Virus record (IMG/VR): IMGVR_UViG_2844540631_000002
Coordinates: 1 to 64,000 of that record
Direction: 5' to 3' (one strand)
Source: a virus
Lineage: Duplodnaviria > Caudoviricetes
Length of the DNA: 64,000 nt
Notes under the pieces: generated by a model
Told to the model about the DNA's origin: nothing
Seen by the model: only the letters and a program-made list of their open reading frames with translations
Databases searched by the model: none
Position numbers and translations under genes: made by a program
Shown here: piece by piece, positions 1 through 64,000 of the stretch
How the letters are laid out: each line of letters opens with the position of its first letter
Numbering within the stretch: the first letter of the stretch is position 1

Positions 1-246
1 ATGAACTGCGCCCGGCGCCCGCAGCTCTTCTTCAAAAGCGCTCCCGGTGGTCCTCTGGGCTGGCGCACCACCATCCGCGCCGATGGCCTTCCGGAAGTGA
101 AGGAGGACGGCCGCAACTCCGACGAGGCGAAAACGCTCGCGTACGCCAGCCTGCAGCGGCTGGTTGACGCGTCCGAGGCCCAGGGCAAGCCGCTCGACAT
201 CGAGGACTTCGACATCTACGTCGACGACGCGGAGGGCGCTCAATGA
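1..246 (+). CDS. HicB-like domain small protein (may be 5'-truncated by window edge)
   Basis: ADGLPEVKEDGRNSDEAKTLAYASLQRLVDASEAQGKPL resembles the HicB partial RNase H fold consensus. Confidence 0.45.
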   Translation: MNCARRPQLFFKSAPGGPLGWRTTIRADGLPEVKEDGRNSDEAKTLAYASLQRLVDASEAQGKPLDIEDFDIYVDDAEGAQ

Positions 247-461
247 GCACGCCCCTCCGAGTCGCCCTGGTGGCGGCGGACTGCGCATGGACGAGAGGTG
301 CCTGGGATTTCCCGGCGCCCACCGGCCGGCGCGAGTGGAAGGGCATTCAGAACACCCCCAACGACGTGCGGCTGCTCACCCAGCACCTGACGACGCTCTA
401 CCGCGAGCGTTGCCGGAGCCGTGAGGACCGCCGTCCCACCCGAAAGGCAGGTGCCGCATGA
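243..461 (+). CDS. Small protein resembling the C-terminus of DGQHR/DpdB-family proteins
   Basis: CAWTRGAWDF...WKGIQNTPNDVRLLTQHL motif; ATGA-type overlaps with both neighbours. Confidence 0.45.
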   Translation: MSTPLRVALVAADCAWTRGAWDFPAPTGRREWKGIQNTPNDVRLLTQHLTTLYRERCRSREDRRPTRKAGAA

Positions 462-808
462 CTCCATGTCCAGACCCTCGTCCGCGTCGCCGCCGCCCGG
501 AACTTGAGCGCGGCAATGCCTCCATCGAGCCGCTGACTCCACGGCAGAAGGAAGTGGCGGCCCTCATCCTCGTCATGACGAAGGAGCGCGGCTTCCCGCC
601 CACCGTGCGCGAGTTGGCTGCCCGGCTGGGCGTCGCCTCCACCAACGGCGTCAATGACTTGCTGACGGCGCTGGAGCGCAAGCGCTGCCTCACCCGCGAA
701 TCGAAGTCGGCGCGCTCCCTGGTGCTCACCGTGTCCGGCATCGAGGCCGCGGAGGAGCACCAGCGCGACACCGCCACCACCGATGTCGAGGAAGGAGCCA
801 TGCCGTGA
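458..808 (+). CDS. LexA-type winged-HTH DNA-binding protein lacking the peptidase domain
   Basis: LTPRQKEV...GFPPTVRELAARLGVASTNGVNDLLTALERK...R..KSARSL matches the LexA DNA-binding domain; only 116 aa. Confidence 0.8.
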   Translation: MTPCPDPRPRRRRPELERGNASIEPLTPRQKEVAALILVMTKERGFPPTVRELAARLGVASTNGVNDLLTALERKRCLTRESKSARSLVLTVSGIEAAEEHQRDTATTDVEEGAMP

Positions 809-1071
809 GCGAGTCCACCCAGGAGTTCGTGCCGTACAGCCGCGAGCAGTTGCTGGAGAAGTCCAACGAGCTGGCCGGCGTCCTCGAGAAGATTGACGAG
901 GTCCGCGAGGAAAAGGCCGCGGCCATGAAGGACTTCAAGAAGACGGAGGGCGATCTCTCCGCCAAGGCCCGCAAGCTGTCCAAGGTCATCCGCCAGAAGG
1001 GCGAGTACCGGGACAGGCAGGCCACCATCTTCGAGGTGAGCGCCGCGCGGAAGCCCCGGGAGGACGCGTGA
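805..1071 (+). CDS. Hypothetical coiled-coil protein
   Basis: 88 aa charged helical ORF, coupled overlaps on both sides. Confidence 0.7.
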
Positions 1072-2186
1072 GCGCCACGACTTCCATCGAGTGGACGGAC
1101 CACACCTTCAACCCATGGCGGGGCTGCGCCAAGGTCCACCTCGGCTGCACCCATTGTTATGCCGAGAAGAACGTCGGCGTGGCAATCCATGGCATCGCCT
1201 GGGGCGAGGTGTGGTCCGGCGGGCAGCGCGTCATCGCGGACGACAGCACCTGGAGGCATCCGCGCGCATGGGCCCGCGCGGCCGCGAAGGCTGGCGTGCG
1301 CCGGCGCGTGTTCTGCGCGTCCCTGGCGGACGTGCTGGAAGTGCCCGAGTACCCGCCGTTTCAGCACCTCACCACGGAGCGCCGCGAGCGCGTGAACGAG
1401 GCGCGCCGAGCCCTCGACGAGGCGCGCGCGAAGCTCTGGGACGTAATCCGGGAGACGGCCCACGTGTGCCAGGGGTGCCAGCGCCCGCACGCGATGAGCG
1501 CTGATCTCCCGGGCAGGACGGCTCGGCTGAGCGACCTGGCCAGCGTTGGCGCGGCGTGCGAGGGGCGCGACGGCCGGTGCGTCAACACCGCCTCTGGTGG
1601 ACTCGACTGGCTGCTCCTCACGAAGCGCCCGCAGAACTGGGAGTTGGTGCCCGAGGACGTGCGCCCCTTCGTGTGGCTCGGCACGAGTGCGAGCGACCAA
1701 GGCACGTGGGACTCGGGCGCGGACGAGCTCGCCAAGGCGGAGGGCTTCGCGCAGCTCTTCGTGTCCTTGGAGCCGATGGTGGCGGCCGTGGACATGGGGC
1801 TGGGGCGGAACCGTAAGAGCGAACGCGTCCTGCGCTGGTACCGGCCGCTGAAGGACTCCATCGGCTGGGTCATCGTCGGTGGCGAGTCGGGCAGCAAGGC
1901 GCGGCCGTGCCACGTCGAGTGGGTGCGGAACATCGTGCGCCAGTGCCGCGCCGCCGGGGTGCCGTGCTTCGTCAAGCAGCTCGGCGAGGTGCCGGTGCTT
2001 CGCGAGCCGGCGGCGGGCGAGGACCCCTTCATCCCCGACAGGGAGTGGCCGCAGGGGACGCTCTTTGGGAACTACCGGCGCGTCGATGGGCTGAACGGCC
2101 GCGTCCCGAGGCTCAACGACAAGAAGGGCGGCGACATGGCCGAGTGGCCCGAGGACCTGCGCGTCCGGGAGGTGCCCCATGGTTGA
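1068..2186 (+). CDS. DUF5131 / phage Gp37Gp68 family protein (radical-SAM-like)
   Basis: [67 protein letters not shown] motifs. Confidence 0.9.
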
Positions 2187-2610
2187 GCGCATCCGCGGCC
2201 TGACGCTCATCCGCCCCTGGGCCTGGGCCATCGCCTGTGCTGGCAAGGACGTGGAGAACCGCACCTGGGAGCCCCCGCGCGCGATGGTGGGCGGCTGGCT
2301 CGCCATCCACGCCGGCAAGAAGTGGGACCAGGACGCGGCGGACTCCATCGCCGACACCTTCGGTGTCCAGGTGCCCGGCGAGAGTGCGCAGCCCTCCGGC
2401 GTCATCATCGCCGTGGCCCGCCTCGCGGGGGTGGTGCGTGAGAGTGAGTCACCCTGGTTCGGCGGGCCAGTTGGCTGGACGCTGGACCAGGTCGTCCAGC
2501 TCCCGACGCCAGTGACGTGCCGCGGCGCCCAGGGACTGTGGATGCTGCCGGCGCCCGTCCTGGAGCGCGTGCACGCCGGGTGGGCTGCTGCTCGGGGGGC
2601 CCGTCCATGA
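2179..2610 (+). CDS. ASCH domain protein
   Basis: [11 protein letters not shown]...KDVENRTW...LAIHAGK...CRGAQGLW. Confidence 0.85.
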
Positions 2611-3116
2611 GCTGCCGCTACCTGGATGCTGGCGCCGACATCAGCGCGTGCGGCCTGTACCGCTACCGCCTCTGGCGCACATGGGCGGAGGGCTCGGACG
2701 TGCGCCGTGTGCTCTTCGTCATGCTCAACCCGAGCACAGCAGACGGTACCCAGGATGACCCGACGCTGCGCCGCTGCGTGGGCTTCGCCCAGTCCTGGGG
2801 CTTCGGCGCGCTCACCGTCTGCAACCTGTTCGCCTTCCGCGCCACGGACCCTGGAGAGCTGCTGGTGCGCGGGGTGGACCGCGTCGGCCCGGAGAACGAT
2901 GCCGCCCTGGTCCGTGCCTCGTCGGATGCTCACCTGGTGGTCGCCGCGTGGGGCGCCTTCCGCGGCACCACCCACCGTGCCCCGGCCGTGCTCTCGGCAC
3001 TGCGGCAGCGCCACGCTGTCCACGCGCTGGGGCTCACCAGGGGAGGGGACCCGAAGCACCCGCTCTACCTGCCCGGCCACCTCAAGCCGGTGCCGTGGAT
3101 GGAGGCCCAGTCTTGA
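2607..3116 (+). CDS. DUF1643 domain protein
   Basis: YRYRLWRTW, FVMLNPSTAD...DDPTLRRC, NLFAFRATDP, VVAAWG, PKHPLY; ATG at 2607 overlaps upstream stop. Confidence 0.9.
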   Translation: MSCRYLDAGADISACGLYRYRLWRTWAEGSDVRRVLFVMLNPSTADGTQDDPTLRRCVGFAQSWGFGALTVCNLFAFRATDPGELLVRGVDRVGPENDAALVRASSDAHLVVAAWGAFRGTTHRAPAVLSALRQRHAVHALGLTRGGDPKHPLYLPGHLKPVPWMEAQS

Positions 3117-4012
3117 GCGCCTGCCCATCCCCAGAACTCCTGACGAAGCTCCGCGGGCGCCGCGTCGTGGCGAGCGTGTCCGGCGGCAAGGACTCGGCGG
3201 CCCTGAGCCTGCACCTGCGCGAGCTGGGCATCGAGCACGACCGCGTCTTCCTCGACACGGGCTGGGAGCACTCGGCCACCTACGAGTACCTGCGTGGCGA
3301 TCTGGAGCGCACACTCGGCCCCATCACCTGGCTCCGTGCCGAGCGGCAGATGGAGGACCTCATCCGCCACAAGGGCATGTTCCCATCCAAGCAGCGGCGC
3401 TACTGCACTCAGGAGCTGAAGGTGCGCCCGATGCAGCACCACCTGAGCGCCCTGGTGGCCTCCGGTCAGGACGTCGTCAGCGCAGTGGGCATCCGGCACG
3501 AGGAGAGCGCTGCTCGCGCGCAGCTCGGCGAGTGGGAGTGGAGCGAGGGATTCGACTGCGAGGTGTGGCGCCCGCTCGTCTCGTGGTCTCAGGACGATGT
3601 CATCGCCATCCATAAGCGCCACGGCCTCAATCCCAACCCCCTGTACCTGCGCGGTGCTGAGCGGGTGGGGTGTTGGCCCTGCATCTACGCACGAAAGTCC
3701 GAGGTCCGGCTGCTGGCAGCCGTGGACCCGGAGCGCGTGGAACTGCTGCGCCGCCTCGAAGCCGACGTCACCGATGCCCAGCGGGCCCGCGCCGAGCGGG
3801 ACGGGAAGGAGCCTCTTGGCCCCGCCGCGTGGTTCCAGGCTCCCCTCGGCCGCACAGGCGAATGCTGGCCCATCGACCAGGTCGTCGCGTGGAGCCGAAC
3901 GGCCCGCGGTGGGCGGCAGTTCGAGCTCTTCGCCTCGGACGCCGCGGCTGAGGGCTGCCTGCGCTGGGGGCTCTGCGAGACCTCCGCGCCGGCCGAGGAG
4001 TCAGCGCCTTGA
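3113..4012 (+). CDS. Phosphoadenosine phosphosulfate (PAPS) reductase family protein
   Basis: SVSGGKDS PP-loop, FLDTGWE, RYCTQELK, GIRHEESAAR, RVGCWPC; TTG start overlapping the previous stop inferred. Confidence 0.88.
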   Translation: MSACPSPELLTKLRGRRVVASVSGGKDSAALSLHLRELGIEHDRVFLDTGWEHSATYEYLRGDLERTLGPITWLRAERQMEDLIRHKGMFPSKQRRYCTQELKVRPMQHHLSALVASGQDVVSAVGIRHEESAARAQLGEWEWSEGFDCEVWRPLVSWSQDDVIAIHKRHGLNPNPLYLRGAERVGCWPCIYARKSEVRLLAAVDPERVELLRRLEADVTDAQRARAERDGKEPLGPAAWFQAPLGRTGECWPIDQVVAWSRTARGGRQFELFASDAAAEGCLRWGLCETSAPAEESAP

Positions 4013-4173
4013 GCCCGCGCGCCTCCTTCATCGCCCTCGCCGTGGGCGCCACCGCCGCCGGGCTCGTGCTGTCCCGGCTGGCCGAGCAGCAACTCCAGTC
4101 TGCGGCGAAGGCCGCGGGCTGCTCCATCGCGTTCACCGCCATCGCCGCACGCTTCATCGGGGGCCGTTCATGA
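4009..4173 (+). CDS. Small hydrophobic hypothetical protein (54 aa)
   Basis: TTGA/ATGA overlaps with both neighbours; hydrophobic stretch FIALAVGATAAGLVL. Confidence 0.45.
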   Translation: MSPRASFIALAVGATAAGLVLSRLAEQQLQSAAKAAGCSIAFTAIAARFIGGRS

Positions 4174-6137
4174 CGTGCACCAACCACTACGAGTTCACCG
4201 CCGGTTACCTCTTCTGTGGCTCAGGGCCCGGGGCGTTGGGCAACGACATGGCCACCGTCGAAGTGGCGGGCAGCACCGCCTCCTGGCGCAACCTGGGCGG
4301 CGTCGACTTCGACGAAGGGTGCTGCAAGGACTACACGTACCTGACGGGGGCGCCGTCCCTCTGTGCGGACATCGCCACGCTGGCGCCTGAGAAGCTGCGC
4401 AAGTTCTGGGGCCCGCGCGCACCGGACATGACGAAGTGGAGTCCTCCGTGCAAGGGCGCCTCAAAGCTGCTGCCAGCCGAGATGGCCGCGACGCAGAAGT
4501 ACCAGGACATGAACCAGCTCATGTTCCACGCGGCGAAGCTGGTGCTCGCGGCGTACCCGGAGCGGGACAACCGTCCGCGGCTCATCGTCGTGGAGAACGT
4601 GCCCAGCTTCCGCACGCGGTGCCGGGAGGTGCTTGGAAAGACGATTCGCCTGCTGCGTGAGGCGGGCTACGAGGTGAACGTCACCACGCACGACCTCGGC
4701 CAGGAGGGTGGGCTGGCGCAGTCGCGCGAGCGCTTCACTCTGTCGGCCCGGGACTCCCGCCGTTGCCCGGTGCAGGTGGCGATGCCGCCGTACCAGGGGC
4801 TGCGCGGCGTGGGCGAGGTGCTGGCGCCGCTGCCGTGGCCGGATGACCCGCGTGCGGGCCGGATGCACCGGCTCCCCCGGGTGAGCTGGCTCAACGCAGT
4901 GCGCCTGGCGCTCATCCCCCCGGGCGGCGACTGGCGGGACTTGCCGAAGCGCGGCCACGTGGTGGAGACGCTCCAGCAACGCTGCCTGTGGCCGACGGGC
5001 ATGGACACGGCTGCCTTCCGTGAGCTGGTGGAGGAGCAGCTCGGGAACCCTGTCGAGGCCTCGCAGAAGAGGCGGGAGGTCCACCGCCGACATCCCGTCC
5101 AGGCATGGGCGGCGCCGTCGCCCACGGTGTCCGGGCCGGGCGGCGCGGGCTTGTGCGCTGTCGAGGACCCGCGCCCGCTGGAGGCGTTGGCGATGGGGGC
5201 GGAGAACCCCGCGCGTCACACCAGCAAGTACGCGGTTCAGGACTGGGCCGCCGCTGCGCGGACGGTAACAGGGGCCCAGCAGGTGGGGAGCGGCGGACCT
5301 GCCGTCGCGGACGCTCGCGCGGTGGAAGCCCTGGCGATGCGCAAGGACGCCCGACCAGGCGCTGCCGGGGTGCTGCACTGGACCCGGCCCTCTGCCACCG
5401 TCATCGCCACGTCCTGGGTGTCCGGCGGCAGCTCTCCGGTGTCTGTGGCCGACCCGCGCGCGGTTGAGTTGCTCGGCCTGGGCCAGACGGCGGCCGGAGC
5501 TGGCAGCTACGCCGGCCGTCCGGGCCTGTTCGGTGTCGGGGACTGGCGGGCGCCGAGCCCGACGGTGACGGGCAAGGCCACGGTGAGCGGGGGCAACGCT
5601 CAGGCCTCGGTGGCCGACGAGCGTGTGGAGCGCCTGGGCCTGGGATGCCACGGCCGCAACGGCTTCTACGGCGTCATCGGCTGGGACACCACCGCCGGAA
5701 CCATCACCGGGAGCATGCAACTCGACAACGGCTCGTGCTCGGTGGCGGACCCGCGGCTGCCGCACCCGCGCGTCGTCATCGACATCCGCTTGGCGCTCCA
5801 GCTCCTGGCCGAAGGGTGGGAGCCACCGAAGGGGACGTTGGCGCCGGCCATCCTCTCTCCGCTGTCGGGCTGCTGGCACCGGCCCCTCACCACGCTGGAG
5901 TTGGCCGTCCTCCAGGGCCTGCCGCACGTCCACCGGGGCGCGCCGCTGGTCCTGGCGGGCAACAGCGACTCCACGTGGAGGGAGCACATCGGCAACGCCA
6001 TCCCCGTGGGTGGTGCGCTGGCCTGGGGCAGGGTGCTGCTGGAGTCCCTCCTGCGCTCCGAGCTCGGCGAGGGCTGGGCGTTGCGCGGGGACTACTGGTT
6101 CGACGCGCCTTCGCTGAATGAGGGGTACGCCTCGTGA
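4170..6137 (+). CDS. DNA (cytosine-5)-methyltransferase with repeat-expanded variable region
   Basis: LFCGSG (motif I), SPPCKG (catalytic PC), VENV, SRERF, HIGNAIP (motif X); start at ATG 4170. Confidence 0.9.
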   Translation: MTCTNHYEFTAGYLFCGSGPGALGNDMATVEVAGSTASWRNLGGVDFDEGCCKDYTYLTGAPSLCADIATLAPEKLRKFWGPRAPDMTKWSPPCKGASKLLPAEMAATQKYQDMNQLMFHAAKLVLAAYPERDNRPRLIVVENVPSFRTRCREVLGKTIRLLREAGYEVNVTTHDLGQEGGLAQSRERFTLSARDSRRCPVQVAMPPYQGLRGVGEVLAPLPWPDDPRAGRMHRLPRVSWLNAVRLALIPPGGDWRDLPKRGHVVETLQQRCLWPTGMDTAAFRELVEEQLGNPVEASQKRREVHRRHPVQAWAAPSPTVSGPGGAGLCAVEDPRPLEALAMGAENPARHTSKYAVQDWAAAARTVTGAQQVGSGGPAVADARAVEALAMRKDARPGAAGVLHWTRPSATVIATSWVSGGSSPVSVADPRAVELLGLGQTAAGAGSYAGRPGLFGVGDWRAPSPTVTGKATVSGGNAQASVADERVERLGLGCHGRNGFYGVIGWDTTAGTITGSMQLDNGSCSVADPRLPHPRVVIDIRLALQLLAEGWEPPKGTLAPAILSPLSGCWHRPLTTLELAVLQGLPHVHRGAPLVLAGNSDSTWREHIGNAIPVGGALAWGRVLLESLLRSELGEGWALRGDYWFDAPSLNEGYAS

Positions 6138-6505
6138 GCACGCCCCTTCTCGAAGAGTTGGTGCGCCTGCGTGCGCTCGTCACCGCCCACCGCTTCCGGT
6201 GCGTGGGCGAGGCGCAGCTTCAACAGGCACTGGCCCAGGTGTTCACCGAAGCGGAACTGCCGTTCCAGCGCGAAGTGGTGCTGGGGGACGCCGGCCGCAT
6301 CGACTTCATGGTGGGCGCCCTGGGCGTCGAGGTGAAGGTGGAGGGCAGCGTCTCCGCCGTCACCCGGCAGATCCTGGACTACGCGGAGCGGGAGGAAGTC
6401 CACGGACTCCTGCTCGTCACCACCCGTTCCCACCACGACGGCATGCCCGCGCAAATGCGCGGCAAGCCCGTGCGTGTGGCTGTGCTGAGAGGAGGCCTTC
6501 TGTGA
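6134..6505 (+). CDS. Small PD-(D/E)xK-like nuclease-fold protein
   Basis: GRIDFMV...GVEVKV...QILDY pattern; directly precedes the SNF2 helicase. Confidence 0.6.
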   Translation: MSTPLLEELVRLRALVTAHRFRCVGEAQLQQALAQVFTEAELPFQREVVLGDAGRIDFMVGALGVEVKVEGSVSAVTRQILDYAEREEVHGLLLVTTRSHHDGMPAQMRGKPVRVAVLRGGLL

Positions 6506-8232
6506 GCACCAGGTGCTTCGGGACTGTCCGGCTGGAGAAGCGGACGCTGGGGACGCGCGGCGGCGAGCGGCCTGCCTGGGTCATCCAGTGCGAGCCCCAC
6601 GTGTCCCTCCGGCTGAAGCGCGTCTTCGACCGCGTCAACAAGGGGGACGTGGGCGAGGTGCTGCTCGCGGCCACCGCAGAGACGGCGCGGGAGTTGGAGT
6701 GGTTCATCCAGCGCTTCCCCCTGGAGGTGCAGGGCAAGGACGCGAAGGACTTCCTCAAGCACGGGGCGCGGGAGCAGGTCCGGCGCGAGGCAGCCGTCGC
6801 CGAGCTGCTCGCCGCGGACTACCAGCCGCCCGAATTCCAGATGAACGTGCCTCCGCGCGAGTACCAGCGCCGGGCGGCTGACATGTTCCTCCGGATGCGG
6901 AACCTGCTGCTTGCGGACGACGTGGGCCTGGGGAAGACGGCCTCGGCCCTCACCGCGTTCACCGACAAGCGCACGCTGCCGGCGGTGGTGGTGACGCTGA
7001 CGCACCTGCCTCGGCAGTGGCAGCGGGAGCTGGCGCGCTTCCTCCCGGGGCTGCGCGTCCACGTCGCGAAGAAGGCGACGCCGGAGGACGTCACGCGGGG
7101 CCGTGGCGGGCGGAAGCTGCCCTGGCCGGACGTCCTCGTCCTCAACTACCACAAGCTGTCGGGCTGGGCGGAGACGCTGGTCAACGCTGGCGTGCGCACC
7201 GTCGTCTTCGACGAGTGCCAGGAGCTGCGCCGCGGGCCGGACTCCGAGAAGTACCGCGCGGCGCACTTCCTCGCCCAGCGGGTCAACTTCGTCGTCGGGC
7301 TGTCCGCCACACCCATCTACAACTACGGCGGGGAGATGTTCCACGTCCTGGACTGCATCAAGCCGGGCGTGTTGGGCACCCGCGAGGAGTTCAGCCGGGA
7401 GTGGTGCACGGGCGTGGAGGACAAGCTGTCCTTCAAGGACCCGCGCGCCTTCGGCACCTACCTGCGTGACGCGGGGCTCATGCTGCGCCGCACCCGCGTG
7501 GACGTGGGGCGGGAGCTGCCCTCCCTGACGCGCGATATCCACACGGTGGAGGCCGACACGCGCGTCCTCGACGAGGTGGAGGACAAGGCCGCGGAGTTGG
7601 CCCGCATCATCCTCGCGCAGGGTGGGGTGAAGCCGGAGGACAGGCTGCAGGCCTCGGGCGAGCTGTCCTGGCGGCTGCGTCAGGCCACGGGCATCAGCAA
7701 GGCGCCCTTCGTCGCCGAGTTCGTCCGCATGCTGGTGGAGAACGGGGAGCGCGTCCTCCTCTACGGCTGGCACCATGAGGTGTACAGCATCTGGCGGGAG
7801 CGGCTGAAGGAGTACTCCCCGGCCATCTTCACCGGGCAGGAGTCGCCCACGCAGAAGGAGGCGGAGGCCCAGCGCTTCAAGTCCGGCCAGACGCCCATCC
7901 TCATCATGTCCCTGCGCGCCGGCGCGGGCCTGGACGGACTGCAGCACTGCTGCCGCACGGTGGTGTTCGGCGAGCTGGACTGGAGCCCCGGCGTGCATGA
8001 GCAGGCGTGCGGCCGCGTGCACCGGGACGGCCAGACGGACCCCGTCATGGCCTACTTCCTGGTGTCGGACAGCGGCTCGGACCCGGTGGTTGCGGACGTG
8101 CTGGGCATCAAGCGGGACCAGATGGAGGGCATCCGCGACCCGCAGGCCAGCCTCATGGAGCGCCTGGAGACGGATGAGAACCGTGTCCGGCGCCTGGCCG
8201 AGTCCTTCCTGAAGAACCGGAGGGCGGCATGA
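6502..8232 (+). CDS. SNF2-family (SF2) helicase
   Basis: LADDVGLGKT (Walker A), VFDECQ (Walker B), LSATP, WSPGVHEQACGRVHRDGQ (motif VI); GTG start at 6502. Confidence 0.92.
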   Translation: MSTRCFGTVRLEKRTLGTRGGERPAWVIQCEPHVSLRLKRVFDRVNKGDVGEVLLAATAETARELEWFIQRFPLEVQGKDAKDFLKHGAREQVRREAAVAELLAADYQPPEFQMNVPPREYQRRAADMFLRMRNLLLADDVGLGKTASALTAFTDKRTLPAVVVTLTHLPRQWQRELARFLPGLRVHVAKKATPEDVTRGRGGRKLPWPDVLVLNYHKLSGWAETLVNAGVRTVVFDECQELRRGPDSEKYRAAHFLAQRVNFVVGLSATPIYNYGGEMFHVLDCIKPGVLGTREEFSREWCTGVEDKLSFKDPRAFGTYLRDAGLMLRRTRVDVGRELPSLTRDIHTVEADTRVLDEVEDKAAELARIILAQGGVKPEDRLQASGELSWRLRQATGISKAPFVAEFVRMLVENGERVLLYGWHHEVYSIWRERLKEYSPAIFTGQESPTQKEAEAQRFKSGQTPILIMSLRAGAGLDGLQHCCRTVVFGELDWSPGVHEQACGRVHRDGQTDPVMAYFLVSDSGSDPVVADVLGIKRDQMEGIRDPQASLMERLETDENRVRRLAESFLKNRRAA

Positions 8233-9446
8233 CCACGCCCTGCGCTCCGCTCCGAGCTCCTTTCCCTTGGTTCGGCGGGAAGAGCCGCGCTGCCCACCTC
8301 GTGTGGGCGGCATTCGGCGACACGGCCAACTACGTGGAGCCGTTCGCCGGCAGCCTCGCTGTCCTGCTGGGCCGGCCCACGTCGCCTGGCGTGGAGACCG
8401 TCAACGACCTGGACTGCTACCTCGCCAACTTCTGGCGGGCGCTGTCCGCGGCGCCGGACGAGGTGGCGCACCACGCGGACTGGCCCGTCAACGAGGCGGA
8501 CCTCCACGCGCGGCACCGCTGGCTGGTGGCCCAGGCCGACTTCCGCGCGCGCATGCGGCAGGACCCGGAGTACTTCGACGCGCGCGTCGCCGGTTGGTGG
8601 GTGTGGGGGCTCTGCCAGTGGATTGGCAGTGGCTGGTGCGCCCAGCCCTCCTGGGAGGCCCAGGACGCCGCCGGCGCCGAGAAGACGTGCGGCATCGCCA
8701 CGTCCGAGTACTCGAAGCGGCCGATGCTCGACAAACCGGGCCGGGGCGTCCACCAGCTTGCCGTGCGCGGGAAGGCCACGTCCGAGCATAAGCAGCGCCC
8801 GCACCTGACGGACGGCATCGGCGTGCATGCGCAGCGCCTGCGCGACCTGGGGCGCGCGTCGGAGTGGGGCAAGCGCCCGAGCCTGGGCCGCGGTGGGCGG
8901 GGCGTGCATGGCCTGTCGAACCAGATGCCCCTGGTGAGGGGTGACGGTGGCGCGTCGGGCATGGGCATCCACGCCACCGGGAAGCAGGGAGGGCTCCACG
9001 CGTGGATGCAGGCCCTGGCGGACCGGCTGCGCTACGTGCGCGTCTGCTGTGGAGACTGGAGCCGCATCCTCTCGCCCAACGTCACGGAGCGCATCGGCGT
9101 GACGGGCGTGCTGCTGGACCCGCCGTACTCCGACGCCGCGGGGCGCGACCCCAGCATCTACGCCGAAGAGGACCTGCAGGTGGCCCACCGCGTGCGCGAG
9201 TGGGCAGTGGCGAACGGGGACAACCCGCGCCTGCGCATCGCCCTGTGTGGTTACGAGGGCGAGCACGAGATGCCCGCGTCCTGGCGCTGCGTCGCGTGGA
9301 AGGCGCCGGGCGGGTACGCGGCCGCGCGGGGGAACCACGAGAACGCCCTGCGCGAGCGCATCTGGTTCAGCCCTCGCTGCCTGGCCCCGGCGGAGGACCC
9401 GCTCCACGGGCTTCCGCTGGCTCGCGTCTCCGGAGGTCCTCGATGA
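8229..9446 (+). CDS. DNA adenine methyltransferase (D12/Dam class) with internal insertion
   Basis: PFPWFGGKS, YVEPFAGS, ETVNDLD, LLDPPY catalytic motif. Confidence 0.88.
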   Translation: MTTPCAPLRAPFPWFGGKSRAAHLVWAAFGDTANYVEPFAGSLAVLLGRPTSPGVETVNDLDCYLANFWRALSAAPDEVAHHADWPVNEADLHARHRWLVAQADFRARMRQDPEYFDARVAGWWVWGLCQWIGSGWCAQPSWEAQDAAGAEKTCGIATSEYSKRPMLDKPGRGVHQLAVRGKATSEHKQRPHLTDGIGVHAQRLRDLGRASEWGKRPSLGRGGRGVHGLSNQMPLVRGDGGASGMGIHATGKQGGLHAWMQALADRLRYVRVCCGDWSRILSPNVTERIGVTGVLLDPPYSDAAGRDPSIYAEEDLQVAHRVREWAVANGDNPRLRIALCGYEGEHEMPASWRCVAWKAPGGYAAARGNHENALRERIWFSPRCLAPAEDPLHGLPLARVSGGPR

Positions 9447-10093
9447 GCACCTGCACCACGCGCAAGCCACTGCTCGCCGTCACCGTGCCCCAGCCCCTCG
9501 CGCGAAGCGTGGAGCTGGGCACGGCGCCCGTCGTCAACCTGTCCGTGGCCCCTCCGCCGGAGGCCCTGGGCGGCTACGTCGCGGTATGCGCGGGCGAGTA
9601 CGACGAAGGCATCGCCCACTGGATGGACGTCCACGGAGGGATTCGGCCTTTCGCTCCAGAGGACGTCCATACGGGCACGGTGCTCGCGGTGGCGCGGGTG
9701 GCGGCCGTGTCCCAGTGGCCGGACGTCCCCCGCGAGTCTCGCTGGTACGTGGGGCCGGTGGGGCTGTGGCTGGCCGATGTCATCCGCCTGCCTGAGCTGG
9801 TGCCCGTTGAGCCCGGCCCAGTGGCGCAGTGCTGGGAACTCCCCGAGGACGTTCGCGCCGCGGTGCGCGCCGGCTACAAGGCCGCCCGGGATGCGACGAA
9901 GGCGCTCTGGGACGACTTCAGCGCCCGCTCGGCGAAGGCCCTGGAACGCGAGTCTGCGCCCGGGCTCCGTGAGAAGTGCATCCGGAAGTGCGTGTGCCGG
10001 ATGGCCATGCGGCCGTGCCCCTCATGCAAGGCGTTCCGCTGCCCGAACCCCGCCTGTCCGCCGCACGCCTGCCACCAGGAGGCCCACCCTTGA
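9443..10093 (+). CDS. Hypothetical protein, ASCH-like N-terminus with C-terminal Cys cluster
   Basis: AVTVPQPLA...YVAVCAG...WYVGPVGLWL; CVCRMAMRPCPSCKAFRCPNPAC. Confidence 0.6.
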   Translation: MSTCTTRKPLLAVTVPQPLARSVELGTAPVVNLSVAPPPEALGGYVAVCAGEYDEGIAHWMDVHGGIRPFAPEDVHTGTVLAVARVAAVSQWPDVPRESRWYVGPVGLWLADVIRLPELVPVEPGPVAQCWELPEDVRAAVRAGYKAARDATKALWDDFSARSAKALERESAPGLREKCIRKCVCRMAMRPCPSCKAFRCPNPACPPHACHQEAHP

Positions 10094-10395
10094 GCTGCCT
10101 CCGCGCCACGACCTGCCGCATTTGCGGCGCCGTCCGGCTGGGCACCAGCCTCACCGAGTCCGGCCAGCTCGCACCGCACGCCGCCACCCCGGCCAACGCC
10201 CGCGTCGTGGCCGCCTTCATCGGCGTCTTGGACCCCACGTCCTGGCGCCCGTGGCCCACCTGCCGTCACGACGTGGCGTGGTGGGCCGGTTGCCGCAACC
10301 AGCCCGTTCCGCCGCCGTGCTGCAGGTGGCCGCCCTGCGTGCTGGTCCTGCCGCCCCTTCTTCCCTCCGTGCCCGCCCACCCAGAGGACTCGTAG
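10090..10395 (+). CDS. Hypothetical Cys/Pro-rich protein
   Basis: TTG start overlapping the upstream stop; CRIC motif. Confidence 0.4.
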   Translation: MSCLRATTCRICGAVRLGTSLTESGQLAPHAATPANARVVAAFIGVLDPTSWRPWPTCRHDVAWWAGCRNQPVPPPCCRWPPCVLVLPPLLPSVPAHPEDS

Positions 10396-10397
10396 CC

Positions 10398-12401
10398 ATG
10401 CCCGCCTGCACCCAGCGCCCGGACGAAGAAGAGGTGCCGCAGGACGCGGAGCACCTGCCAGAGGCGGGGCCCGCCAGCGCGGAGGAACTCCAGCAGGTGC
10501 TTCCTCCACCGCGAGGGAGCAACGCGCGCCGTGCCCGTGGCGAGGACCCGGGCGTCCCCCCTGACTTCTTCGCGGAGGCGTGCCCCTGCGCCCAGCAGCA
10601 GGTCGCCGAGCTGCGCGCGCAGGTGCTGGCGGAGCGCGACGCCCGGCTTCGCGCGGAGAGCTACGCGGCCGGTGTCGACCACGGTTGGCGCCAGGCCGTG
10701 TCCCTGCTGGCGCCCAGCGTGCTGGGCCTGCGCCCTGCAACCGCCCCGGTGGTGGTGCCCTCGACGCCGCCCAGCCCCAGCCCTGTCACGCAGCCGATGG
10801 CGGCTGTCACGCAACCCCAGCGTGACAACCAGCGTGACACCGCCCCTGTCAGCGTGACGTCGGCTGTGGAGGGGGGAGGGGGGGAGGAAAACCCCAAGAG
10901 AATTCCGAAGCCTGCGACGTTGAGACAGCAGCTCAAGCGCCAGCGTGACAGGCAGAAAGCCAGCGTGACAGGTAGCGTGACACCCCCTCTCCCCCCTCCC
11001 TCTGCCTCGAAGACGAGGGGGGCGCTGGTGGCTGTCACGCAGGATGCGCGCGCTGTGCGTGACGTCCGCGAGGCTGCACGCGAGTACCGCAAGCCGGACG
11101 CCCTCCCGGCCGACATCCGCGCGCTGCGCGAGGGGTGGAATGCCATGGCGCTGGCCCATGGCTTCCCGGCCTGGGGGGAGCGCACCTCCCGGCGCATGGC
11201 GGAGGATGCCCTGGCGGCCCTGCGTCGCCGCCCGCTGGAGGAGTGGCTCCGCGTCTTCACCCTCGTCCCGCGTTCTCCGGCCTGCCGCGGCGAACTCTCC
11301 AACCGGCTGCGCGCCAACGTCGTGTGGGTGCTGACCTGGACGCGCGCTGGCCTTGAGGTGGCTGAGCAGTTGCTCAGCGGCGCTTGGAGTCTGGACCCGG
11401 AGCGCCCCGAGGCGCCGCCGCATGAGGAACCTGGGGCGGCGGTGTGCCTTGAGGACGTCCCCATGGGCACCGAGGCTGCGCGGGCCTGGGCGCGGGTGCT
11501 GGCCGCCCTGCGCGCAGACGGCAAGCACCGCGCCTGCGAAGGGTTGGAGTGCTTCCGCGCGGTGGCCCTGGACGACGCTGGCCTTGAGGTGGCCGCGCCG
11601 GACCAGTTCTCCCTGGACTGGATGCAGGACACCTGTCGGGGGCTGGTGAACGTCTACGCCCACCGCACGGGCCTGACCGGGCTGCGCTTCGTCGTCCAGG
11701 AGCAGGAGGAAGAGTACTCGCCCCCCGTCGCGCCGGCGGAACCTGTCGAGACGCTTCCCTTCGAGCCGCCCCCCTCCATTGCGCCCGCCGCAGAGTCCCT
11801 CCCGGACGGCGTGGAGCGCGTCTTCTTCGCGGCGCGGGGGTGCTCGTACACGTGGCAGCCGTACCGGGATGACCCCGCTGCTCGCCGCCTGCTGGCCCTG
11901 GCGGGCACCGGGGGCGTGTCGGAGGTGTTGCGCCGCTGGGGGCACGGCGTGGAGGCGCGGTACAGGCAGCGCTGCGACACCCTTGCGGACCTGGTGCGCC
12001 GGTGGGAGGCCAACGCCACCCCGGAGTACCGCCCGGACACCAGCCAGCCCGCGGAGTCCCGCCGACGGGCGGACGTCGACGTGGGGCGCGGCGAAGCGCC
12101 ACAGGCTCTGGACCTGCCCGACACGCCAGCCGGCAGGGCATGGGCGCAGGTACTCGAGCGGATGCGCGAGCAGGGCGGGGGAGCGGCCTACATCGCGAGG
12201 CAGGCCCAGGGCCGCTTCCGCGCCGTCGAGCTGGCCGGCGGCTGTCTCGTGTTGGAGGCGCCGGACAAGTACGCCCTGACGTTGCTGGACGAGGACTACG
12301 GTGGCGCAGCGCTCAATGCCGCTGCCCGTACCCTGGACCTGGAACTGCGGGCCACCATCGCCGGCCAGCCCGCGGGCGCCCACGCCGGAGGTCTCCAATG
12401 A
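10398..12401 (+). CDS. Phage replication initiator with two C-terminal DnaA-N-like domains
   Basis: Low-complexity VT/RD-rich middle encoded by DNA iterons; two similar AWAxVL...FRAVxL...APDxF/Y units; position in the replication module. Confidence 0.7.
   Translation: MPACTQRPDEEEVPQDAEHLPEAGPASAEELQQVLPPPRGSNARRARGEDPGVPPDFFAEACPCAQQQVAELRAQVLAERDARLRAESYAAGVDHGWRQAVSLLAPSVLGLRPATAPVVVPSTPPSPSPVTQPMAAVTQPQRDNQRDTAPVSVTSAVEGGGGEENPKRIPKPATLRQQLKRQRDRQKASVTGSVTPPLPPPSASKTRGALVAVTQDARAVRDVREAAREYRKPDALPADIRALREGWNAMALAHGFPAWGERTSRRMAEDALAALRRRPLEEWLRVFTLVPRSPACRGELSNRLRANVVWVLTWTRAGLEVAEQLLSGAWSLDPERPEAPPHEEPGAAVCLEDVPMGTEAARAWARVLAALRADGKHRACEGLECFRAVALDDAGLEVAAPDQFSLDWMQDTCRGLVNVYAHRTGLTGLRFVVQEQEEEYSPPVAPAEPVETLPFEPPPSIAPAAESLPDGVERVFFAARGCSYTWQPYRDDPAARRLLALAGTGGVSEVLRRWGHGVEARYRQRCDTLADLVRRWEANATPEYRPDTSQPAESRRRADVDVGRGEAPQALDLPDTPAGRAWAQVLERMREQGGGAAYIARQAQGRFRAVELAGGCLVLEAPDKYALTLLDEDYGGAALNAAARTLDLELRATIAGQPAGAHAGGLQ
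10784..11064. repeat. Iteron-like repeats GCGTGACA/TGTCACGC (about 10 copies), putative phage origin
   Basis: TGTCACGC at 10784, 10805, 11033; GCGTGACA at 10820, 10832, 10943, 10963, 10975; GCGTGACG at 10852, 11057. Confidence 0.7.
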
Positions 12402-12883
12402 CGGCCTGTGCCCGGCTGGCCCTCCTCGCGTGCGGCAGCAGCGGCCTCACGGTGGCGCACCTGCTAGCGCTCCGCGCCTACGTGCGCCGCTTCGCGGGAA
12501 TCCGGTGCGCGCGTCTCATCCACGGTGCGGGGGACAGGCGCAGGGACGACCCCGTGGCGGCCATGGGGGCGGACCGGTTGTGGGAAGTGGCGTGCGCAGT
12601 GGAGTGGCCCGACTTCCAGGTGGAGGAGGTGGACCGCTTCCCGGCGCATTGGAAGACGCAGGGGCGCATAGCAGGCCCACTGCGCAACGAGGTGATGCGC
12701 GAGGCCGCGCGCGGGTACGCCCGGCTTGGGTGGACGGTTCGCTGGGTGGCCGCGCACACGGACCCGGGTCTGGGCAAGGGCACGGCCGGGATGGTGCGCA
12801 TGTGTCGCGCCGAGGGGTGGAAGGGCCGCGTCCTGATTCTCTCTCATGATGGACAGGTGGTGTCCGAGGAGTCCGTTTCATGA
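12398..12883 (+). CDS. DUF2493/YspA-like SLOG family protein
   Basis: LIHGAG...GADRL...FPAHW...AGPLRNEVM...GKGTAGMV. Confidence 0.7.
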   Translation: MTACARLALLACGSSGLTVAHLLALRAYVRRFAGIRCARLIHGAGDRRRDDPVAAMGADRLWEVACAVEWPDFQVEEVDRFPAHWKTQGRIAGPLRNEVMREAARGYARLGWTVRWVAAHTDPGLGKGTAGMVRMCRAEGWKGRVLILSHDGQVVSEESVS

Positions 12884-13092
12884 CGTGCCGCAAGCACCCT
12901 GAACTGGAGGAGTCGCTGCGCCTTGAGCGTGAGCGCGTCGCCGAGCTGGAGGCGCGGCTGCTCAAGGTGGCCACGGCCCTGGACAGATACGGGCGCCACG
13001 AGCGTGGCTGCCGCTTCGCGCGCACCAACGGCCGGTGCGCCTGCACATGCCTGCTGCACGAGCGCATCCGGGACGGAGGCATCAAGCCATGA
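12880..13092 (+). CDS. Hypothetical protein
   Basis: 70 aa coupled ORF, coiled coil plus Cys/His cluster. Confidence 0.55.
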   Translation: MTCRKHPELEESLRLERERVAELEARLLKVATALDRYGRHERGCRFARTNGRCACTCLLHERIRDGGIKP

Positions 13093-13355
13093 GCCATTGC
13101 AAGCCGCCGTATGACGGGAGCAACGAGTCCGTCGTGGCCAAGGTCGCCAGAAGTTACGTCGAGGACATGCGGCGCCTGCGGCACCCGTATGTGCGCGCCA
13201 TGGACCGCGCCGTGTCGAAGATGGAGCGCGAGTGCTCGCCGCTCCCGCCTGATGTCGTCATCGAAAAGGATGTCTGGGATGGCATCTACAGGGACATCGG
13301 CGAGGCATTCGCCGCCGTCGAGCGAGAGGCATCGCGGCCGGGCGGTGACGCGTGA
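13089..13355 (+). CDS. Hypothetical protein
   Basis: ATG at 13089 overlapping the upstream stop. Confidence 0.55.
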   Translation: MSHCKPPYDGSNESVVAKVARSYVEDMRRLRHPYVRAMDRAVSKMERECSPLPPDVVIEKDVWDGIYRDIGEAFAAVEREASRPGGDA

Positions 13356-13843
13356 CGTGCCGAGCCCTCTACACACCGCCGGACCTCTGGGACGCGAACG
13401 ACGCATGGAAGGCGAACTGCGGTCCGGCAGCGCTCGCCGCGGTGCTGGGCGTGCCGCTCGCCGCCGTTCGCAGGGCCTTCACTGGCTTCCCAGCGAAGCC
13501 TTGGACGACGCCCACCACCATGGCCGCCGCACTCGCCACGCACGGCGCACGACACCGCGTTATCCAGGGGATGCCCCAGGGGGACGTGCACGGAGTGGCC
13601 TTCGTCCAACTCCGGGGCACCTGGGACGCCGCGCCGGAGCGCGCTCAGTACCGGCACACGCACTGGGTGGGCCTGCACAGGGAGAGAGGAGAGCTGCACG
13701 TGTACGACTGCAACGCGGGGAGCGCGGGCGGGTGGCTGCCGTCCGAGGTGTGGAAGGCCCAGGTGCTGGCAGAAATCATCGCCGGGCACCGGGGCGCGTC
13801 TGGGAAGTGGGCCGTGCGCGTGGTGCTGGAGGTGCTCCGTTGA
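13352..13843 (+). CDS. Hypothetical protein, possible C39-like papain-fold peptidase
   Basis: NCGPAALAAVLG...HWVGL...VYDCN: Cys/His/Asp arrangement. Confidence 0.5.
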   Translation: MTCRALYTPPDLWDANDAWKANCGPAALAAVLGVPLAAVRRAFTGFPAKPWTTPTTMAAALATHGARHRVIQGMPQGDVHGVAFVQLRGTWDAAPERAQYRHTHWVGLHRERGELHVYDCNAGSAGGWLPSEVWKAQVLAEIIAGHRGASGKWAVRVVLEVLR

Positions 13844-14361
13844 GCTGCTCGCGCATCGAATTCACCGTGCCCACCGGCACCGTCAACCCCACCAACACCC
13901 GGGAGCACCACCACGCGAGGGCGCGGCGCGTCCGGGACGAGCGGGAGGAGACGGCGGAGTCCTGGCCCGGGTGGACGGCGCCGGCACTGCTGGTGGTGCG
14001 GCTCACCCGCGTGTCGCCGCGGCTGCTGGACGGCGGGGACAACCTGCCGGCCGCGTTGAAGCCCGTGCGCGACGAGGTGGCCCGCCAGCTCCGGCTGGAC
14101 GACGCCTCGCCGCTGGTCCGGTGGGACTATGAGCAGGTCCAGGGCCCTGCCGCGGTGGTGGTGGAGATGGCCTGGGGGGATGACCCGCTCGCCGTGGCCA
14201 TTCGCGCCAAGGACGCGGTGCAGCCGCCCCCGCCGCCCGTGCCGCTGCTGACGGTGGCCAAGGCCAAAAAGGAGCGCCAGGCCCCGCCCCCCGGGAAGGC
14301 GGCGCCGGCGAAGTCCTGGGCGCAGCTTGCAACCCCCAATGTCCACAGGAGCAGGCCGTGA
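13840..14361 (+). CDS. RusA-like Holliday junction resolvase
   Basis: NTREH...VVRLTRVSPRLLDGGDNLPAALKPVRDEVA...DD. Confidence 0.7.
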   Translation: MSCSRIEFTVPTGTVNPTNTREHHHARARRVRDEREETAESWPGWTAPALLVVRLTRVSPRLLDGGDNLPAALKPVRDEVARQLRLDDASPLVRWDYEQVQGPAAVVVEMAWGDDPLAVAIRAKDAVQPPPPPVPLLTVAKAKKERQAPPPGKAAPAKSWAQLATPNVHRSRP

Positions 14362-15035
14362 CGTGCGCAGCGAAGCCCCTCACCGATGAGCAGCAGGCGC
14401 TGTGCCTCCAGTGGGAGGGGTACGCCCTCATGCTGGCCCACCGGCACCTTGCGCGGGCCAGGCACCTCCGACGGCAGGACGAGGACGTCCTCCAGGAGGC
14501 GCGGCTCGCCGTGGTGCGCGCTGCCCAGACGTGGAAGCCGGAGTTGGGGAAGTTCTGCACCTACGTCCTCTGGTGGGTGCGGAGCTTCCTCGGCAAGTAC
14601 GACAGGCGCGGCTCGCGCGTGGTGCCGCTCCCGGCGGGCGAGTGGGTGCCGCCGCGAGAGTGGAGCCTCGACCAGCCTTCATCCGCTGTGGAGGGTGAGG
14701 AGGCGGACTCCACGCGGCTGGACCTGTTCACCCACGCCCCGGCGGAGGATGGGCTGGAGTCCCGGGACGGTGAGCGCCTCATGGCCCAGGCAGCCGATGC
14801 GCTGATGCGTCTCCGCCTCGCGGAGCTGAGCGATAGGCCGACTCGCACCCAGCGGGCACGTGTCCGGAGGGACGTCGCCCTCTTCCTCCGTTACCGCTTC
14901 GAGGGTGTGACGCTGGATATGCTCGCGTCCGAGTCCGGACTCACCACGCGCGAAGCTGTCCGGCAAATCGTGCTGCGAATCCAGCCTGCCTTTGACACCT
15001 GGGCGGCTGAGCTGCGCGCAGAGGCGGAAGGGTAG
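14358..15035 (+). CDS. Phage-encoded sigma70-family RNA polymerase sigma factor
   Basis: Region 2 EDVLQEARLAVVRAAQTWKPELGKFCTYVLWWVR; region 4 HTH GVTLDMLASESGLTTREAVRQ. Confidence 0.82.
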   Translation: MTCAAKPLTDEQQALCLQWEGYALMLAHRHLARARHLRRQDEDVLQEARLAVVRAAQTWKPELGKFCTYVLWWVRSFLGKYDRRGSRVVPLPAGEWVPPREWSLDQPSSAVEGEEADSTRLDLFTHAPAEDGLESRDGERLMAQAADALMRLRLAELSDRPTRTQRARVRRDVALFLRYRFEGVTLDMLASESGLTTREAVRQIVLRIQPAFDTWAAELRAEAEG

Positions 15036-15037
15036 CC

Positions 15038-15322
15038 ATGGCGTGCGCCCGTCCCGTCCAGCTCGAGCTGCCCTTGTCGCCACCGCGGCGCCGGCGCGGG
15101 GCCGAAGAGGGGGTGTGCCTCCGTGGTGCAGGTGGGCTCGACTGGCGCGAGGCGCGGCGCCTGGCGGACCGCGCACGGGAGCTCCTCCGCAAGGGAATCG
15201 CCCCCACCGTCGTGCATGAGGAGACGGGCATCCGCCTCAACACGTTGCACCAGATGCTGACGCGGCTCCGCCGTTTGCGCTGTGGGACTCCTGGGGTACC
15301 CCAGAGGGATGACCTGCGCTGA
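15038..15322 (+). CDS. Small HTH-like protein
   Basis: ARELLRKGIAPTVVHEETGIRLNTLHQML. Confidence 0.55.
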   Translation: MACARPVQLELPLSPPRRRRGAEEGVCLRGAGGLDWREARRLADRARELLRKGIAPTVVHEETGIRLNTLHQMLTRLRRLRCGTPGVPQRDDLR

Positions 15323-16316
15323 CCAGCTCAAGGCCGCTCGCCTGTTGAACGCCTTCATCGCCACGTTGCGCGCCCGGCCCGAGGACAGGGACGAGGTGCT
15401 GGAGCGGCACGTGGCTTACGTGGGGGGGCCGGGTATGAGTGCGATTGACTTGGCGAAGTTGAAGTTGCTGGCGCAGGCGGCCCTCCCTGGTGGAGCAGGG
15501 TTCACGGCCTTGGTGATCTTCCGAGAGGTTGCGAACCCCGCCGCCGTCCTCGCGTTGATGGCAAGGCTTGAGGCAGCCGAGGAGCACGCGAAGACGCAGC
15601 ATGATCGCGTGGAGTTCATCCTCAAGGACAATGAGCGGTTCCAGGCGCTGGCGACCGAGCACGCCGAGGCTCGAAGGAATGCGGAGGCATCCGAGGCCGC
15701 GCTGATTGAGCGGGTGGAGGAAGCCGAGCGCCGTGCCGACCTCCGCCAGAAGTTGCTGGACGCGGAGAAGGCTGAGCGTGATGCGTTACGGGAGCGGCTC
15801 CAGGGCGCCCAGGAGGAGGCGTATGGGGCGTTGGATGCCGCGCGAGCGGCAAACGAGGAGGCAGGGCGCCGCAGCGCGGAGATTGAATCGCTGAAGAAGC
15901 GCGCGGAGTTGGCGGAGAGCCGCAAGGAGCACACCGAGTACTGGTACGGCGTCCGGCTTGAGCGCCTGAAGGACATGGCGAAGGAGCGCGGATTCTGGCG
16001 GGAGATGGCCGCCATCATCGCCAACGGCACGGTCGGTGATGAGCCGCCCACCTACGCCCAGCAACTCAATCTGGCCATCGGTCGCGCCGAGGACGCCAAG
16101 AAGAAGAATGCCGCTCTACTGACGCGCGTCTCACAGTTCGAGGCGCTCGCCAGGGCGGCGCTGCTGGCGTTCCAGTACATCGACGACCGCTCGGCGGGCA
16201 GCTCTGATGCGTGGAATGCGCTCGCCAGTGCGCTGGGGATGGACCCGGGGGAGTCGGACGTCTCCGAGATGGTGACGGCGCTTCAGGCACTGGCCGTCAC
16301 GTCGGAGGGACGATGA
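15309..16316 (+). CDS. Coiled-coil hypothetical protein
   Basis: Long heptad-rich ORF; start at ATG 15309. Confidence 0.7.
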   Translation: MTCADQLKAARLLNAFIATLRARPEDRDEVLERHVAYVGGPGMSAIDLAKLKLLAQAALPGGAGFTALVIFREVANPAAVLALMARLEAAEEHAKTQHDRVEFILKDNERFQALATEHAEARRNAEASEAALIERVEEAERRADLRQKLLDAEKAERDALRERLQGAQEEAYGALDAARAANEEAGRRSAEIESLKKRAELAESRKEHTEYWYGVRLERLKDMAKERGFWREMAAIIANGTVGDEPPTYAQQLNLAIGRAEDAKKKNAALLTRVSQFEALARAALLAFQYIDDRSAGSSDAWNALASALGMDPGESDVSEMVTALQALAVTSEGR

Positions 16317-16498
16317 GCCCGCTCCTCTTCGCGCTGGTGGATGCGGGGCTGGTGGGCCGCGTGGAAGTGGCGCTGCGGGATTCTCTCAATCCGGCCCTGG
16401 ATAGGTTCGCTGCCAGCGAGGCGCAGGTCGCCTTCAATGACACTGCCGCGACATGGAACTGGTGGCGCTCCCTCTGGCCGTTGGGAGGTAGGGCGTGA
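16313..16498 (+). CDS. Small hypothetical protein
   Basis: RBS GGAGGG, ATG at 16313, coupled overlaps. Confidence 0.5.
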   Translation: MSPLLFALVDAGLVGRVEVALRDSLNPALDRFAASEAQVAFNDTAATWNWWRSLWPLGGRA

Positions 16499-16896
16499 CG
16501 GAGCTCCTGACCAGCCTCCTGGTTGCTGGGCTCGCATATGGACTCGGCTGGTGGGCTGGGCGCGCCGGCGCCAGGCAGCAGGCGAGTGGTATCCCTGCCG
16601 CTCCCGCCCCTGCGCCATCGCGAGCCCCCATTGCGAGCCGGACCTGGGAGTCCCACTTCGGCCCTGATGGCACGGTGATTTTGTACCTGCGCATGTCCCT
16701 GGCCGACGAGGTGCAGACGGCTACGGGGACTGTCGGGGTGACGATTCCGCCGGGCGAGGTTGCCAAGGACGTCAAGGCCCGGCTGATTCAGCGGCAGGCG
16801 GACCTGGTGGACAACTGCCTCGGCTGGGGCATGCGCGTCCCTGAGATGACGGCCGCTGCGCCCGGCAAGCCGCGCAGGCAAGAGGCGGCATCATGA
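16495..16896 (+). CDS. Hypothetical membrane-anchored protein
   Basis: N-terminal hydrophobic helix LLTSLLVAGLAYGLGWWAG. Confidence 0.6.
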   Translation: MTELLTSLLVAGLAYGLGWWAGRAGARQQASGIPAAPAPAPSRAPIASRTWESHFGPDGTVILYLRMSLADEVQTATGTVGVTIPPGEVAKDVKARLIQRQADLVDNCLGWGMRVPEMTAAAPGKPRRQEAAS

Positions 16897-17426
16897 CGCT
16901 CAGCGAGCGCCGGGACATCGAGGACGCACTGACGCGCCTCTGGCCACGTATCCAGGTGCAGACGCCGGAGGAGGGCGCGGCCGTGGCCGTCCTGCGCGCC
17001 GTCTACCCGTCGCTGCCGGTGCCTGGGGATGCGGTGGACACCATCGGCTGGTGCACTGGCCTCCCGTCTCCAGAAGATGTGACGGCTCACGCGCAGGCAG
17101 CTGCCGTCCACGACGACGGCGCCCAGTGGCTGTGCACCGACCGCACGTTCCCAGGGGTGACTGTCATCCGTCTGAAGGTCCTCGACGGCCGCGTCATGCT
17201 CCAGAACGGCCACTCCTTCTGGCAGGCGCTGGACGAATGCCGGTGGGCGCCGAAGGCACGCTTCCGGCCCGTGGATGTCGAGGGCTGCGCGATGCCTCGG
17301 CCACCTGCGACGAGGGGCGGAAGGGCTCCCGTGCGTCCCACCTGCCCGAAGTGCAAGGCCTCGTCCTGCGTGGCCCCGGGCCGGTGCGACGACCCGGAGC
17401 ACTTCTTCGGAGGGATTGGGCCTTGA
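16893..17426 (+). CDS. Hypothetical protein with C-terminal Zn-finger-like motif
   Basis: TCPKCKASSCVAPGRC; coupled overlaps. Confidence 0.6.
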   Translation: MTLSERRDIEDALTRLWPRIQVQTPEEGAAVAVLRAVYPSLPVPGDAVDTIGWCTGLPSPEDVTAHAQAAAVHDDGAQWLCTDRTFPGVTVIRLKVLDGRVMLQNGHSFWQALDECRWAPKARFRPVDVEGCAMPRPPATRGGRAPVRPTCPKCKASSCVAPGRCDDPEHFFGGIGP

Positions 17427-17620
17427 CGCTCCCCGAATGGCTTGTCACCGCGGTGGCCTACGCCGTCATCAGCACCGGCGCGGCCTACCTGCTGTCGGTG
17501 TGCCTCAGCATCTCCATCGCCTTGCTGGAGCACGCCCTGCGCTGCCTGGGCCTTTGGCGGGACGTCGCGATGGCGCTGTTCGTCGTCTGGGCACAACGGA
17601 AGAAGGGGAAGCGGACATGA
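17423..17620 (+). CDS. Small membrane protein
   Basis: TTG start, strongly hydrophobic 65 aa. Confidence 0.5.
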   Translation: MTLPEWLVTAVAYAVISTGAAYLLSVCLSISIALLEHALRCLGLWRDVAMALFVVWAQRKKGKRT

Positions 17621-18801
17621 GGACGTGCGGACACAACACGGCGCAGTACAGGTGTGACACCTGCGTGGAGGACGTGCGGCGCCAACTCCCGCGTTTCCCT
17701 CTCCAACTAATGCGTGGGGCTGTCGGTCCGGTTGCCATCCCCTGGCCTGTGGCCGAGCGTGCCTGGGCCGTCTACGCGCAGTTGCACGGCACCAGCCAGA
17801 GCGTGGAGCGCCTCGCCGAGCGTGGCGGCTTCAACTGGGGCGAGATGGACCTGTACCTGCCCGGGTGGCGCGAACTGGCGCGGAGACCTCCAGTCCCCCA
17901 GCCTCCGGCGGCGCGAGGAACGGGGCTGTTCATCGTCGTGGAGGGCGGCGACGGCGCGGGGAAGTCGGAGCTCCTGCGGGGCTTGGCCCAGGCTCTCAAG
18001 GCGGACGGCCACCAGGTGGTGCTCACCGCGGAGCCGAGCACCGGCCCCACCGGCCAGCAGCTGCGCGCGCTGCTCGCGGACCCAGAGGCGGCTCAGGCCA
18101 CATCCCCCGCAGAGTGGGCGCTGCTCTTCGCCGCGGACCGCCTGCACCACCTGCGCACCGTGGTCCGGCCCGCGCTCGCGGCCGGCTTCCTGGTTCTGTC
18201 CAGCCGCTACACCCTCTCGTCGCTGGCGTACCAGGGGCCGGCGCTGGGGATGGAGTGGGTCGAGGTGGTGAACGCGCACGCGCAGGCACCCGACCTGCTG
18301 CTCTTCGTCGACACCCCGCCGGAGGTTGGCCTGGCTCGACTGGCCGGCCAGCGGGAAGCGGATGCCTTCGAGACGCTGGAGCGGGCGCGCGCCGCCGCCG
18401 CGGGGTACGCCCAGGCCCTGGCGCGCGTCGAGGCCTCCGGCGGGACGGTTCACCGTCTGGACGGAACCCTGATCGTCGAGGAACTGGTGGAGAGGGCGAG
18501 GGCGCTGGTCCCCCGGCTGCCTCTGCTCAGGAAGGGGAAGGGCGCGGGCCTGGGCGAGATGCTGGAGCCCACCTGCGACCACGACGTCCAGCCCGTGCCC
18601 GGCGACGAGGACTGGGGCCGGTGTGTGCGGTGTCGGGAAGAGGGATTCCCGCTCACTGAGCGCTCGGCCTACGGAGACGTGAAGTGCAGGACCTGCAAGG
18701 ACACGGGGTTGGTGCCGTGCCTCTTCGAGAAGCCGGGACAGCTCTTCGGGGACCGTGCGTGCCCTGCGGAGGGGTGCCAGGCGGGAAGGGACGCGACGTG
18801 A
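17617..18801 (+). CDS. tmk: Thymidylate (dTMP) kinase with N- and C-terminal extensions
   Basis: FIVVEGGDGAGKS P-loop, LTAEP, LLFAADR, SSRY..SSLAYQG, PDLLLFVD. Confidence 0.85.
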   Translation: MRTCGHNTAQYRCDTCVEDVRRQLPRFPLQLMRGAVGPVAIPWPVAERAWAVYAQLHGTSQSVERLAERGGFNWGEMDLYLPGWRELARRPPVPQPPAARGTGLFIVVEGGDGAGKSELLRGLAQALKADGHQVVLTAEPSTGPTGQQLRALLADPEAAQATSPAEWALLFAADRLHHLRTVVRPALAAGFLVLSSRYTLSSLAYQGPALGMEWVEVVNAHAQAPDLLLFVDTPPEVGLARLAGQREADAFETLERARAAAAGYAQALARVEASGGTVHRLDGTLIVEELVERARALVPRLPLLRKGKGAGLGEMLEPTCDHDVQPVPGDEDWGRCVRCREEGFPLTERSAYGDVKCRTCKDTGLVPCLFEKPGQLFGDRACPAEGCQAGRDAT

Positions 18802-19271
18802 CGAACCGGACGCGGGTGTCGTGCGCGCTGAATCGCCTGGGCGCCGTCGTCGTCCGCAAGGCGGAGGTGGTGGAGGGCAGCGGAGAGCGCGTGGCGGTGT
18901 GGACGTTGCCAGGGGACGTGGGGATTCGTGCCCTCCCGGGCGCCAGCTCGTCCCCCGCGGCGTGGGCCCTGCTCGCGGAGGACTGCGAGGTGCGAGCTCG
19001 GGCGGCAGGTGCTGGTCCTGGGCGGACGGCGTGGGAGGCGCTGGTCCTGGACGCCAAGGCCCGGCCTGCCCAGGGCCTGCGGGCAGGAGGTACCCCGGGA
19101 GCGGAGGGTGACACGGCCGGGAATGCCTACCGGGTAGCCCTGGACGGAGCGGTGTGCTGGCGCCAGGAGGCGGAGGCGACGGGGAAGTACGAGGACTGGG
19201 AGTTGTACGACTCGGCGCTTCACCACGCATGGCGGTGCCGTGCGTACCTGCTCCGGAGGGATGGGCCATGA
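18798..19271 (+). CDS. Hypothetical protein
   Basis: GTG at 18798 overlapping the upstream stop. Confidence 0.5.
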   Translation: MTNRTRVSCALNRLGAVVVRKAEVVEGSGERVAVWTLPGDVGIRALPGASSSPAAWALLAEDCEVRARAAGAGPGRTAWEALVLDAKARPAQGLRAGGTPGAEGDTAGNAYRVALDGAVCWRQEAEATGKYEDWELYDSALHHAWRCRAYLLRRDGP

Positions 19272-19525
19272 AGGGGGCGGAGAACGTCGAGGACCCGGGC
19301 GGGCGCTTCGCGTACCGGGACATCACCTTCAATGACGCGGACGGCCCCCATGTCGTCTGCGTCTTCTGCGCGGGCCGTGTGGCCACGCGGCTCTGTGACG
19401 CACCAGTGCCGCCACGGATGGAACGAGGCAAGGTTCGGCACACCTGCGACAACACGCTGTGCGCGGAGAGCTCCCAGCGCATCGGGAAGAAGGACTACTG
19501 CCCCAGCCATAGGAGGGAGGAGTGA
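19268..19525 (+). CDS. Small Zn-finger-like protein
   Basis: CVFC...LCD...TCDNTLCAESS...DYCPSH. Confidence 0.6.
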   Translation: MKGAENVEDPGGRFAYRDITFNDADGPHVVCVFCAGRVATRLCDAPVPPRMERGKVRHTCDNTLCAESSQRIGKKDYCPSHRREE

Positions 19526-19702
19526 CACCCCACGTGCACCGTCCTCCCCGGTGCCGCTTGTGCGGCAGGCCCCTGGGCTGCATGTGCCCGAAGCTCCCGT
19601 TCCGCGCCCCAGCGCACGCCAATTGGGGCCGGTCCGTGCCCGCCACGCAGCCCCGGGGCGCCTCTCGTGCGCCTCCCGTCGCCGGGTGATACTGGAGGCG
19701 CC

Positions 19703-20047
19703 ATGCCGTCCTGCTCCCAACCTCCTGCGCAGTGCTCCGAGGCTGACTGCCGCAACGCGGCCGCGCCCCGGCACAAGCGGTGCTGGGCGCACCTCAAGCG
19801 GGTGACGCGGGGCCAGTCGATGTCGACGCCCCTGGCGCCGGCATATGAGTCCCCCTGGGAGCGACTCACCGCCGCTGCCCTGGCCTACGCCGACGCCAGC
19901 GACGACGAGGAGGAGTTCGCCAAGGCCAGGGACAGGCTGCGCAAGGCAGCCCTTGCATACGCTGGGGAGACTCGTCGGCCGGACGCTCCTTCGCCGCCAC
20001 GGCGCCGACGAATCAGTCAGCGTGAAGTGCAACTCCAGCTTTGGTAA
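19703..20047 (+). CDS. Hypothetical protein with N-terminal Cys/His motif
   Basis: RBS GGAGG; CSEADC...RCWAH. Confidence 0.55.
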   Translation: MPSCSQPPAQCSEADCRNAAAPRHKRCWAHLKRVTRGQSMSTPLAPAYESPWERLTAAALAYADASDDEEEFAKARDRLRKAALAYAGETRRPDAPSPPRRRRISQREVQLQLW

Positions 20048-20135
20048 CTCCAGCTTTGGTAAGGAAGAGCCGACGGGGACGCGTAGATCAACACCCTGGC
20101 GCCTTCGCAGTGCGCGGGGGCCCACTGTTGCGCCG

Positions 20136-20729
20136 CTACTCCCCCTTGCCGCCCGTTGCCTTGCCAATGATGCCGGCGATGCGCTCCGCGTAATGGAGGA
20201 CCGAGTGCCACGTCACCCACCAACTGGTGGTGGCGACCTTCAGGTAGATGAACCAGAAAGGCCGACCAGCCGCCGACATCGCATTGATTCGTTCAAGCGC
20301 GTCGCCAATCTCCTCGCTGGCCAGTCGTTTTGGCACCCACATCGACAGCAAGTCGAGCATCCACGTGGCTCGTTGAACGGTTGGGTGCCCGCCACGCGCC
20401 ATGAGGGCTCCGGCGGTTGTTGAGAAGGCACGCCCAATCGCTCGTGCCATGCGGATATGCAAGGGACTTGAAACCTGCTCACGCTCAGGCCGGAATTGTT
20501 CAAGGCCTTTGCCGTTCGGTCTGCTCATCTCAGCGAGGAACCAGCTCTCATTGGGACGAGTTTTCCCACGGAGCGGAGGGGCGGAGCGTTGTGCAGCCGC
20601 GCGAAGGAGTTTGCGCTGGAGCTCAACAATGGCTGCGCGGGAGAGGCAATCCGGATCGAAACACTGGTGCTCGGCGTCAGGCCTCAGGCGCGAGAAGGAT
20701 TTCTTCAAGTTGCGAGAGCGCTGCTTCAT
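20136..20729 (-). CDS. Hypothetical protein with C-terminal hydrophobic segment, partner of PadR
   Basis: Overlaps the padR stop; lower GC; EEIGDALE...FWFIYLKV. Confidence 0.6.
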   Translation of the reverse strand: MKQRSRNLKKSFSRLRPDAEHQCFDPDCLSRAAIVELQRKLLRAAAQRSAPPLRGKTRPNESWFLAEMSRPNGKGLEQFRPEREQVSSPLHIRMARAIGRAFSTTAGALMARGGHPTVQRATWMLDLLSMWVPKRLASEEIGDALERINAMSAAGRPFWFIYLKVATTSWWVTWHSVLHYAERIAGIIGKATGGKGE

Positions 20730-21040
20730 GTGAGCGCCTCCGTTGGAACCAGCCCAAAGAGTCCTGAAAGAGCTTGCCGTTGCTCCGTTGCCGCGCGGCG
20801 CCCCTCGCCGGTTAGTTCGTAGTACCGGCGCGGGCGCCCACCCCGTTCTGGAACCGGCTCGCCATCAAAGCTGCGTAGCAGCCCGTCGCGCTCCATCGCT
20901 CGGAGTGCAGGGTAGACGGTACCCTCAAGCAGGGTGATGCTCCCCCCGGTTCGCTCCCGGACCTGGTCGATGATTTCCAGGCCGTAGCTCTTCCCTCGTG
21001 TGAGCACGGCCAGGATTGCTGCCTGTGTCAGTGACGTCAT
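20726..21040 (-). CDS. PadR family transcriptional regulator
   Basis: AILAVL...SYGLEI...EGTVYPALRAMERDGLL...GRPRRYYELTGEG. Confidence 0.93.
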   Translation of the reverse strand: MTSLTQAAILAVLTRGKSYGLEIIDQVRERTGGSITLLEGTVYPALRAMERDGLLRSFDGEPVPERGGRPRRYYELTGEGRRAATEQRQALSGLFGLVPTEALT

Positions 21041-21046
21041 GACCGG

Positions 21047-21074
21047 ATAGTAATCTCAGGTTTCGGGGTTGCAA
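21047..21074 (-). promoter_or_regulatory. Putative sigma70 promoter for padR (TTGCAA-16-TACTAT), probably leaderless
   Basis: On the minus strand the -10 box ends 6 nt before the ATG at 21040; no SD. Confidence 0.5.
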
Positions 21075-21150
21075 CCTAGAATCATGAGAATTGGTCTCCT
21101 TGTGGGCGTCCAGGTGGAGGAGGCGAGCCCGTATCCGACCTTCCTTCCGA

Positions 21151-21771
21151 ATGGCTCCTCGCCGGACGGTGTCCACGCTGCCCGGGAGACTCCTCCCTGT
21201 GGCAAGCAAGCGTCGCAGGCAGTCCAGCTCCAGCCCTGGCCCGAAGGCCCCCGCTGAGTCCTCGCGGGCGCTGACGGCGAAGCAGCGCCGGTTCGCCGAG
21301 CTGTACGATGGCAACGGCACGGAGGCCGCGCGCCAAGCCGGGTACTCAGGCAGCGACAACGTCCTGGCCCAGACCGCCCGGGGGCTCCTCAGAAATCCTC
21401 ACATTCGCGCACTCATTGACGCGCGCGAAGGGAAGCAGGTCGGCCCCCGCATCGCCACGCGGGAGCAGCGACAGGCCTTCTGGACTGAGGTGATGGGGGA
21501 CGTAGACGAGGCGACGTTGGCTCGCCTCAAGGCGTCGGAACTCCTGGGCAAGAGCCAGGGGGACTTCCTCGAGCGGGTGGAGATGGCCGGCAAGGGCGGC
21601 GGTCCCGTCCAGGCCGAGGTGAAGGCCGACGTGAAGGCCGAGGTGAAGCATGTCGAGCCCGACCCCGAGCGTATTGCAACCATCGCAGCCATTCTCGCCC
21701 GGCTGGGTGCGCTCCCTGCCCCCGGAAGCACAGAGCCAGCTCGCGCGGCTGATGGAGCCGCGCATGACTAA
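21151..21771 (+). CDS. terS: Terminase small subunit
   Basis: LTAKQRRFAELY.GNGTEAARQAGYS...LLRNPHIRALI; RLKASELLGK; precedes TerL; start uncertain (21091 or 21151). Confidence 0.9.
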   Translation: MAPRRTVSTLPGRLLPVASKRRRQSSSSPGPKAPAESSRALTAKQRRFAELYDGNGTEAARQAGYSGSDNVLAQTARGLLRNPHIRALIDAREGKQVGPRIATREQRQAFWTEVMGDVDEATLARLKASELLGKSQGDFLERVEMAGKGGGPVQAEVKADVKAEVKHVEPDPERIATIAAILARLGALPAPGSTEPARAADGAAHD

Positions 21772-23035
21772 GTACGTGCCGCACCGGCCGCACGCCACCC
21801 AGGCGGCATTCCTCCTGCTGGGCGCGGTGCGCGAGGTGCTCTTCGGTGGGGCCGCAGGCGGCGGCAAGTCCGATGCGCTCCTCATGGCGGCGCTTCAGTA
21901 CGTCGATGTGCCGGGGTACGCCGCCGTCCTCTTTCGGCGCACGTACCAGGACCTGAACCAGCCTGACGCGCTGATTCCCCGCAGCAAGGCGTGGTTGATG
22001 GGGACGGATGCCCACTGGGACAAGGAGCTTCACCAGTGGAGCTTCCCCGCGGGGAGCGTGCTGAAGTTCGCGTACCTTCAGCACGCGGACGACGTCTACA
22101 ACTACCAGGGCGCGGCGTACCAGTTCATCGGCTTCGACGAGGCGACGCAGTTCACCCAGCCCATGTACGACTACCTTCATGGGCGCCTGCGCAAGCCGGA
22201 GTCCATGGATGTGCCGCTGCGCATGAGAGGGAGTGCCAACCCCGGCGGCATTGGCCATGAATGGGTGAAGGCGAAGTTCATCGACGTCCCGCCCAGCAGT
22301 GAAGTCGCATTCGTGCCCTCGAAGCTGGAGGACAACCCCAGCCTCAACAAGGCGGAGTACGAGAAAAGCCTCGCCGCCATCGCAGACCCTGTCCTGCGGA
22401 TGCAGCTCCGCCACGGCGACTGGAATGTGCGCCCGGCAGGCAAGCTTTTCCGCCGCGAGTGGTTCCACTTCGTGGATGAAGTGCCGGCCGGACTGCGGTG
22501 GCTGCGCTACTGGGACCTGGCCGCCACCGAGGAGCGCGTGGGGGCCAGGGGCAAGCCCAAGAACGACCCGGACTGGACGGCGGGCGCCAAGGTGGCGGTG
22601 CGGAAGCTGGAGGGCGGCGCGCACGAGCTGTGGATACGGGACGTGCGCCGCATCCGCGGAACGCCCCGCGAGGTGGAGTCCTTCATCCGCGCAACGGCTG
22701 AGGAGGATGGGCGGGCCGTCCCAATTTGGCTTGAGGAGGAGGGCGGCAGCAGCGGGAAGAACACCACCTACAACTACACCGCGCGCGTCCTTTTCGGCTT
22801 CACCGTCCGCGGGCACCGGAAGACGGGCAGCAAGGTGGAGATGTGGGGGCCGGTCAGCTCTCAGGCCCAGGCTGGAAACGTGCACCTGCTGCGCGGTGCA
22901 TGGAACAGCTGGTGGGTGGAAGAAGCCGTGGCCGCTCCGAACCCAGGCGTCCACGACGACGGGCTGGACGCGGTCGCCGGCGGCATGGCGGTGGCGTCCG
23001 CCCCCTCTAGCACCATGAACGTGGGGAGCTACTGA
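21650..23035 (+). CDS. terL: Terminase large subunit
   Basis: GGAAGGGKS Walker A, IGFDEATQF Walker B, SANPGG, WDLAAT, HDDGLDA; start may be 21752. Confidence 0.93.
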   Translation: MSSPTPSVLQPSQPFSPGWVRSLPPEAQSQLARLMEPRMTKYVPHRPHATQAAFLLLGAVREVLFGGAAGGGKSDALLMAALQYVDVPGYAAVLFRRTYQDLNQPDALIPRSKAWLMGTDAHWDKELHQWSFPAGSVLKFAYLQHADDVYNYQGAAYQFIGFDEATQFTQPMYDYLHGRLRKPESMDVPLRMRGSANPGGIGHEWVKAKFIDVPPSSEVAFVPSKLEDNPSLNKAEYEKSLAAIADPVLRMQLRHGDWNVRPAGKLFRREWFHFVDEVPAGLRWLRYWDLAATEERVGARGKPKNDPDWTAGAKVAVRKLEGGAHELWIRDVRRIRGTPREVESFIRATAEEDGRAVPIWLEEEGGSSGKNTTYNYTARVLFGFTVRGHRKTGSKVEMWGPVSSQAQAGNVHLLRGAWNSWWVEEAVAAPNPGVHDDGLDAVAGGMAVASAPSSTMNVGSY

Positions 23036-23535
23036 TGCCCGGCGCGTGTGCGAAGCCCGCGGAGATTGCTGCCTCGCTGTACGTGGCGGATGGGTACCGC
23101 GCCTGGCTGGCCCAGTCCGCCGTGGCGAAGGCGGCCCGCCTGGCGCGCGCCGCTGCGCCGCTGGAGACGGGCGGCATGCTGCTGGGGCAGGTGGTGGACG
23201 GCGAGGCCCACGTCTTCGCAGTGACAGGGCCGGGGCGGAAGGTGCGCCTCGCCCGCTACACCTTCGAGTCGGACAGGGCCCGCGACAACCGGTTGGTGCA
23301 TCGCGTGTGGCCGCGCCTGCGCTACCTGGGCGACTGGCACACGCACCCGGGCGGCCGGCCCGTGCTGTCCGCCATGGACCTCGCCTCCATTCGCGAGACG
23401 CTGACGCCGGACAGGCCGGAGTTGCTGGAGCTGCTGCTGGCGGGCCCGCCGGGCATGGAGTCCTTCGAGGTGGCCCTCTTCACCATGGTGCGTGGTGAGG
23501 ATGCGCCGCGGCGCATGACAGGAGGTGGCGAGTGA
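23035..23535 (+). CDS. Stand-alone JAB/MPN (Mov34) metalloprotease
   Basis: ETGGMLLG...YLGDWHTHPGGRPVLSAMD = intact JAMM motif E...HxHx7Sx2D. Confidence 0.85.
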   Translation: MPGACAKPAEIAASLYVADGYRAWLAQSAVAKAARLARAAAPLETGGMLLGQVVDGEAHVFAVTGPGRKVRLARYTFESDRARDNRLVHRVWPRLRYLGDWHTHPGGRPVLSAMDLASIRETLTPDRPELLELLLAGPPGMESFEVALFTMVRGEDAPRRMTGGGE

Positions 23536-23744
23536 TGGCCGCCCGTCACCGCCCAGGGAGTGGCAGGCGCCTACGCGGCCGAGGCCTTCCGCTGGCTGCC
23601 CGGCGTGACTCCGTCTGGGTGGTGGTGCGCTTCTCCGCGCACCTGGAGGACCCGCACCGTCGCCGGCTGACGCGCCTGGCCTCGGACACCTGGGCCTACG
23701 TCCACCTGCGGCGCCAGGGCAACGCGGAAGAGGGGAGGGCCTGA
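23532..23744 (+). CDS. Small basic hypothetical protein
   Basis: 70 aa, coupled between the JAB gene and portal. Confidence 0.5.
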   Translation: MMAARHRPGSGRRLRGRGLPLAARRDSVWVVVRFSAHLEDPHRRRLTRLASDTWAYVHLRRQGNAEEGRA

Positions 23745-23745
23745 C

Positions 23746-25242
23746 ATGGCGGCGAACAAGGTGAACGCGCAGAGCAGCGCGTATAGGGACATGCTGCCGG
23801 ACTGGCAGTTGGTGTTGGACTTGATGGGCGGCACCCGGGCCATGCGCGCGGCCGGAGAGCGGCACCTGCCGCGCCACCCCCGTGAGACGCCGAAGGAGTA
23901 CCGGGCGCGACTCAACCGCACCTTCCTCTTCAACTACTTCACCAAGGTGCTGGGGAGCCTCGCCGCCAAGCCCTTCGCCAAGCCCGTGCGGCTGGGCGAC
24001 GCTGCGCCGGAAGAGCTGCAGGCCCTGGCGGATGACGTGGACCGGCAGGGGCATGACCTCACGGCGTGGGCCCGCCCCGTCTTCGCGGACGGCTTGGCGA
24101 AGGGCTTCACCCACTTCCTCGTCGACTTCCCGGTGGTGGACCCGGAGAGGGTGAAGACGCTGGAGGACGAGCAGCGCGCGGGCGTCCGCCCCTACTTCGT
24201 CCACATCCCCGCTGAGGCCCTCATCGCGGCCTACTCCGAAGTGGTGGATGGCGTGGAGCGCCTCACGCACGTGCGCTTCCGCGAAACGGAGGTGCGCATG
24301 GTGGGCTACGCCGAGGTTGTGGTGGAGCGCATCCGTGTCCTTGAACCGACGAGGTGGGAGGTCCACGAGCGCGTCGGCAACGGCGGATGGACGCTGGTGG
24401 AAGACGGGGAGAACCAGCTGGGCTTCATCCCCCTCGTCACCTGGTACGCCGGCGAGCGCAAGGCGCTCATGCAGGCCCGGCCGCCGTTGTTGGACCTGGC
24501 CTTCAAGAATGTGGAGCACTGGCAGTCGGCCAGCGACCAGCGCAACGTCCTCACCGTGGCGCGCTTCCCGATGCTCGCGGCGTCTGGTGTGTCGCCGCCG
24601 TCGGGTGGGGAGGGCCAGGGCGAGGACAGCAACAAGCTCACCGTCGGCCCGCACACGCTGCTCACCACGGAGAGCCCGCAGGGGAAGTTCTACTACGTCG
24701 AGCACGGCGGGGCGGCCATCGCCGCTGGTCGCCTCGACTTGGAGGACCTGAAGGACGAGATGGCGGCGCTCGGCATCGAGCTGCTCGTCAAGCGCTCCGG
24801 CACGGCCACGGCCACCGAGAAGTCCATCAACGAGGCGAAGAGCCAGAGCGAGCTTCAGGCCATGGCGGAGAGCTTCGGGGACGCCCTTGAGTTGGGCCTC
24901 CACTTCGCTGCTCAGTGGATGCGGCTCCAGGTGGATGACGCCTCGCTGAAGGTGCAGGTGCACACCGACTTCGGGCTGACGGAGCAGGACAAGCAGGACC
25001 TGGACGTCCTCTTCAAGGCGCGAGCGAAGGGCGACATTTCACGCGAGGCCTTCCTCGCCGAGCTCAAGCGCCGGGGCGTCCTTGCGCCGGACTTTGATGC
25101 GGCCCTGGACGCGGATCGGCTGATGTCCGAGGGCCCGCCCCTGGGCACCTTCCGGCCCGCTCCCTCGGCGCTCGGCGCTGGGCGCGCGCCAGCCGCCGCT
25201 CCAGTGCCTGGGGACGCTCCCGCTTCAGGAGGTGCCGCGTGA
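23746..25242 (+). CDS. Portal protein (DUF4055-type)
   Basis: LMGGTRAMRAAGE.HLPR...EY..RL.RT...N; PPLLDLA..N..HWQ; TATE; follows TerL. Confidence 0.9.
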   Translation: MAANKVNAQSSAYRDMLPDWQLVLDLMGGTRAMRAAGERHLPRHPRETPKEYRARLNRTFLFNYFTKVLGSLAAKPFAKPVRLGDAAPEELQALADDVDRQGHDLTAWARPVFADGLAKGFTHFLVDFPVVDPERVKTLEDEQRAGVRPYFVHIPAEALIAAYSEVVDGVERLTHVRFRETEVRMVGYAEVVVERIRVLEPTRWEVHERVGNGGWTLVEDGENQLGFIPLVTWYAGERKALMQARPPLLDLAFKNVEHWQSASDQRNVLTVARFPMLAASGVSPPSGGEGQGEDSNKLTVGPHTLLTTESPQGKFYYVEHGGAAIAAGRLDLEDLKDEMAALGIELLVKRSGTATATEKSINEAKSQSELQAMAESFGDALELGLHFAAQWMRLQVDDASLKVQVHTDFGLTEQDKQDLDVLFKARAKGDISREAFLAELKRRGVLAPDFDAALDADRLMSEGPPLGTFRPAPSALGAGRAPAAAPVPGDAPASGGAA

Positions 25243-25610
25243 CGTCCGTTCGCTTCGATAGGAGGTGGGACGTGCGTCGCAACGCAGAGGGGCGCGTCGT
25301 CCTCACCCTGGACGAGAACTTCTACTACGGCAGTGAGGGCGAGGATTGGGAGTCCGTGCAGACCGCGCGGACTACCATCGTCCTCGCTGAGACGCTGGGC
25401 AGGGACATCTGGGCGTCCGTCCACAAGCAGCGGGGCAACGCCATTGAGCTGGCCCTCAAGGACGGGGCCCGGGTGACGAGCGTGGAGGTGCCGCCTCCGT
25501 CGGAGGAGCCTCGGTCCAAGTCCTGGCGAGTCCGGGGCGCCGAGCTGGCGCTGCGCGCGGTGCACCACCTGGTGGACGAAGTGCGCCGCCGCGAGCGGGG
25601 AGGGGCATAA
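25239..25610 (+). CDS. Hypothetical protein
   Basis: 123 aa coupled ORF between portal and minor head gene. Confidence 0.6.
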   Translation: MTSVRFDRRWDVRRNAEGRVVLTLDENFYYGSEGEDWESVQTARTTIVLAETLGRDIWASVHKQRGNAIELALKDGARVTSVEVPPPSEEPRSKSWRVRGAELALRAVHHLVDEVRRRERGGA

Positions 25611-26828
25611 GTGGCCACCACCCGCCGCACAGCCAACGAGGAAATCCTCGAGCGGACCATCGCGCACTCCGTGCAGGTGGAGCGCTACAAGGCGGGCACC
25701 GTCCGCCGGGTGGTGGAGCTGCTCAACGCCACCGAGGAGAGCCTCGAAGCGCAGCTGGCCGTCCGGGTGGAGCGCATCCTCGCAGCGGGTGGCTTCGATG
25801 CTGGGCCGGAAACCACCGCACGCCTGCAGGAGCTGCTGGAAGTGGTGGGCGGCGTGCGCGCCGAGGCATACGCCGCGGCGGCCGGCTTCCTCCGCGAGGA
25901 GTTGTCCGTCTTCGCCGCCTACGAGGCCCAGTGGCAGGCGGCGCTGCTCCAAGAGACGCTCATCGTCGAGTTGGGCGTCGTGGCCCCGTCCGCGGAGGTG
26001 CTGCGCGCGGCCGTCTTCGAGCGCCCCTTCGCCGGCGCTGTCTTCGAGCACTGGGTGGAGGCGCTTCCGCCCGCCGACCTGGAGCGGATTTCCCGGGCCG
26101 TCCAGGTGGGCGTCGTGGAGGGGCAGACGACGCAGCAGATTGTCCGGAGCGTGGTGGGCACCCGCGGGGCCTCGTACACGGACGGCGTGGTGGAGATGTC
26201 GCGGCGCAGCGCGGAGACGCTGGTGCGCACCTCCCTCAACCACGCCTCCACGCAGGCCCGTGAGGAGGTGTACCGGGCCAACGAGGACATCATCGAGGAG
26301 GTGCGCTGGGTGGCCACGCTGGACGGCCGCACGACGCTGGGCTGCATCGCACTGGACGGCAAGACGTTCCCCACGCGCGAAGGCCCGCGACCGCCCAGGC
26401 ACCCCGGGTGCCGCTCCTCAACGGTGCCGGTCATCAACGGGGTGAAGCTGGTGGGCGACAGGCCGGCCGTCACCGACGCGCGCACCCGGCGCCAGCGGGA
26501 AATCGACTTCCGCGCGGAGGCGAAGGCGAAGGCCGGGGCCGCGTGGAAGGACATGTCCGAGAAGGAGCGGCGCGGTGCCATCGCCCGCGTCCGTGAGAAG
26601 TGGGCGCGGGAGAACATCGGCCAGGTGCCCAAGGGGCTGTCCTACGAGGACTGGCTGCGCCGTCAGTCCGCCAGCTTCCAGGACGAGGTGCTGGGCCCCA
26701 CGCGCGGGCAGCTCTTCCGCAACGGCGGGCTCAGCGTGGACCGATTCACCGACGCGAGCGGCAAGACGTTGACGTTGGAGGCGCTCCGCGAGGCGGAGGC
26801 CGAGGCTTTCAAGAAGGCGAAGTTGTAA
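25611..26828 (+). CDS. Minor head protein (SPP1 gp7 / Mu F-like)
   Basis: LVRT...WVATLDGRTT..C.ALDG...PPRHPGCRS. Confidence 0.9.
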   Translation: MATTRRTANEEILERTIAHSVQVERYKAGTVRRVVELLNATEESLEAQLAVRVERILAAGGFDAGPETTARLQELLEVVGGVRAEAYAAAAGFLREELSVFAAYEAQWQAALLQETLIVELGVVAPSAEVLRAAVFERPFAGAVFEHWVEALPPADLERISRAVQVGVVEGQTTQQIVRSVVGTRGASYTDGVVEMSRRSAETLVRTSLNHASTQAREEVYRANEDIIEEVRWVATLDGRTTLGCIALDGKTFPTREGPRPPRHPGCRSSTVPVINGVKLVGDRPAVTDARTRRQREIDFRAEAKAKAGAAWKDMSEKERRGAIARVREKWARENIGQVPKGLSYEDWLRRQSASFQDEVLGPTRGQLFRNGGLSVDRFTDASGKTLTLEALREAEAEAFKKAKL

Positions 26829-26858
26829 CCGGCCCACTGGGCCGAGAAGGGAAGCGGT

Positions 26859-27614
26859 ATGGATTTCGAGTGGCAGACGGAGTTGGACGCGGTGGACATC
26901 GTCCCCGAGAAGTTCCGCAACCTGTACGCGAAGGGGGACAGCGGGAAGTTCGCGCTCGACGCCGACGTGGCGAAGCGCATGGACACCACGGGACTCAACA
27001 CCGCCCTGGAGAAGGAGCGGAAGAACAACAAGGTGCTCGCGGAGGCGCAGAAGGCCTGGACGAAGCTGGGCAAGGCCCCCGAGGAGGTGGAGAAGTCACT
27101 CGGAGAGCTGAAGGCTGCACTCGCCAAGGCGCAGGAGGGGAAGGACGGCGCTGCCAACTTCGAGAAGCTGAAGGCCGACCTCGAGTCCGGCCACGCGAAC
27201 GCGCTCAAGGAGCGTGACACCGTCGTCGAGCGCATGCGGGGCAGCCTGCACAAGCACCTGGTGGAGGCGGAGGCGACGGCCGCCATCGCGGAGCTGAAAG
27301 GGAGTGCAGTGCTCCTCTTGCCTCACGTCCAGAAGCATGTGAAAGTGATTGAGGAAGGTGGCCACTTCTTGGCTCGGGTTGTTGACGCAGAGGGGGATCC
27401 TCGCGGCAACGGCAAGGGCGGCTTCATGACGATTCGGGAGTTCGTCACGGAGCTCAAGAAGGACACCAACTTCGCTCGGGCCTTCGAGGCTTCGGGTTCC
27501 TCCGGTGGCGGGACGCCTGCGGGGGGCAAAGCGGGCGGGATGCCCGGTGGTACCGAGAAGCTCGGTGCTCCGCAGAAAATCGCGGCGGCTCTGGCGGCTC
27601 GACGCAACAAGTAG
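26859..27614 (+). CDS. Capsid scaffolding protein
   Basis: Coiled coil, LxTALEKER, Gly-rich SGSSGGG tail; directly upstream of MCP. Confidence 0.8.
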   Translation: MDFEWQTELDAVDIVPEKFRNLYAKGDSGKFALDADVAKRMDTTGLNTALEKERKNNKVLAEAQKAWTKLGKAPEEVEKSLGELKAALAKAQEGKDGAANFEKLKADLESGHANALKERDTVVERMRGSLHKHLVEAEATAAIAELKGSAVLLLPHVQKHVKVIEEGGHFLARVVDAEGDPRGNGKGGFMTIREFVTELKKDTNFARAFEASGSSGGGTPAGGKAGGMPGGTEKLGAPQKIAAALAARRNK

Positions 27615-27781
27615 CCCTCGGTGCGCGGGATGCGGCCGGAGGCAAACCGAGCGGGATGCTCGGCCGCTGTCCTCTCTCGACTCCACACTACACGTGCGCG
27701 CCAGGGCCCGAGTCGCCTTCCGCCCTTGGCGCGTCCGCAATCCCTCTCAGCCTCCCTCTCACCGAGGAGGAGCGACACCCC
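27615..27781 (+). promoter_or_regulatory. Structured RNA leader upstream of the major capsid gene
   Basis: Nested stems: 27616-23/27760-67, 27627-35/27735-44, 27647-52/27658-63, 27696-707/27722-34; outer stem overlaps the SD. Confidence 0.5.
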
Positions 27782-28717
27782 ATGGCTTCAATCACCCTGG
27801 CCGAATCCGCGAAGCTGTCTTCCGACGCCCTTGTCTCCGGCGTCATCGAAACCATCGTCACCACGGACCGGCTCTTCGAGCGGCTGCCCTTCGACGAGTT
27901 GGAGGGCAACTCCTTCACCTTCAACCGTGAGTCGGTGCTCGGCAACGTCGAGGTGCTGGGCGTCGGTGGCACCATCACCGCGAAGAACCCGGCCACCGTC
28001 GAGCAGGACACCGCGACGCTCACCCGCATCATCGGTGACGCCGAGGTGGACGGGCTCATCCAGGCCACGCGCTCCAACGTCAACGACCAGGAGGGCTACC
28101 AGATTGTGTCCAAGGCCAAGTCGGCCGGGCGCAAGTTCCGCAGCATGTTCATCAACGGCACGGGGCTCAGCAACGAGTTCCCCGGGCTGCTGGCGCAGGC
28201 GGCGGCGGGGCAGACGCTGGTCGCGGGGACGAATGGCGCCCTCTACGACGTCGGCTTCCTGGACGAGCTCATCTCCAAGGTGAAGGCGAAGGACGGTGAG
28301 GTGGACTTCATCACCATGGCGGAGGTGATGCTCAACCGGCACTACGCGTACCTGCGCAAGCTGGGCGGCGCGAGCATCAGCGAGGTCATCACCCTGCCGA
28401 GTGGGAAGACGGTGCCGGCGTACCGCGGCATCCCCATCTTCGTGAATGACTACATCCCCACCAACCAGACGGAGGGGACGGCGACGGACTGCACCAGCAT
28501 CATCGCGGGCTGCTTCGACGACGGCAGCCGAAGCGTGGGCATCGCCGGGCTGACGGCGCCGGGGGATGCAGCGGGCATTCACATCAAGGAGGTGGGTGAG
28601 CACCAGGAGAAGGACGAGCGCATCACCCGCGTCGTCTGGTACTGCGGCACGGCCGTCTTCAATGACTACGCGCTCGCCGTCGCGAAGGGCATCCGCACCG
28701 CGCCGCTGGCCCCCTGA
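27782..28717 (+). CDS. Major capsid protein (HK97 fold)
   Basis: MASITLAESAKL...RIIGDAEVD...YRGIPI; SD GAGGAG; position after scaffold. Confidence 0.9.
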   Translation: MASITLAESAKLSSDALVSGVIETIVTTDRLFERLPFDELEGNSFTFNRESVLGNVEVLGVGGTITAKNPATVEQDTATLTRIIGDAEVDGLIQATRSNVNDQEGYQIVSKAKSAGRKFRSMFINGTGLSNEFPGLLAQAAAGQTLVAGTNGALYDVGFLDELISKVKAKDGEVDFITMAEVMLNRHYAYLRKLGGASISEVITLPSGKTVPAYRGIPIFVNDYIPTNQTEGTATDCTSIIAGCFDDGSRSVGIAGLTAPGDAAGIHIKEVGEHQEKDERITRVVWYCGTAVFNDYALAVAKGIRTAPLAP

Positions 28718-28736
28718 GCCACTCCCCACGCATTTC

Positions 28737-28772
28737 GCGGGGAGGCGTGCTGCCTCCCCGCTCCCTCTTTCC
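28737..28772 (+). terminator. Hairpin after the capsid gene (probable intrinsic terminator or attenuator)
   Basis: Perfect 10-bp stem GCGGGGAGGC/GCCTCCCCGC followed by pyrimidine-rich TCCCTCTTTCC. Confidence 0.55.
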
Positions 28773-28787
28773 ACAGCAGGAGCAGTC

Positions 28788-29246
28788 ATGGACGGCATTC
28801 GGATGATTCTGGTGGGCCCCAACGAGGGCAAGGACATCACCCTGGGCGGCTTCACCTTCGAGGACGGTGAGTTGGTGCTGCCGCCGCGCAGCAGCGGGCC
28901 CGCGCAGCGCATCCTCTCGCGCTACTACAGCGCGTTTCCCGAGGGCAGCGTCGAGGGGCGGAAGGCGAAGGAAGCCTATGAGCGGGCGCGGCGTGGCGGC
29001 GCCGGTGCCGCTCTCCCCGCGGTGGGCACCACGCAGTCGGAGGCGGACGGCCAGGTCCGCGAGCTGCGGCAGGCCCTCGACGAGGGCATGTCGGAGCTGG
29101 AGCGGGTGAAGGCCGAGCTGCGCGCCGCGCAGGCGCAGCTGCGCGACGCGACGCAGACGTCCCCCCCGCCGCCTCCGGCGCCTGTGCCTGCCCCCGCCGA
29201 GGAGCCGCCCGCCGCGAAGGGCAAGGCCAAGGCGAAGGCGGAGTAG
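28788..29246 (+). CDS. Hypothetical head-associated protein
   Basis: RBS AGGAG, ATG at 28788; coiled coil and Pro/Lys-rich tail. Confidence 0.65.
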   Translation: MDGIRMILVGPNEGKDITLGGFTFEDGELVLPPRSSGPAQRILSRYYSAFPEGSVEGRKAKEAYERARRGGAGAALPAVGTTQSEADGQVRELRQALDEGMSELERVKAELRAAQAQLRDATQTSPPPPPAPVPAPAEEPPAAKGKAKAKAE

Positions 29247-29270
29247 CCAGCAGCCTCTGGAGGACACCCC

Positions 29271-29765
29271 ATGCCCTTCGACGCGACACCCAGCGGCCCG
29301 TCCGCGAACTCGTACTGCACGGTGGTGGAGGCGGACGCCTACCACTCCGCGCGCGGCCACAACGCCGCGTGGGAGTCCGCCACGCAGGAGGCGAAGGAGC
29401 GCCACCTCATGTGGGCCACCAGCCTCCTGGACGCGCACTACGGCTACGTGGGCAGCCGGGCCGAGGCGGAACAGGCCCTGGCCTGGCCCCGGCGCGGCGT
29501 GGTGCTGGACGGGGTGACGCTTCCCACCACCGCAGTGCCGCTGCGCGTGCGCGGCGCCACGGCGGAGTTCGCCTTTCGCCTCATGGGGGAGGACTGGACG
29601 GCCGGCCTCGGGCCCATTGTGGACGAGGGCGTGAAGGTGGGTCCGCTGGAGACGTCTCCGGAGCGGCACGTGCCGATTCCGGAGCAGGTGGCCACGCTGC
29701 TGCGCCCCTTCCTCCCTGGTGCCCGCGTGGGCGGCATCGGCACCGTGGGGCTTCTCCGAGGATGA
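29271..29765 (+). CDS. Head-tail adaptor (DnaT-like DUF family)
   Basis: ANSYCTVVEADAYH...G.RA...QALAWPR..V...VP..V..ATAE.A. Confidence 0.8.
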   Translation: MPFDATPSGPSANSYCTVVEADAYHSARGHNAAWESATQEAKERHLMWATSLLDAHYGYVGSRAEAEQALAWPRRGVVLDGVTLPTTAVPLRVRGATAEFAFRLMGEDWTAGLGPIVDEGVKVGPLETSPERHVPIPEQVATLLRPFLPGARVGGIGTVGLLRG

Positions 29766-30136
29766 GCGCCCAGGCAGACAGACTGGCCGCCAAGGCCCTC
29801 GCGCTGCTGAAGCGCTACGGGCAGGGCGCAACCCTCACCCGGCGCACGCCGGGGGCGTATGACCCGGCCCTCTCCACGGCGCCGGCCACCGTCACCACGC
29901 ACACGGTGCAGGTGCTGGTGCAGGCCGACAACGGGTACCAGGAGCTGGTGCCCGCCGGCACGGTGAAGGTGGGCAGGCGCAAGCTGCTGGTGGCCGCGGC
30001 CGGGCTGCCGGTGACGCCGGGCCCTGGTGACGAAGTGGGGCCGCTGGAAGGGGCCACCTGGCGGGTGCTTCGGACGGACCCGCCGGTGCAGTTGCAGGGC
30101 ACTCCCGTCCTCTACGTACTCAGGGTGGCAGCATGA
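29762..30136 (+). CDS. Head closure / head-tail joining protein
   Basis: LKRYGQGATLTRRTPGAYDP...GDEV...WRV; synteny. Confidence 0.75.
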   Translation: MSAQADRLAAKALALLKRYGQGATLTRRTPGAYDPALSTAPATVTTHTVQVLVQADNGYQELVPAGTVKVGRRKLLVAAAGLPVTPGPGDEVGPLEGATWRVLRTDPPVQLQGTPVLYVLRVAA

Positions 30137-30597
30137 CGCTGAAGAAGACGGACGCGCGTGTCCGGCGCGGTGCCAGTTTTGCTCGGCAGGTGCAGGCCTT
30201 CGTCCAGACGACGGAGGAGCGCGCCAACGAGGTGGTGCGGAAGACGGCGCTGGGCATCCTGGCCAACGTCGTCACCGCCTCGCCCGTGGACACGGGGCAG
30301 TTTCGGGCCAACTGGCGCGCGGGCGTGGGCGCTCGGCCAGACGGCACCGTGGAGGCCATGGACAAGGACGGCGGCGCCACCATTACCGCGGCGAAGGAGG
30401 CACTGGAGTCCGCGAAGCTGGGCGACACGGTGTACGTCGCCAACAACCTGCCCCAGGGCCGCAGGCTGGAATTCGGCCACAGCCAGCAGGCGCCGAACGG
30501 CATGCTGCGCGTCACCCTGGCCAACCTGCCTGAGATTCTCGGGGAGGCCGTGGGCGAGGCGAAGCAAGAGGCAGGGAAGGGGGACGGCACGCCGTGA
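30133..30597 (+). CDS. HK97 gp10-like neck protein
   Basis: SPVDTGQFRANW...YVANNLP...RLEFGHS.QAPNGM. Confidence 0.85.
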   Translation: MTLKKTDARVRRGASFARQVQAFVQTTEERANEVVRKTALGILANVVTASPVDTGQFRANWRAGVGARPDGTVEAMDKDGGATITAAKEALESAKLGDTVYVANNLPQGRRLEFGHSQQAPNGMLRVTLANLPEILGEAVGEAKQEAGKGDGTP

Positions 30598-31019
30598 GTC
30601 CGCCCCTCCTCGACATCCCCCAGGCGCTGGAGCTGCGCGCACGGGAGGTGTTGGCGCCGCTGCTGGGCGAGGCCAACCTCGCCTACCCCAACGTCGTCTT
30701 CACCCCCACGCCGGGCGTGCCCTGGGCTCGGCTGGACTGCCTCCCGGCCCGGACGTCACCCGCCGGCGCCGGGGTGGACTCGCACACGCGGCGCCCGGGT
30801 GTCTTCCAGGTGCTGCTCTTCCACCCCATGGGCGAGGGCACGGCGGCCAGCCTCACCGTGGCCCAGGCGCTGTGCGACGCCTTCAAGCGGGGGACGAGGC
30901 TGGAGCGCAACGACACGGTGGTGAGCATCCACTCCGCCTCTGTCGGCCCCGCGCTGCGTGACGAGCCGTGGTGGGCCACGCCCGTCAGCATTTCCTGGTT
31001 GGTGCACTCGTTGGACTGA
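30594..31019 (+). CDS. Tail terminator protein (DUF4128-like)
   Basis: AYPNVVFTP...WARL...GVFQV.LF.P.GEGT...W...V.I.W. Confidence 0.8.
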   Translation: MSPPLLDIPQALELRAREVLAPLLGEANLAYPNVVFTPTPGVPWARLDCLPARTSPAGAGVDSHTRRPGVFQVLLFHPMGEGTAASLTVAQALCDAFKRGTRLERNDTVVSIHSASVGPALRDEPWWATPVSISWLVHSLD

Positions 31020-31050
31020 GCAGCCCCTCGCGGGCGGCAGGAGAAGAGAC

Positions 31051-32190
31051 ATGGCTTCAGCTTCTGGGCAGCGGACCGCGCTGCGCTTCGCACCGGAGAC
31101 TGCGTACGGCGTGCCTGGCACGGCGTACCAGGTGCTCCGCTTCACCGACACCAGCCTCAACCTCGCGAAGGAGACGTACCAGTCCAACGAGATTCGGGCC
31201 GACAGACAGACGGCCGACTTGCGCCACGGCATGCGCAGCGTGGGCGGCGACTTCTCCTTCGAACTGTCCCGCGGCACCTTCGACGTCCTCTTGGCCGCCG
31301 CCCTCAGCGGTACGTGGCGGACGGTGACGACGGGCGCGGCCTCGCTGGAGGCGGAAGCTGACGCCTTCGTCCGTGACTCGGGCAGCTTCCTCGAGGATGG
31401 CTTCCTGCCCGGGGACATGGTGACGGCCACAGGCTTCGCCGAGGCGGGCAACAACGGACGGGCGAAGGTGGTGGCAGTGTCCGCGCTGCGCCTGGAGGTG
31501 GACAGGGCCCTCACCGTGGATGCTGCCGCCGCGGGGCGCACCGTCGCCATGGTGGGCCAGCGCCTGGCCAACGGCACCGAGCTCGTCACCTTCGGCCTGG
31601 AGCGGGCCTTCACCGACATCAACCAGTTCCTCCTGTACCGGGGCTGCGCGGTGGACAGCCTGTCCCTCTCCGTGGCGCCCGGGGAAATCGTCACGGGCAC
31701 TATGGGCTTCCTCGGCAAGGACATGGTGCAGGCCACGGCCACCCACGCGGCGACGCTGGCACCAGCTGGCACCGGCAGCCCCTTCGACGCCTTCACCGGG
31801 GCGCTCTACGAGGGCGGGCAGTTGGTGGCCAACGTGACGGCCGTTGAGCTGGAAATCGCCAACGGCCGCAGCGTCCAGGGCGTCGTCGGGCAGAACAGCC
31901 CCCAGGAGATTCACGAGGGCGGCTTTCTCGTCACCGGCAGCCTCTCCGCCTACTTCAAGGACGCCGTGCTCCTCAACCGCTTCATCAACGAGGAGGAGTC
32001 CAGTCTGGAGTTGCTCCTGGAGGACGTGAACGGGACGGACTTCCACAGCATCCGCTTCCCGCGGCTCAAGTACACGGGCGGCGACGTCGACAACCCGCGC
32101 GAGGGCCCCGTCACCGTCAGCCTGCCCTTCACCGCGCTGCTGGATGCCACCAGCGGCGCCACCATCCTCTACCAGCGCAGCAACCCGTAA
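31051..32190 (+). CDS. Major tail tube protein
   Basis: ETAYGV...RFT..SLNL.KE...SNEIR.DRQ; SLSAYF.D; RLKYTG; no sheath gene present. Confidence 0.88.
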   Translation: MASASGQRTALRFAPETAYGVPGTAYQVLRFTDTSLNLAKETYQSNEIRADRQTADLRHGMRSVGGDFSFELSRGTFDVLLAAALSGTWRTVTTGAASLEAEADAFVRDSGSFLEDGFLPGDMVTATGFAEAGNNGRAKVVAVSALRLEVDRALTVDAAAAGRTVAMVGQRLANGTELVTFGLERAFTDINQFLLYRGCAVDSLSLSVAPGEIVTGTMGFLGKDMVQATATHAATLAPAGTGSPFDAFTGALYEGGQLVANVTAVELEIANGRSVQGVVGQNSPQEIHEGGFLVTGSLSAYFKDAVLLNRFINEEESSLELLLEDVNGTDFHSIRFPRLKYTGGDVDNPREGPVTVSLPFTALLDATSGATILYQRSNP

Positions 32191-32237
32191 CCGGCGCTCC
32201 CGCGCCTCCACTCACTTCCCAGAAGGAGTAGCCCCCT

Positions 32238-32678
32238 ATGATTACCGCCGCTTTCGACATCGGCAGCCTCCAGCGCAGCGACACCACCACCGTGGAGATT
32301 CTCCACCCCGTCTCCGGCGACGCGACGGGGATGAAGGTGGTAGTGCACGGCGTGGACTCGCCCACCTACCGTGAAGCGGACCGCGCGCTGCGCAATCGCC
32401 GCCTCCACAAGCTGCAGCACTCCGGCCGCAATACGAAAATCACCGCAGAGGGCACCGACGCGGACGGGCTCGAGTTGCTGGTGCGCTGCACGGCCTCGTG
32501 GGAGGGCTTCAAGGAGAATGGCCAGCCGCTGCCCTTCACGAAGGACAACGCCCGCCGGGTGTACGAGGAGCACCCCTGGCTGCGCCGGCAGGTGGACGCC
32601 GCCGTCACGGACGCCGCCAGTTTTTTCGCCTCGTCGCCGAGCAGCTCCTCGGCTTCGCTCAGCACCAGTTCCGACTGA
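32238..32678 (+). CDS. Tail assembly chaperone (gpG-like)
   Basis: Between tube and TMP; contains the slippery T TTT TTC. Confidence 0.85.
   Translation: MITAAFDIGSLQRSDTTTVEILHPVSGDATGMKVVVHGVDSPTYREADRALRNRRLHKLQHSGRNTKITAEGTDADGLELLVRCTASWEGFKENGQPLPFTKDNARRVYEEHPWLRRQVDAAVTDAASFFASSPSSSSASLSTSSD
32620..32627 (+). other. Programmed -1 ribosomal frameshift site (gpG/gpGT)
   Basis: AGT TTT TTC in the G frame; the -1 frame (32498-32989 ORF) continues into a GT-like domain. Confidence 0.8.
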
Positions 32679-32989
32679 GCCGACAGGACGCGTCCGGGGT
32701 GTCTCTCCGGGCGCACCTGGAGCAGGTGGCCAAGTCCACCGGCGAGGTGCCGGCCGAGCTGGTGGGAGAGGACGAGCTACCTGAAGCACTCGCCCACGTT
32801 TGGGAGTGGTTCTGCGAGTTGAGCAACGCGAGGGCGCCCGGGGCCTTCTCCCTGGCGCCCATCAGCTACCAGGACATTGAGGCATGGGCGCGCCTCACCG
32901 GGGCACAGCCCACGCCTGCCGAGGTGGGCCTCCTCCGGCAACTCGACGATGCGTTCCGCGTGGAGATGACACCGAAGTCGAAGAAGTGA
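32620..32989 (+). CDS. Tail assembly chaperone GT extension (-1 frame)
   Basis: LRAHLEQV...VWEWFCELSNAR...PISYQDIEAWARLTG...LLRQLDDAF. Confidence 0.8.
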
Positions 32990-33003
32990 GGGAGGCGGAC
33001 TTG

Positions 33004-33444
33004 CTACTGCTGCTTCGGGACGACGGGACGGGCAGCGGACTCCTTCGTTTTCATTTCGGCCTTCCATTTTGCCGAAGCGGCCTCGATGCCCTGAAGCTCG
33101 GACACCGGCTTGATGATCTCCGTGCCGGTATCCTTGTCGCGGAACCCGAAATGGGTCCACCCATCCTTCTCCATCGCTTCCTTTGCACCGTCGTAGTTGG
33201 AGATTGCCTCCAGCATTGCTGCCTTGAGCGCGGTCGGATCCTCAATGCCGAACGACTTCACTCGAATGGCGGTGGTGTGATGTTCGCCTGCCGTGAGCCA
33301 GTAAGTCTCGCGGTCGTGGTTGAGCGCGTTGCTCTCCATGAGGTCCGCGACGCGCTTCTGCTCCAGGCGCTTCGCTTCTTCGGTGCGTCGCTCGCAACCG
33401 AGGAGTGTCACAGCCAGGGCCATCGATACGTAGAGCGTGCGCAT
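33004..33444 (-). CDS. Putative lipoprotein moron
   Basis: MRTLYVSMALAVTLLGC lipobox; antisense, lower GC; between chaperone and TMP. Confidence 0.7.
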   Translation of the reverse strand: MRTLYVSMALAVTLLGCERRTEEAKRLEQKRVADLMESNALNHDRETYWLTAGEHHTTAIRVKSFGIEDPTALKAAMLEAISNYDGAKEAMEKDGWTHFGFRDKDTGTEIIKPVSELQGIEAASAKWKAEMKTKESAARPVVPKQQ

Positions 33445-33549
33445 GGCGCCGTAGCCGAGCACACCTGCTCCGCAGCGTTCCACTACTCACCAGTTCAGGT
33501 TGTCGGTACCCACCAAGTCGCCGCCTTCGTGCGGTGACGAGGAGTCACC

Positions 33550-36500
33550 ATGTCCAACGGATCAGACCTCGCCACACTCTCCGTCCGCATCGACACGTCC
33601 GATGCGAAGGCGGGCGTCGAGTCGCTGACGAAGTTCGAGCGCGCGGCCGAGAAGACGGAGACGGCCACCAAGAAGACAGAGACCGCCACCGAGCTCTACG
33701 CGAAGAGCTTGGAGCGCATGGTGAAGGAGGTGAACGAGACGAACCAGGCTCTTGCCCGCATGCGCACCGTCAGCAAGGACCTGGAGATGATGGGAGAGGC
33801 CGCCACGGCCCTCCAGGGTGCGTTCAAGGACACCTCGGGGCTGGAGCGCTTCCACACGCGCTTGGGCGCGTTGGACACCGCCACGGGCCGCCTTCAGGCG
33901 TCGTTCGCCGACACCTCAGCTGTGACTCGCTTCATGGGCGAGCTGTCGAAGGCCACCATGAACCTCTCGAAGATGCAGACGGAGCACACCCGTGCTGCCG
34001 GTGCCGTCCAAGAGATGAAGCGTGCCGTCGAGGACACCGAGAAGCCGGTGAACCGCCTCTCGCAGGGGCTCGGTGGATTGCTGACGAAGGTCGCGGGGTT
34101 CGCGGCACTGAGTGCTGCGCTCCGCAGTGCGACGTCGGAGGCGCTCGCCTTCAACACCTCCATGGCCCAGATTAGCACCCTGCTCGAAGGTGACCAGCTT
34201 CAGATGATGGACACCCTCTCCAAGCAGGCGAAGGCCCTCGGTGCGGAGTTCGGCCGCGTGCCCACGGAGCAGGCGAAGGCCCTCTATGAAATTCTGAGTG
34301 CCGGCGCGAGCGACGCGGCGCAGGCGACGGAGCTGCTTCGCGTGGCCAACAAGCTGGCCATCGGCGGTGTCACTGAGGTGGGAGTGGCGGCGGACGGCCT
34401 CACGAGCGTCATGGCGAGCTACGGGGCCCAGATTCGTGACGCCACCGTGGCGGCCGACGCGATGTTCGTCTCGGCGGCGGACGGAAAGACGTCCATTGAG
34501 CAGATTGCGAGGCACATCGGCAAGCTGGCGCCTATCGCCTCGCAGACGGGCGTGTCGCTCCAGGAACTGCTCGCAGCGAACGCGGCACTCACCAAGGCCG
34601 GCATCAAGACGGAGACGGCCATGGAAGGGTTGCGCTCCATCCTCGCCCAGGTGGCCAAGCCATCAAACGAAGCTCGCGACTTGGCGCGGGCGCTCGGCAT
34701 CGAGTTCACCACGGCGGGACTCAAGGCGAAGGGCTTCGCTGGCTTCCTGGCCGACATCAAGGCGCGAACGGGGGGCAGCGTCGACCAACTCGCCATGCTC
34801 GTGGGAGGCGTCGAGGCGCTGCTGCCCGCGATGACGCTGTCGGGTACCGGTGCTGCGGACTTCGCCAACTCACTGCGGAACATGGAGACGGCCGCCGGGA
34901 GGACGGAGACGGCCTTCTTGCGGATGGCGGATACGCCGCAGATGAAGCTGGACCAGCTCCGCGCCAAGTTCGTCGCGCTCCAGTCGGAGGTGGGGGACGG
35001 CATCCTCGCGGAGTTGGACCCCGTCATGGACAGCCTGCTCCAGAACTTCGACGATGCGGCTACCGCCGTAGGCTACCTGGCTCAGGGCATGGCCATCCTG
35101 ACGGCCATGAAGGCCGCCTCGTGGGCCCAAGAGTGGACGAAGGGACTGCTGGATAAGGCCGCTGCGGTGAACAGGAACAAGGAGGCCGTGGCGAAGGCCG
35201 CGCTTGCGGAGGCGGGCTACGTCCGGGCGTGGGGGGCCACGCGCGAGGGGGCGCTTCGGGCCGCCCTGGCGACGCTGGAGCAGCGCCAGGCCACGCTCCA
35301 GTCCGCTGCCGCCCTCGAGGGCCCCTTCACCGTCGCCCACACGCGCGCTGCCATGGCCTCCAACGCGCTCGCCCAGGCCAAGGTGCGAGAGGCCATCGCT
35401 GTGGCGGAGGCGTCAGTTGCAGCGCGGGCCGGTGCTGCTGCCTTGAGTGCGCTTGGTGGGCCCATCGGCGTCGTGACCATGGCGCTCGGCATTGCCGTCT
35501 CTGCCTTCTTTGAGTTCGGACGAGCTGCAGATGAGGCGCGAGAGAAGGCTCGCCACTTCGCGCAGGAGTCGGGAGCCTCCGCGAACAAGGGAAGCCAGAT
35601 CGTCATCGACTTGGTGGAGCAGACGAAGGCGCTCCAGGACCAGACACGAGCGATGGATGCGTTCACCATCGCCAAGGGGAGGATGGCCGCTCTTGGAGGG
35701 AAGTATCAGGACCGGTTGACCGAGGAGGTAGACACCATCCAGGAACTGGCGGCGGCCTATGAGGCGGTCGCGCGCATTGAGCTTGCGGATGCCGAGAAGG
35801 AGATTTCCCGGCTGACCGAGGCTGTGAAGAAGAAGCAGAACGACATCATGACAGTCAATTGGACTTTCGGCTTCGCGGACAAGAAGAACTTCGCAGAGGC
35901 ACGGCTTGATTCGAGGTTCAAGGACCAGATTGAAGAGCGCCTCGTGCCGCTGGAGAAGGACCTCGCGGCGCAGCAGCAGCGGGCCGCCGAAATCAAAGAG
36001 TCCCTGGCGAAGATGAGCGAGGCCGTGGCGAACGCCTCCAAGAAAGAAGCCGTGGCTGCCATGGCTCTCACCCAGGAACACAAGGTCGCCGCGGAGGCCG
36101 CGCAGAAGTCCGGCAAGGAGATTCTGGACGAGCTCAAGGCCCGGGAGCAGGCCGCGGAGCGTGCCGAGGAGTGGGTGCTGCGCCTGGAGGAGGAAGCCCG
36201 CGGCGCCGGGCACTCACGCGAGGCGGCCATGCGCCTCACCGACCAGTACCTGAAGCTGACGGAGGCACAGAAGAAGCGTGCCGACGAGGCACTCAGCACC
36301 ATCGAGACGTCGAAGGCGGCGGCGAAGGCAGACGAGGAGCGCAAGCGCATCATCGAGGAACTGAACCGCGAGTTGGGCGACTCAGGCGCGGCGAAGTACG
36401 CCCAGGCCCAAGGCGTCCTCGCGGAGTCGTTCGCGAGGGGCCAGCTTTCCTTGAAGTCCTACGTGGACCAGCTCGCGAAGGCCCGCACCCTCTGGACGAA

Positions 36501-37239
36501 GGAGGGCAAGGAGGAAGCCCAGCTGGTGAAGGACATGGAGCTGCTCCAGAAGCAGCTCAACCCGCTGGAGGAGGTGCGGAAGCGCGTCGAGATGTTGAAC
36601 AAGCTGTTGCAGGACGAGCGGGTCTCCCTGGAGGCGTACCAGAAGGAGATGGTGCGGCTGCACAGTCAGATGAGCGACGGCTTCGCCATTGCCCAGGACG
36701 CGGTGTCGTTCGCCGCCCAGCATATGGAAGACGCCATCACCACCTTCGCCACCTCCACGCAGTTCACCTGGCGCGGCATGGTGGATGGCATGCTCAAGGA
36801 CTTGTCGCGGCTCCTGGCCCACAAGGCATTCGTGGCCCTCGTGGACATCGGCACCACGGCCCTCTTGGGCGGGGTGACGGGAGCGAGTCTCACGGGGGGC
36901 GGGGGAAGTACTGGGCTGCCCGATTTCGACGTTGCCGCCCCCTCGCTAATGAAGGCATCCGCCCCTCTGCCGGGTGGTGCCGCGAAGCTGATGGTGCCGC
37001 CGGTGCCGAGCGCGCCCGCGGCGGGCAGCGACGCGCTCCCGGCCGGAGCCGTGCCGCCCATCAACGTGAGCGTGCATGTGCACCAGGACGGCTCGGTGTC
37101 CACGGACGTCCAGGCGCCTGGCGCGAGGGAGGACTCGCGACGCCTGGGCCAGCACCTGGGCGGGGCTGTCCGCAAGGTGATGCTGGAGGAGATGCGGCCC
37201 GGAGGCTTCGTCTACGAATTCGTCAACCGGAGGAGATAG
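33550..37239 (+). CDS. Tail tape measure protein (TP901-type core), 1229 aa
   Basis: LATLSVRID N-terminus, Ala-rich helical repeats, TP901 core ALYEILSAG...LAPIASQTGVS; C-terminal RPGG. Confidence 0.93.
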   Translation: MSNGSDLATLSVRIDTSDAKAGVESLTKFERAAEKTETATKKTETATELYAKSLERMVKEVNETNQALARMRTVSKDLEMMGEAATALQGAFKDTSGLERFHTRLGALDTATGRLQASFADTSAVTRFMGELSKATMNLSKMQTEHTRAAGAVQEMKRAVEDTEKPVNRLSQGLGGLLTKVAGFAALSAALRSATSEALAFNTSMAQISTLLEGDQLQMMDTLSKQAKALGAEFGRVPTEQAKALYEILSAGASDAAQATELLRVANKLAIGGVTEVGVAADGLTSVMASYGAQIRDATVAADAMFVSAADGKTSIEQIARHIGKLAPIASQTGVSLQELLAANAALTKAGIKTETAMEGLRSILAQVAKPSNEARDLARALGIEFTTAGLKAKGFAGFLADIKARTGGSVDQLAMLVGGVEALLPAMTLSGTGAADFANSLRNMETAAGRTETAFLRMADTPQMKLDQLRAKFVALQSEVGDGILAELDPVMDSLLQNFDDAATAVGYLAQGMAILTAMKAASWAQEWTKGLLDKAAAVNRNKEAVAKAALAEAGYVRAWGATREGALRAALATLEQRQATLQSAAALEGPFTVAHTRAAMASNALAQAKVREAIAVAEASVAARAGAAALSALGGPIGVVTMALGIAVSAFFEFGRAADEAREKARHFAQESGASANKGSQIVIDLVEQTKALQDQTRAMDAFTIAKGRMAALGGKYQDRLTEEVDTIQELAAAYEAVARIELADAEKEISRLTEAVKKKQNDIMTVNWTFGFADKKNFAEARLDSRFKDQIEERLVPLEKDLAAQQQRAAEIKESLAKMSEAVANASKKEAVAAMALTQEHKVAAEAAQKSGKEILDELKAREQAAERAEEWVLRLEEEARGAGHSREAAMRLTDQYLKLTEAQKKRADEALSTIETSKAAAKADEERKRIIEELNRELGDSGAAKYAQAQGVLAESFARGQLSLKSYVDQLAKARTLWTKEGKEEAQLVKDMELLQKQLNPLEEVRKRVEMLNKLLQDERVSLEAYQKEMVRLHSQMSDGFAIAQDAVSFAAQHMEDAITTFATSTQFTWRGMVDGMLKDLSRLLAHKAFVALVDIGTTALLGGVTGASLTGGGGSTGLPDFDVAAPSLMKASAPLPGGAAKLMVPPVPSAPAAGSDALPAGAVPPINVSVHVHQDGSVSTDVQAPGAREDSRRLGQHLGGAVRKVMLEEMRPGGFVYEFVNRRR

Positions 37240-37286
37240 CTTCGCAGCCGTGCGCCGATGGGCGGAGTTGAAGTCGGGAGAAATGA

Positions 37287-37694
37287 CTAGTCGCCATTTT
37301 GGTCCTTCTTCCAAGCGTCGAAGAAAGCCCGGACATTAACGGATTGTGCCTGAATGGCCTGCATTAAGTCGAATGTCCCGCTAACCTGATGGAAAACATA
37401 TTCGGCATCATTGCTGTATTGTGACAACAGTGCAACGTCAATTCTTGATGTGGTGTACCATTCGTCAGTTTCGCCGAGATAGTCTCGATATGTAATTTCG
37501 TAAACGCCGATTCTCCAGGTTTTGAAATTTGTAGTATAGATACAGGGAGGGGGGATGAGGCTTTTCGTGCCAATTGAGTCCGGGACCTTGCCTCTCGTCC
37601 AAACGAGCTTCCCAGACAGCGTTTCGCGCGTCATGTCGGAAATGAATCGTACCGTCTCTGCTTCGGTCATTAGAGCTTTCCTCCTGCTTTCCAA
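37287..37694 (-). CDS. AT-rich hypothetical protein (moron, gene 2)
   Basis: 135 aa ORF in a low-GC island, overlapping the upstream TM gene. Confidence 0.75.
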   Translation of the reverse strand: MESRRKALMTEAETVRFISDMTRETLSGKLVWTRGKVPDSIGTKSLIPPPCIYTTNFKTWRIGVYEITYRDYLGETDEWYTTSRIDVALLSQYSNDAEYVFHQVSGTFDLMQAIQAQSVNVRAFFDAWKKDQNGD

Positions 37695-38257
37695 TCTTGC
37701 TCAAGGTTCTTCAAGTGAGTGGTTAGTTCGAGAGTTAGCACATGTAGTTCGTTGAAATATCCCTTGGATACAACCTCCTCCTTTTGTTGGATTTTCCTTA
37801 GGAGTATGTCCGCCGGTGTTTTTTGGTCGCCTGATAATTTCGCCATTGCACTCTGTGCGCTCATTTTTATTTGAGACATAACGAGGAGTGCGTCGATTTC
37901 GGCGGCTGGAAGATCCTGGGTCAGCCTGATGAGTTTGGACGCGTGTTCCTCAAGGTCCTTCCTGATTTTTGGTATTCTCTTAATCTTTAATAGGGATGTT
38001 TCGACGGAGTTTACCTTTGAGAGAGTTACGAACGTGACGACTATCGATAGAATCCCTAGTGCCAGTCCTCCTATGTCTGCGGTTTTGGCGAGAGTTGCCC
38101 AGCAGTCGTTGCTAGCGTCTGTGATTTCGGTTGCGGACGTGCGGTTTAGGTTCGAAACAGACGTCGACGTTGCTGTGCTTGTATCTGTGGATGATGGTCG
38201 GAGTAGGACGGTTTCCTTGGTGGTTGGTGCTGTGGTGTGAGTGTGTTGTGGTGGCAT
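37670..38257 (-). CDS. AT-rich single-pass membrane protein (moron, gene 1); start uncertain
   Basis: Thr/Ser-rich N-terminus, TM GGLALGILSIVVTFVTL, helical cytoplasmic C-terminus. Confidence 0.6.
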   Translation of the reverse strand: MPPQHTHTTAPTTKETVLLRPSSTDTSTATSTSVSNLNRTSATEITDASNDCWATLAKTADIGGLALGILSIVVTFVTLSKVNSVETSLLKIKRIPKIRKDLEEHASKLIRLTQDLPAAEIDALLVMSQIKMSAQSAMAKLSGDQKTPADILLRKIQQKEEVVSKGYFNELHVLTLELTTHLKNLEQDWKAGGKL

Positions 38258-39019
38258 TGTTTGCGGGGCGTTGAGCGCGGGGGGGGAGGCATCGTTTGAT
38301 GTTTGGGATATTGGGTGGGTGCAAGGGAGTTGTTGTCCTCCTGCGTGTGTCCATGTGTGGTCCGTCGGCGAGAATGGCCGTATTCGTCCCTTCGTAGTTG
38401 AAGACTTAAGCCAGTATACCGGACCACGGCCAATCCGAAGTTCGCGATTTTCGCTCTGTCGGCGTTGTGGTGGTTTGCGGGAGGGGCAGCGGATAAGGGG
38501 CTTAGGGCTTCCGATTCGAGTAGCGTTTGGTGCGTCGCGTTGGTTTGATGCATCGCTCCGCCGTGGGTTGTCAGTCTTGGTCATATATGACCCATGTCGA
38601 GCTATGGATGTTCGCTCTGTGTCGCATTGGAGGTGCGGAGGCCGGCACGCCTCCTGCTCTGCGACACCGCATCGAACCGGGCTCGCGTGGGGCTTCACCG
38701 GCGCGGCTTCGGCCCTCGGACGCCCAGTACCCGCCTTCCTTCGCTTCCCCGTTCCGGTGCTCGCTGCCGTGACTTTCCTGCATTGTGGTCCCACGGAGGA
38801 GGGCGACGGTCGCCTACCGCCGACCTTCTCGCGAGACGGGGGCTCCATGGGGGAAGGGGGCGGGACGCCTCCGGCGGACTCCGGTCGCACGTGTACACTG
38901 CGGAGCTCGGGCAAGTCCTGGGGGCCGGACGGCTGCGGCGGGATGTGCGGCTTCTTCCCGGCCAACTCTACATGCAACGCGGATGGGGCAAGCTACGGCT
39001 GTGCCGCTATGCTCAGAAG

Positions 39020-39748
39020 ATGAACTGGGAACGATACGAACAGGTAATCGTGGAAAAATTTCGACGCGATTATCCCGGTCCACACTTTCGGGTGGAGCCG
39101 TCTGGCGATCAGAAGCACAAGATCATGGGGTACAAGTCCGGAAAGCCGCGTCAGGTTGATGTTGCTGTTTTCAGGAGAGGGATGTGTGAACCATTCCTGG
39201 TGGTTGATGCAAAGTGCTGGAAATCTGCTTTGGATGTTAAGGATATTGAGTCGTTCATTGGCCTCGTGTCGGATGTGGGTGCCGAGGCCGGTGTTCTTGT
39301 TGCGAGTTCCGGTTTTTCAAAGGCGTCTCTGCGTCGGGTGGAAGAGCTTGGCATAACGCTGCAAGTCGTCGGAACGGATGAGGCGCTGGAGTGGGACTGG
39401 TTGGGAGTGGGGCGAAGAATCTATTCGAGTGATTGGGCATTTCATCGGGAGCTGGGACGCGCGCTTCGCTTGCTTGAGGACGGTGCGCACGCGGAAGTTG
39501 TTGCTGAGGTCTTGGAAAATGTTGGTTTTGATGAATGGGAGAATGCAGCCGGCTATGCAATAGATCGCCATAGAGATGAGGCGCTCATATTCTTGGAGTG
39601 GGTGGCGACACGCCATGACGACGCTGGGTGGCGATTCAATGCTGCTCGTCGCTTGGCGGAGAAGGGCTGCCTGTCGGACGTGATCCGAAGTCGAGCTGTG
39701 GCGCTTGAGGTAGATTCTGCTGCCCGAAAAGAGCTTGAGGAGATGTAA
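39020..39748 (+). CDS. Mrr-like (Mrr_cat) restriction endonuclease domain protein
   Basis: RQVDVAV...VVDAKCWK..LDVKDIESF...GVLVASSGFS; start at ATG 39020; lower GC. Confidence 0.8.
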   Translation: MNWERYEQVIVEKFRRDYPGPHFRVEPSGDQKHKIMGYKSGKPRQVDVAVFRRGMCEPFLVVDAKCWKSALDVKDIESFIGLVSDVGAEAGVLVASSGFSKASLRRVEELGITLQVVGTDEALEWDWLGVGRRIYSSDWAFHRELGRALRLLEDGAHAEVVAEVLENVGFDEWENAAGYAIDRHRDEALIFLEWVATRHDDAGWRFNAARRLAEKGCLSDVIRSRAVALEVDSAARKELEEM

Positions 39749-39828
39749 GTCGAGGCACATTGAAAGTGCCGACGGAGTCGACATCGCTGGTGCAGGACTC
39801 AGTCCACGCGCGCAGTGACAATTCCGCC

Positions 39829-40419
39829 ATGGAGCGATTCCCCTTCAAACCAAGCTGGGGTGCCCAGCTTGAGAGCCAGCCGCGGGTGAGGAAGGCCCAG
39901 TTCGGCGACGGCTACTCCCAGCGCTCGGAGGACGGGGCCCGTGGACTCCTCCAGCGCTGGTCCCTCCAGTTCACCGCGCGCCGGAAGTCCGAGGCGGACG
40001 CGCTTGACGCCTTCCTTCGAACTCACCGGGGCGTAGCGGCCTTCGAGTTCGTGGTGCCGGACAGCGCATGGGCCGTCACCGGCCAGGTGTTCGGCACCGG
40101 GGATGGCGCGCGGACGCAGTTCTCCTTGCTGCGCCCCCTTGCCCCGGACGCGACGGTGGGCGAGTTGGTGCCCGCCGTGGGGTGGGAGGCTGCGCCGCTC
40201 CTTTACCGCGACGGGGTGTTGCTGACGGTGGGGGCCGACTGCTCGCTGGCGCCCTCGGGGCTCGTCACGTTCGCGGTTGCGCCGTCCGCAGGCGCCCAGC
40301 TCACCTTCACTGCGGCCGGCGCCCAGGAGCTGCGCGTCGTCTGTGAGCGGTGGACGAGCACGCTGAAGGGCTTCAACGCCTACGACGTATCCGCCGAGTT
40401 TGATGAGGTGGCGGTGTGA
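39829..40419 (+). CDS. Minor tail protein M-like (distal tail) with inserted beta-sandwich domain
   Basis: PRVRKAQFGDGYSQR...W.L.F...DAFLRTHRG..AFEF; insertion FGTGDGARTQF...YRDGV...GLVTFAVAP. Confidence 0.85.
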   Translation: MERFPFKPSWGAQLESQPRVRKAQFGDGYSQRSEDGARGLLQRWSLQFTARRKSEADALDAFLRTHRGVAAFEFVVPDSAWAVTGQVFGTGDGARTQFSLLRPLAPDATVGELVPAVGWEAAPLLYRDGVLLTVGADCSLAPSGLVTFAVAPSAGAQLTFTAAGAQELRVVCERWTSTLKGFNAYDVSAEFDEVAV

Positions 40420-40436
40420 GCGTAGCTGCCCACGAT

Positions 40437-41603
40437 CTATGGCCCCGAGTCGGTTTCGCTTGGTGAAGGAGGAGGAGGGCCACTGCATGGCAGTGGGACA
40501 GTGAGTTCGGCTTGCCAGCGCTCGCGCGTTGCCGCCCACCTCAGTGTAACTTGTACCCTGATTTCGCGTGTCACCCAGTCCAGATTCAGCACAAGAACTG
40601 ACTCGACTCGTTCGACGAACCCAAGCTGGGCCTCCATTGTCTCCGTTCTTTCGCGTGCGGAGTGCATGTAGTTGATGGTCCGCACGGGTATGTTTACAAG
40701 TCGGGCCATGTCGAGAAGTAGCAAGCGCCCAAGCAGGACGAGGTCATCCCGATGGGCTTCTGCCAAATCTCGCCATCTTGAACCCCAGTCAGGGTGAAAC
40801 GTCGATGATTGGTATGGTTCTGACAGTATCGCCCAAATTCTCTGTTTGGCGTGGTCAAGCCCCTCGACGAGCGCAAGGTCACCATTCTCGACCACTAGAT
40901 CTCCATCGAGTAGTGCGAGATCGATGCCCAATTCTCGTGGGTCCGCTCGCTCATGCCGAGGAAGAACTGGAAGCACCACAACCATCCCCGAGCCGCGTGT
41001 ATCGGTTTTGTATTCCCACTCAGGTGTGCCGGTCAGCAGCCTCCCGTCCCCTTGCGACTCAACGGTGACGAAGCGCACATCGCCGGTGCCGCCTTCTATG
41101 AAATTTCGGAGCGCGGAATCATCACCAAGGATAAATCGCTTGATGCCAAACCTCCACCTGTCAATGCTCCCGCCAAGCCAGATGGCACTTACGACGATGT
41201 TGAAGCCGAAGGCTACGAGGGTCGTGGGCTCAAGTAGGGAATCGACTCCCGGCCCGACTAAGGACTCGTGTGCATCGCGCTCAGCCAGTGCTCTCCACTG
41301 TCGAAGGGTTTCGGCTGAATAGTTTAGGTGGTCTTTGTCAATGATGTCAGCGCAGTTGCTGCAGAGCCAAATGCCATTGCCGATGTTGATCCTTTGGTCT
41401 TTCGTGAGGCTGCTGTCGTAGCGGGGGCCATTTGGGGCTGCCGCAGTGATGTGGGCTGCTTCGCCAGCAGTAACAAATCCCAGGTTGTCGCCATTCTTAG
41501 GTCCAATTGTAGGCCGGCGACATTGGGGCGCAGAGCATCGCCAAGCCACTCTTGATGCAAGAGCACGTATTGTCGTCGATGAAAATTCGTCTCGAGCCGC
41601 CAT
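40437..41603 (-). CDS. HNH-type nuclease domain fused to a C-terminal gp25/DUF2634 baseplate-wedge-like domain
   Basis: N-term RDEFS...LASRVAWRCS.P.C...GEAAHI.AA...GPRYD...NGIWLCSNC..IIDKD; C-term DLALLDGDL...GDLALVEGLDHAKQRI...FHPDWGS; SD GGAGG before ATG 41603. Confidence 0.7.
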   Translation of the reverse strand: MAARDEFSSTTIRALASRVAWRCSAPQCRRPTIGPKNGDNLGFVTAGEAAHITAAAPNGPRYDSSLTKDQRINIGNGIWLCSNCADIIDKDHLNYSAETLRQWRALAERDAHESLVGPGVDSLLEPTTLVAFGFNIVVSAIWLGGSIDRWRFGIKRFILGDDSALRNFIEGGTGDVRFVTVESQGDGRLLTGTPEWEYKTDTRGSGMVVVLPVLPRHERADPRELGIDLALLDGDLVVENGDLALVEGLDHAKQRIWAILSEPYQSSTFHPDWGSRWRDLAEAHRDDLVLLGRLLLLDMARLVNIPVRTINYMHSARERTETMEAQLGFVERVESVLVLNLDWVTREIRVQVTLRWAATRERWQAELTVPLPCSGPPPPSPSETDSGP

Positions 41604-41806
41604 CGTTCGCCGTCCTCCACTGAGTATGGTAGCGTACCGCATCGCTAGGCCAATGCCGTCGCTTAATGCAGGAACACCCCTTCGGACGGTGTCCTCCGCG
41701 TATGTGAAGACGGAGGCATGCTCTGCCGTCTATCTGTTCTTGTCGCGCGGTACCTCGCCTACGTCCTGCCCATGGTCGTCCACCTCACGTGCGAAGTAGC
41801 TGGCCT

Positions 41807-42502
41807 GTGAGCATCGCCGAGGACCTTCAGAAGCTGGAGCCGGGCGCCCTCGTGGAGCTCTTCGTGCTGGATGCCACGGCGCTGCCCGGCGGCGGCATCA
41901 GCTACTTCCACGCGGGCACCAACGGACTGGGCGGGCCGGTGGTGTGGCAGGGCGCGGAGTACCAGCCCTGGCCCGTGGAGGCGCGGGGCTTCGAGAAATC
42001 CGGCACGGGGCGCCTGCCTCGGCCCACGCTTACCATGGCCAACGTGGCGGGCACCATCGGCGCCCTGGCCCGGGACTTCAACGACTTGCTGGGCGCGCGC
42101 GTCCTGCGCAAGCGCACCTTCGCGCGCTACCTCGACGCGGTGAACTTCCCCGGCGGCGTCAACCCCACCGCCAGCCCGGTGGAGGCATTCCCCGATGACG
42201 AGTTCGTGGTGGACCAGAAGACGTCCGAGTCGAAGCACTTCATTGAGTTCGCGCTCGCGGCGCGGTGTGACTTGGACGGCATCCGCATCCCGCTGCGCGT
42301 CATCACGCAGATGTGCGGGTGGGAGTACCGGAAGGAGGGGTGTGGGTACGCGGGCCCGCCTGTGGCGAAGGTGGACGACAGCCCGACGACGTCGCCAGCG
42401 GAGGACAGGTGCGGGAAGCGGCTGGGGAGCTGCACGCTGCGCTTCGGGGAGACGGGAGTGTTACCGTTCGGGGGCTTTCCTGGCTGTGGACTTCTCAGGT
42501 AG
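41807..42502 (+). CDS. Minor tail protein L-like
   Basis: VELFVLD...WQGAEYQPWP.EARGFE...RPTLT.AN...C.W.YR...CGY.G...D.CGKRL..C.LRFG...FGGFPG. Confidence 0.92.
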   Translation: MSIAEDLQKLEPGALVELFVLDATALPGGGISYFHAGTNGLGGPVVWQGAEYQPWPVEARGFEKSGTGRLPRPTLTMANVAGTIGALARDFNDLLGARVLRKRTFARYLDAVNFPGGVNPTASPVEAFPDDEFVVDQKTSESKHFIEFALAARCDLDGIRIPLRVITQMCGWEYRKEGCGYAGPPVAKVDDSPTTSPAEDRCGKRLGSCTLRFGETGVLPFGGFPGCGLLR

Positions 42503-42517
42503 CGAAGGAGGAATGAG

Positions 42518-43138
42518 GTGCCTTGCAAGCTTGACCTCACGGGCCAGACATTCGGACGCCTCACGGTGCTGGAAGAGGCTCCGAAGAAGGGGAAAGAGTC
42601 GGCTTGGCGGTGTCGCTGTGTCTGCGGCACCGAGACGATTGTGGCGGTCGGCAAGTTGAGGGGTGGCACTACCGCATCGTGTGGATGCATCCGTCAGGAG
42701 CGACTCGCCGAGCGGAATCGCACGCACGGCTTGACGGGGACTCCGACACATCGGAGTTGGAAGGCGATGTTGTCGCGATGCACGAACCCCAAATATCCTG
42801 GGTTCCAGAAGTACGGGGCCCGCGGCATCACCGTCTGTTCGCGTTGGCGCTCATTCGAGAACTTCCTTGTGGACATGGGGGAGCGTCCACCCGGGAAGAC
42901 GCTCGACCGCATCGACAACAACGGCCCTTACTCGCCAGAGAACTGTCGCTGGGCGAGTCTCCGAGAACAGAGTCTGAACAAGCGTTCCAACCGACGCATC
43001 ACCATGGATGGGATGACGTTGACCCTTTTGGAGTGGTGCGAGCGCCTCAATCGAAAGCGGGCAACGGTCTATGACCGACTCCGGCTGGGATGGTCCATTG
43101 AGCGGGCCCTGACTGAGCCGGTGAGTGGCGGCAGTTGA
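42518..43138 (+). CDS. Phage HNH homing-endonuclease-like protein
   Basis: [12 protein letters not shown]...WRCRCVCG...SCGC...[18 protein letters not shown]...[17 protein letters not shown]. Confidence 0.88.
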
Positions 43139-43191
43139 TGGTGCTGCCGTGCACCAATCCAGCCGTGAGAGCGAGGCAGGTGCCCGATTGC

Positions 43192-43980
43192 TTAGGTGGC
43201 ACTCGCCGCTTTTGCCGCCATGGCCGATGGCGATGAAGGCTGGATCGCAATGTTGCGCACTTCATAGGTAATACCTTGTTGAGATGGAATCGTTGGAGTG
43301 GGAATCAAGAAGTCCGTGGATACGAGCACTAGATATCGATACGTAGCTAGTTCGAAGCCGGCGAGTGTCTCCCCAGAGTATCTCTCGGCCTGGACATGTG
43401 CTTCCCTTGCCTTTTTAATGGGAGCATCGCCCGCGCGTACGACTTTCCACTCGGTAAGGACCATTGCGTCAGCTACTTGTGCGGCTTCACGTTCGATTAG
43501 GGCCTGCCCCAAGACGAGGTCGGTCTTGCCGCCTGTTGAGTTTGCCTTGAATGCCCAGATGCTGTGAAGAAGCATGTGAACAGCCCCGAGCTTCTCGCAC
43601 GCTTCTTCAGCGCGGGCTTCCTGAAGCGCGCGCATCCACTTCGTCTGGATATCGACGTCAGCAACAAGGCTTCGTTGTAGGTGTGTAAACGCGCGATCTA
43701 CTGCCCGGCGCGCCCGTGCATTCTTGTCAGTCAAGAAATAGTCAACTTGCGCACGAACGGTGCTGAGGCGACATGCCATATGAAATACGCCCTCCGCGCT
43801 TGTTGAGCCGGAGCCTTGGAACTCCATGTCTGCATCAGCCGCGCAGATGAAGTTGTCGAGAGCTTCCTGGGCGCCCGGGTGCAGGTGAGATTTGAATTGT
43901 GTGTTGAACTGCTTTAGGAGTGCGTATAGGTCTCTGAGTTCATGTTTCGCAGTTTTGTTGAGCGTAGCTGTGCTCGACAT
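43192..43980 (-). CDS. Hypothetical protein with C-terminal PD-(D/E)xK-like nuclease motif (moron)
   Basis: KTDLV...LTEWK...QAERY; lower GC, antisense. Confidence 0.65.
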   Translation of the reverse strand: MSSTATLNKTAKHELRDLYALLKQFNTQFKSHLHPGAQEALDNFICAADADMEFQGSGSTSAEGVFHMACRLSTVRAQVDYFLTDKNARARRAVDRAFTHLQRSLVADVDIQTKWMRALQEARAEEACEKLGAVHMLLHSIWAFKANSTGGKTDLVLGQALIEREAAQVADAMVLTEWKVVRAGDAPIKKAREAHVQAERYSGETLAGFELATYRYLVLVSTDFLIPTPTIPSQQGITYEVRNIAIQPSSPSAMAAKAASAT

Positions 43981-44181
43981 GAGCGCCGAACCGTTCGCGA
44001 AGAAGCGTAGTAGATCCAGTGTGGCGGACAGGCGAGCTGACCATGACTTCCATTCATCATTCCAAATCAGATGCGGCCTCGCTGAGTTGTCTGCTTTAGC
44101 TGTTTAGTCGGAGTTTCGGCCAGGGCGTTTGTTCTGAGAACGAGCAAGCGGACCTGCGTGGGCTTGCTCCGGTGAGCGCGC

Positions 44182-44526
44182 TCAGGCGGCAGGCACGTGG
44201 ACGCCCTGGATGGGAGCTTCTGCCGGGTGGCTCGCCTTCAAGTAGCGGATGTACCAGAGCGCGGCGCCGACGATGAAGCGCTCGGTGGGCATGCCCAGGT
44301 GATGCGCCGTGGACACCGCCGTTGCGTACTCAGCCTCGCCCATCTCCGTCTTCATCGTCATGGAGAGGGGCTTGATCGCGGCGGTGCGGGCGGCAACAGG
44401 CAGGCCCCCACAGTCCACCGAGGCGTGCTCGATCAAGCGGGCGGGCGTGAGCCCCGTCAGGCTCGCGGCGGCCAGGATGGCGGCGGCCTCCTCGGGCATG
44501 GCTGGCAGGGAGAGAGACACAGGCAT
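44182..44526 (-). CDS. Small hypothetical protein (possible tandem RHH-like regulator)
   Basis: Two similar halves (AAASLTGLTPARLIEHA / STAHHLGMPTERFIVGA); start at ATG 44526 inferred. Confidence 0.5.
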   Translation of the reverse strand: MPVSLSLPAMPEEAAAILAAASLTGLTPARLIEHASVDCGGLPVAARTAAIKPLSMTMKTEMGEAEYATAVSTAHHLGMPTERFIVGAALWYIRYLKASHPAEAPIQGVHVPAA

Positions 44527-44632
44527 GAGGTAGTCCTTTCCGGAGTGGAAGCAGGGAGCCTCGGCGCCGCGAGAGAATCGGTCAAGGTTTGACGGTGCGG
44601 AAGCAGTCCACCCTGGCCAGCAGAGTTGGGGG

Positions 44633-45364
44633 ATGGACCCCTCTGGCCTGTCGTCGCTGGTGGATGTCGTCATCGAATCCGCTCGGGCCCACGCTCGAAT
44701 TGAGTACCCACGCGAGTCGTGCGGCCTCGTGGTGCTTGTGAATGGCATGCCACAGTACGTCGCGTGCCGTAATCAGGCCGAGGGGCAGGCCCACTTCATC
44801 CTCCACCCGGAGGACTACGCGCGGGCGGAGGCGGAAGGGGAGGTGGTGGCGGTGGTGCACTCCCACCCCAACGCGGCCCCGGAGCCGAGCGAGGCGGACC
44901 GCGTCAGCATGGAGCGCTGGGGCCTGCCCTGGCTCATCGTCAACGTGCCCGTGGGCCACTGGCGGCTGTGGCACCCCACCGGGTACCGGCCGCCGCTGGT
45001 GGGCCGCCCCTTCAGCCACGGCGTCCTGGACTGCTTCTCCCTCATTCGCGACTACTACCAGGAGCGGCTGGGACTCGAGCTGCCCGACTTCCACCGGCCG
45101 GACGGCTGGTGGGACAAGGGCGGCAACCTCTACCTGGACGGGTACGCCGAGGCGGGCTTCGTGGACGTCACCGGCCAGGCGCTGCGCGAGCATGACGTGC
45201 TCCTCATGCAGCTGCGCGCGCCGGTGCCCAACCACGCGGGCGTCTACCTGGGGGCGGACGTCGTCCTCCACCACCTCCAGAATCGCCTCTCTGGAAGGGA
45301 GACGTACTCGGGCTTCTGGGAGCGAATCACCCGGAAGGTCGTCCGACACCGCACCCTATGCTGA
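44633..45364 (+). CDS. Tail assembly protein K-like (JAB + NlpC/P60)
   Basis: ESCGLV...VHSHP...PSEAD JAMM motif; LDCFSLIRDYY...NHAGVYLG..HH NlpC. Confidence 0.92.
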   Translation: MDPSGLSSLVDVVIESARAHARIEYPRESCGLVVLVNGMPQYVACRNQAEGQAHFILHPEDYARAEAEGEVVAVVHSHPNAAPEPSEADRVSMERWGLPWLIVNVPVGHWRLWHPTGYRPPLVGRPFSHGVLDCFSLIRDYYQERLGLELPDFHRPDGWWDKGGNLYLDGYAEAGFVDVTGQALREHDVLLMQLRAPVPNHAGVYLGADVVLHHLQNRLSGRETYSGFWERITRKVVRHRTLC

Positions 45365-46431
45365 CAACGGTGGTACTCGGAGGGCCGCTGGGCCGGCACT
45401 TCGGCCGCGTCTGGCGGTTGGACTTGAGCGTGCCTTCGCCCGCCGAGGCCGTGCGCGCCCTCTCGGCGGTGTGCGAGGGCTTCGCGCGGTATCTGGTGGA
45501 GCACAGCGAGCCGGGCTTCCACGTCTTCGTCGGCAAGCGCGACGTGGGCCAGGACGAACTGGCGCGCCCGGCTGACGCGCCCGTCATCACCGTCATTCCG
45601 GCCCTGGCCGGGGCGAAGGTGGGCGTCTTCCAGGTGGTGATGGGGGCCGTGCTCATCGCAGGCGGCGCGGTGCTCTCGGCCTACGGCTTCGGTGTGGGTA
45701 CGCCCCTCATCACCATGGGCGCATCCCTGGTGGTGGGCGGTGTCTCGCAGATGCTCTTCGCGCCGCCCGCACCTGCGGCCCCGGACGAGGAGCCGAAGAA
45801 CAAGCCCAACTACGCCTTCAACGGGCCGGTGAACACGCTGGCGCAGGGCCACCCGGTGCCCATCTGCTACGGCGAGCTGGAGGTGGGCAGCTGCGTCATC
45901 TCCGCGGGCATTGTCACCGAGTGGAGCGAGGGCGGCGGCTTCGGTGGCAAGTACGGCAGCGGGCAGACGGGGCCGGGCGGGCAGGGACCCTCGGGCGGTG
46001 GGTGTCCGGCACCATGGGTGCCCATTCTCCTTGCGGACGGGCGGGAGGTGCCCGCCGGCGAGGTGGAGGTGGGCATGCGCGTCCTCACCCAGCACGAGAC
46101 GACGCTGCGGTGGGGCGCGTACCTCGTCACCGACGTGGCCCTCTTGGAGGCGGAGTGCTGGCGGTTGGAGCTGGAGGACGGCCGCGCCTTCGTGGGCACG
46201 TACAACCACCGCGTGCGCACCGAGGCGGACTGGGTGGAGCTGCGGCACCTAGTGCCCGGCACGCTGCTGCTGGGCGCCCAGCCCGGCGTGGTGCGGGAGG
46301 TGGTGGCGTGCGGACGTGGGCCGGTGGTGCGCATCACCGTGGACGGGGCGCACACGTACCAGACGCTGAGCTTCCTCTCGCACAACGCCAAGCGCGCAGA
46401 CCCGGAGGCACCGCATGAAGTCGAAATCTGA
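45358..46431 (+). CDS. Tail assembly protein I-like (ubiquitin-like) fused to a C-terminal Hint domain
   Basis: LGGPLGRHFGR...VIPALAGAK; NYAFNGPVNT.AQG.PVP..YG; then GGG|CPAP...LADG...GTYNHRV...SHN. Confidence 0.88.
   Translation: MLTTVVLGGPLGRHFGRVWRLDLSVPSPAEAVRALSAVCEGFARYLVEHSEPGFHVFVGKRDVGQDELARPADAPVITVIPALAGAKVGVFQVVMGAVLIAGGAVLSAYGFGVGTPLITMGASLVVGGVSQMLFAPPAPAAPDEEPKNKPNYAFNGPVNTLAQGHPVPICYGELEVGSCVISAGIVTEWSEGGGFGGKYGSGQTGPGGQGPSGGGCPAPWVPILLADGREVPAGEVEVGMRVLTQHETTLRWGAYLVTDVALLEAECWRLELEDGRAFVGTYNHRVRTEADWVELRHLVPGTLLLGAQPGVVREVVACGRGPVVRITVDGAHTYQTLSFLSHNAKRADPEAPHEVEI
46003..46386 (+). other. Hint (intein/BIL-like) autoprocessing domain
   Basis: Cys1 at 46003; block B-like TYNH; terminal His-Asn at 46381-46386 followed by Ala. 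Confidence 0.8.
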
Positions 46432-48931
46432 GCTGGGCCCCGTCATCGGCTACGGCGGGGCGAATGGGGGCAAGGGCGGTGGCGGCGCGCAGCGCACGCC
46501 CGTGGAGCTCCCGGACACGCTGAAGTCCACCAACTACGCCCGCGTGCTGGACTTGCTCTGCGAGGGGGAAATCGTCGGGCTCGTGGACAAGCTGAAGTCC
46601 GTCTACCTGGACGGCGTCGTCGTCCAGAATCCCAACGACACCTACAACTTCCGCGACGTCACCCTCTACGACGTGCAGGGGACGCAGGGGCAGGAGTACA
46701 TCCCTGGCTTTCCCTCCGCGGAGGCGGAGTTCTCCGTCAACACGGAGGTGAAGCGCTACGAGCCCGTCGTCCGCACCGTCAGCGACGCCAACGTGGACGC
46801 GGTGCGCATCACCGTGCAGGTGCCGCAGCTCACCTTCCAGAGTGCGCTCACCGGCGACTTGATGCCGTCCATGGTGCTCATCGGCATCGACGTGCAGAGC
46901 AACGGCGGCGGCTTCGTTGAGCAGGACCTGGAGGGAGCGGGTGTCATCGCCGGCAAGTGCACCAGCCCCTACGAGCGGACGTACCGTGTGGAGCTCACCG
47001 GCAGCGCGCCGTGGGACATCCGCGTGCGGCGCCTCACCGCGGACAGCACGCAGGCCAACCTGCAGAACAAGACGCTGTGGAAGTCCTACGCCACCCTCAT
47101 CGACGAGAAGCTCAGCTACCCCAACAGCGCGCTGGTCGCCCTCCAGGTGTCCGCGCACCAGTTTCAGGCGGTGCCCACGCGCTCGTACCGGATTCGGGGC
47201 CTGAAGGTGCGGGTGCCCAGCAACTACAACCCGCTGACGCGGGAGTACTCGGGCACGTGGGACGGCACCTTCAAGGTGGAGTGGACGGACAACCCTGCGT
47301 GGTGCTTCTACGACTTGCTGACGACGCGGCGCTACGGCCTGGGCCGCTTCCTCAACGAGGGGCACGTCGACAAATGGGGCCTGTACACCATCGGCCGCTA
47401 CTGCGACGAGTTGGTACCGGACGGGAAGGGCGGCCAGGAGCCGCGCTTCCGCTGCAACCTCTACCTCCAGTCGCAGGCGGACGCGTACCAGGTGGTGAAC
47501 AACCTCGCCTCCGTCTTCCGAGGCATGACGTACTGGGCCAGCGGCGCGGTGTACGTCGCCCAGGACGCGCCCCGGGACGCCGAGTACCTCTTCACCCCGG
47601 CCAACGTGGTGGACGGCCTCTTCACGTACTCCAGCAGCGGCCGGCGTGCGCGCCACACCGTCGCGCTCGTCACCTGGAACGACCCGGCCAACCACTACAA
47701 GTCCGCGAAGGAGTACGTGACGGACGAGGACGGCCTGCGCGAGTACGGCTACAACCCCACCGAGGTGGTGGCGCTGGGCTGCACCTCGCGCGGCCAGGCG
47801 CAGCGGGTGGGCCGGTGGCTCCTCTTCACCGAGCGGCTGGAGACGGAGACGGTGGTGTTCCGGACGGGCCTCGAGGGCGCCCTGCGCAACCCCGGCGCGG
47901 TGGTGAAGCTTCAGGACCCGTACCGGGCCGGCCGCCGCTGGGGTGGGCGGGTGGTGGCCGCCACCGCCACCCAGGTAGAGCTGGACGCGGACGTCACCCT
48001 TGAGGCGGGGAAGACGTACTCCCTCTCCGTGGTGATGCCGGACGGGGCGGCGGTGGAGCGCGAGCTGGCGCCCGCGGCGCCGGCGCCGTACCGGGCCCTC
48101 ACCGTCGCCACGCCCTTCCCCGTGGCGCCCGCCCGGAATGCCGTCTGGGTGCTCGCGGCGTCCGACTTGGCGCCCACGACGTGGCGCATTCTCAGCGTGG
48201 CCGAGGTGGAGCCGCACCTCTACGAAGTCACGGCGCTGCGCCACCACCCGGGCAAGTACGACGAGGTGGAGCTCGGCGTGAAGCTGCAGCCGGTGCCCAC
48301 CTCCGTGCTGCCTTCCTCGGCGCCACCCGCGGACCTCGTGCTGGGGGAGAGCCTCTACAAGACGACGAATGGCGGGTTGAAGGTGTCCCTCAACGCCCGG
48401 TGGGCGCAGCGCCCCAGCGCCACCGAGTACGTGGTGCGCTGGCGGGTGGACGGGGGCAACTGGACGACGGTGACGGGGGTGCAGTCGCACTTCTGGGAGT
48501 TGCTGGACATCAACCCCGGCGCGTACTCCGTGCAGGTGGCGGCCGTCCTCAACGGCTTCGTCACCGCCTATTCCGAGGCCTCCCTCAACGTGCGAGGCAA
48601 GCTGGCGCCACCCTCGGACGTCGTGGGCTTCGGCTACACACTCAACGGCAACACGGCCACGCTGCGGTGGACGGAAATCCCGGACCTGGACCGGGACACC
48701 TACGAGCTGCGCTACGGCGGGACGAATTGGGACAACGCCACCCCCATCTCGAAGGTGCGCGCCACCGCGCACGAATGGCCCGTGCCTGGGCCTGCGGACC
48801 ACGTCGTGCGCGTGAAGGCCATCGACACCACGGGCAATCCCTCCACCAACGACACCACCGTCACCGTCCGCGCGGCGCCCACTACGCCCGCGTCCGTCAC
48901 CATGACGGTGTCCTCCACCCCTCCGCCGTAG
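46415..48931 (+). CDS. Host specificity / tail tip protein J-like
   Basis: DLLCEGEI.GL...TDNPAWCFYDLLT..RYGLG...EPRF.CN.Y; FN3 repeats at the C-terminus. Confidence 0.93.
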   Translation: MKSKSELGPVIGYGGANGGKGGGGAQRTPVELPDTLKSTNYARVLDLLCEGEIVGLVDKLKSVYLDGVVVQNPNDTYNFRDVTLYDVQGTQGQEYIPGFPSAEAEFSVNTEVKRYEPVVRTVSDANVDAVRITVQVPQLTFQSALTGDLMPSMVLIGIDVQSNGGGFVEQDLEGAGVIAGKCTSPYERTYRVELTGSAPWDIRVRRLTADSTQANLQNKTLWKSYATLIDEKLSYPNSALVALQVSAHQFQAVPTRSYRIRGLKVRVPSNYNPLTREYSGTWDGTFKVEWTDNPAWCFYDLLTTRRYGLGRFLNEGHVDKWGLYTIGRYCDELVPDGKGGQEPRFRCNLYLQSQADAYQVVNNLASVFRGMTYWASGAVYVAQDAPRDAEYLFTPANVVDGLFTYSSSGRRARHTVALVTWNDPANHYKSAKEYVTDEDGLREYGYNPTEVVALGCTSRGQAQRVGRWLLFTERLETETVVFRTGLEGALRNPGAVVKLQDPYRAGRRWGGRVVAATATQVELDADVTLEAGKTYSLSVVMPDGAAVERELAPAAPAPYRALTVATPFPVAPARNAVWVLAASDLAPTTWRILSVAEVEPHLYEVTALRHHPGKYDEVELGVKLQPVPTSVLPSSAPPADLVLGESLYKTTNGGLKVSLNARWAQRPSATEYVVRWRVDGGNWTTVTGVQSHFWELLDINPGAYSVQVAAVLNGFVTAYSEASLNVRGKLAPPSDVVGFGYTLNGNTATLRWTEIPDLDRDTYELRYGGTNWDNATPISKVRATAHEWPVPGPADHVVRVKAIDTTGNPSTNDTTVTVRAAPTTPASVTMTVSSTPPP

Positions 48932-48940
48932 AGAGAAAGC

Positions 48941-50845
48941 ATGCGCTCACGCGAAAAAGAGCTTCAGGGCGGCATCGACGTGGACGTCACGCCGGGCGAG
49001 CCGAACCCCCGTCTCCTCAAGCCGCGGTACTTCGACATTCGCTGGGAGCACGTCGAGACGCTGCCCACGCACCTCCTGCTGGGCTTCAGCGTGGCCGTCT
49101 ACGAAGGGGATGACCCCAACAACACGGACGCCTACCTCCTGGAGCCAGTGCGCGTCGGCCCCTCGGAGCGCCGCACAGTGGTGTCGCTGCGCGTGGCCAC
49201 CACGGTGGAGGTGAAGTGCGCCGTCCAGGCCCTGTACTCCAACGGCACGCAGAGCAGCTGGCGCGTCCTCGGTGGCGCGGTGGCGGCGGACCCGGACATG
49301 GTGAAGCTGGCCACCGCAGACTTGAAGAATGTCCCCGCCGCGGCCGCGCAGGCGGCGTCCCGGAATGCCGTGGGCGCCTTCACCGAGTCCTTCGAGCGCT
49401 CGCCCTTCGACTTGGGCAACTGGGAGCGCAACCCATTGCTGGCACCGCCGGCAGTGTCCCTCGTCTCCGGCCAGGGCTATTCCGGGGGCAACGCCCTGCG
49501 GTGCACCAACGCCGTGTGGATTTACTCCACAGTGAAGCTGCCGTACGACCCGTCGAAGCTGTACCGCCTGCGCTGCCGCGTGCGTCAGTTTCAGGAGCCC
49601 ACGTCCGGCGGGAAGGCGGTGTACTGCGGATTGGTGGGCTGGGCGGCGGACGGCGTCACCATGGTGAACGCGGCCGGCCTCAACGACTTGGGCAGCCAGC
49701 ACTACTACTGCATCTCCGGCGCGCTGCTGCCGGCGTCCACCGGCTATAGCGAATTCACCGGCTGGGTGAAGGGACTGTCCGCCAACGTCACGGAGAACTG
49801 GCCCTCGCAGGACCCGCGCAACCCCCGGCCCATGCACCAGGCCACGCGCTACGTGTCCCTGGTGCTCATCGCCAACCTGGACGCCGGCAACGGCGTGACG
49901 GACTTCGACTCCGCAGTGGTGGACGTCTTCGACGAGTCGGCCACCCCGCGCGTGTACACGGCTCTCAACCCGGACGGGAGCATCAGCTACAACGTGGGCA
50001 TCTCCGATGGGAGTGGGGCGCCGCGTACCATTGCGAAGGGCCGCCAGGCGCAGCTCGCCGCGCACGGGGCCTATGTGGCCTTCAACCCGCCGTTTCAGAA
50101 CACGCCCATGGTGCTTCTGCGCGGTGGCCTCACGCACGAGCCGCGGGCGAAGTGGGGGGCCACGGGCAGCGGAAACGAGACGGGGGCCTACAACGCGGCC
50201 CTGCCGACGTATGACGACACCCAGGCGATTATGAATGGGGGCAGCGGCTTCACCCTGCGCGCTCGACTGCGCCAGCGCGGCGGCACCGTCACGGCCCGGA
50301 CGAACAACCCCGCCAGCTCGTCCAACCTCGCCACCGGCATCGGCTCCACGGTGGAGGTGGTGCTCAGCAACGCCCCGGCGACGAACGACCAGTACGCGCT
50401 CCGTTTCAACGCCATCATCTACCTGCTCACGCCGCCGCGCACGGGGGACCTGGGGGCGGGTGGGAGCTGGGAGCCGGGGTCGGCCGTGGGCAGCATCGTC
50501 GTAGCGCTGGACAGCCTGGACGTGGGGCAGTCCTGGGTGGAGCGCGCCACGGTCACGCTCTGGGCCAACTCCAACAACAACACAGTGAACTGGGTGCAGT
50601 CCGTGAACACGCACATCGGGGAGGTACTGACGGCGGCGGCGCCGGGCCTGGGCGCGGCGGACAGGCTGCGCCTGCGCATCAAGTCCGTGTCCGTGCCGAC
50701 GGGCAGCAACCAGCCCACCGCGCACGTCTGGCACTCCAGCGTGGATGCTGGGGCGGGCGTCACCTACAGCACCTCGACGGACCAGTACGCCTCGAAGACG
50801 CCGGACGTTGGGGACGTGCTCTACTGGGAGGCCTTGGACGCATGA
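48941..50845 (+). CDS. Tail fibre / receptor-binding protein
   Basis: FN3-like start, carbohydrate-binding-like PYDPSKLYRLRCRVRQ module, beta-rich C-terminus; follows J. Confidence 0.75.
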   Translation: MRSREKELQGGIDVDVTPGEPNPRLLKPRYFDIRWEHVETLPTHLLLGFSVAVYEGDDPNNTDAYLLEPVRVGPSERRTVVSLRVATTVEVKCAVQALYSNGTQSSWRVLGGAVAADPDMVKLATADLKNVPAAAAQAASRNAVGAFTESFERSPFDLGNWERNPLLAPPAVSLVSGQGYSGGNALRCTNAVWIYSTVKLPYDPSKLYRLRCRVRQFQEPTSGGKAVYCGLVGWAADGVTMVNAAGLNDLGSQHYYCISGALLPASTGYSEFTGWVKGLSANVTENWPSQDPRNPRPMHQATRYVSLVLIANLDAGNGVTDFDSAVVDVFDESATPRVYTALNPDGSISYNVGISDGSGAPRTIAKGRQAQLAAHGAYVAFNPPFQNTPMVLLRGGLTHEPRAKWGATGSGNETGAYNAALPTYDDTQAIMNGGSGFTLRARLRQRGGTVTARTNNPASSSNLATGIGSTVEVVLSNAPATNDQYALRFNAIIYLLTPPRTGDLGAGGSWEPGSAVGSIVVALDSLDVGQSWVERATVTLWANSNNNTVNWVQSVNTHIGEVLTAAAPGLGAADRLRLRIKSVSVPTGSNQPTAHVWHSSVDAGAGVTYSTSTDQYASKTPDVGDVLYWEALDA

Positions 50846-51252
50846 CACTGTGGAAGCCGAAGACGCTGAAGGACCACCTCGACGCTCGGCGTACCCGCTC
50901 GGCGCCCGCATCTCTCCGCGCCATGACGGGCGAGCCGGCGCGTGGGCCCGCGGGGGAGATACTGCGCCCCACGGAGGTGGAAGAGCCGGAAAATCCGCTG
51001 CGGCCGTGCCCGTGTGGCCGCCGGCAGCAGGCGGACATGATGGCGGACGTGTCCATGGTGCCGCCCGCGACGCGCGAGGCGTGGGGGCTCGTCCCGGACG
51101 CGGACTTCGTCTGTGACGGCTGCCTCAACGGGATTCACCTGCGCGGCTTCGCCACCCGTGAGGAAGTCCTGGAGGTGCTCGGTGCGCCGAGGCCCCTCCT
51201 GCAGTTCGTCCGCGTGGCGCGACTCCGCTCGGGCGTCGGCTCTGGCATGTGA
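50842..51252 (+). CDS. Hypothetical protein with CxC...CxxC motif
   Basis: RPCPCG...FVCDGC; coupled to the fibre gene. Confidence 0.6.
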   Translation: MTLWKPKTLKDHLDARRTRSAPASLRAMTGEPARGPAGEILRPTEVEEPENPLRPCPCGRRQQADMMADVSMVPPATREAWGLVPDADFVCDGCLNGIHLRGFATREEVLEVLGAPRPLLQFVRVARLRSGVGSGM

Positions 51253-51339
51253 GGTGTTTGGTGTCCTGTAGGAAAGTGCGCGTTCGCCTGCGCTCGCGTG
51301 CCATTCAATAGTCGGCGCGCTGGGTGTGTGCTTCCGCGC

Positions 51340-52080
51340 ATGCCCGCCCTCTCTCGTTGCGTACCTCTTCGGCCGTTCGGTTCCGAGCCCAAGGAATGGC
51401 CGCAGCATTTGGACTTGCCACCTTGCGAGTACTGCGGGGGGCCGTGGCACACGCTCGCAAGGCGATGGGGCGAGCACCTGGGGAACCCCACGGAGCTGCG
51501 GGAAAACATCCTCGCGGGCCGCAAGGCGAAGGAGCACCCCTGGTACACGGGGCGCTGGTCCATCGCCGCTCACCACCTTATCTGCTCCGAGGCCATGGCT
51601 GAGGATGCTCCGTGGGCGCCGCTCTGCCGGGACTTCGGGTATGACATCAACCGGCGAGAGAATGGCGTCATGCTGCCGATGGTGATGGCCGTCGCCTGCG
51701 AACTCCACGTGCCGATTCACAAAGGCCCCCATGCAGGGGGCTGGGCCTTCGACATGAACCTCGCGTACCCAGATGCCGTGAAGCGGCTGCTGGCGGGCGT
51801 TATCGAGAAGGCCGTGAGTGGCAGTTTCTGCCCGAAGCCCGAGGGGCTTACGGCCAAGATGGACCGAATAAGCCGCACGATTCTGGGGAAGGTGGCCAGC
51901 GGGAAGTGGACCCTCACGACGGATGGGTTGGACTACCTTCCTGGAGGGCAGGGGTGCGCGGGCTCGACGTCTATTCAGGACAAGCCACGTCGGCCGTGTC
52001 CTGCCGGCCGGAGGCATCGGACAATGCACCCAGGCACTGGGACGGCACTCCAGCAGCGGGCGCTTCAGGTGGGAGAGTAG
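51340..52080 (+). CDS. AHH-family (HNH/EndoVII) nuclease toxin; start uncertain
   Basis: IAAHHLI...YDINRRENGVMLP...HKGPH...Y. Confidence 0.82.
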   Translation: MPALSRCVPLRPFGSEPKEWPQHLDLPPCEYCGGPWHTLARRWGEHLGNPTELRENILAGRKAKEHPWYTGRWSIAAHHLICSEAMAEDAPWAPLCRDFGYDINRRENGVMLPMVMAVACELHVPIHKGPHAGGWAFDMNLAYPDAVKRLLAGVIEKAVSGSFCPKPEGLTAKMDRISRTILGKVASGKWTLTTDGLDYLPGGQGCAGSTSIQDKPRRPCPAGRRHRTMHPGTGTALQQRALQVGE

Positions 52081-52082
52081 CC

Positions 52083-52661
52083 ATGCAAGACGACTACTTC
52101 GTCCTCGAGCGCGCGCGTTCCCAGCAGCATCCCCTGCTGTCGTGGGACCAGGAGTGCCTTCCGTTTTTTCGGCCCAGTCCTGTGAAGGTTGCAGCGCCCG
52201 TCAAGCTGAAGCTGGGCGAGCCGGTCCCGCCCCGGCCCGTCATGGCTGACTTTCACAGCCTGCCGGCGCCTGTCGTCTCCACGCGGCTGAAGGATTCCTT
52301 CGAGGCGGCGGCTCTGCCAGGAGTCCAGCTCGTTCCCGCGGACGTGCAGGTGGGCGACTCCGTGTTGCGCTACTGGCTGGTCCACATGTGGCGACGGCTT
52401 CCCTGCATGGACAGAGAGCGCTCGCGCTTCGAGTTCGACGAGGACGGAGACCTCCTGCTGAGCCTCGACCGGCTGTTCCTCGACGAGGCGGTGCTCGGCA
52501 AGATGCCGCTCAAAGAGCGTCTGGCCTTCCGACTCGCGGAGTCCGTAGTCCACCTCTTCCACCGCACGGTGGTGGACCGGGTACTCGCCCTGACGCCACC
52601 GCCGGAAGGGCTGCGCTTCATCCCCGTGGCGGAGTGGGGGGACTCGTCGGCGTTCCGCTGA
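52083..52661 (+). CDS. Imm11 / DUF1629 immunity protein
   Basis: PVVSTRLKD...GVQLVPADV...YWLVH...CMDRERS...L.LDE...FRL; directly after the AHH gene. Confidence 0.78.
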   Translation: MQDDYFVLERARSQQHPLLSWDQECLPFFRPSPVKVAAPVKLKLGEPVPPRPVMADFHSLPAPVVSTRLKDSFEAAALPGVQLVPADVQVGDSVLRYWLVHMWRRLPCMDRERSRFEFDEDGDLLLSLDRLFLDEAVLGKMPLKERLAFRLAESVVHLFHRTVVDRVLALTPPPEGLRFIPVAEWGDSSAFR

Positions 52662-52771
52662 CGTGGCCCTCCCGCGCGCAGCTCGCGACACCGAGTCCAG
52701 ATAGAGTGGCGTTCCGCCGATTCTCTGGGCTCACCGGACGGCGTCCTCGCATCCCGTGACGATGCGGCCTC

Positions 52772-53218
52772 ATGGAGCTTTCCCCCGAGGCCGCGGTCGT
52801 CATGTTCGCGGTCAGCAACATCGCCGGCCCGCTGCTTACCCAGTTGCTGTCCCGCCGGAGCACGAAGGCGGAGGCGGCCGTTGAGCAGGTGCCCGTCCTG
52901 CAGCAGCGCCTGAATGCGCTCGAAGAGCAGGAGTCCGCCTCCAGCCAGGTGCCCCTCCTGGTGCAGCGCATGGAGACGGTGGTGGAGGGGGTCAACGAAA
53001 TCAAGACGGAGCTGCGCGTGGTGCGGGAGCACGACTCGCTGCTTCGTCTCATGGAGCAGCGGGTGCGCGCGCTGGAGGTGTGGCGCGCGGAGGTCGTCCC
53101 CAAGCTCGACCGCTCCGTCAGTGAGACGCACCTGCTGATGGGCGAGCGCAACGCGCGCCAGCTCCAGCACTCGGCCAACCTCGTGGAGCCGCTGAAGGTG
53201 GCGAGGCCCACGCCGTGA
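52772..53218 (+). CDS. Membrane-anchored coiled-coil protein (lysis cassette)
   Basis: N-terminal hydrophobic segment plus heptads; upstream of endolysin. Confidence 0.6.
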   Translation: MELSPEAAVVMFAVSNIAGPLLTQLLSRRSTKAEAAVEQVPVLQQRLNALEEQESASSQVPLLVQRMETVVEGVNEIKTELRVVREHDSLLRLMEQRVRALEVWRAEVVPKLDRSVSETHLLMGERNARQLQHSANLVEPLKVARPTP

Positions 53219-53307
53219 GCCTTCGCCCTCCGCGCGCGCTCGCCGCGACCTTCGCGGTGGTGGCGCACCGCGCTTCCCTTTCACCCGAAGTACCCCAGGA
53301 GCACTGC

Positions 53308-53661
53308 ATGTCCCAGCCATACACTCCGCCTTCCGAGCTCGTTTCCGCCGCCGAACAGTCCGTGGCCAGCGCGAGCCCTGAGTCCCTGGCCCAGGCCGAA
53401 CGCCTGTACGTCGCCTACGGCGGCGTGACGGGCGGCCGCTCCGCCGTGACGGGCGCGACGCTGCCCCAGTTCTCCGCCTGCTCCGTGCTGGTACGCGCGG
53501 GCTGGCTCGCCGCGGTGCATGCGGTCCTGGTCCAGGACCAGACGGCGTCGGAGCGTCCGCCCCAGCCGACTCCGGAGCACGTCTGGGACGCCTTCGCGCA
53601 CCGCTGGTACCTCCCCGGGGCGAAGGGGCCGGCCATCGGCCGCTCCTCCGTCGGCGCGTAG
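53308..53661 (+). CDS. Hypothetical protein
   Basis: SD AGGAG before ATG 53308; AERLYVAYGGVTGG. Confidence 0.6.
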   Translation: MSQPYTPPSELVSAAEQSVASASPESLAQAERLYVAYGGVTGGRSAVTGATLPQFSACSVLVRAGWLAAVHAVLVQDQTASERPPQPTPEHVWDAFAHRWYLPGAKGPAIGRSSVGA

Positions 53662-53700
53662 CCCTCGTCGCCCCTGGCGTCCTCTTTCCCTGGAGTTCCC

Positions 53701-54225
53701 ATGTCCCAACTCCCCGCTCGTCTCTCGCGTTGGCTCCCCACCGTGGAGCCCATCGCCGCGCTGTACCGCCTGGACCCGCTGCTGGTGCTCGCCATCATGG
53801 ACAGAGAGTCCCTGGGTGGCGACGCGCTCACGCCCAAGGGACCCAGCGGCACTGGGGACCACGGCCACGGGCGCGGCCTGATGCAGGTGGATGACAGGGC
53901 CCACAAGGGCTTCGTCGCGGCCGTGGACGACCTGGGCCGGCCGCTGTGGCAGGACCCGGCCGTCAACGTGCTGTACGGCTGCCGCCTCCTGCGTCGCAAT
54001 CTGGACGCACTGGACGGCTACGTGGTCGGCGCTCTCGCGGCCTACAACGCGGGCCTGGGCCGGGTGCGCTCCGTGCTCGCACGCCTCCCGGCCGATGCCA
54101 CAGATGCACACCGCCTGGTCATGGTGGACAGCGTCACTACCGGGCAGGACTACGCCAGAGACGTCCTCTCGCGGCGCGAGCGCTTCGCTGGCTCCGCGCC
54201 CACGCCCGCTGCGTCTGGTGCCTGA
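53701..54225 (+). CDS. Endolysin, lytic transglycosylase (SLT) family
   Basis: LAIMDRESLGG catalytic Glu, GLMQVD, ALAAYNAG, DYARDV. Confidence 0.9.
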   Translation: MSQLPARLSRWLPTVEPIAALYRLDPLLVLAIMDRESLGGDALTPKGPSGTGDHGHGRGLMQVDDRAHKGFVAAVDDLGRPLWQDPAVNVLYGCRLLRRNLDALDGYVVGALAAYNAGLGRVRSVLARLPADATDAHRLVMVDSVTTGQDYARDVLSRRERFAGSAPTPAASGA

Positions 54226-54292
54226 GCGTCAGCGCACTCGTTTCCGCTCGGCGTCTCGGCGCCGGGCTTCCCCCGCAGTCAGGAGTCCTCGT

Positions 54293-54862
54293 ATGAAACA
54301 GAAGCTGAAGCTGCTCGCCGTCGCCACGGTGGCGATGGTGCTTTCCGCGCCCACCGTGGTGCTGGCCGCCACCTCCAGCACAGGCGAGCCCACCGAGGTG
54401 TCCGCCTCCATCCTCTCCGCCATCGGCACTGCGCTGCTTGGGCTGCTCTCCAGCCCGGACGCGCTGGGCATCATCTTCTCCGGGCTGGTGCTCGGGGCCG
54501 GATGGCTCGCGCGGCGCGTCTGGAAGGACAAGGCCGAGGCTCGTCTCCGCGCCTTCGCCCAGTACGTCGAGTACGCCTACTTCGCCGTCGAGAGCTTCGC
54601 GTCGAAGACGGCCACCACCGTGGACGACAAGCTGGCCCTCGGGCTGAAGCTGCTCGGCGAGCAGATGGCGCGGCACGGGTACAAGCTCACCGCCCAGGAG
54701 TCCGAGGACGCCAAGCTGCGCTTCGAGGCGCTACACGGTGCCGGCAAGGCCGCGGCGAAGCAGGCCGTGCAGACGGCCGCGCAGCTTGCCGCCAAGGGCA
54801 TCGCCACCGCGCTCCCGACGGTGCCGGGGCTGGCAACGCTCCCTCCGACGCCCCGCGCCTAG
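54293..54862 (+). CDS. Holin-like membrane protein
   Basis: SD AGGAG; signal/TM segments; YVEYAYFAVE...DDKLALGLK resembles LL-H-type holins; follows endolysin. Confidence 0.65.
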   Translation: MKQKLKLLAVATVAMVLSAPTVVLAATSSTGEPTEVSASILSAIGTALLGLLSSPDALGIIFSGLVLGAGWLARRVWKDKAEARLRAFAQYVEYAYFAVESFASKTATTVDDKLALGLKLLGEQMARHGYKLTAQESEDAKLRFEALHGAGKAAAKQAVQTAAQLAAKGIATALPTVPGLATLPPTPRA

Positions 54863-54864
54863 CC

Positions 54865-55077
54865 GTGTCCGCGGGGCTGGACGGGGTGCTGTCTCGTGTC
54901 CCCGTTCGTACCGGCTATTTCGAGGCCCAGGCCGGAGTGTCCAGTCTCTCCGGCGCCTACGTGCGCGGCGAGCTGGGCTCGCGGCTGACACCGAGTCTGG
55001 GCCTGTTCGGCTTCGCCGAGGCCAACGCCCGCGAGCGGATGGCCGGCGCTGGCATCCGCTACACCTTCGGTTGGTGA
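54865..55077 (+). CDS. Small beta-strand-rich protein ending in an aromatic beta-signal-like motif
   Basis: GTG at 54865; alternating strands, C-terminal GIRYTFGW. Confidence 0.55.
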   Translation: MSAGLDGVLSRVPVRTGYFEAQAGVSSLSGAYVRGELGSRLTPSLGLFGFAEANARERMAGAGIRYTFGW

Positions 55078-55085
55078 GGTGAGGA

Positions 55086-55113
55086 GGCCCGCTCCAGTGC
55101 ACCGGGGCGGGCC
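55086..55113. terminator. Hairpin between convergent lysis cassette and leftward operon
   Basis: GGCCCGCTCC...GGGGCGGGCC stem with one G-U pair. Confidence 0.45.
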
Positions 55114-55120
55114 GTTGTCG

Positions 55121-55324
55121 CTATTCGCCAGCGTTTTCCAGGTTCTTCAGGCACTGCGCCAAGTCGCGCTTGCTCTTCTGGAGGCGGTCCTCGATTCGAT
55201 TGGCTGCGCTCTTTGAGGTTATCGCTGCCAGAGATACAGGCTCGGCTTTCATGATCTCCAGCAACTGGGTGTCGGCGAGGATGTCCGCGCGTAACTGGCG
55301 GTACCGCTCGATGTTGGTTGTCAT
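55121..55324 (-). CDS. Small helical hypothetical protein
   Basis: MTTNIERYRQLRADIL...; amphipathic. Confidence 0.55.
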   Translation of the reverse strand: MTTNIERYRQLRADILADTQLLEIMKAEPVSLAAITSKSAANRIEDRLQKSKRDLAQCLKNLENAGE

Positions 55325-55492
55325 GGATTCCCCCATGGGCGTGAGTGCCCATGGAGAGGCTACGCGCCCTGGCTGGTCCTGGCGAGCGCCTCAGTGGCGC
55401 GGCTCCACCTCGGCCAGACACACCTGGGTATAGGGCTAAGGTGGGGACGACGCGGCCACCCAGGACGCGGGCGAATCCCTGGAGACGCCCGT

Positions 55493-55804
55493 ATGACAGC
55501 CGTACCCTATTACATGATTTCCGTCGAGGACGGAGACGCTGACGCCTCGCTCCGGAAGGCATTCCCTCAATGCGTATTCGGCGTGTCAGGCGTACGCGTC
55601 GAAAGGCTCGGAGAAAAATGGCAGCCCCTATGCCATGCGGACGGCTCTGACTGTGACAAGCGGTGGGCCCTTCCAGCCGCGCAGAACGACCACGTCTACG
55701 ATTACGGTTCTACGCTGCCGACGTGCTCCGACGGGGAGACGTTGGAGTTTCATCTGCAGTCGCCTGGCGATCCCGTTCTGATGGTGGAACGCCCCGGTAA
55801 GTAG
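55493..55804 (+). CDS. Hypothetical protein
   Basis: GGAG SD, ATG at 55493, lower GC. Confidence 0.5.
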   Translation: MTAVPYYMISVEDGDADASLRKAFPQCVFGVSGVRVERLGEKWQPLCHADGSDCDKRWALPAAQNDHVYDYGSTLPTCSDGETLEFHLQSPGDPVLMVERPGK

Positions 55805-56073
55805 GCCCGGAGTCGCCGTTCTCGCTCCCTCGCTGCCACGGCAGGTGATCCGCGCCGTGGCAGTGAGGGCCGGCGCTGCCTCACTCGAAGGACGAGGCAG
55901 CGCCCGCGCAGTGCCTCGGCCGCGAGCGCATCGGCTGCCTGGTGCTCCGCTCGCGCCCGCGCGTACCGAATCCTCGCCGCCGGACTCCCGTCCAACCCCG
56001 CGACTGCCGCCTGAAGCTCTGCCTCCGCCGCCCCGAGGCGCTGCGCGAGCGCCACCCTCTGTTGCCTGTTCAT
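55750..56073 (-). CDS. Hypothetical Ala/Arg-rich protein
   Basis: MNRQQRVALAQRL...; weak support. Confidence 0.35.
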   Translation of the reverse strand: MNRQQRVALAQRLGAAEAELQAAVAGLDGSPAARIRYARARAEHQAADALAAEALRGRCLVLRVRQRRPSLPRRGSPAVAARERERRLRAYLPGRSTIRTGSPGDCR

Positions 56074-56113
56074 GCGCCGGGCGCAGAGCATGAGGCGTAC
56101 CAGCGCACGGTGA

Positions 56114-56944
56114 CTACTGCGTGGGCGCCACCCACCGCCACGCCGAGTAGCCCGACACGTAAATCCACTTCGACAGCGCCAGGCCGGGCCCGTGCCGCTG
56201 GCGCTTGAGGTGGCCGCGCACCTGTCGCTCCTCTGCGACGCGGCTACCCGTAGGCGCGGGGGCAGGGAGAGTGGTGGTTCCGCCGCCGAGCGCGCCGTCC
56301 AGGTAGACGTTGCGCACCGGCAGCAGCCCCACGGCGTCGCGCTTGCGCGCCTCGTCCACGCGCAACGGCGAGCCCTCGGCCTCGCAGAGGAGGGCGTACA
56401 CGACGGCAAACCGGGCAGCGTCGCGCGCCCACTGCTGGTGTTCGCCCACGTCGTCGATGAGCGGCGAGCGCTCCTGCCGAGTCCCCTCGGTCAGGTCCTC
56501 GCCCGTCCACTGAGGGCGCCACGGCGCGACGCTGGCAGCGCCCGCCGCAGTCAGGCCAATCAGGTACGTGGTGCCCTCAAGCTGGTACCCGCCGAGGGCA
56601 AAGGTGGAGCCGAAGAGGCGCTCGCCAGCGCTGGGCCGCCGCACCTCCAGCAGCCACGGCCGGCGGAGGAACTCGGGCGGGGAGTCTGGGAGGGAGTGCA
56701 AGTCCGTAGCCGCGACGTGCGCGGATGCGGCCGGCCGTACCTGATGAGCGACGAGTCCCATACCTCCCGCCAGCGCCAGCCCGGCCACGTTGACGAGGGG
56801 GGGCGCGCGAAGCGGCGCGCCCTCGTCCCACGTCGCCTGGGCCGTGAGTACTGCCCGCTGGCGAAAGGGCACCAGGCCCAACTCGGCGGGCGCAGACCGC
56901 AGCGAGGCCAGCGCCTCGGCCACCAATTCGGCAAGGCCAATCAC
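56114..56944 (-). CDS. Hypothetical protein (276 aa)
   Basis: Coupled to the upstream RHH-like gene; ends QVRGHLKRQRHGPG...KWIYVSGY. Confidence 0.7.
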   Translation of the reverse strand: MIGLAELVAEALASLRSAPAELGLVPFRQRAVLTAQATWDEGAPLRAPPLVNVAGLALAGGMGLVAHQVRPAASAHVAATDLHSLPDSPPEFLRRPWLLEVRRPSAGERLFGSTFALGGYQLEGTTYLIGLTAAGAASVAPWRPQWTGEDLTEGTRQERSPLIDDVGEHQQWARDAARFAVVYALLCEAEGSPLRVDEARKRDAVGLLPVRNVYLDGALGGGTTTLPAPAPTGSRVAEERQVRGHLKRQRHGPGLALSKWIYVSGYSAWRWVAPTQ

Positions 56945-57186
56945 TCGTCATCCTCCTTGGGCGGCGTCCATCCTCGGGCCTTGGCCGCCTCCTCAAGTGC
57001 GAGGTTGACGGCACCGGAGTCGTTGGCCGGGTGCTTCTCCCGCGGGTGGCGGGCGAGGTGCTCGACGAGATGCGCGCGGGCGCTTTCGCCGGCGGGGGTG
57101 AGGCGGACGCCGAGGCGCTTCAACGGCACGTCGCCTCGGAGGCGGCGCGCCCTGGGTGGAGTTTTCGAGTTGTCGTGCCTGGGCAT
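56941..57186 (-). CDS. RHH/CopG-like small DNA-binding protein
   Basis: KRLGVRLTP...ARAHL...DSGAVNLALEEAAK. Confidence 0.55.
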   Translation of the reverse strand: MPRHDNSKTPPRARRLRGDVPLKRLGVRLTPAGESARAHLVEHLARHPREKHPANDSGAVNLALEEAAKARGWTPPKEDDE

Positions 57187-57240
57187 GCTTCTCCTGCGGG
57201 CCCGGCCGCGACTGGCGGTCGGGCGGGGTGGTGAAACGGA

Positions 57241-57798
57241 TTAAAGGGCGGCGACGGCGCGGCGCTCTTCGACGCGGTTGGCCACCGGGTATGCGACGTT
57301 GGTCCACGCCGCGTTGCTACCCAACTCCCGGCAAGTCAGCGCCTGCACCACGGACGGCGCACACGGCAACTTCTCTGCCCGCCACTGATCTGAGTACTCC
57401 GACACGCCAAACCACTCCGCGAACGATGCCTTGTCGTCCTCGTGGCGGCGCTGGCCCACCTCGTGGATCTCCCACCCGGAGGGAGGCTCGTAGGCGCGGG
57501 ACCGCAGGAGCTGCTCGCGGTAGAGGGTCCAGTAGTCCTGGCTCCAGCCGAGGGCGCGAGGCCGCCCGTTGTGAAGCGTGTCGTACACCACCCAGCCGAA
57601 CGTGGCCGGGGGCGGAGCGGGCTCCAGGGAGTAGTAGTACGTCCAGGCCACCTGGGCGCCAGGTGTGTGCCGCTGCTCCCACCCACAGAGGCTTCCTGCG
57701 AACAGCAGCCCCTGCTTCCAGAAGTAATCGCCCAGGGCAACCACCTGCTCGGGCTTCAGCTTCTCTCCGTACGTCTTCAGGCACAGCAGCGTGGTCAT
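57241..57798 (-). CDS. Hypothetical aromatic-rich protein
   Basis: GGAG SD, ATG at 57798. Confidence 0.65.
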   Translation of the reverse strand: MTTLLCLKTYGEKLKPEQVVALGDYFWKQGLLFAGSLCGWEQRHTPGAQVAWTYYYSLEPAPPPATFGWVVYDTLHNGRPRALGWSQDYWTLYREQLLRSRAYEPPSGWEIHEVGQRRHEDDKASFAEWFGVSEYSDQWRAEKLPCAPSVVQALTCRELGSNAAWTNVAYPVANRVEERRAVAAL

Positions 57799-57902
57799 AA
57801 CAACTCCGTACCCGCGCGCAGCGGGCGAAGGGTGTGAGACGGCGCAGGTTGCGCCGGCATCGCCTTGCGGCATCGGGCCCGGGGCCCGCGAGGGGACGAC
57901 GG

Positions 57903-58265
57903 CTACGTCGTGGCAGCGCGCTGGAGCGCCCGCCACAGGGCGTCCGGCATAGCGGGGTCCGCCACCTCAAGCGCCCGCTCAGCTTGGGCCACGGTGAGTT
58001 GCAGCGGCGCGCTCTCGCGGCCGTCGTCCCACCGCGTCACCTTGAGTCCGCCGCGGCAGGCACGGCCCGTCAGTCCTTCGTGCGGCGGGTTGCCGCACTG
58101 CAACCGCTCCACCAGCCGCGCCCCAGGCAGGCACTCCGCGCAGTAGGGGCTGACGTGCAACTTGGGGCCAGGGCCCCACGCCGCGTGGCCGAAGGCGTAC
58201 CAGCCGGACACGGTGACGGGCTCCGCGCCCGCGGCAACAGGGGCCCCACACGTCGAGCAGTTCAT
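57903..58265 (-). CDS. Hypothetical Zn-finger-like protein
   Basis: MNCSTCG...YCAEC...C...C; overlaps the upstream stop. Confidence 0.6.
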   Translation of the reverse strand: MNCSTCGAPVAAGAEPVTVSGWYAFGHAAWGPGPKLHVSPYCAECLPGARLVERLQCGNPPHEGLTGRACRGGLKVTRWDDGRESAPLQLTVAQAERALEVADPAMPDALWRALQRAATT

Positions 58266-58558
58266 CGCGCGCTCTCCAACCCGAGGGCGCTGCGGACGGC
58301 CGCGCCACTCGTGGCGCGCTCGTTCGAGAACCACGTCCGGCCGCCATCCGTGGACACCTCCAGCCAAGCGAAGGCGCCGAGGCTGTTGGTTTCCACCCGC
58401 CGCACCAGGGTGCCGGCGGCGAGCAGCCCCTTCTCCCGCGCCTGCCCCTGTACGACGGACGTCGATTCGACCTCCTCCGTCAGCGGGCGCGGCGGGTCCA
58501 ACTCAACCGTCGTCGTCCTGTGGCCGAACTCGTCCTGCCCCTGCGTGGTCCTGTCCAT
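58262..58558 (-). CDS. Hypothetical protein
   Basis: 98 aa, SD GGAGG, coupled. Confidence 0.6.
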   Translation of the reverse strand: MDRTTQGQDEFGHRTTTVELDPPRPLTEEVESTSVVQGQAREKGLLAAGTLVRRVETNSLGAFAWLEVSTDGGRTWFSNERATSGAAVRSALGLESAR

Positions 58559-58658
58559 GACACACCCTCCCGGCTGAGCCGGGGACTGCGAGGTAAGCGC
58601 CCGAGGGCATCACTGCTAGAGACGTCAGCCGCGGGAAAACCCATCGCGGCCGGGGCGT

Positions 58659-58907
58659 CTAAATGTCCCAGTCCGACCAGACGAACTCATCGAGCCCGAG
58701 CCCCAACCACCCCCACGTCCCCACCCGGGAGCGTCCGCCCGTCTCCTCTCGCCAGACCACCACCTTGCCACCGTTGGCGAGACGGGGAATCCCGCTGGTG
58801 AGACCGAATGCCTCATCCTTCGCGGACTCCGCAGTCGTCGCCCCCAGTGGACGGACAGTTGGAGCCGAACCGTAAGCATCAATCACTTCGGCGTGGAACT
58901 TGACCAT
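58659..58907 (-). CDS. Hypothetical protein
   Basis: 82 aa with GGAG SD. Confidence 0.6.
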   Translation of the reverse strand: MVKFHAEVIDAYGSAPTVRPLGATTAESAKDEAFGLTSGIPRLANGGKVVVWREETGGRSRVGTWGWLGLGLDEFVWSDWDI

Positions 58908-58958
58908 GGCGTACTCCGTATTGCGCTACTCGCGCCAACCGTTGAAGGGCAGGCCCGA

Positions 58959-59600
58959 TTAGAGCCCCAGCGGCTCGACGGTGCAGCGCAGGTGCTCGGG
59001 CGGCGCCTGCCGGGGGTTGAACACCTGCTGCACCTGCGAGCGGAGCGCAGCGCCCAAGGCGTCGCCACGCTGAGGGCGCCGGTCAATCCACCACTGGGCG
59101 GCCTGCGTCTCCGGCAGAGACAGCACCGTTTGAATCGCTCCGGCGAGTCCGAGGACGTCAGCTTCTGGCAGCGCGTGCCCGCGGGCCTTCTCCGCGAGGC
59201 TCTCCACCAGCCCGCGCACCTCGTTCGCCCGCACCTCCCGGCCCCACTGCACCTGGGCAGCGGAGCCGGTGAGGCAGTCCGCGCGCAGGCCCTGGACCGT
59301 CACGCGGTGGCCACCGCCAGCCGCGATGATGCGCCCGTCCCGCTCCAGTTCGTCCGCGCGCACCTCGTTGTCGGCGCGCCGGTGGGGGTTGTACCCGCCG
59401 CCGGCATGGCCCTCGTTGTAGAGGGCGTCGTGCCGGGCTGCCGCGCGGGGCTGGCTGGCCTGAGAGGCAGCGGGCGTGGGGCACTCGGCGTGGTCCCACT
59501 TCCCCGTGGGGCCCTTCTTCACCTCGGTGCCGGCCGGGTACTTCGTCCGGCAGGCCGAGCAAAACCCTGGGTAGTTGGCTTCGACGATTCGCTCCGACAT
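58959..59600 (-). CDS. Hypothetical protein with N-terminal CxxC...HxxC domain
   Basis: ANYPGFCSACRTKYPAG...WDHAEC; first gene after the strong promoter. Confidence 0.7.
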   Translation of the reverse strand: MSERIVEANYPGFCSACRTKYPAGTEVKKGPTGKWDHAECPTPAASQASQPRAAARHDALYNEGHAGGGYNPHRRADNEVRADELERDGRIIAAGGGHRVTVQGLRADCLTGSAAQVQWGREVRANEVRGLVESLAEKARGHALPEADVLGLAGAIQTVLSLPETQAAQWWIDRRPQRGDALGAALRSQVQQVFNPRQAPPEHLRCTVEPLGL

Positions 59601-59647
59601 GACGCCCCCGCTGGCGACGCGACCGGTGTGCCGCTGTCGATGGTTGA

Positions 59648-59690
59648 GTTATAGCGACGTCGCTATATCTGGTCAATAGCGACGTCGCTA
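59648..59690 (-). promoter_or_regulatory. Consensus sigma70 promoter TTGACC-17-TATAAC with two palindromic operators
   Basis: -35 at 59676-59671, -10 at 59653-59648; palindromes TATAGCGACGTCGCTATA (59650-59667) and TAGCGACGTCGCTA (59677-59690). Confidence 0.85.
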
Positions 59691-59807
59691 AATCTGGAGC
59701 GACCGCTCAACCCACCGTAACTACATGGATAGACCACGTCAGCGTCCGACCCTAGGCCGAGACGGGCAGGCGGGGAATCCCTCTCCAGGGTGATGGCGGC
59801 GCGGCGC

Positions 59808-60254
59808 CTACTCGGACTCACCCGTCAGCCGGGCGACGGCGGCGCACCAGCTGGGCGTGGCCGCCCGGGACGCTGGCACGAGGCGCCCGTGGCGGCCGGG
59901 GGAGTAGGCGCGGGTGGTGCGGTCCCGAGAGTGCGCTCTGTCGTTGGCGCAGAGGAGGAGGGTGCCGCGGCGCTCGAGTTGGGCGCCGCAGCCTGGGCAG
60001 CGGTAGGCGGTAGGGCTCACGCCAGTAGGACGCGAGGCGCGCCGGTTGTTACCTCGCGGCGGCCAGTCCTCAGGCACCGGCCCACGCACGTCCACCGGGG
60101 CCGCCGGCGCGTCGAGCTCGGCCAGCGCCTCGTCCACCAGCAGGGCCACGCGCTGCACGCGCGCGGGCGGCACCCCGTCAGCCTGGGCCGCCTCGGCGAA
60201 GAGGGACACGGCGTCGGCTGGACGCAACGTCCTGGATGCGCGTGTTCCGATCAC
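59808..60254 (-). CDS. Hypothetical protein with Zn-ribbon-like motif
   Basis: YRCPGCG...LLCAND.AH. Confidence 0.5.
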   Translation of the reverse strand: MIGTRASRTLRPADAVSLFAEAAQADGVPPARVQRVALLVDEALAELDAPAAPVDVRGPVPEDWPPRGNNRRASRPTGVSPTAYRCPGCGAQLERRGTLLLCANDRAHSRDRTTRAYSPGRHGRLVPASRAATPSWCAAVARLTGESE

Positions 60255-60923
60255 TGGAGCCCGCCTCCTGGCTGCACTCCCTGGTGCTTCTGTGTTCGCC
60301 TTGGCTGGAAACCTTCCTGGGCCGCAGCGATTCCTTGCAGGCCAGACGCGCGCCCAGCGGTAGATGATTCTACCGCTAAGGAGATGCTAGGGGCTATGTG
60401 TCGTCGGCGGGAATCCACTCATCGTCCTTGGGCGCAATGGGCGAGGCTCCAGGGCCAGTAAGCGGGCTTACTGGGCTCGCCTTCTGCATTCCTCTGTGAA
60501 TCTGCACCTGCTCATACAGAAATCGCAGAGCCCATGGCTCGCCAATCTTGGCGTTGCGAAATGCATTTTCAAATGCTTGGTCCAGTTGTACATCCGTGAA
60601 CGTGTCGAAGGTGGCAATCTCCTTCAGCGCGCCGCGGTGAATCCGCTCGCGGGCTCTAAGTATCTCGGCTCGCCTGACACGCGGGAGCTTCTGCCAGATG
60701 TCGCGGATGGTCCTCTCTTCGATGTGCTCAGCCCACCCGACGAACATACTCCGGGCTACGAGTAGGGCTACGACGACCGCAATGAACCACAGCGGGATAA
60801 ACATGCCGCCCAGCCTCCCGCACGCTGGGCGCGGGCGTCAACGTGGCTGCCTACCTCCCTGGGGGGAGGGTGCGCCGGAGGTGCAGTCCTCGGGCACCGG
60901 GCCGCGCACGTCCACCGGGGCCG
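60064..60923. repeat. Imperfect ~40-bp direct repeat pair flanking an AT-rich gene
   Basis: CAGTCCTCRGGCACCGGSCCRCGCACGTCCACCGGGGCCG at 60064-60103 and 60884-60923. Confidence 0.7.
60394..60804 (-). CDS. AT-rich membrane-anchored hypothetical protein
   Basis: N-terminal TM MFIPLWFIAVVVALLVA; lower GC. Confidence 0.7.
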   Translation of the reverse strand: MFIPLWFIAVVVALLVARSMFVGWAEHIEERTIRDIWQKLPRVRRAEILRARERIHRGALKEIATFDTFTDVQLDQAFENAFRNAKIGEPWALRFLYEQVQIHRGMQKASPVSPLTGPGASPIAPKDDEWIPADDT

Positions 60924-61061
60924 TCGATTCGTCGAGGCGGCTCTGGGGCAACTACTCAAGCAGCAGCGCACCTGGAGCGCGGGGCAGTTATCGCGCGCTG
61001 GCGGCCCACGGCATTAGGACGGCAGCGCTCTTCAGTTGAGACGCCGCGCATACGCGCCTCG

Positions 61062-61589
61062 TTACTCGGAGGGCTCGTCTTCCGGCAATTCGTTAGCGGG
61101 CACCTCCACTTCGCGCCAATTAGGTGCGTACTTCCCTAGCCTAGGTGCGTACTTCCCTAGCCGATAGCGCTTCATCGCGAGAGTCGCGTGGAGCCGCACC
61201 TTCTTGTACCGGGATCCATCTAGCTGGCCTTGGATGACGGCTTGGGCGTGGTCCTCGAAGCGGCCTCGCTTCAAATCTATGACCTCTTCCGGATGATCCT
61301 TCTCGAACTCGATGACCTTCATGACGTCCAGGAGAAGCAATAGGAAGCGCCGGTTCGACCCACGGAACCTCTTCCACTGCTCCTCGCTAATGTCCTTGAG
61401 CTGAGGGCCACACTGATTCCCGATGCGCCACTCCACGCGACCCTCAAAGGGTTCCCCAGACTGCAGTGCCATCACCCAATGCTCTTTGAGGCGAGTGGAG
61501 CACCGCTCACACCGATCCCAGTCGTCAAGCTTCTCGATGAAACGAAGTTCCCAAGGGCCTACCTTTGCCATCATCCGAATCGAGATCAT
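61062..61589 (-). CDS. AT-richer hypothetical protein with CxxC
   Basis: DRCERCSTRLKEHW...GNQCG; tandem RLGKYAP x2. Confidence 0.65.
   Translation of the reverse strand: MISIRMMAKVGPWELRFIEKLDDWDRCERCSTRLKEHWVMALQSGEPFEGRVEWRIGNQCGPQLKDISEEQWKRFRGSNRRFLLLLLDVMKVIEFEKDHPEEVIDLKRGRFEDHAQAVIQGQLDGSRYKKVRLHATLAMKRYRLGKYAPRLGKYAPNWREVEVPANELPEDEPSE
61121..61162. repeat. 21-bp tandem duplication
   Basis: TAGGTGCGTACTTCCCTAGCC x2, in frame within the 61062-61589 ORF. Confidence 0.85.
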
Positions 61590-62005
61590 GCATGACTCCG
61601 GGAGTCAGGGAGCAACTGGGACAGCATGAGCGCATGTCCCGCGCCACGCGTGTACCCTACCTCGGTCAGCCGCTCGGCGTCGGTCGGCGCGAGCGCTGGC
61701 CGGGGGATGACTCATCGCCGAAGCGCGAGCGGTGCTCCTGTCCATGCTTGGCGCTACCGCTGCAGCCCCGGGAACAGCGGACCCGCGCCCACCTCGGGCG
61801 TGCGTTCCAGGCGCTCCAGGGCCAGCGTCAGCAGGCCCACCGCCTCCAGGCGCGTCAGACCGCCCACGTCCTCCCAGGCATTTTTAGCCCGAGGACTCCC
61901 GCTCAGGCGCCTACGTGCGTGGAGTGCTGGGCGCGCGGGCCATAGGAAGACGTCGCGGCAACTCAATGGTGGACGCGCCCAAGGGCACAACTCAGGGGCG
62001 CGGCG

Positions 62006-62416
62006 TCACCGGGCCTCGCGGATTGTCCCGTCGTGACTGACGTGGAAGTGAAACCCTCCGCTTCCCTCGCCGGAAACGCCGATGCTGTAGGTGCGACCGG
62101 GGACGAGCGGTTTTGCTGGCTCCAATTCCTCGAAGCCCTCCGGGAGGACGCCGTAGCTGAGCCTCGCTGGGGATACCTCGAAGTTGGGAGGGAGCTTCCG
62201 GAACGCCCACATCAGGGTGCCGTCGAGGTCCATGACGCTGACGTAGCCGTAGCGTGGCTTCTCGACTGGCTGCGACGGCTCGCTGATGACGAACGCGGGC
62301 GCTGGAAGTCGCTCTTCCGTGGAGGCCAGCTTTATGTGAATGGGGGGCTCGCAGGCCCCCACAACGGTTGCGAGGACGGCCACCGCCGCGAGATGCAGAA
62401 GTCGATGCAGTCTCAT
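62006..62416 (-). CDS. Putative lipoprotein (probably host)
   Basis: MRLHRLLHLAAVAVLATVVGAC lipobox. Confidence 0.75.
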   Translation of the reverse strand: MRLHRLLHLAAVAVLATVVGACEPPIHIKLASTEERLPAPAFVISEPSQPVEKPRYGYVSVMDLDGTLMWAFRKLPPNFEVSPARLSYGVLPEGFEELEPAKPLVPGRTYSIGVSGEGSGGFHFHVSHDGTIREAR

Positions 62417-62418
62417 GG

Positions 62419-63486
62419 TTACGGTGCCCCTCGTCCGGCCCGGACTTCGCGCACCGCCGCCTCAATCTGTGCGGTGTAGTCGACGCCATTGATGTAGAGC
62501 CGCCTCGGAGGCGTCTCGAAGAAGCCGGCGAGGTAGCCTTCCTTCATGAGTTCGGCCTGCTGTTCCGGGTTGAGCTGGCTCCAGGACTTCCCCTCGCTGA
62601 GTGCCTTGCCGAGGTTGTAGCCGTCGCCGAGGAATTGGGCGAAGAGGGCCTCGCTCATGTAATCGGTCCCCCCGTGTTGGTGCTGCCACACATGGGCAGC
62701 TTCGTGGACGAGGGTGCCCACCTTAATCGGGAGGTGCTTCGACGGAATGTAGATGGTGTCGCCATGCACGAACGGCCTACCTGACATCGTCAGGAGCCCA
62801 GCGTCTCCCTCCTTGATGGAGATGCGGCTGTAGTCGAGGGAGTCGCCGTACACCTGCCGGAGGACGGCTTCTTCCTCGCCCGTCAGCCCACGTCGAACGG
62901 GTTCCACGCCGAGGAGGGTCTGGACGGCGCTGATGGTCCGGCCGCCCATCATGAGCACCGCGTCGATGGGCGTCTGGACCACCTGCACCAGGCCGCGCCC
63001 GAGCTCGCCGAAGCCCTCACGGAAGCGCCCGGTGAACACCTGGCCCAGGCCACGTGAAAGCGTCTGCGCCGCCTCCGCACCGTTGCGCATGACTCCCACA
63101 ACAGCGTCCTTCGTTCCCGTCACGAGACCTCCGACGGCGTCTCCCACGCGCCGGAGCCCTCCCGCGACGGCGGAGCCGATGCGGCCGAGGAGCCCCTTCT
63201 GCACCTCCTGCTCGCGCTCCCCCTGCGCCTTGAGTCCTGCTTGAGGCAGGTGCTCCGCCATCGCGACGGCCTTCGGATGCACGCTGGCGAGGGCGAACTC
63301 TGTTCCCGCGGATTTGGCCGCCGGTGCCTGGGCCCCCGAGGTGCTGCTTCCAAAGGACTCGACGATGTTGCCCGCCTTCATGGCGACTGCGCCACGTGGG
63401 CGAGCCGCGCCCCTTGCTGTCTCTGGCGGCCCGGATTCGGGTTCAAGGCCGGGGAGGGCGGTGTGACGTGACGTGATGGGGTCCAT
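62419..63486 (-). CDS. HExxH zinc-metallopeptidase-like protein (DUF4157-like; probably host)
   Basis: YGDSLDYSRI...GTLVHEAAHVWQ...LNPEQQA; start at ATG 63486 inferred. Confidence 0.75.
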   Translation of the reverse strand: MDPITSRHTALPGLEPESGPPETARGAARPRGAVAMKAGNIVESFGSSTSGAQAPAAKSAGTEFALASVHPKAVAMAEHLPQAGLKAQGEREQEVQKGLLGRIGSAVAGGLRRVGDAVGGLVTGTKDAVVGVMRNGAEAAQTLSRGLGQVFTGRFREGFGELGRGLVQVVQTPIDAVLMMGGRTISAVQTLLGVEPVRRGLTGEEEAVLRQVYGDSLDYSRISIKEGDAGLLTMSGRPFVHGDTIYIPSKHLPIKVGTLVHEAAHVWQHQHGGTDYMSEALFAQFLGDGYNLGKALSEGKSWSQLNPEQQAELMKEGYLAGFFETPPRRLYINGVDYTAQIEAAVREVRAGRGAP

Positions 63487-63603
63487 AGGTGCTCCTGGTG
63501 GTGCGAGAGGTTGCAGGCGCAGCCGTCCGGCCAGCGCGCCCACGGCGAGCCGGACAGCAAGAGAAGCGAGGTGAAGTGGGGCCCGCCGGGCTGGGGGCGC
63601 GCG

Positions 63604-63999
63604 TCAGAAACCGCAGGTGTGGACGTTCTGCCCCGACAAGTACCGGCAGTCGCTCGGGTTGCTGCACAGCGGTCGGCACTGGCCCGCGGTGTTGGGCACG
63701 GAGCATGTGCTGCAAAAGCAACTCGTCTGGTGGCCGAAGGCCGTCACGAAGGTGGAGCAGAAACCCGCCGAGGAGTTCGTGGCGTCTGCGCAGTTCTCGG
63801 CGATGAGCACCCCAGCGCTCGTCGCGCAAGTGAAGTGGACTCGTGGGTTGGCCACGCTTGTCCCCGTGGCGGACGCACAGACGCCGTTGGCGTCGATGCT
63901 GCCGCACCTGCACGCCCCGCTGCCGTCAGCGGCGATTCGCTTGCACTGTCCCGGGCCGCAGTTGAGGGCGACGATGCCCTCCTGCGCGTCGCACCGCAC
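63604..63999 (-). CDS. Cys-rich secreted-type protein, 5' end probably outside window
   Basis: Dense Cys spacing typical of myxobacterial extracellular proteins. Confidence 0.6.
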   Translation of the reverse strand: MRCDAQEGIVALNCGPGQCKRIAADGSGACRCGSIDANGVCASATGTSVANPRVHFTCATSAGVLIAENCADATNSSAGFCSTFVTAFGHQTSCFCSTCSVPNTAGQCRPLCSNPSDCRYLSGQNVHTCGF

Positions 64000-64000
64000 C

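Follow-up and report, generated by a model that had tools for sequence, protein, structure and literature searches.

Between two tail genes of a lambda-type prophage lies an antisense gene whose product joins a nuclease-like N-terminus to a C-terminus resembling the baseplate wedge of contractile tails, which raises the question of what such a protein does in a phage that has no sheath. The window in which we studied this gene and its product, hereafter P0002, is a stretch of 64,000 nucleotides (positions 1 to 64,000 of IMG/VR virus record IMGVR_UViG_2844540631_000002; Duplodnaviria, Caudoviricetes).

An inserted gene in a lambda-type tail operon

An earlier note on this DNA had described an antisense, lower-GC gene with its own Shine-Dalgarno sequence between the tail genes M and L, and we could confirm this description in all its parts (Table 1). 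The ORF is intact with a translation of 388 amino acids, its GC content amounts to ca. 0.54 to 0.60 compared to 0.66 to 0.74 in the flanks, and 17 bp lie between its stop codon and that of the gpM-like gene. We prefer the annotated start codon over an alternative upstream ATG at 41642 because the N-termini of homologues (MAxRDEF in the alignment) begin at the same point. The divergent intergenic region toward gpL presumably holds the gene's own promoter; a consensus scan detected no sigma-70-like site in it, a promoter and terminator scan found no terminator for the gene, and a repeat search around it found no cassette-bounding repeats of the kind seen in the Z-region of P2-EC46.

Genes for gpK, gpI and the tape measure near the locus identify a lambda-type tail gene set, and a sheath gene (PF04984) is absent from the 78-kb provirus record, in agreement with the non-contractile tail that the note had assumed. 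A second HNH-like ORF is found in the same tail operon (42518-43138). In the sister prophages L077 and L078, neither of which has a P0002 homologue, M and L are contiguous, and we therefore regard the gene as an inserted moron; at the level of sequence, horizontal acquisition by the prophage appears to be the best explanation of its presence.

Table 1. Features of the P0002 locus (coordinates are positions in the window)
Feature	Coordinates	Strand	Evidence and remarks
Whole gene P0002	40437..41603	-	388 codons and stop; one protein with HNH, tube-like and gp25-like domains
HNH (His-Me finger) domain, Cap5/SPARHA immune-effector subtype, residues 1-118	41250..41603	-	PADLOC, PDB profile search, VIA structure comparison, residue conservation
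Beta-rich middle domain, probably tube-like, residues 124-220	40944..41234	-	VIA-align to tube-family entries; conserved motifs
gp25/gpW/DUF2634 sheath-initiator-like domain, residues 223-372	40488..40937	-	Profile match, structure comparison, motifs
C-terminal tail, residues 373-388	40440..40487	-	Pro/Ser-rich, low confidence (pLDDT <65); unconserved in alignment
Shine-Dalgarno GGAGGA	41613..41618	-	9 nt upstream of ATG 41603; read directly from sequence
Divergent intergenic region, P0002 gene/gpL	41604..41788		185 bp
gpM-like flanking tail gene	39760..40419	+	PF05939, 7e-23; convergent with P0002 gene
gpL flanking tail gene	41789..42502	+	PF05100, 2.6e-69

An immune-type HNH domain at the N-terminus

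All Cys/His motifs from which an HNH-type N-terminus had been proposed are present (C23-SAPQ-C28, A49-AHI and L80-CSNC84), and the AF2 model of the whole 388-residue protein (pLDDT 89.6, pTM 0.88) has at this end a beta-beta-alpha-metal fold that superposes on the HNH domain of Cap5. A PDB profile search matched P0002 to its nearest relatives of solved structure, the HNH of SPARHA (9om4, 7.5e-21) and Cap5 (1e-13), a VIA alignment to Cap5 (7rwk_B) covers 103 residues with Z 13.6 and rmsd 2.0, and Foldseek detected 8fmh_C with E 4e-5. The key residues comprise a zinc site (C23, C28, C81 and C84) together with E48, H51, N76, D89 and D91, among which H51, N76 and D89 align with the general-base histidine, structural asparagine and helix aspartate of PsCap5 (H56, N82 and D95; PMC12141522). 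These three are conserved in 79/79, 83/83 and 91/91 aligned representatives of the family, respectively, and are, like C81, invariant among the aligned representatives of 91 clusters. The second metal-binding helix histidine (PsCap5 H91; SPARHA H80) is missing from P0002, which carries A85 instead, and 84 of 87 aligned family representatives have alanine, serine or glycine at this position; nuclease activity must therefore rest on D89 and D91. By analogy to Cap5 and SPARHA, we infer that the HNH domain of P0002 is an active DNase.

In PADLOC, the best match of P0002 is PDC-M68A (7.7e-23), of which profile positions 3-110 out of 253 align and thus the HNH domain only, and SAVED_HNH and CBASS effector models match as well. 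Membership in Cap5/CBASS was considered and rejected, given that the SAVED_HNH models cover only residues 6-110, that the C-terminus is tube-like and gp25-like and that the neighbors are tail genes.

A gp25-like domain behind a probable tube-like fold

The proposed kinship of the C-terminus with gp25, W, XkdS and TssE has held up in profile and structure comparisons, though Pfam PF10934 scores 16.7 bits and hence under its gathering cut-off of 32.9. The profile of the P0002 family matches the baseplate wedge of phi812 (9euf_L, 2.6e-6), VIA aligns 99/99 residues with the pyocin R2 sheath initiator PA0617 (6u5b_a, Z 10.4), and the gp25 family motifs G248..Q254, P-x-W-G274-S and (D/E)298-x-x-R301 are retained. 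Further structural matches come from AFP, PVC, diffocin, T4 gp25 and TssE (6rao_H, Z 9.7; 2ia7, TMt 0.72; TssE 6gj1_D, Z 7.8), and the BFVD matches are gpW/gp25 proteins. The RssB-binding protein IraD (6od1) also matches with Z 6.5 and represents a gp25 fold with a non-phage partner. We rejected a role as structural wedge or sheath initiator of the resident phage in light of the missing PF04984 gene, the antisense orientation, the lower GC content and the absence from sister prophages.

While the gp25-like part of the architecture originally described thus stands, the notion that a wedge domain alone follows the nuclease does not, since residues 124-220 form a separate domain in front of it. 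Judging from the structure model, this beta-rich domain probably has a tail-tube/Hcp/Dit-like fold. VIA-align placed it next to Hcp5 of B. fragilis (7yw0_A, Z 7.5, 88 aligned residues, rmsd 3.0), Hcp1 (4hkh_A, Z 7.0), a Mu baseplate chain (9ki1_0, Z 6.5), SPP1 Dit (Z 6.4) and lambda gpV (Z 6.1), with Z 6 to 7.5 being a range in which a shared arrangement can occur without common ancestry. Around 25 further tube-family chains consistently match residues 127-216 with Z 5.6 to 7.4, where Z alone is indecisive, and the middle domain has no sequence-level match to tube proteins. Its near-invariant residues are W150, G160 and G185-D-G-R188, the last of which is the most conserved motif, lies in a loop and is no known tube-protein motif.

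A constant module with swapped effectors

A phmmer search with the two C-terminal domains as query (residues 121-388, hereafter the module) returned 170 clusters, and both sub-domains are present in 143 of the 151 clusters examined, always with the tube-like domain ahead of the gp25-like one. Classification of the clusters with purpose-built HMMs revealed an HNH domain of the P0002 type on 91 of these 151; other clusters have TIR (6 clusters) or class III cyclase heads (3 clusters). GGDEF/Cas10-palm, PNP_UDP_1, trypsin with SLOG, Metallophos, caspase, Ser/Thr kinase, HTH and AbiJ_NTD5 are also among the partner domains. In total, no fewer than ten types of effector occur on the module across ca. 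170 clusters. Heads found on the module match known defence effectors, i.e., ThsB, a CBASS PN effector, the Avs1b and LmuA proteases, PD-T4-6 and Stk2. The gp25-like fold recurs in an independent AF2 model of a TIR fusion (Z 9.4), whose TIR domain shares 51% identity with PdTIR. Two short "module-only" matches were examined, of which P0167 overlaps an upstream ORF and P0263 adjoins an rve transposase; both look like split or truncated genes rather than free-standing baseplate proteins. An ESM Atlas search with the module gave just one lead at 0.76 and was uninformative. Across these sequences, the tube-like and gp25-like domains form a fixed tandem unit, which would serve as sensor or switch.

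Relatives reside in moron sites and defence islands

Genome contigs were searched for relatives of P0002 with a profile built from a 14-sequence alignment. Relatives from Myxococcota, Bacteroidota and Pseudomonadota keep the full three-domain architecture in intact ORFs, with identities of 31-65%, and a neighborhood analysis as suggested in the earlier note located relatives both in defence islands and at prophage moron sites. An E. coli relative, 35-37% identical in the alignment, is encoded by ORF2 in the Z-region of P2-EC46 (AJ512680.1). This ORF is annotated as 'putative lysogenic conversion protein' (PGAP names the product a DUF2634 domain-containing protein), and it has the genes for tail-fibre assembly and sheath on its two sides and adjoins a Lit-family exclusion gene. 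The relative in a Mu-like phage is a low-GC insert inside the baseplate operon; in P2-like and Mu-like myophages alike, the gene forms a low-GC insert adjoining the phage's own tail genes. A further relative was found in a Corallococcus prophage. The Mucilaginibacter relative belongs to an island with SIR2_2, nSTAND3 and AAA_21, and that of Pseudomonas corrugata is located directly 3' of an Abi_2 gene. Among the ORFs within 6 kb of 16 members are SIR2-HerA, a CBASS cyclase accompanied by TRIP13 and an effector, AbiEi/Eii, AbiD, ShosA and RT_VI. In the contexts examined, no conserved partner or immunity gene stands next to family members, and proteins of the P0002 type therefore appear to act alone.

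The note had reasoned that the wedge domain must be a decoy since the phage has no structural use for it, an argument that loses weight because P2-like and Mu-like myophages carry the gene too and a sheath gene is present in 4 of the 10 viral records with full-length P0002 relatives. When the P0002 family was compared to the gpW of a resident P2-like phage by hhalign, the alignment was limited to a motif region of 38 residues (E 0.018, probability 2.5%), and the likeness between the gp25-like domain of the moron and the gpW that its carrier encodes is therefore a remote one.

A candidate defence nuclease and its proposed trigger

We propose that P0002 is a one-protein anti-phage defence nuclease triggered via its module by tail-assembly proteins, a statement for which, taken as a whole, we see the balance as even. 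Its first part is the firmer one: that P0002 is a defence sensor-effector we consider likely. Phage tail proteins as the trigger are a tentative assignment to which we give somewhat less than even weight. The sensor-effector reading in the earlier note retains its fit to a constant module behind many immune-type effectors at moron and defence-island sites, but its argument for a decoy from lack of structural use is weakened.

Mechanistically, the N-terminal HNH domain would be a DNA-degrading effector that stays inactive until HNH dimers gather into tetramers or filaments, just as the HNH domains of Cap5 and SPARHA are switched on by the formation of such assemblies (PMC12738770, PMC12141522). 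The tube-like and gp25-like module, which resembles one-sixth of the inner baseplate platform where tubes and sheaths polymerise, would be both sensor and oligomerisation switch and remain unassembled at rest. Tube, sheath or baseplate-wedge subunits of an invading phage would then engage the module and draw several copies together, so that the juxtaposed HNH domains could degrade cellular and phage DNA, resulting in abortive infection or superinfection exclusion. Activation by oligomerisation is drawn by analogy to these relatives, and of all parts of the mechanism phage tail-assembly proteins as the trigger are the most conjectural. As a precedent, phage tail-tube and capsid proteins trigger DSR2 and Thoeris (PMC11290490, PMC12578639). 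Against a trigger from tails speaks that a generic sensor of sheath or baseplate proteins would risk self-triggering upon induction of those carriers that are myophages themselves, with a sheath and gpW of their own (4/10). The replaced helix histidine, the Z range behind the tube-like assignment and the reuse of the gp25 fold in IraD also weigh against the proposal.

A broader version of this proposal, which we regard as doubtful, would see in these proteins an unnamed and widespread immune class with a domesticated mini-baseplate as sensor that co-assembles with the polymerising tail proteins of an invader. The resulting ring or filament would activate whichever HNH, TIR, caspase, protease, PNP, kinase or cyclase is attached, and immunity would sense virion assembly via a viral assembly template.

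The strongest rival, though rather unlikely, keeps the defence sensor-effector but assigns it a ligand other than tails (a different protein of the phage, a nucleotide signal or DNA) or views the module as a ring-forming scaffold that is controlled otherwise. The swapping of effectors and the genomic contexts indicate a sensor or switch while being silent on its ligand, the top conserved motif G185-D-G-R188 is not one of tube proteins, the gp25 fold has a non-virion role in IraD, and carriage by myophages would be accommodated more easily. Yet the gp25 family motifs are retained, and the two sub-domains derive from adjacent parts of one virion structure and are always paired in the same order, for which kept tail-related interactions are the simplest explanation.

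It is improbable that the module is instead a dominant-negative decoy that poisons the tail assembly of rivals, with the enzyme being secondary or acting on phage DNA only. Some prophage proteins are known to block tail assembly in other phages, and the module does resemble a platform of tube initiator and sheath initiator, but an enzyme is superfluous for a pure decoy, the heads (TIR NADase, caspase and cyclases among them) are catalytic domains that typify effectors of suicide or signalling, and conservation of the HNH core residues is strict.

Even less credit is due to a delivered toxin in which the tube-like and gp25-like part would serve to attach the enzyme to a T6SS, a tailocin, an eCIS or a virion in the manner of Hcp-fused effectors. 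Hcp-HNH toxin fusions exist, Hcp proteins are the best matches of the tube-like domain, and polymorphic toxins likewise combine variable enzyme heads with a trafficking domain that stays constant. However, the order of N-terminal enzyme and C-terminal module is the reverse of that in Hcp-toxin fusions, the contexts examined show no conserved adjacent immunity gene, and cyclases, kinase, HTH, SLOG and AbiJ_NTD5 are partners typical of intracellular immunity; in addition, the element hosting P0002 has no contractile apparatus, and its gene is antisense and missing in the sister phages. Least probable is a selfish HNH endonuclease of the homing kind or a fusion in decay and without function: HNH genes often invade phage structural operons, and this one contains the second HNH-like ORF, but we rejected the homing reading on account of the Cap5/SPARHA-type HNH (the homing-type HNH phrog_131 matches with merely E 0.058), a three-domain architecture conserved over three phyla in intact ORFs and a module common to non-nuclease enzymes.

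Comparison with known systems

P0002 shares with Cap5 (SAVED-HNH) and SPARHA HNH-APAZ the HNH sub-family and fold, the zinc site, the general-base histidine, the asparagine and the helix aspartate and, probably and by analogy, a non-specific DNase activity elicited by sensor-driven gathering of HNH dimers (PMC12738770, PMC12141522). It differs in lacking SAVED or APAZ as well as a CD-NTase or Argonaute partner, in the alanine at the position of PsCap5 H91 and in a sensor that is a virion-derived tube-like and gp25-like module. With the gp25/gpW/XkdS/TssE sheath initiators (PF04965, PF10934) it has the C-terminal fold and motifs in common, but it falls below the Pfam threshold, combines this domain with an enzyme and a tube-like part, and is encoded outside any baseplate gene set in a phage without sheath. 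Like DSR2, Avs, CapRel and capsid-sensing Thoeris, it combines a swappable effector and a sensor in one polypeptide; the sensors of those defences have HEAT-like, STAND or other cellular folds, whereas that of P0002, a candidate defence known here from sequence and predicted structure, apparently comes from virion baseplate parts. The lysogenic-conversion cassettes of the P2 Z-region (Z/fun) include a member of the family in P2-EC46 ORF2, while the prophage that carries P0002 in its lambda-type tail operon is high in GC and probably myxobacterial.

The claim that no named system has such an architecture is in line with our searches: PADLOC v2 has no model for the tube-like and gp25-like module in P0002 or in the other fusions, NCBIfam has no family for the protein, and the literature searched yielded nothing relevant on links of defence, TIR or HNH with gp25, sheath initiators or DUF2634, nor on PDC-M68. 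None of these terms appears in the main text of the P2-hotspot papers searched. Taken together, the sequence comparisons point to the module as an undescribed family of anti-phage sensors.

Implications

Modular sensor-effectors are central to bacterial immunity, though origin or trigger is known for only a few of the sensors. The module studied here has a recognisable origin in two neighboring baseplate parts, and its likely ligands are therefore easy to guess; furthermore, the E. coli member resides in the classical P2 Z-region, and a direct test with standard panels of coliphages is therefore possible. If true, our proposal would mean that phages' own assembly parts have been turned into detectors of competing phages, and it would help explain why tail operons gather such morons.

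A cargo gene between tail genes M and L

The intact ORF of 388 codons (ORF call and translation) lies between the lambda-type tail genes gpM and gpL, as the earlier note had it, with the tape measure before this pair and gpK and gpI after it, according to Pfam. A GGAGGA motif read from the sequence stands 9 nt 5' of the ATG at 41603, which the alignment identifies as the start position common to its homologues, so that an upstream ATG at 41642 is probably unused. The GC content of the gene is ca. 0.54–0.60 versus 0.66–0.74 in the adjoining genes; its own Shine-Dalgarno sequence and lower GC were thus rightly noticed, and no sheath gene was found in the 78-kb IMG/VR provirus record that includes the window, again as claimed. 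In two sister prophages (L077 and L078) with gpL proteins 96% and 88% identical to that of the window, gpM directly abuts gpL and no homologue of the gene was found, which identifies it as an inserted moron. The cargo of these prophages also differs from that of the window between tape measure and gpM and between gpL and gpK, making several tail-gene junctions moron slots.

Among the other cargo, one ORF inside the lower-GC insert between tape measure and gpM carries an Mrr_cat restriction-endonuclease domain (PF04471, 6e-10; residues 141–256) and weakly matches a NACHT-associated inactive REase; no methyltransferase was seen nearby. Three further ORFs in lower-GC stretches at these two junctions had no significant Pfam match. 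The gpI-like protein matches Lambda_tail_I only over residues 5–86, and its following ~270 residues received no Pfam assignment at E < 0.01.

Features of the window and of loci encoding relatives
Feature	Locus	Coordinates	Strand	Basis
HNH-module gene under study	window	40437-41603	-	ORF call, translation
gpM-like tail gene	window	39760-40419		PF05939
gpL tail gene	window	41789-42502		PF05100
Mrr_cat ORF	window	38594-39748	+	PF04471
Junction ORF	window	37287-38977	-	
Junction ORF	window	42518-43138	+	
Junction ORF	window	43192-43980	-	
gpI-like protein	window	45358-46431	+	Lambda_tail_I
Lit-family gene adjoining family member, P2 Z-region cassette	L071 (E. coli NZ_CP103479.1)	7667-8668		
Lit-family gene adjoining family member, P2 Z-region cassette	L161 (AJ512680.1)	294-1295		
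TIR + tube-like + gp25-like protein, Mu-like element	L073	6001-7233		
Myxococcaceae homologue	L002/L081	8001-9173		tblastn

An HNH nuclease domain fused to a sheath-initiator-like and a probable tube-like domain

The AF2 model, which drew on 39 homologues (pLDDT 89.6, pTM 0.88), bears out both the HNH and the wedge-like domain of the earlier note, which had missed a third, probably tube-like domain between them. In the fold comparison that it had proposed, the HNH of the CBASS effector Cap5 (7rwk_B) overlays residues 6–117 (Z 13.6, rmsd 2.0, 103 residues) and Foldseek retrieves 8fmh_C at 4e-5, while the nearest solved chain by sequence profile is 9om4 (7.5e-21), the HNH effector of an Argonaute-associated SPARHA system. 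Residues 223–360 are overlaid by the pyocin R2 sheath initiator PA0617 (Z 10.4, 99/99 residues) and by those of AFP, PVC, phiCD508, diffocin, Pa193, phi812, T4 (gp25) and TssE, and match gpW/gp25/DUF2634 proteins in BFVD. Though Pfam PF10934 alone stays under threshold (16.7 vs 32.9 bits), the family profile matches the phi812 wedge protein (2.6e-6) and Phi92 gp139 (5.6e-4), and a genuine P2-like gpW aligns with the motifs around Q254 and G274-S. The separate beta-rich domain at residues 127–216 has almost exclusively tail-tube-family proteins as structural neighbours, including Hcp5 (Z 7.5), Hcp1 (Z 7.0), Milano and Mu baseplate hub/initiator chains, SPP1 Dit, lambda gpV and many tube proteins at ~Z 6; since these values are moderate, it probably adopts a tail-tube-family fold.

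By alignment to PsCap5, with roles taken from PMC12141522, E48, H51, N76, C81, C84, D86 and D89 correspond to E53 (bridging Glu), H56 (general base), N82, C87, C90, D92 and D95 (Mg ligand with H91), whereas H91 itself is replaced by Ala85. Because the SPARHA HNH holds Zn2+ through Cys/His residues (PMC12738770), C23, C28, C81 and C84 would form a Zn site. Among 91 HNH-bearing cluster representatives, H51, N76, C81 and D89 occur in every aligned sequence, D91 in 83, and A, S or G at position 85 in 84. The HNH core is clearly under selection, which suggests that the enzyme is active and has a variant metal site.

One module behind interchangeable heads

Residues 121–388, run through HMMER in full against 1.84 billion cluster representatives, matched 170 clusters. 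When the domain content of 151 examined proteins was scored with HMMs of the three domains, the tube-like and gp25-like domains (the module) were both present in 143, always in the same order, and a Cap5-type HNH in 91. The remaining proteins with sizeable extra regions carry other domains: TIR (in six clusters, once together with AbiJ_NTD5), class III nucleotide cyclase (in three), GGDEF/Cas10 palm, PNP_UDP_1 phosphorylase, trypsin-like protease with SLOG, calcineurin-like phosphoesterase, caspase, Ser/Thr kinase or HTH. PADLOC reads these heads as ThsB-like TIR, CBASS PN effector, Avs1b/LmuA-type protease, PD-T4-6/Stk2-type kinase and Cas10 palm, and has no model for the module. The gp25 fold also came out (Z 9.4) when a TIR fusion, whose module is only ~28% identical, was modelled separately with AF2; the TIR domain of this fusion shares 51% identity with PdTIR. 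In defence proteins, a domain that stays constant while the attached immune effectors are exchanged is typically a sensor or a switch. No named system, model or paper for the module turned up in the libraries searched, nor did any named system with the nuclease-wedge architecture, as the earlier note had presumed.

A Bacteroidota sub-family of ~547 aa (P0016, P0018, P0021, P0022, P0035–P0037; homologue alignment A1) has an extra conserved C-terminal domain of ~170 aa past the gp25-like domain (A1 columns ~470–643).

Relatives and genomic context

Full-length relatives, at 31–65% identity, come from Myxococcaceae, Corallococcus, Bacteroidota (Mucilaginibacter, Chryseobacterium, Flavipsychrobacter, Paraflavitalea), Pseudomonas, Methylococcaceae, E. 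coli and a Yersinia phage, a patchy spread that fits horizontal transfer. The Myxococcaceae homologue is annotated with 318 aa and no HNH (P0007), yet tblastn matches the full 388-residue query at 65% identity; the deposited call thus probably starts too far downstream.

Within a P2-like coliphage, a low-GC insert between tail-fibre-assembly and sheath genes contains the family gene. The product of this gene shares 99% identity with ORF2 of the "Bacteriophage P2-EC46 proviral Z-region" (AJ512680.1), which bears the annotation "putative lysogenic conversion protein"; PGAP names the ORF1 product a Lit-family exclusion protein (phrog_34061). Annotated inverted repeats flank this cassette. The E. 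coli member is found in 6 of 5,426 complete E. coli genomes. In the Mu-like element L073, the TIR fusion is an insertion within the baseplate operon, between the Mu gp45-like and gp48-like genes and in the same orientation as these, near the expected place of Mu's own gp25-like gene (gp46); its GC is 0.31–0.34 versus ~0.54 in the surrounding operon. Other members belong to a Corallococcus prophage or to a Mucilaginibacter island that also encodes SIR2_2, nSTAND3 and AAA_21, or lie directly 3' of an Abi_2 gene in Pseudomonas corrugata, beside a ResIII/DEAD helicase or alone amid housekeeping genes. The neighbourhood analysis advised earlier, a PADLOC scan of 120 ORFs from the 6-kb surroundings of 16 members, did find defence genes at E < 1e-50 (SIR2-HerA, CBASS cyclase with TRIP13 and effector, AbiEi/Eii, AbiD, ShosA, RT_VI, PD-T4-2 and others; a raw tally). 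The member contexts examined share no conserved neighbour, and the HNH-module protein therefore appears to work alone.

Proposed mechanism

In contractile tails such as those of T4, pyocin and AFP, tube and sheath polymerisation is nucleated on a baseplate platform of tube initiators and gp25. Proximity is what activates TIR NADases and caspases. Since the HNH of Cap5 and SPARHA is likewise turned on once dimers gather into tetramers or filaments (PMC12738770, PMC12141522), we propose that the module is an oligomerisation switch. Its tube-initiator-like and gp25-like make-up suggests a trigger: a protein with both parts could be recruited by, or could nucleate, the late tail subunits that an infecting phage makes in abundance, which would cluster the effectors.

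Four of the ten carrier viruses (viral records with full-length relatives) have a sheath of their own, so such a sensor must spare its carrier's tail proteins; the resident gpW of the P2-like carrier is only remotely similar to the gp25-like domain of the moron. These sheaths and the reuse of the gp25 fold for a non-phage partner in IraD, seen by structure comparison, count against a simple tail-sensing reading, and we offer the anti-myophage trigger as a hypothesis. The earlier observation is confirmed and extended by a third domain and a recurring module, and its sensor-effector interpretation is well supported by the comparative evidence of one module behind many immune effectors. Modular single-protein defence is itself of a known kind, and a virion-derived sensor would be a previously undescribed part of it.

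Follow-up and report, generated by a model that had tools for sequence, protein, structure and literature searches.

A-type BIL and PT-HINT domains (2LWY, from C. thermocellum) combine the Hint fold with an N-terminal Cys, a block B His and a terminal His-Asn, have no nucleophile at +1, and lie in variable regions of non-housekeeping proteins, secreted bacterial toxins or adhesins, ahead of the toxin domain. The relevant passages of a review (PMC7765530, citing Amitai 2003 and Dassa 2004) include the conserved C-terminal His-Asn in the definition of the A-type and describe these domains as able to cleave but not to ligate. BIL2 of the eukaryotic polyubiquitin locus BUBL (6Y75/6TMM) is flanked by ubiquitin-like (Ubl) domains, the one before it ending directly at the BIL junction, and provides, in the part of PMC8616854 devoted to it, a published precedent for E1/E2-free conjugation by a BIL domain. 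Mini-inteins of class 1 (Npu/Ssp DnaB, gp41-1, Mtu RecA) need a Cys, Ser or Thr at +1 for trans-esterification and splicing, and they interrupt housekeeping proteins at conserved sites, the host protein being restored when they splice. The Hedgehog Hog domain (1AT0) is a C-terminal Hint domain that is not known to carry the terminal His-Asn; it frees the functional protein at its N-terminal side by way of a thioester, which a nucleophile other than water can resolve. A sterol-recognition region follows it, as described in the corresponding passage of PMC7765530.

The protein studied here is a homologue of lambda gpI, the plug protein of the tail tip (223 aa; 8IYK, 8XCG), which, like most of its homologues, stops soon after a conserved motif and has no Hint domain. 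Lambda-type tail-tip assembly is a classic model, and we know of no Hint or thioester step described in it. The lambda genes stand in the order L, K, I, J, and the same order is found in the Myxococcus-type prophage that we analysed in a window of 64,000 nucleotides (the whole stretch of DNA under study). The features that matter here are as follows.

44633..45364, + strand: gpK homologue (Prok-JAB and NlpC/P60), context gene; PF14464 E 1e-15, PF00877 E 9e-13
45358..45612, + strand: N-terminal β-grasp of gpI (MoaD/SAMP type), residues 1-85; PF06805, AF2, Foldseek
45619..45756, + strand: hydrophobic helical hairpin, residues 88-133; AF2 helices 89-108 and 114-133
45805..45936, + strand: conserved gpI C-terminal region, residues 150-193; phrog_32 alignment, PDB profile matches, homologue C-termini
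45937..46002, + strand: Gly-rich linker, residues 194-215, with G-G-G up to -1; sequence, pLDDT <50
46003..46386, + strand: Hint domain (BIL / PT-HINT-like), residues 216-343; AF2, Foldseek, profile, invariant residues
46387..46431, + strand: C-terminal tail, residues 344-357 and stop, overlapping the gpJ start; alignments
46415..48931, + strand: gpJ homologue (central tail fibre / tip attachment protein), context gene; PF24801 E 1e-38, PF13550 E 4e-26

The frame at 45358..46431 is open on the + strand and encodes 357 aa, in the order gpI homologue (residues 2-188), flexible Gly-rich linker (about 22 residues), Hint domain (C216-N343) and 14-residue tail. At the N-terminal junction the codons are ggg for G215 (46000-46002) and tgt for C216 (46003-46005). 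T-Y-N-H spans residues 281-284, the last base of S341-H342-N343 is 46386, and the tail opens with A344 (gcc at 46387), K345 and 12 further residues. All coordinates given in an earlier note, made from the sequence alone, agree with the sequence. Both neighbours are translationally coupled to the gene, which overlaps the gpK stop by 7 nt and the gpJ start by 17 nt.

The earlier reading of a complete gpI ahead of the linker holds. The match to phrog_32 (E 6e-54) runs over model positions 4-198 of 203, residues 2-188 thus representing nearly the entire gpI family model; PF06805 is matched by residues 5-86 (E 4e-6, 27.5 bits, cutoff 23.8), the profile search of the PDB retrieves 25vf_9 and lambda gpI 8iyk_I, and the N-terminal 190 residues are homologous to lambda gpI over their full length. 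The gpK homologue lies upstream, with the JAB domain known from gpK, and the gpJ homologue downstream. AF2 models a β-grasp over residues 1-81 (pLDDT 92), for which Foldseek returns MoaD, SAMP1, Urm1 and ubiquitin with TM up to 0.75 (0.72-0.75 for MoaD/SAMP-like folds), at E values of only about 1e-2. An alignment of 46 gpI homologues shows P81 and G85 to be invariant, and P81...G85 is the ubiquitin-tail-equivalent position of this β-grasp. The helical hairpin corresponds to helices H1/H2 described in lambda gpI (PMC11101478), and the equivalent of residues 150-193 in lambda is the plug with the gpJ-binding β-strands, which pack on gpJ domains (PMC10721106, PMC11101478). The lambda strands pass through gaps in gpJ and do not end deep in the lumen, and the tube opens as the gpI plug loosens and drops (PMC11101478).

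In the 120 homologues whose C-termini we surveyed, canonical gpI ends 3-4 residues past an S-A-G-I-x-x-E motif, and the unfused proteins have no counterpart of the 14-residue C-extein. Close unfused relatives continue for about 16 residues beyond the conserved motif and the predicted cleaved product for about 27, so that such a product would look like them. A survey for gpI-Hint fusions, as the earlier note had proposed, detected the domain on no more than 14 of these 120 best relatives. Several gpI homologues of other kinds end in folded extensions that are permanent, either an Ig-like He_PIG domain (P0188) or 100-200 additional residues (P0178, P0193, P0213), so that removal would answer no steric need. 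The argument that a domain of 14 kDa cannot fit on gpI is rejected in view of these permanently extended homologues, together with the threading of the lambda strands.

That a Hint domain follows gpI is borne out by fold, profile and catalytic residues alike, with matches well outside what chance would give. Residues 216-343 are modelled by AF2 with pLDDT 87-95, and Foldseek matches this model, with probability 1.00, to mini-inteins, Tetrahymena BIL2, the C. thermocellum BIL and Hedgehog (E 7e-12 to 1e-7, TM 0.73-0.87 normalised to target; 4o1r at E 7e-12, 6y75 at 2e-11, 2lwy at 9e-9, 1at0 at 1e-7). The NpuDnaB intein matches at E 7e-12 with TM 0.83, and its T-G-N-H is aligned with T281-Y-N-H284 in the profile alignment. 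In the PDB the Hint family profile picks up both inteins and BIL domains (E 7e-13 to 2e-8). The profile search envisaged at the outset thus succeeded for the family but not for the query, whose Hint region (C-terminal 143 or 161 residues) had zero Pfam matches even at E 10. Against NCBIfam the query gave nothing above threshold and only intein-containing models below it, and the best hit of a single-sequence phmmer search against the PDB was a DnaX mini-intein (E 0.2); the profile and fold searches take the place of the Pfam and phmmer results. PT-HINT (PF07591) is matched at E up to 1e-3 by 29 of 74 homologues, a link that is transitive only for the query, and Intein_splicing by 13 of the 74.

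C216, H284, H342, N343 and K345 are invariant in the 14 gpI-Hint orthologues, which share 47-78% identity, a degree of divergence at which such invariance points to selection on the chemistry; the position of T281 holds T, S or A. The domain is apparently catalytically competent, as predicted from these residues. The position of the block F Asp of class 1 inteins is R325 here and Lys or Arg family-wide, and catalytic details may therefore differ.

We place this Hint domain with the A-type BIL / PT-HINT domains and not with canonical splicing inteins, in line with the earlier note. It has an intact Cys1, the T-x-x-H block and an invariant terminal H342-N343, and lacks a +1 nucleophile (A344 is non-nucleophilic), a combination shared with the A-type BIL / PT-HINT group, although the query scores below PT-HINT, has no significant match to PF07591 and carries Arg or Lys, in its family, at the block F Asp. 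The C. thermocellum BIL is matched at E 2e-8 by profile and E 9e-9 by fold (TM 0.81). The host differs, being a phage tail-tip protein and not a toxin or adhesin, and the domain stands at the extreme C-terminus with only its 14-residue tail behind it, although both it and the A-type BILs occupy variable regions of non-housekeeping proteins. Class 1 mini-inteins give the best fold and profile matches (TM 0.83-0.87) and share blocks A, B and G; unlike them, the gpI domain has no Cys, Ser or Thr at +1, no homing endonuclease, no block F Asp and nearly no C-extein, and it comes after the natural gpI C-terminus instead of within a conserved site of a housekeeping protein. Hedgehog resembles it in having a C-terminal Hint domain, but the gpI Hint retains the His-Asn and only a short Lys-bearing tail follows. 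BUBL BIL2 is a close structural match (E 2e-11) and has, as here, a Ubl-containing protein upstream, but it belongs to a eukaryotic polyubiquitin locus and not to a phage structural gene, and identity is only 19-20%.

The comparison with ubiquitin had been carried further in the earlier note, which saw the Gly-Gly before Cys1 as the end of a ubiquitin-like protein, and here the data speak against it. The β-grasp stops near G85, and 130 residues that include the hydrophobic hairpin and the plug region separate it from the junction at 215/216, so that a thioester would not be formed on the Ubl C-terminus; in BUBL the Ubl ends right at the junction. Nor is Gly-Gly at the junction a shared feature, as the -1 residue in 149 family members is G in 43 (29%), T in 30, S in 24, A in 17 and Y in 14, while the gpI fusions have G, T, S, H or M there; at least three Gly are found among the five residues preceding Cys1 in 76 of the 149.

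With at least 613 clusters at 50% identity the family is a large one, and its Hint domains mainly cap the extreme C-terminus of tail proteins, among them gpJ-type tip proteins, fibres, spikes, gpI and proteins of unknown family, a range of hosts showing that neither gpI nor the gpK JAB domain has the cap as a dedicated partner. Cys1 is kept in 148 of 149 members, whereas a nucleophile (C, S or T) is found at +1 in only 9; the +1 residue is mainly K, V, A, I or L. Lys occupies +1 or +2 in 143 members, while the tail positions beside it vary, and the shortest tails are 2 residues. We do not know of this near-universal Lys as a reported BIL feature. Ten residues or fewer follow the Asn in 80 of the 149 instances; in about a quarter of the members the domain is followed by over 100 residues, and these proteins would be cut in half unless they were re-ligated.

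The Hint domain most likely removes itself from gpI after translation, a reading that we consider probable. Cys216 would attack the G215-C216 bond and an N-S acyl shift would give a thioester, cyclisation of Asn343 would cut the bond to A344, and the thioester would be resolved by water or by an amine of the tail, either that of the K345 side chain or the one of A344 set free by the cut. The 128-residue Hint would be lost, and the mature gpI that joins the tail tip would comprise residues 1-215, either alone or with the 14-residue tail re-attached. Self-removal is supported by the fact that gpI is already complete before the linker; the C-terminal placement with short tails fits a removable cap, as does the repetition of these junctions in a second Hint lineage on further gpI homologues. 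Cleavage, the fate of the thioester and the purpose of the domain we infer from sequence and predicted fold; hydrolysis or Lys-directed re-attachment of the tail is the most likely resolution, and the cap may act as an assembly aid or timer that is later removed, or be just a tolerated mobile cassette.

One variant of self-removal, with a different product, is cis splicing directed by Lys, in which the K345 side chain or the A344 amine would attack the G215 thioester and re-join the tail to gpI; we hold it to be possible though unlikely. It would explain why Lys is kept at +1 or +2 amid variable neighbours and why the Asn is invariant, which N-terminal cleavage alone does not need, and it would spare the members with long C-terminal extensions from being severed. 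Tetrahymena BIL2 splices through a C-extein Lys with an isopeptide bond, as the pertinent section of PMC8616854 has it, and the conserved Lys here would permit the same chemistry. The review quoted above (PMC7765530), in its passages on A-type BILs, has them cleaving without ligation; moreover, K345 could be structural, or the passenger of a recombining cassette, and model confidence falls right after it (pLDDT <50 from residue 346). The near-universal Asn and Lys after the domain are hard to account for by removal through hydrolysis only. By analogy with BIL2, one might speculate, with similar reserve, that the cap serves as a ligase-free coupling device, its thioester being captured by the flanking Lys, or by one on an adjacent virion protein, to form an isopeptide bond. 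Were this true, BIL2-type isopeptide chemistry would be a maturation step of phage tails.

It is improbable that the Hint domain stays unprocessed, as a permanent decoration or as the decaying, non-functional remnant of a mobile cassette. The permanent C-terminal domains of other gpI homologues are compatible with such a fate, one relative (P0161) has a frameshift within the Hint, and the closest prophages vary in whether their fibre carries the cap; nevertheless, catalytic residues that are invariant in the 14 orthologues and kept in the wider family would be unexpected in a non-catalytic or decaying domain. Least probable of all is an E1/E2-free transfer of gpI in trans, as a step of tail-tip assembly or infection, whether onto a second virion protein or a small molecule, as envisaged in the earlier note, or onto a nucleophile of the host envelope, for although Hedgehog and BIL2 thioesters are resolved by outside nucleophiles, BIL2 joins ubl4 to other substrates (both in the pertinent section of PMC8616854) and the contact of lambda gpI strands with gpJ would put acceptor residues nearby (PMC10721106, PMC11101478), the Ubl lies 130 residues from the junction, Gly at -1 is not conserved, the same cap occurs on unrelated tail proteins with no evident conserved acceptor, and a covalent gpI-gpJ lock would, by inference, fit poorly with plug release in lambda (PMC11101478).

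Should the cap prove active, intein-like chemistry would be the route by which a whole class of tail-tip proteins (gpI, gpJ-type, fibres) matures in prophages and uncultured phages. The conserved Lys makes isopeptide formation by a BIL domain, which is rarely documented, directly testable in a simple bacterial system, and small Cys...His-Asn|x-Lys modules could serve protein engineering. In keyword searches of the literature we came across no paper that describes tail proteins of phages with Hint or BIL domains, and the scarcity of these domains in a single-sequence search of deposited phage genomes may explain this lack of study: tblastn against about 50,700 such genomes gave no match at E 1e-5, which is weak evidence of absence given the limited sensitivity of a single sequence, and at E 1 one metagenomic record and classical terminase and UvsX inteins.

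A search for a second Hint copy in the window and the provirus record found none, whereas the relatives L002-L004 have a copy on the fibre gene. As the fibres of the window and L001 end in a different C-terminal region, the comparison of capped with uncapped fibres is not informative on the mature end. A tree of 153 Hint domains, built to see whether the cap reached gpI once or several times, requires 7 changes, but its well-supported branches force only 1, and many branches are long. A second, highly divergent Hint lineage is found on other gpI homologues, P0234 and P0235, and has the same junctions, G-G-G|C ... H-H-N|(L)K.

The reading frame at 45358..46431 (+) is open over 357 aa in translation of the window sequence, and gpI is complete within its first 193 residues. 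Residues 2-188 cover model positions 4-198 of 203 in phrog_32 (E 6e-54), PF06805 matches residues 5-86, and the family profile matches the solved gpI-type proteins PDB 25vf_9 and lambda gpI 8iyk_I. In a survey of homologue C-termini, canonical gpI proteins stop 3-4 residues beyond the motif S-A-G-I-x-x-E, and the natural gpI end here is therefore at about residue 190. Tails of 20-40 residues, often Gly-rich, are found in many gpI homologues, and other C-terminal domains in a few, e.g. the Ig-like He_PIG of P0188. Such other additions, 100-200 residues long, were observed on the homologues P0188, P0178, P0193 and P0213; the gpI C-terminus is thus a place where extra domains attach in general. 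The gene's start overlaps the preceding stop by 7 nt and its end overlaps the next gene's start by 17 nt; it thus belongs, intact, to an operon with translational coupling.

The domain C-terminal to gpI is a Hint domain, as its relatives and its structure indicate. The raw sequence agrees with the earlier note on every coordinate for Cys1, T-Y-N-H, S-H-N and the +1 Ala:

46000-46002, +, G215
46003-46005, +, C216 (Cys1)
+, block T281-Y-N-H284
ending at 46386, +, S341-H342-N343
after 46386, +, A344, K345 and 12 further residues, then the stop codon

Pfam gave no match to the query alone, even at E 10, and elsewhere the query had only sub-threshold intein matches. HMMER, run in full over 1.84 billion cluster representatives, returned 613 clusters at E <=1e-3 (308 at E <=1e-10), and among 74 relatives scanned PT-HINT was matched by 29, Intein_splicing by 13, Hom_end_hint by 3, Hint by 2 and Hint_2 by 1. 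Against PDB sequences, a profile built from 60 relatives matched 8w20 ("intein C-terminal splicing domain-containing protein", E 7e-13), the NpuDnaB (E 6e-12) and gp41-1 (E 2e-9) inteins, and the C. thermocellum BIL domain 2lwy (E 2e-8). The AF2 model (pLDDT 87-95 over residues 216-343) matched in Foldseek the mini-inteins 4o1r (E 7e-12, TM 0.83) and gp41-1 (TM 0.85-0.87), Tetrahymena BUBL BIL2 6y75 (E 2e-11), 2lwy (E 9e-9) and Hedgehog 1at0 (E 1e-7). In alignment with the NpuDnaB intein, C216 takes position 1, T281/H284 fall on block B T-x-x-H and H342-N343 on the terminal H-N, whereas the block F Asp is replaced by R325.

C216, H284, H342, N343 and K345 are invariant in 14 gpI-Hint proteins at 47-78% identity. 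Over the 149 domain instances used for family counts, position 1 is Cys in 148, C, S or T occupies +1 in only 9, and Lys stands at +1 or +2 in 143; the -1 residue varies (G 43, T 30, S 24, A 17, Y 14). No more than 10 residues follow the Asn in 80 instances, and more than 100 in 38. The sub-type H-N|x-K is mostly terminal (median 7 residues beyond Asn), and H-N|K mostly internal (median 144). Some proteins have tandem copies: two were seen in P0012, P0015, P0020, P0034, P0036, P0062, P0079 and P0085, in some spaced by only 4-6 residues, as in H-N|K-L-D-S|C of P0015.

The Hint on gpI is most likely a self-processing cap: its chemistry is intact, no nucleophile stands at +1, the Gly linker is flexible, and the structural protein that precedes it is complete. 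The 128-residue domain would be removed by two steps, cyclisation of Asn343 and, at the G215|C216 bond, an N-S acyl shift, and hydrolysis would be the simplest route to resolve the thioester. Intact Hint chemistry without a +1 nucleophile also supports the earlier proposal of a BIL-type domain rather than a splicing intein. Asn and Lys are near-universal, however, and persist where the tail has only 2-5 residues, which suggests a role for the Lys and for the C-terminal step. In Tetrahymena BIL2, section 2.4 of PMC8616854 describes use of a C-extein lysine and formation of an isopeptide bond. A-type BILs cleave and do not ligate, according to a review (PMC7765530). The analysis turned up nothing in favour of trans-ligation of the gpI thioester to another molecule, which is at most an unlikely possibility.

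The earlier note had further likened the released gpI to ubiquitin, with a Gly-Gly thioester that could be conjugated without E1/E2. Modelled separately by AF2, residues 1-88 form a β-grasp (pLDDT 92) closest to MoaD, SAMP1, Urm1 and ubiquitin (TM up to 0.75); E is only ~1e-2, yet the match list is ubiquitin-like throughout. In 46 gpI homologues, P81 and G85 never vary. The final strand is at residues 76-81, and hydrophobic helices follow in the model at 89-108 and 114-133, the counterparts of H1/H2 of lambda gpI, whose C-terminal part is a trimeric plug with strands threading gaps between gpJ hub domains (PMC10721106, PMC11101478). The analogy is unsupported, since the β-grasp ends ~130 residues short of the Hint junction, conservation of Gly at -1 is lacking, and the cap is present on many proteins without a Ubl domain.

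The fold and chemistry are of a known kind, BIL / PT-HINT. What is new is the place of this Hint, capping the ends of phage tail-tip proteins (gpI included), and its conserved Lys. A literature keyword search found no description of such a cap, and tblastn against ~50,700 deposited phage genomes gave essentially no matches to the Hint. Its hosts are gpJ-type (Phage-tail_3, phrog_31), Rcc01698-like tip and Mtd-like proteins, tail fibres, spikes and gpI. It is carried by 14 of the 120 best gpI relatives, and the fusions come mainly from myxobacterial prophages, a few being metagenomic. A far more divergent Hint with the same junction logic, G-G-G|C ... H-H-N|(L)K, is borne by the gpI homologues P0234 and P0235 (G-G-G|C-V-x-x-D ... 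H-H-N|L-K or H-H-N|K); Pfam did not match this cap, and the query matched it at E 7e-4 or not at all. The tree of Hint domains does not fix the number of acquisitions by gpI. In three related myxobacterial prophages the fibre gene, 4.6 kb downstream and after gpJ, likewise ends in Hint:

L002:9543-11696, Hint-capped fibre gene
L003:9426-11687, Hint-capped fibre gene
L004:8812-11694, Hint-capped fibre gene

These ends run from poly-Gly through a Hint ~50% identical to that of gpI to H-N|(A/I)-K-x-x-x. In the window and its closest relative, L001, the fibre lacks Hint and its end differs from these three. P0008, P0009 and P0013 carry the same Hint, at 57-60% identity, behind a non-gpI N-terminal part of 235 residues; of the two scanned, P0008 had no Pfam match and P0013 matched neither Pfam nor PHROG. 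The unfused gpI homologues P0177, P0180, P0182, P0184 and P0264 end in poly-Gly then (S/A)-P-P-W-H, which resembles the G-G-G-G|C-P-A-P-W junction of Hint-bearing forms; the ending may be what a lost Hint left behind, or a coincidence. A frameshift falls within the Hint of the close gpI-Hint relative P0161 (74% identical over gpI); either this copy is decaying or the assembly is wrong there.

The window lies in a 78-kb IMG/VR provirus record of 65-73% G+C, whose nearest named relatives are prophages of Myxococcus sp. Y35 (92% identity), Pyxidicoccus caerfyrddinensis, Corallococcus carmarthensis and Myxococcus eversor. Its tail-tip module is lambda-like:

39760-40416, gpM-like
41789-42499, gpL
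44633-45364, gpK (JAB + NlpC/P60)
45358-46431, +, gpI-Hint
46415-48931, gpJ
48941-50845, fibre gene

Lower-G+C genes, among them an HNH endonuclease at 42518-43138 (phrog_374, E 4e-76) and a gene at 40437-41642 (-) for a 400-aa protein with weak baseplate-like matches, are interspersed among the tail genes: some 7 kb at 37300-44600, set among TMP, gpM-like, gpL and gpK, have a G+C of 0.59-0.62 against ~0.69, and the majority of the ORFs there are antisense or without a PHROG match.
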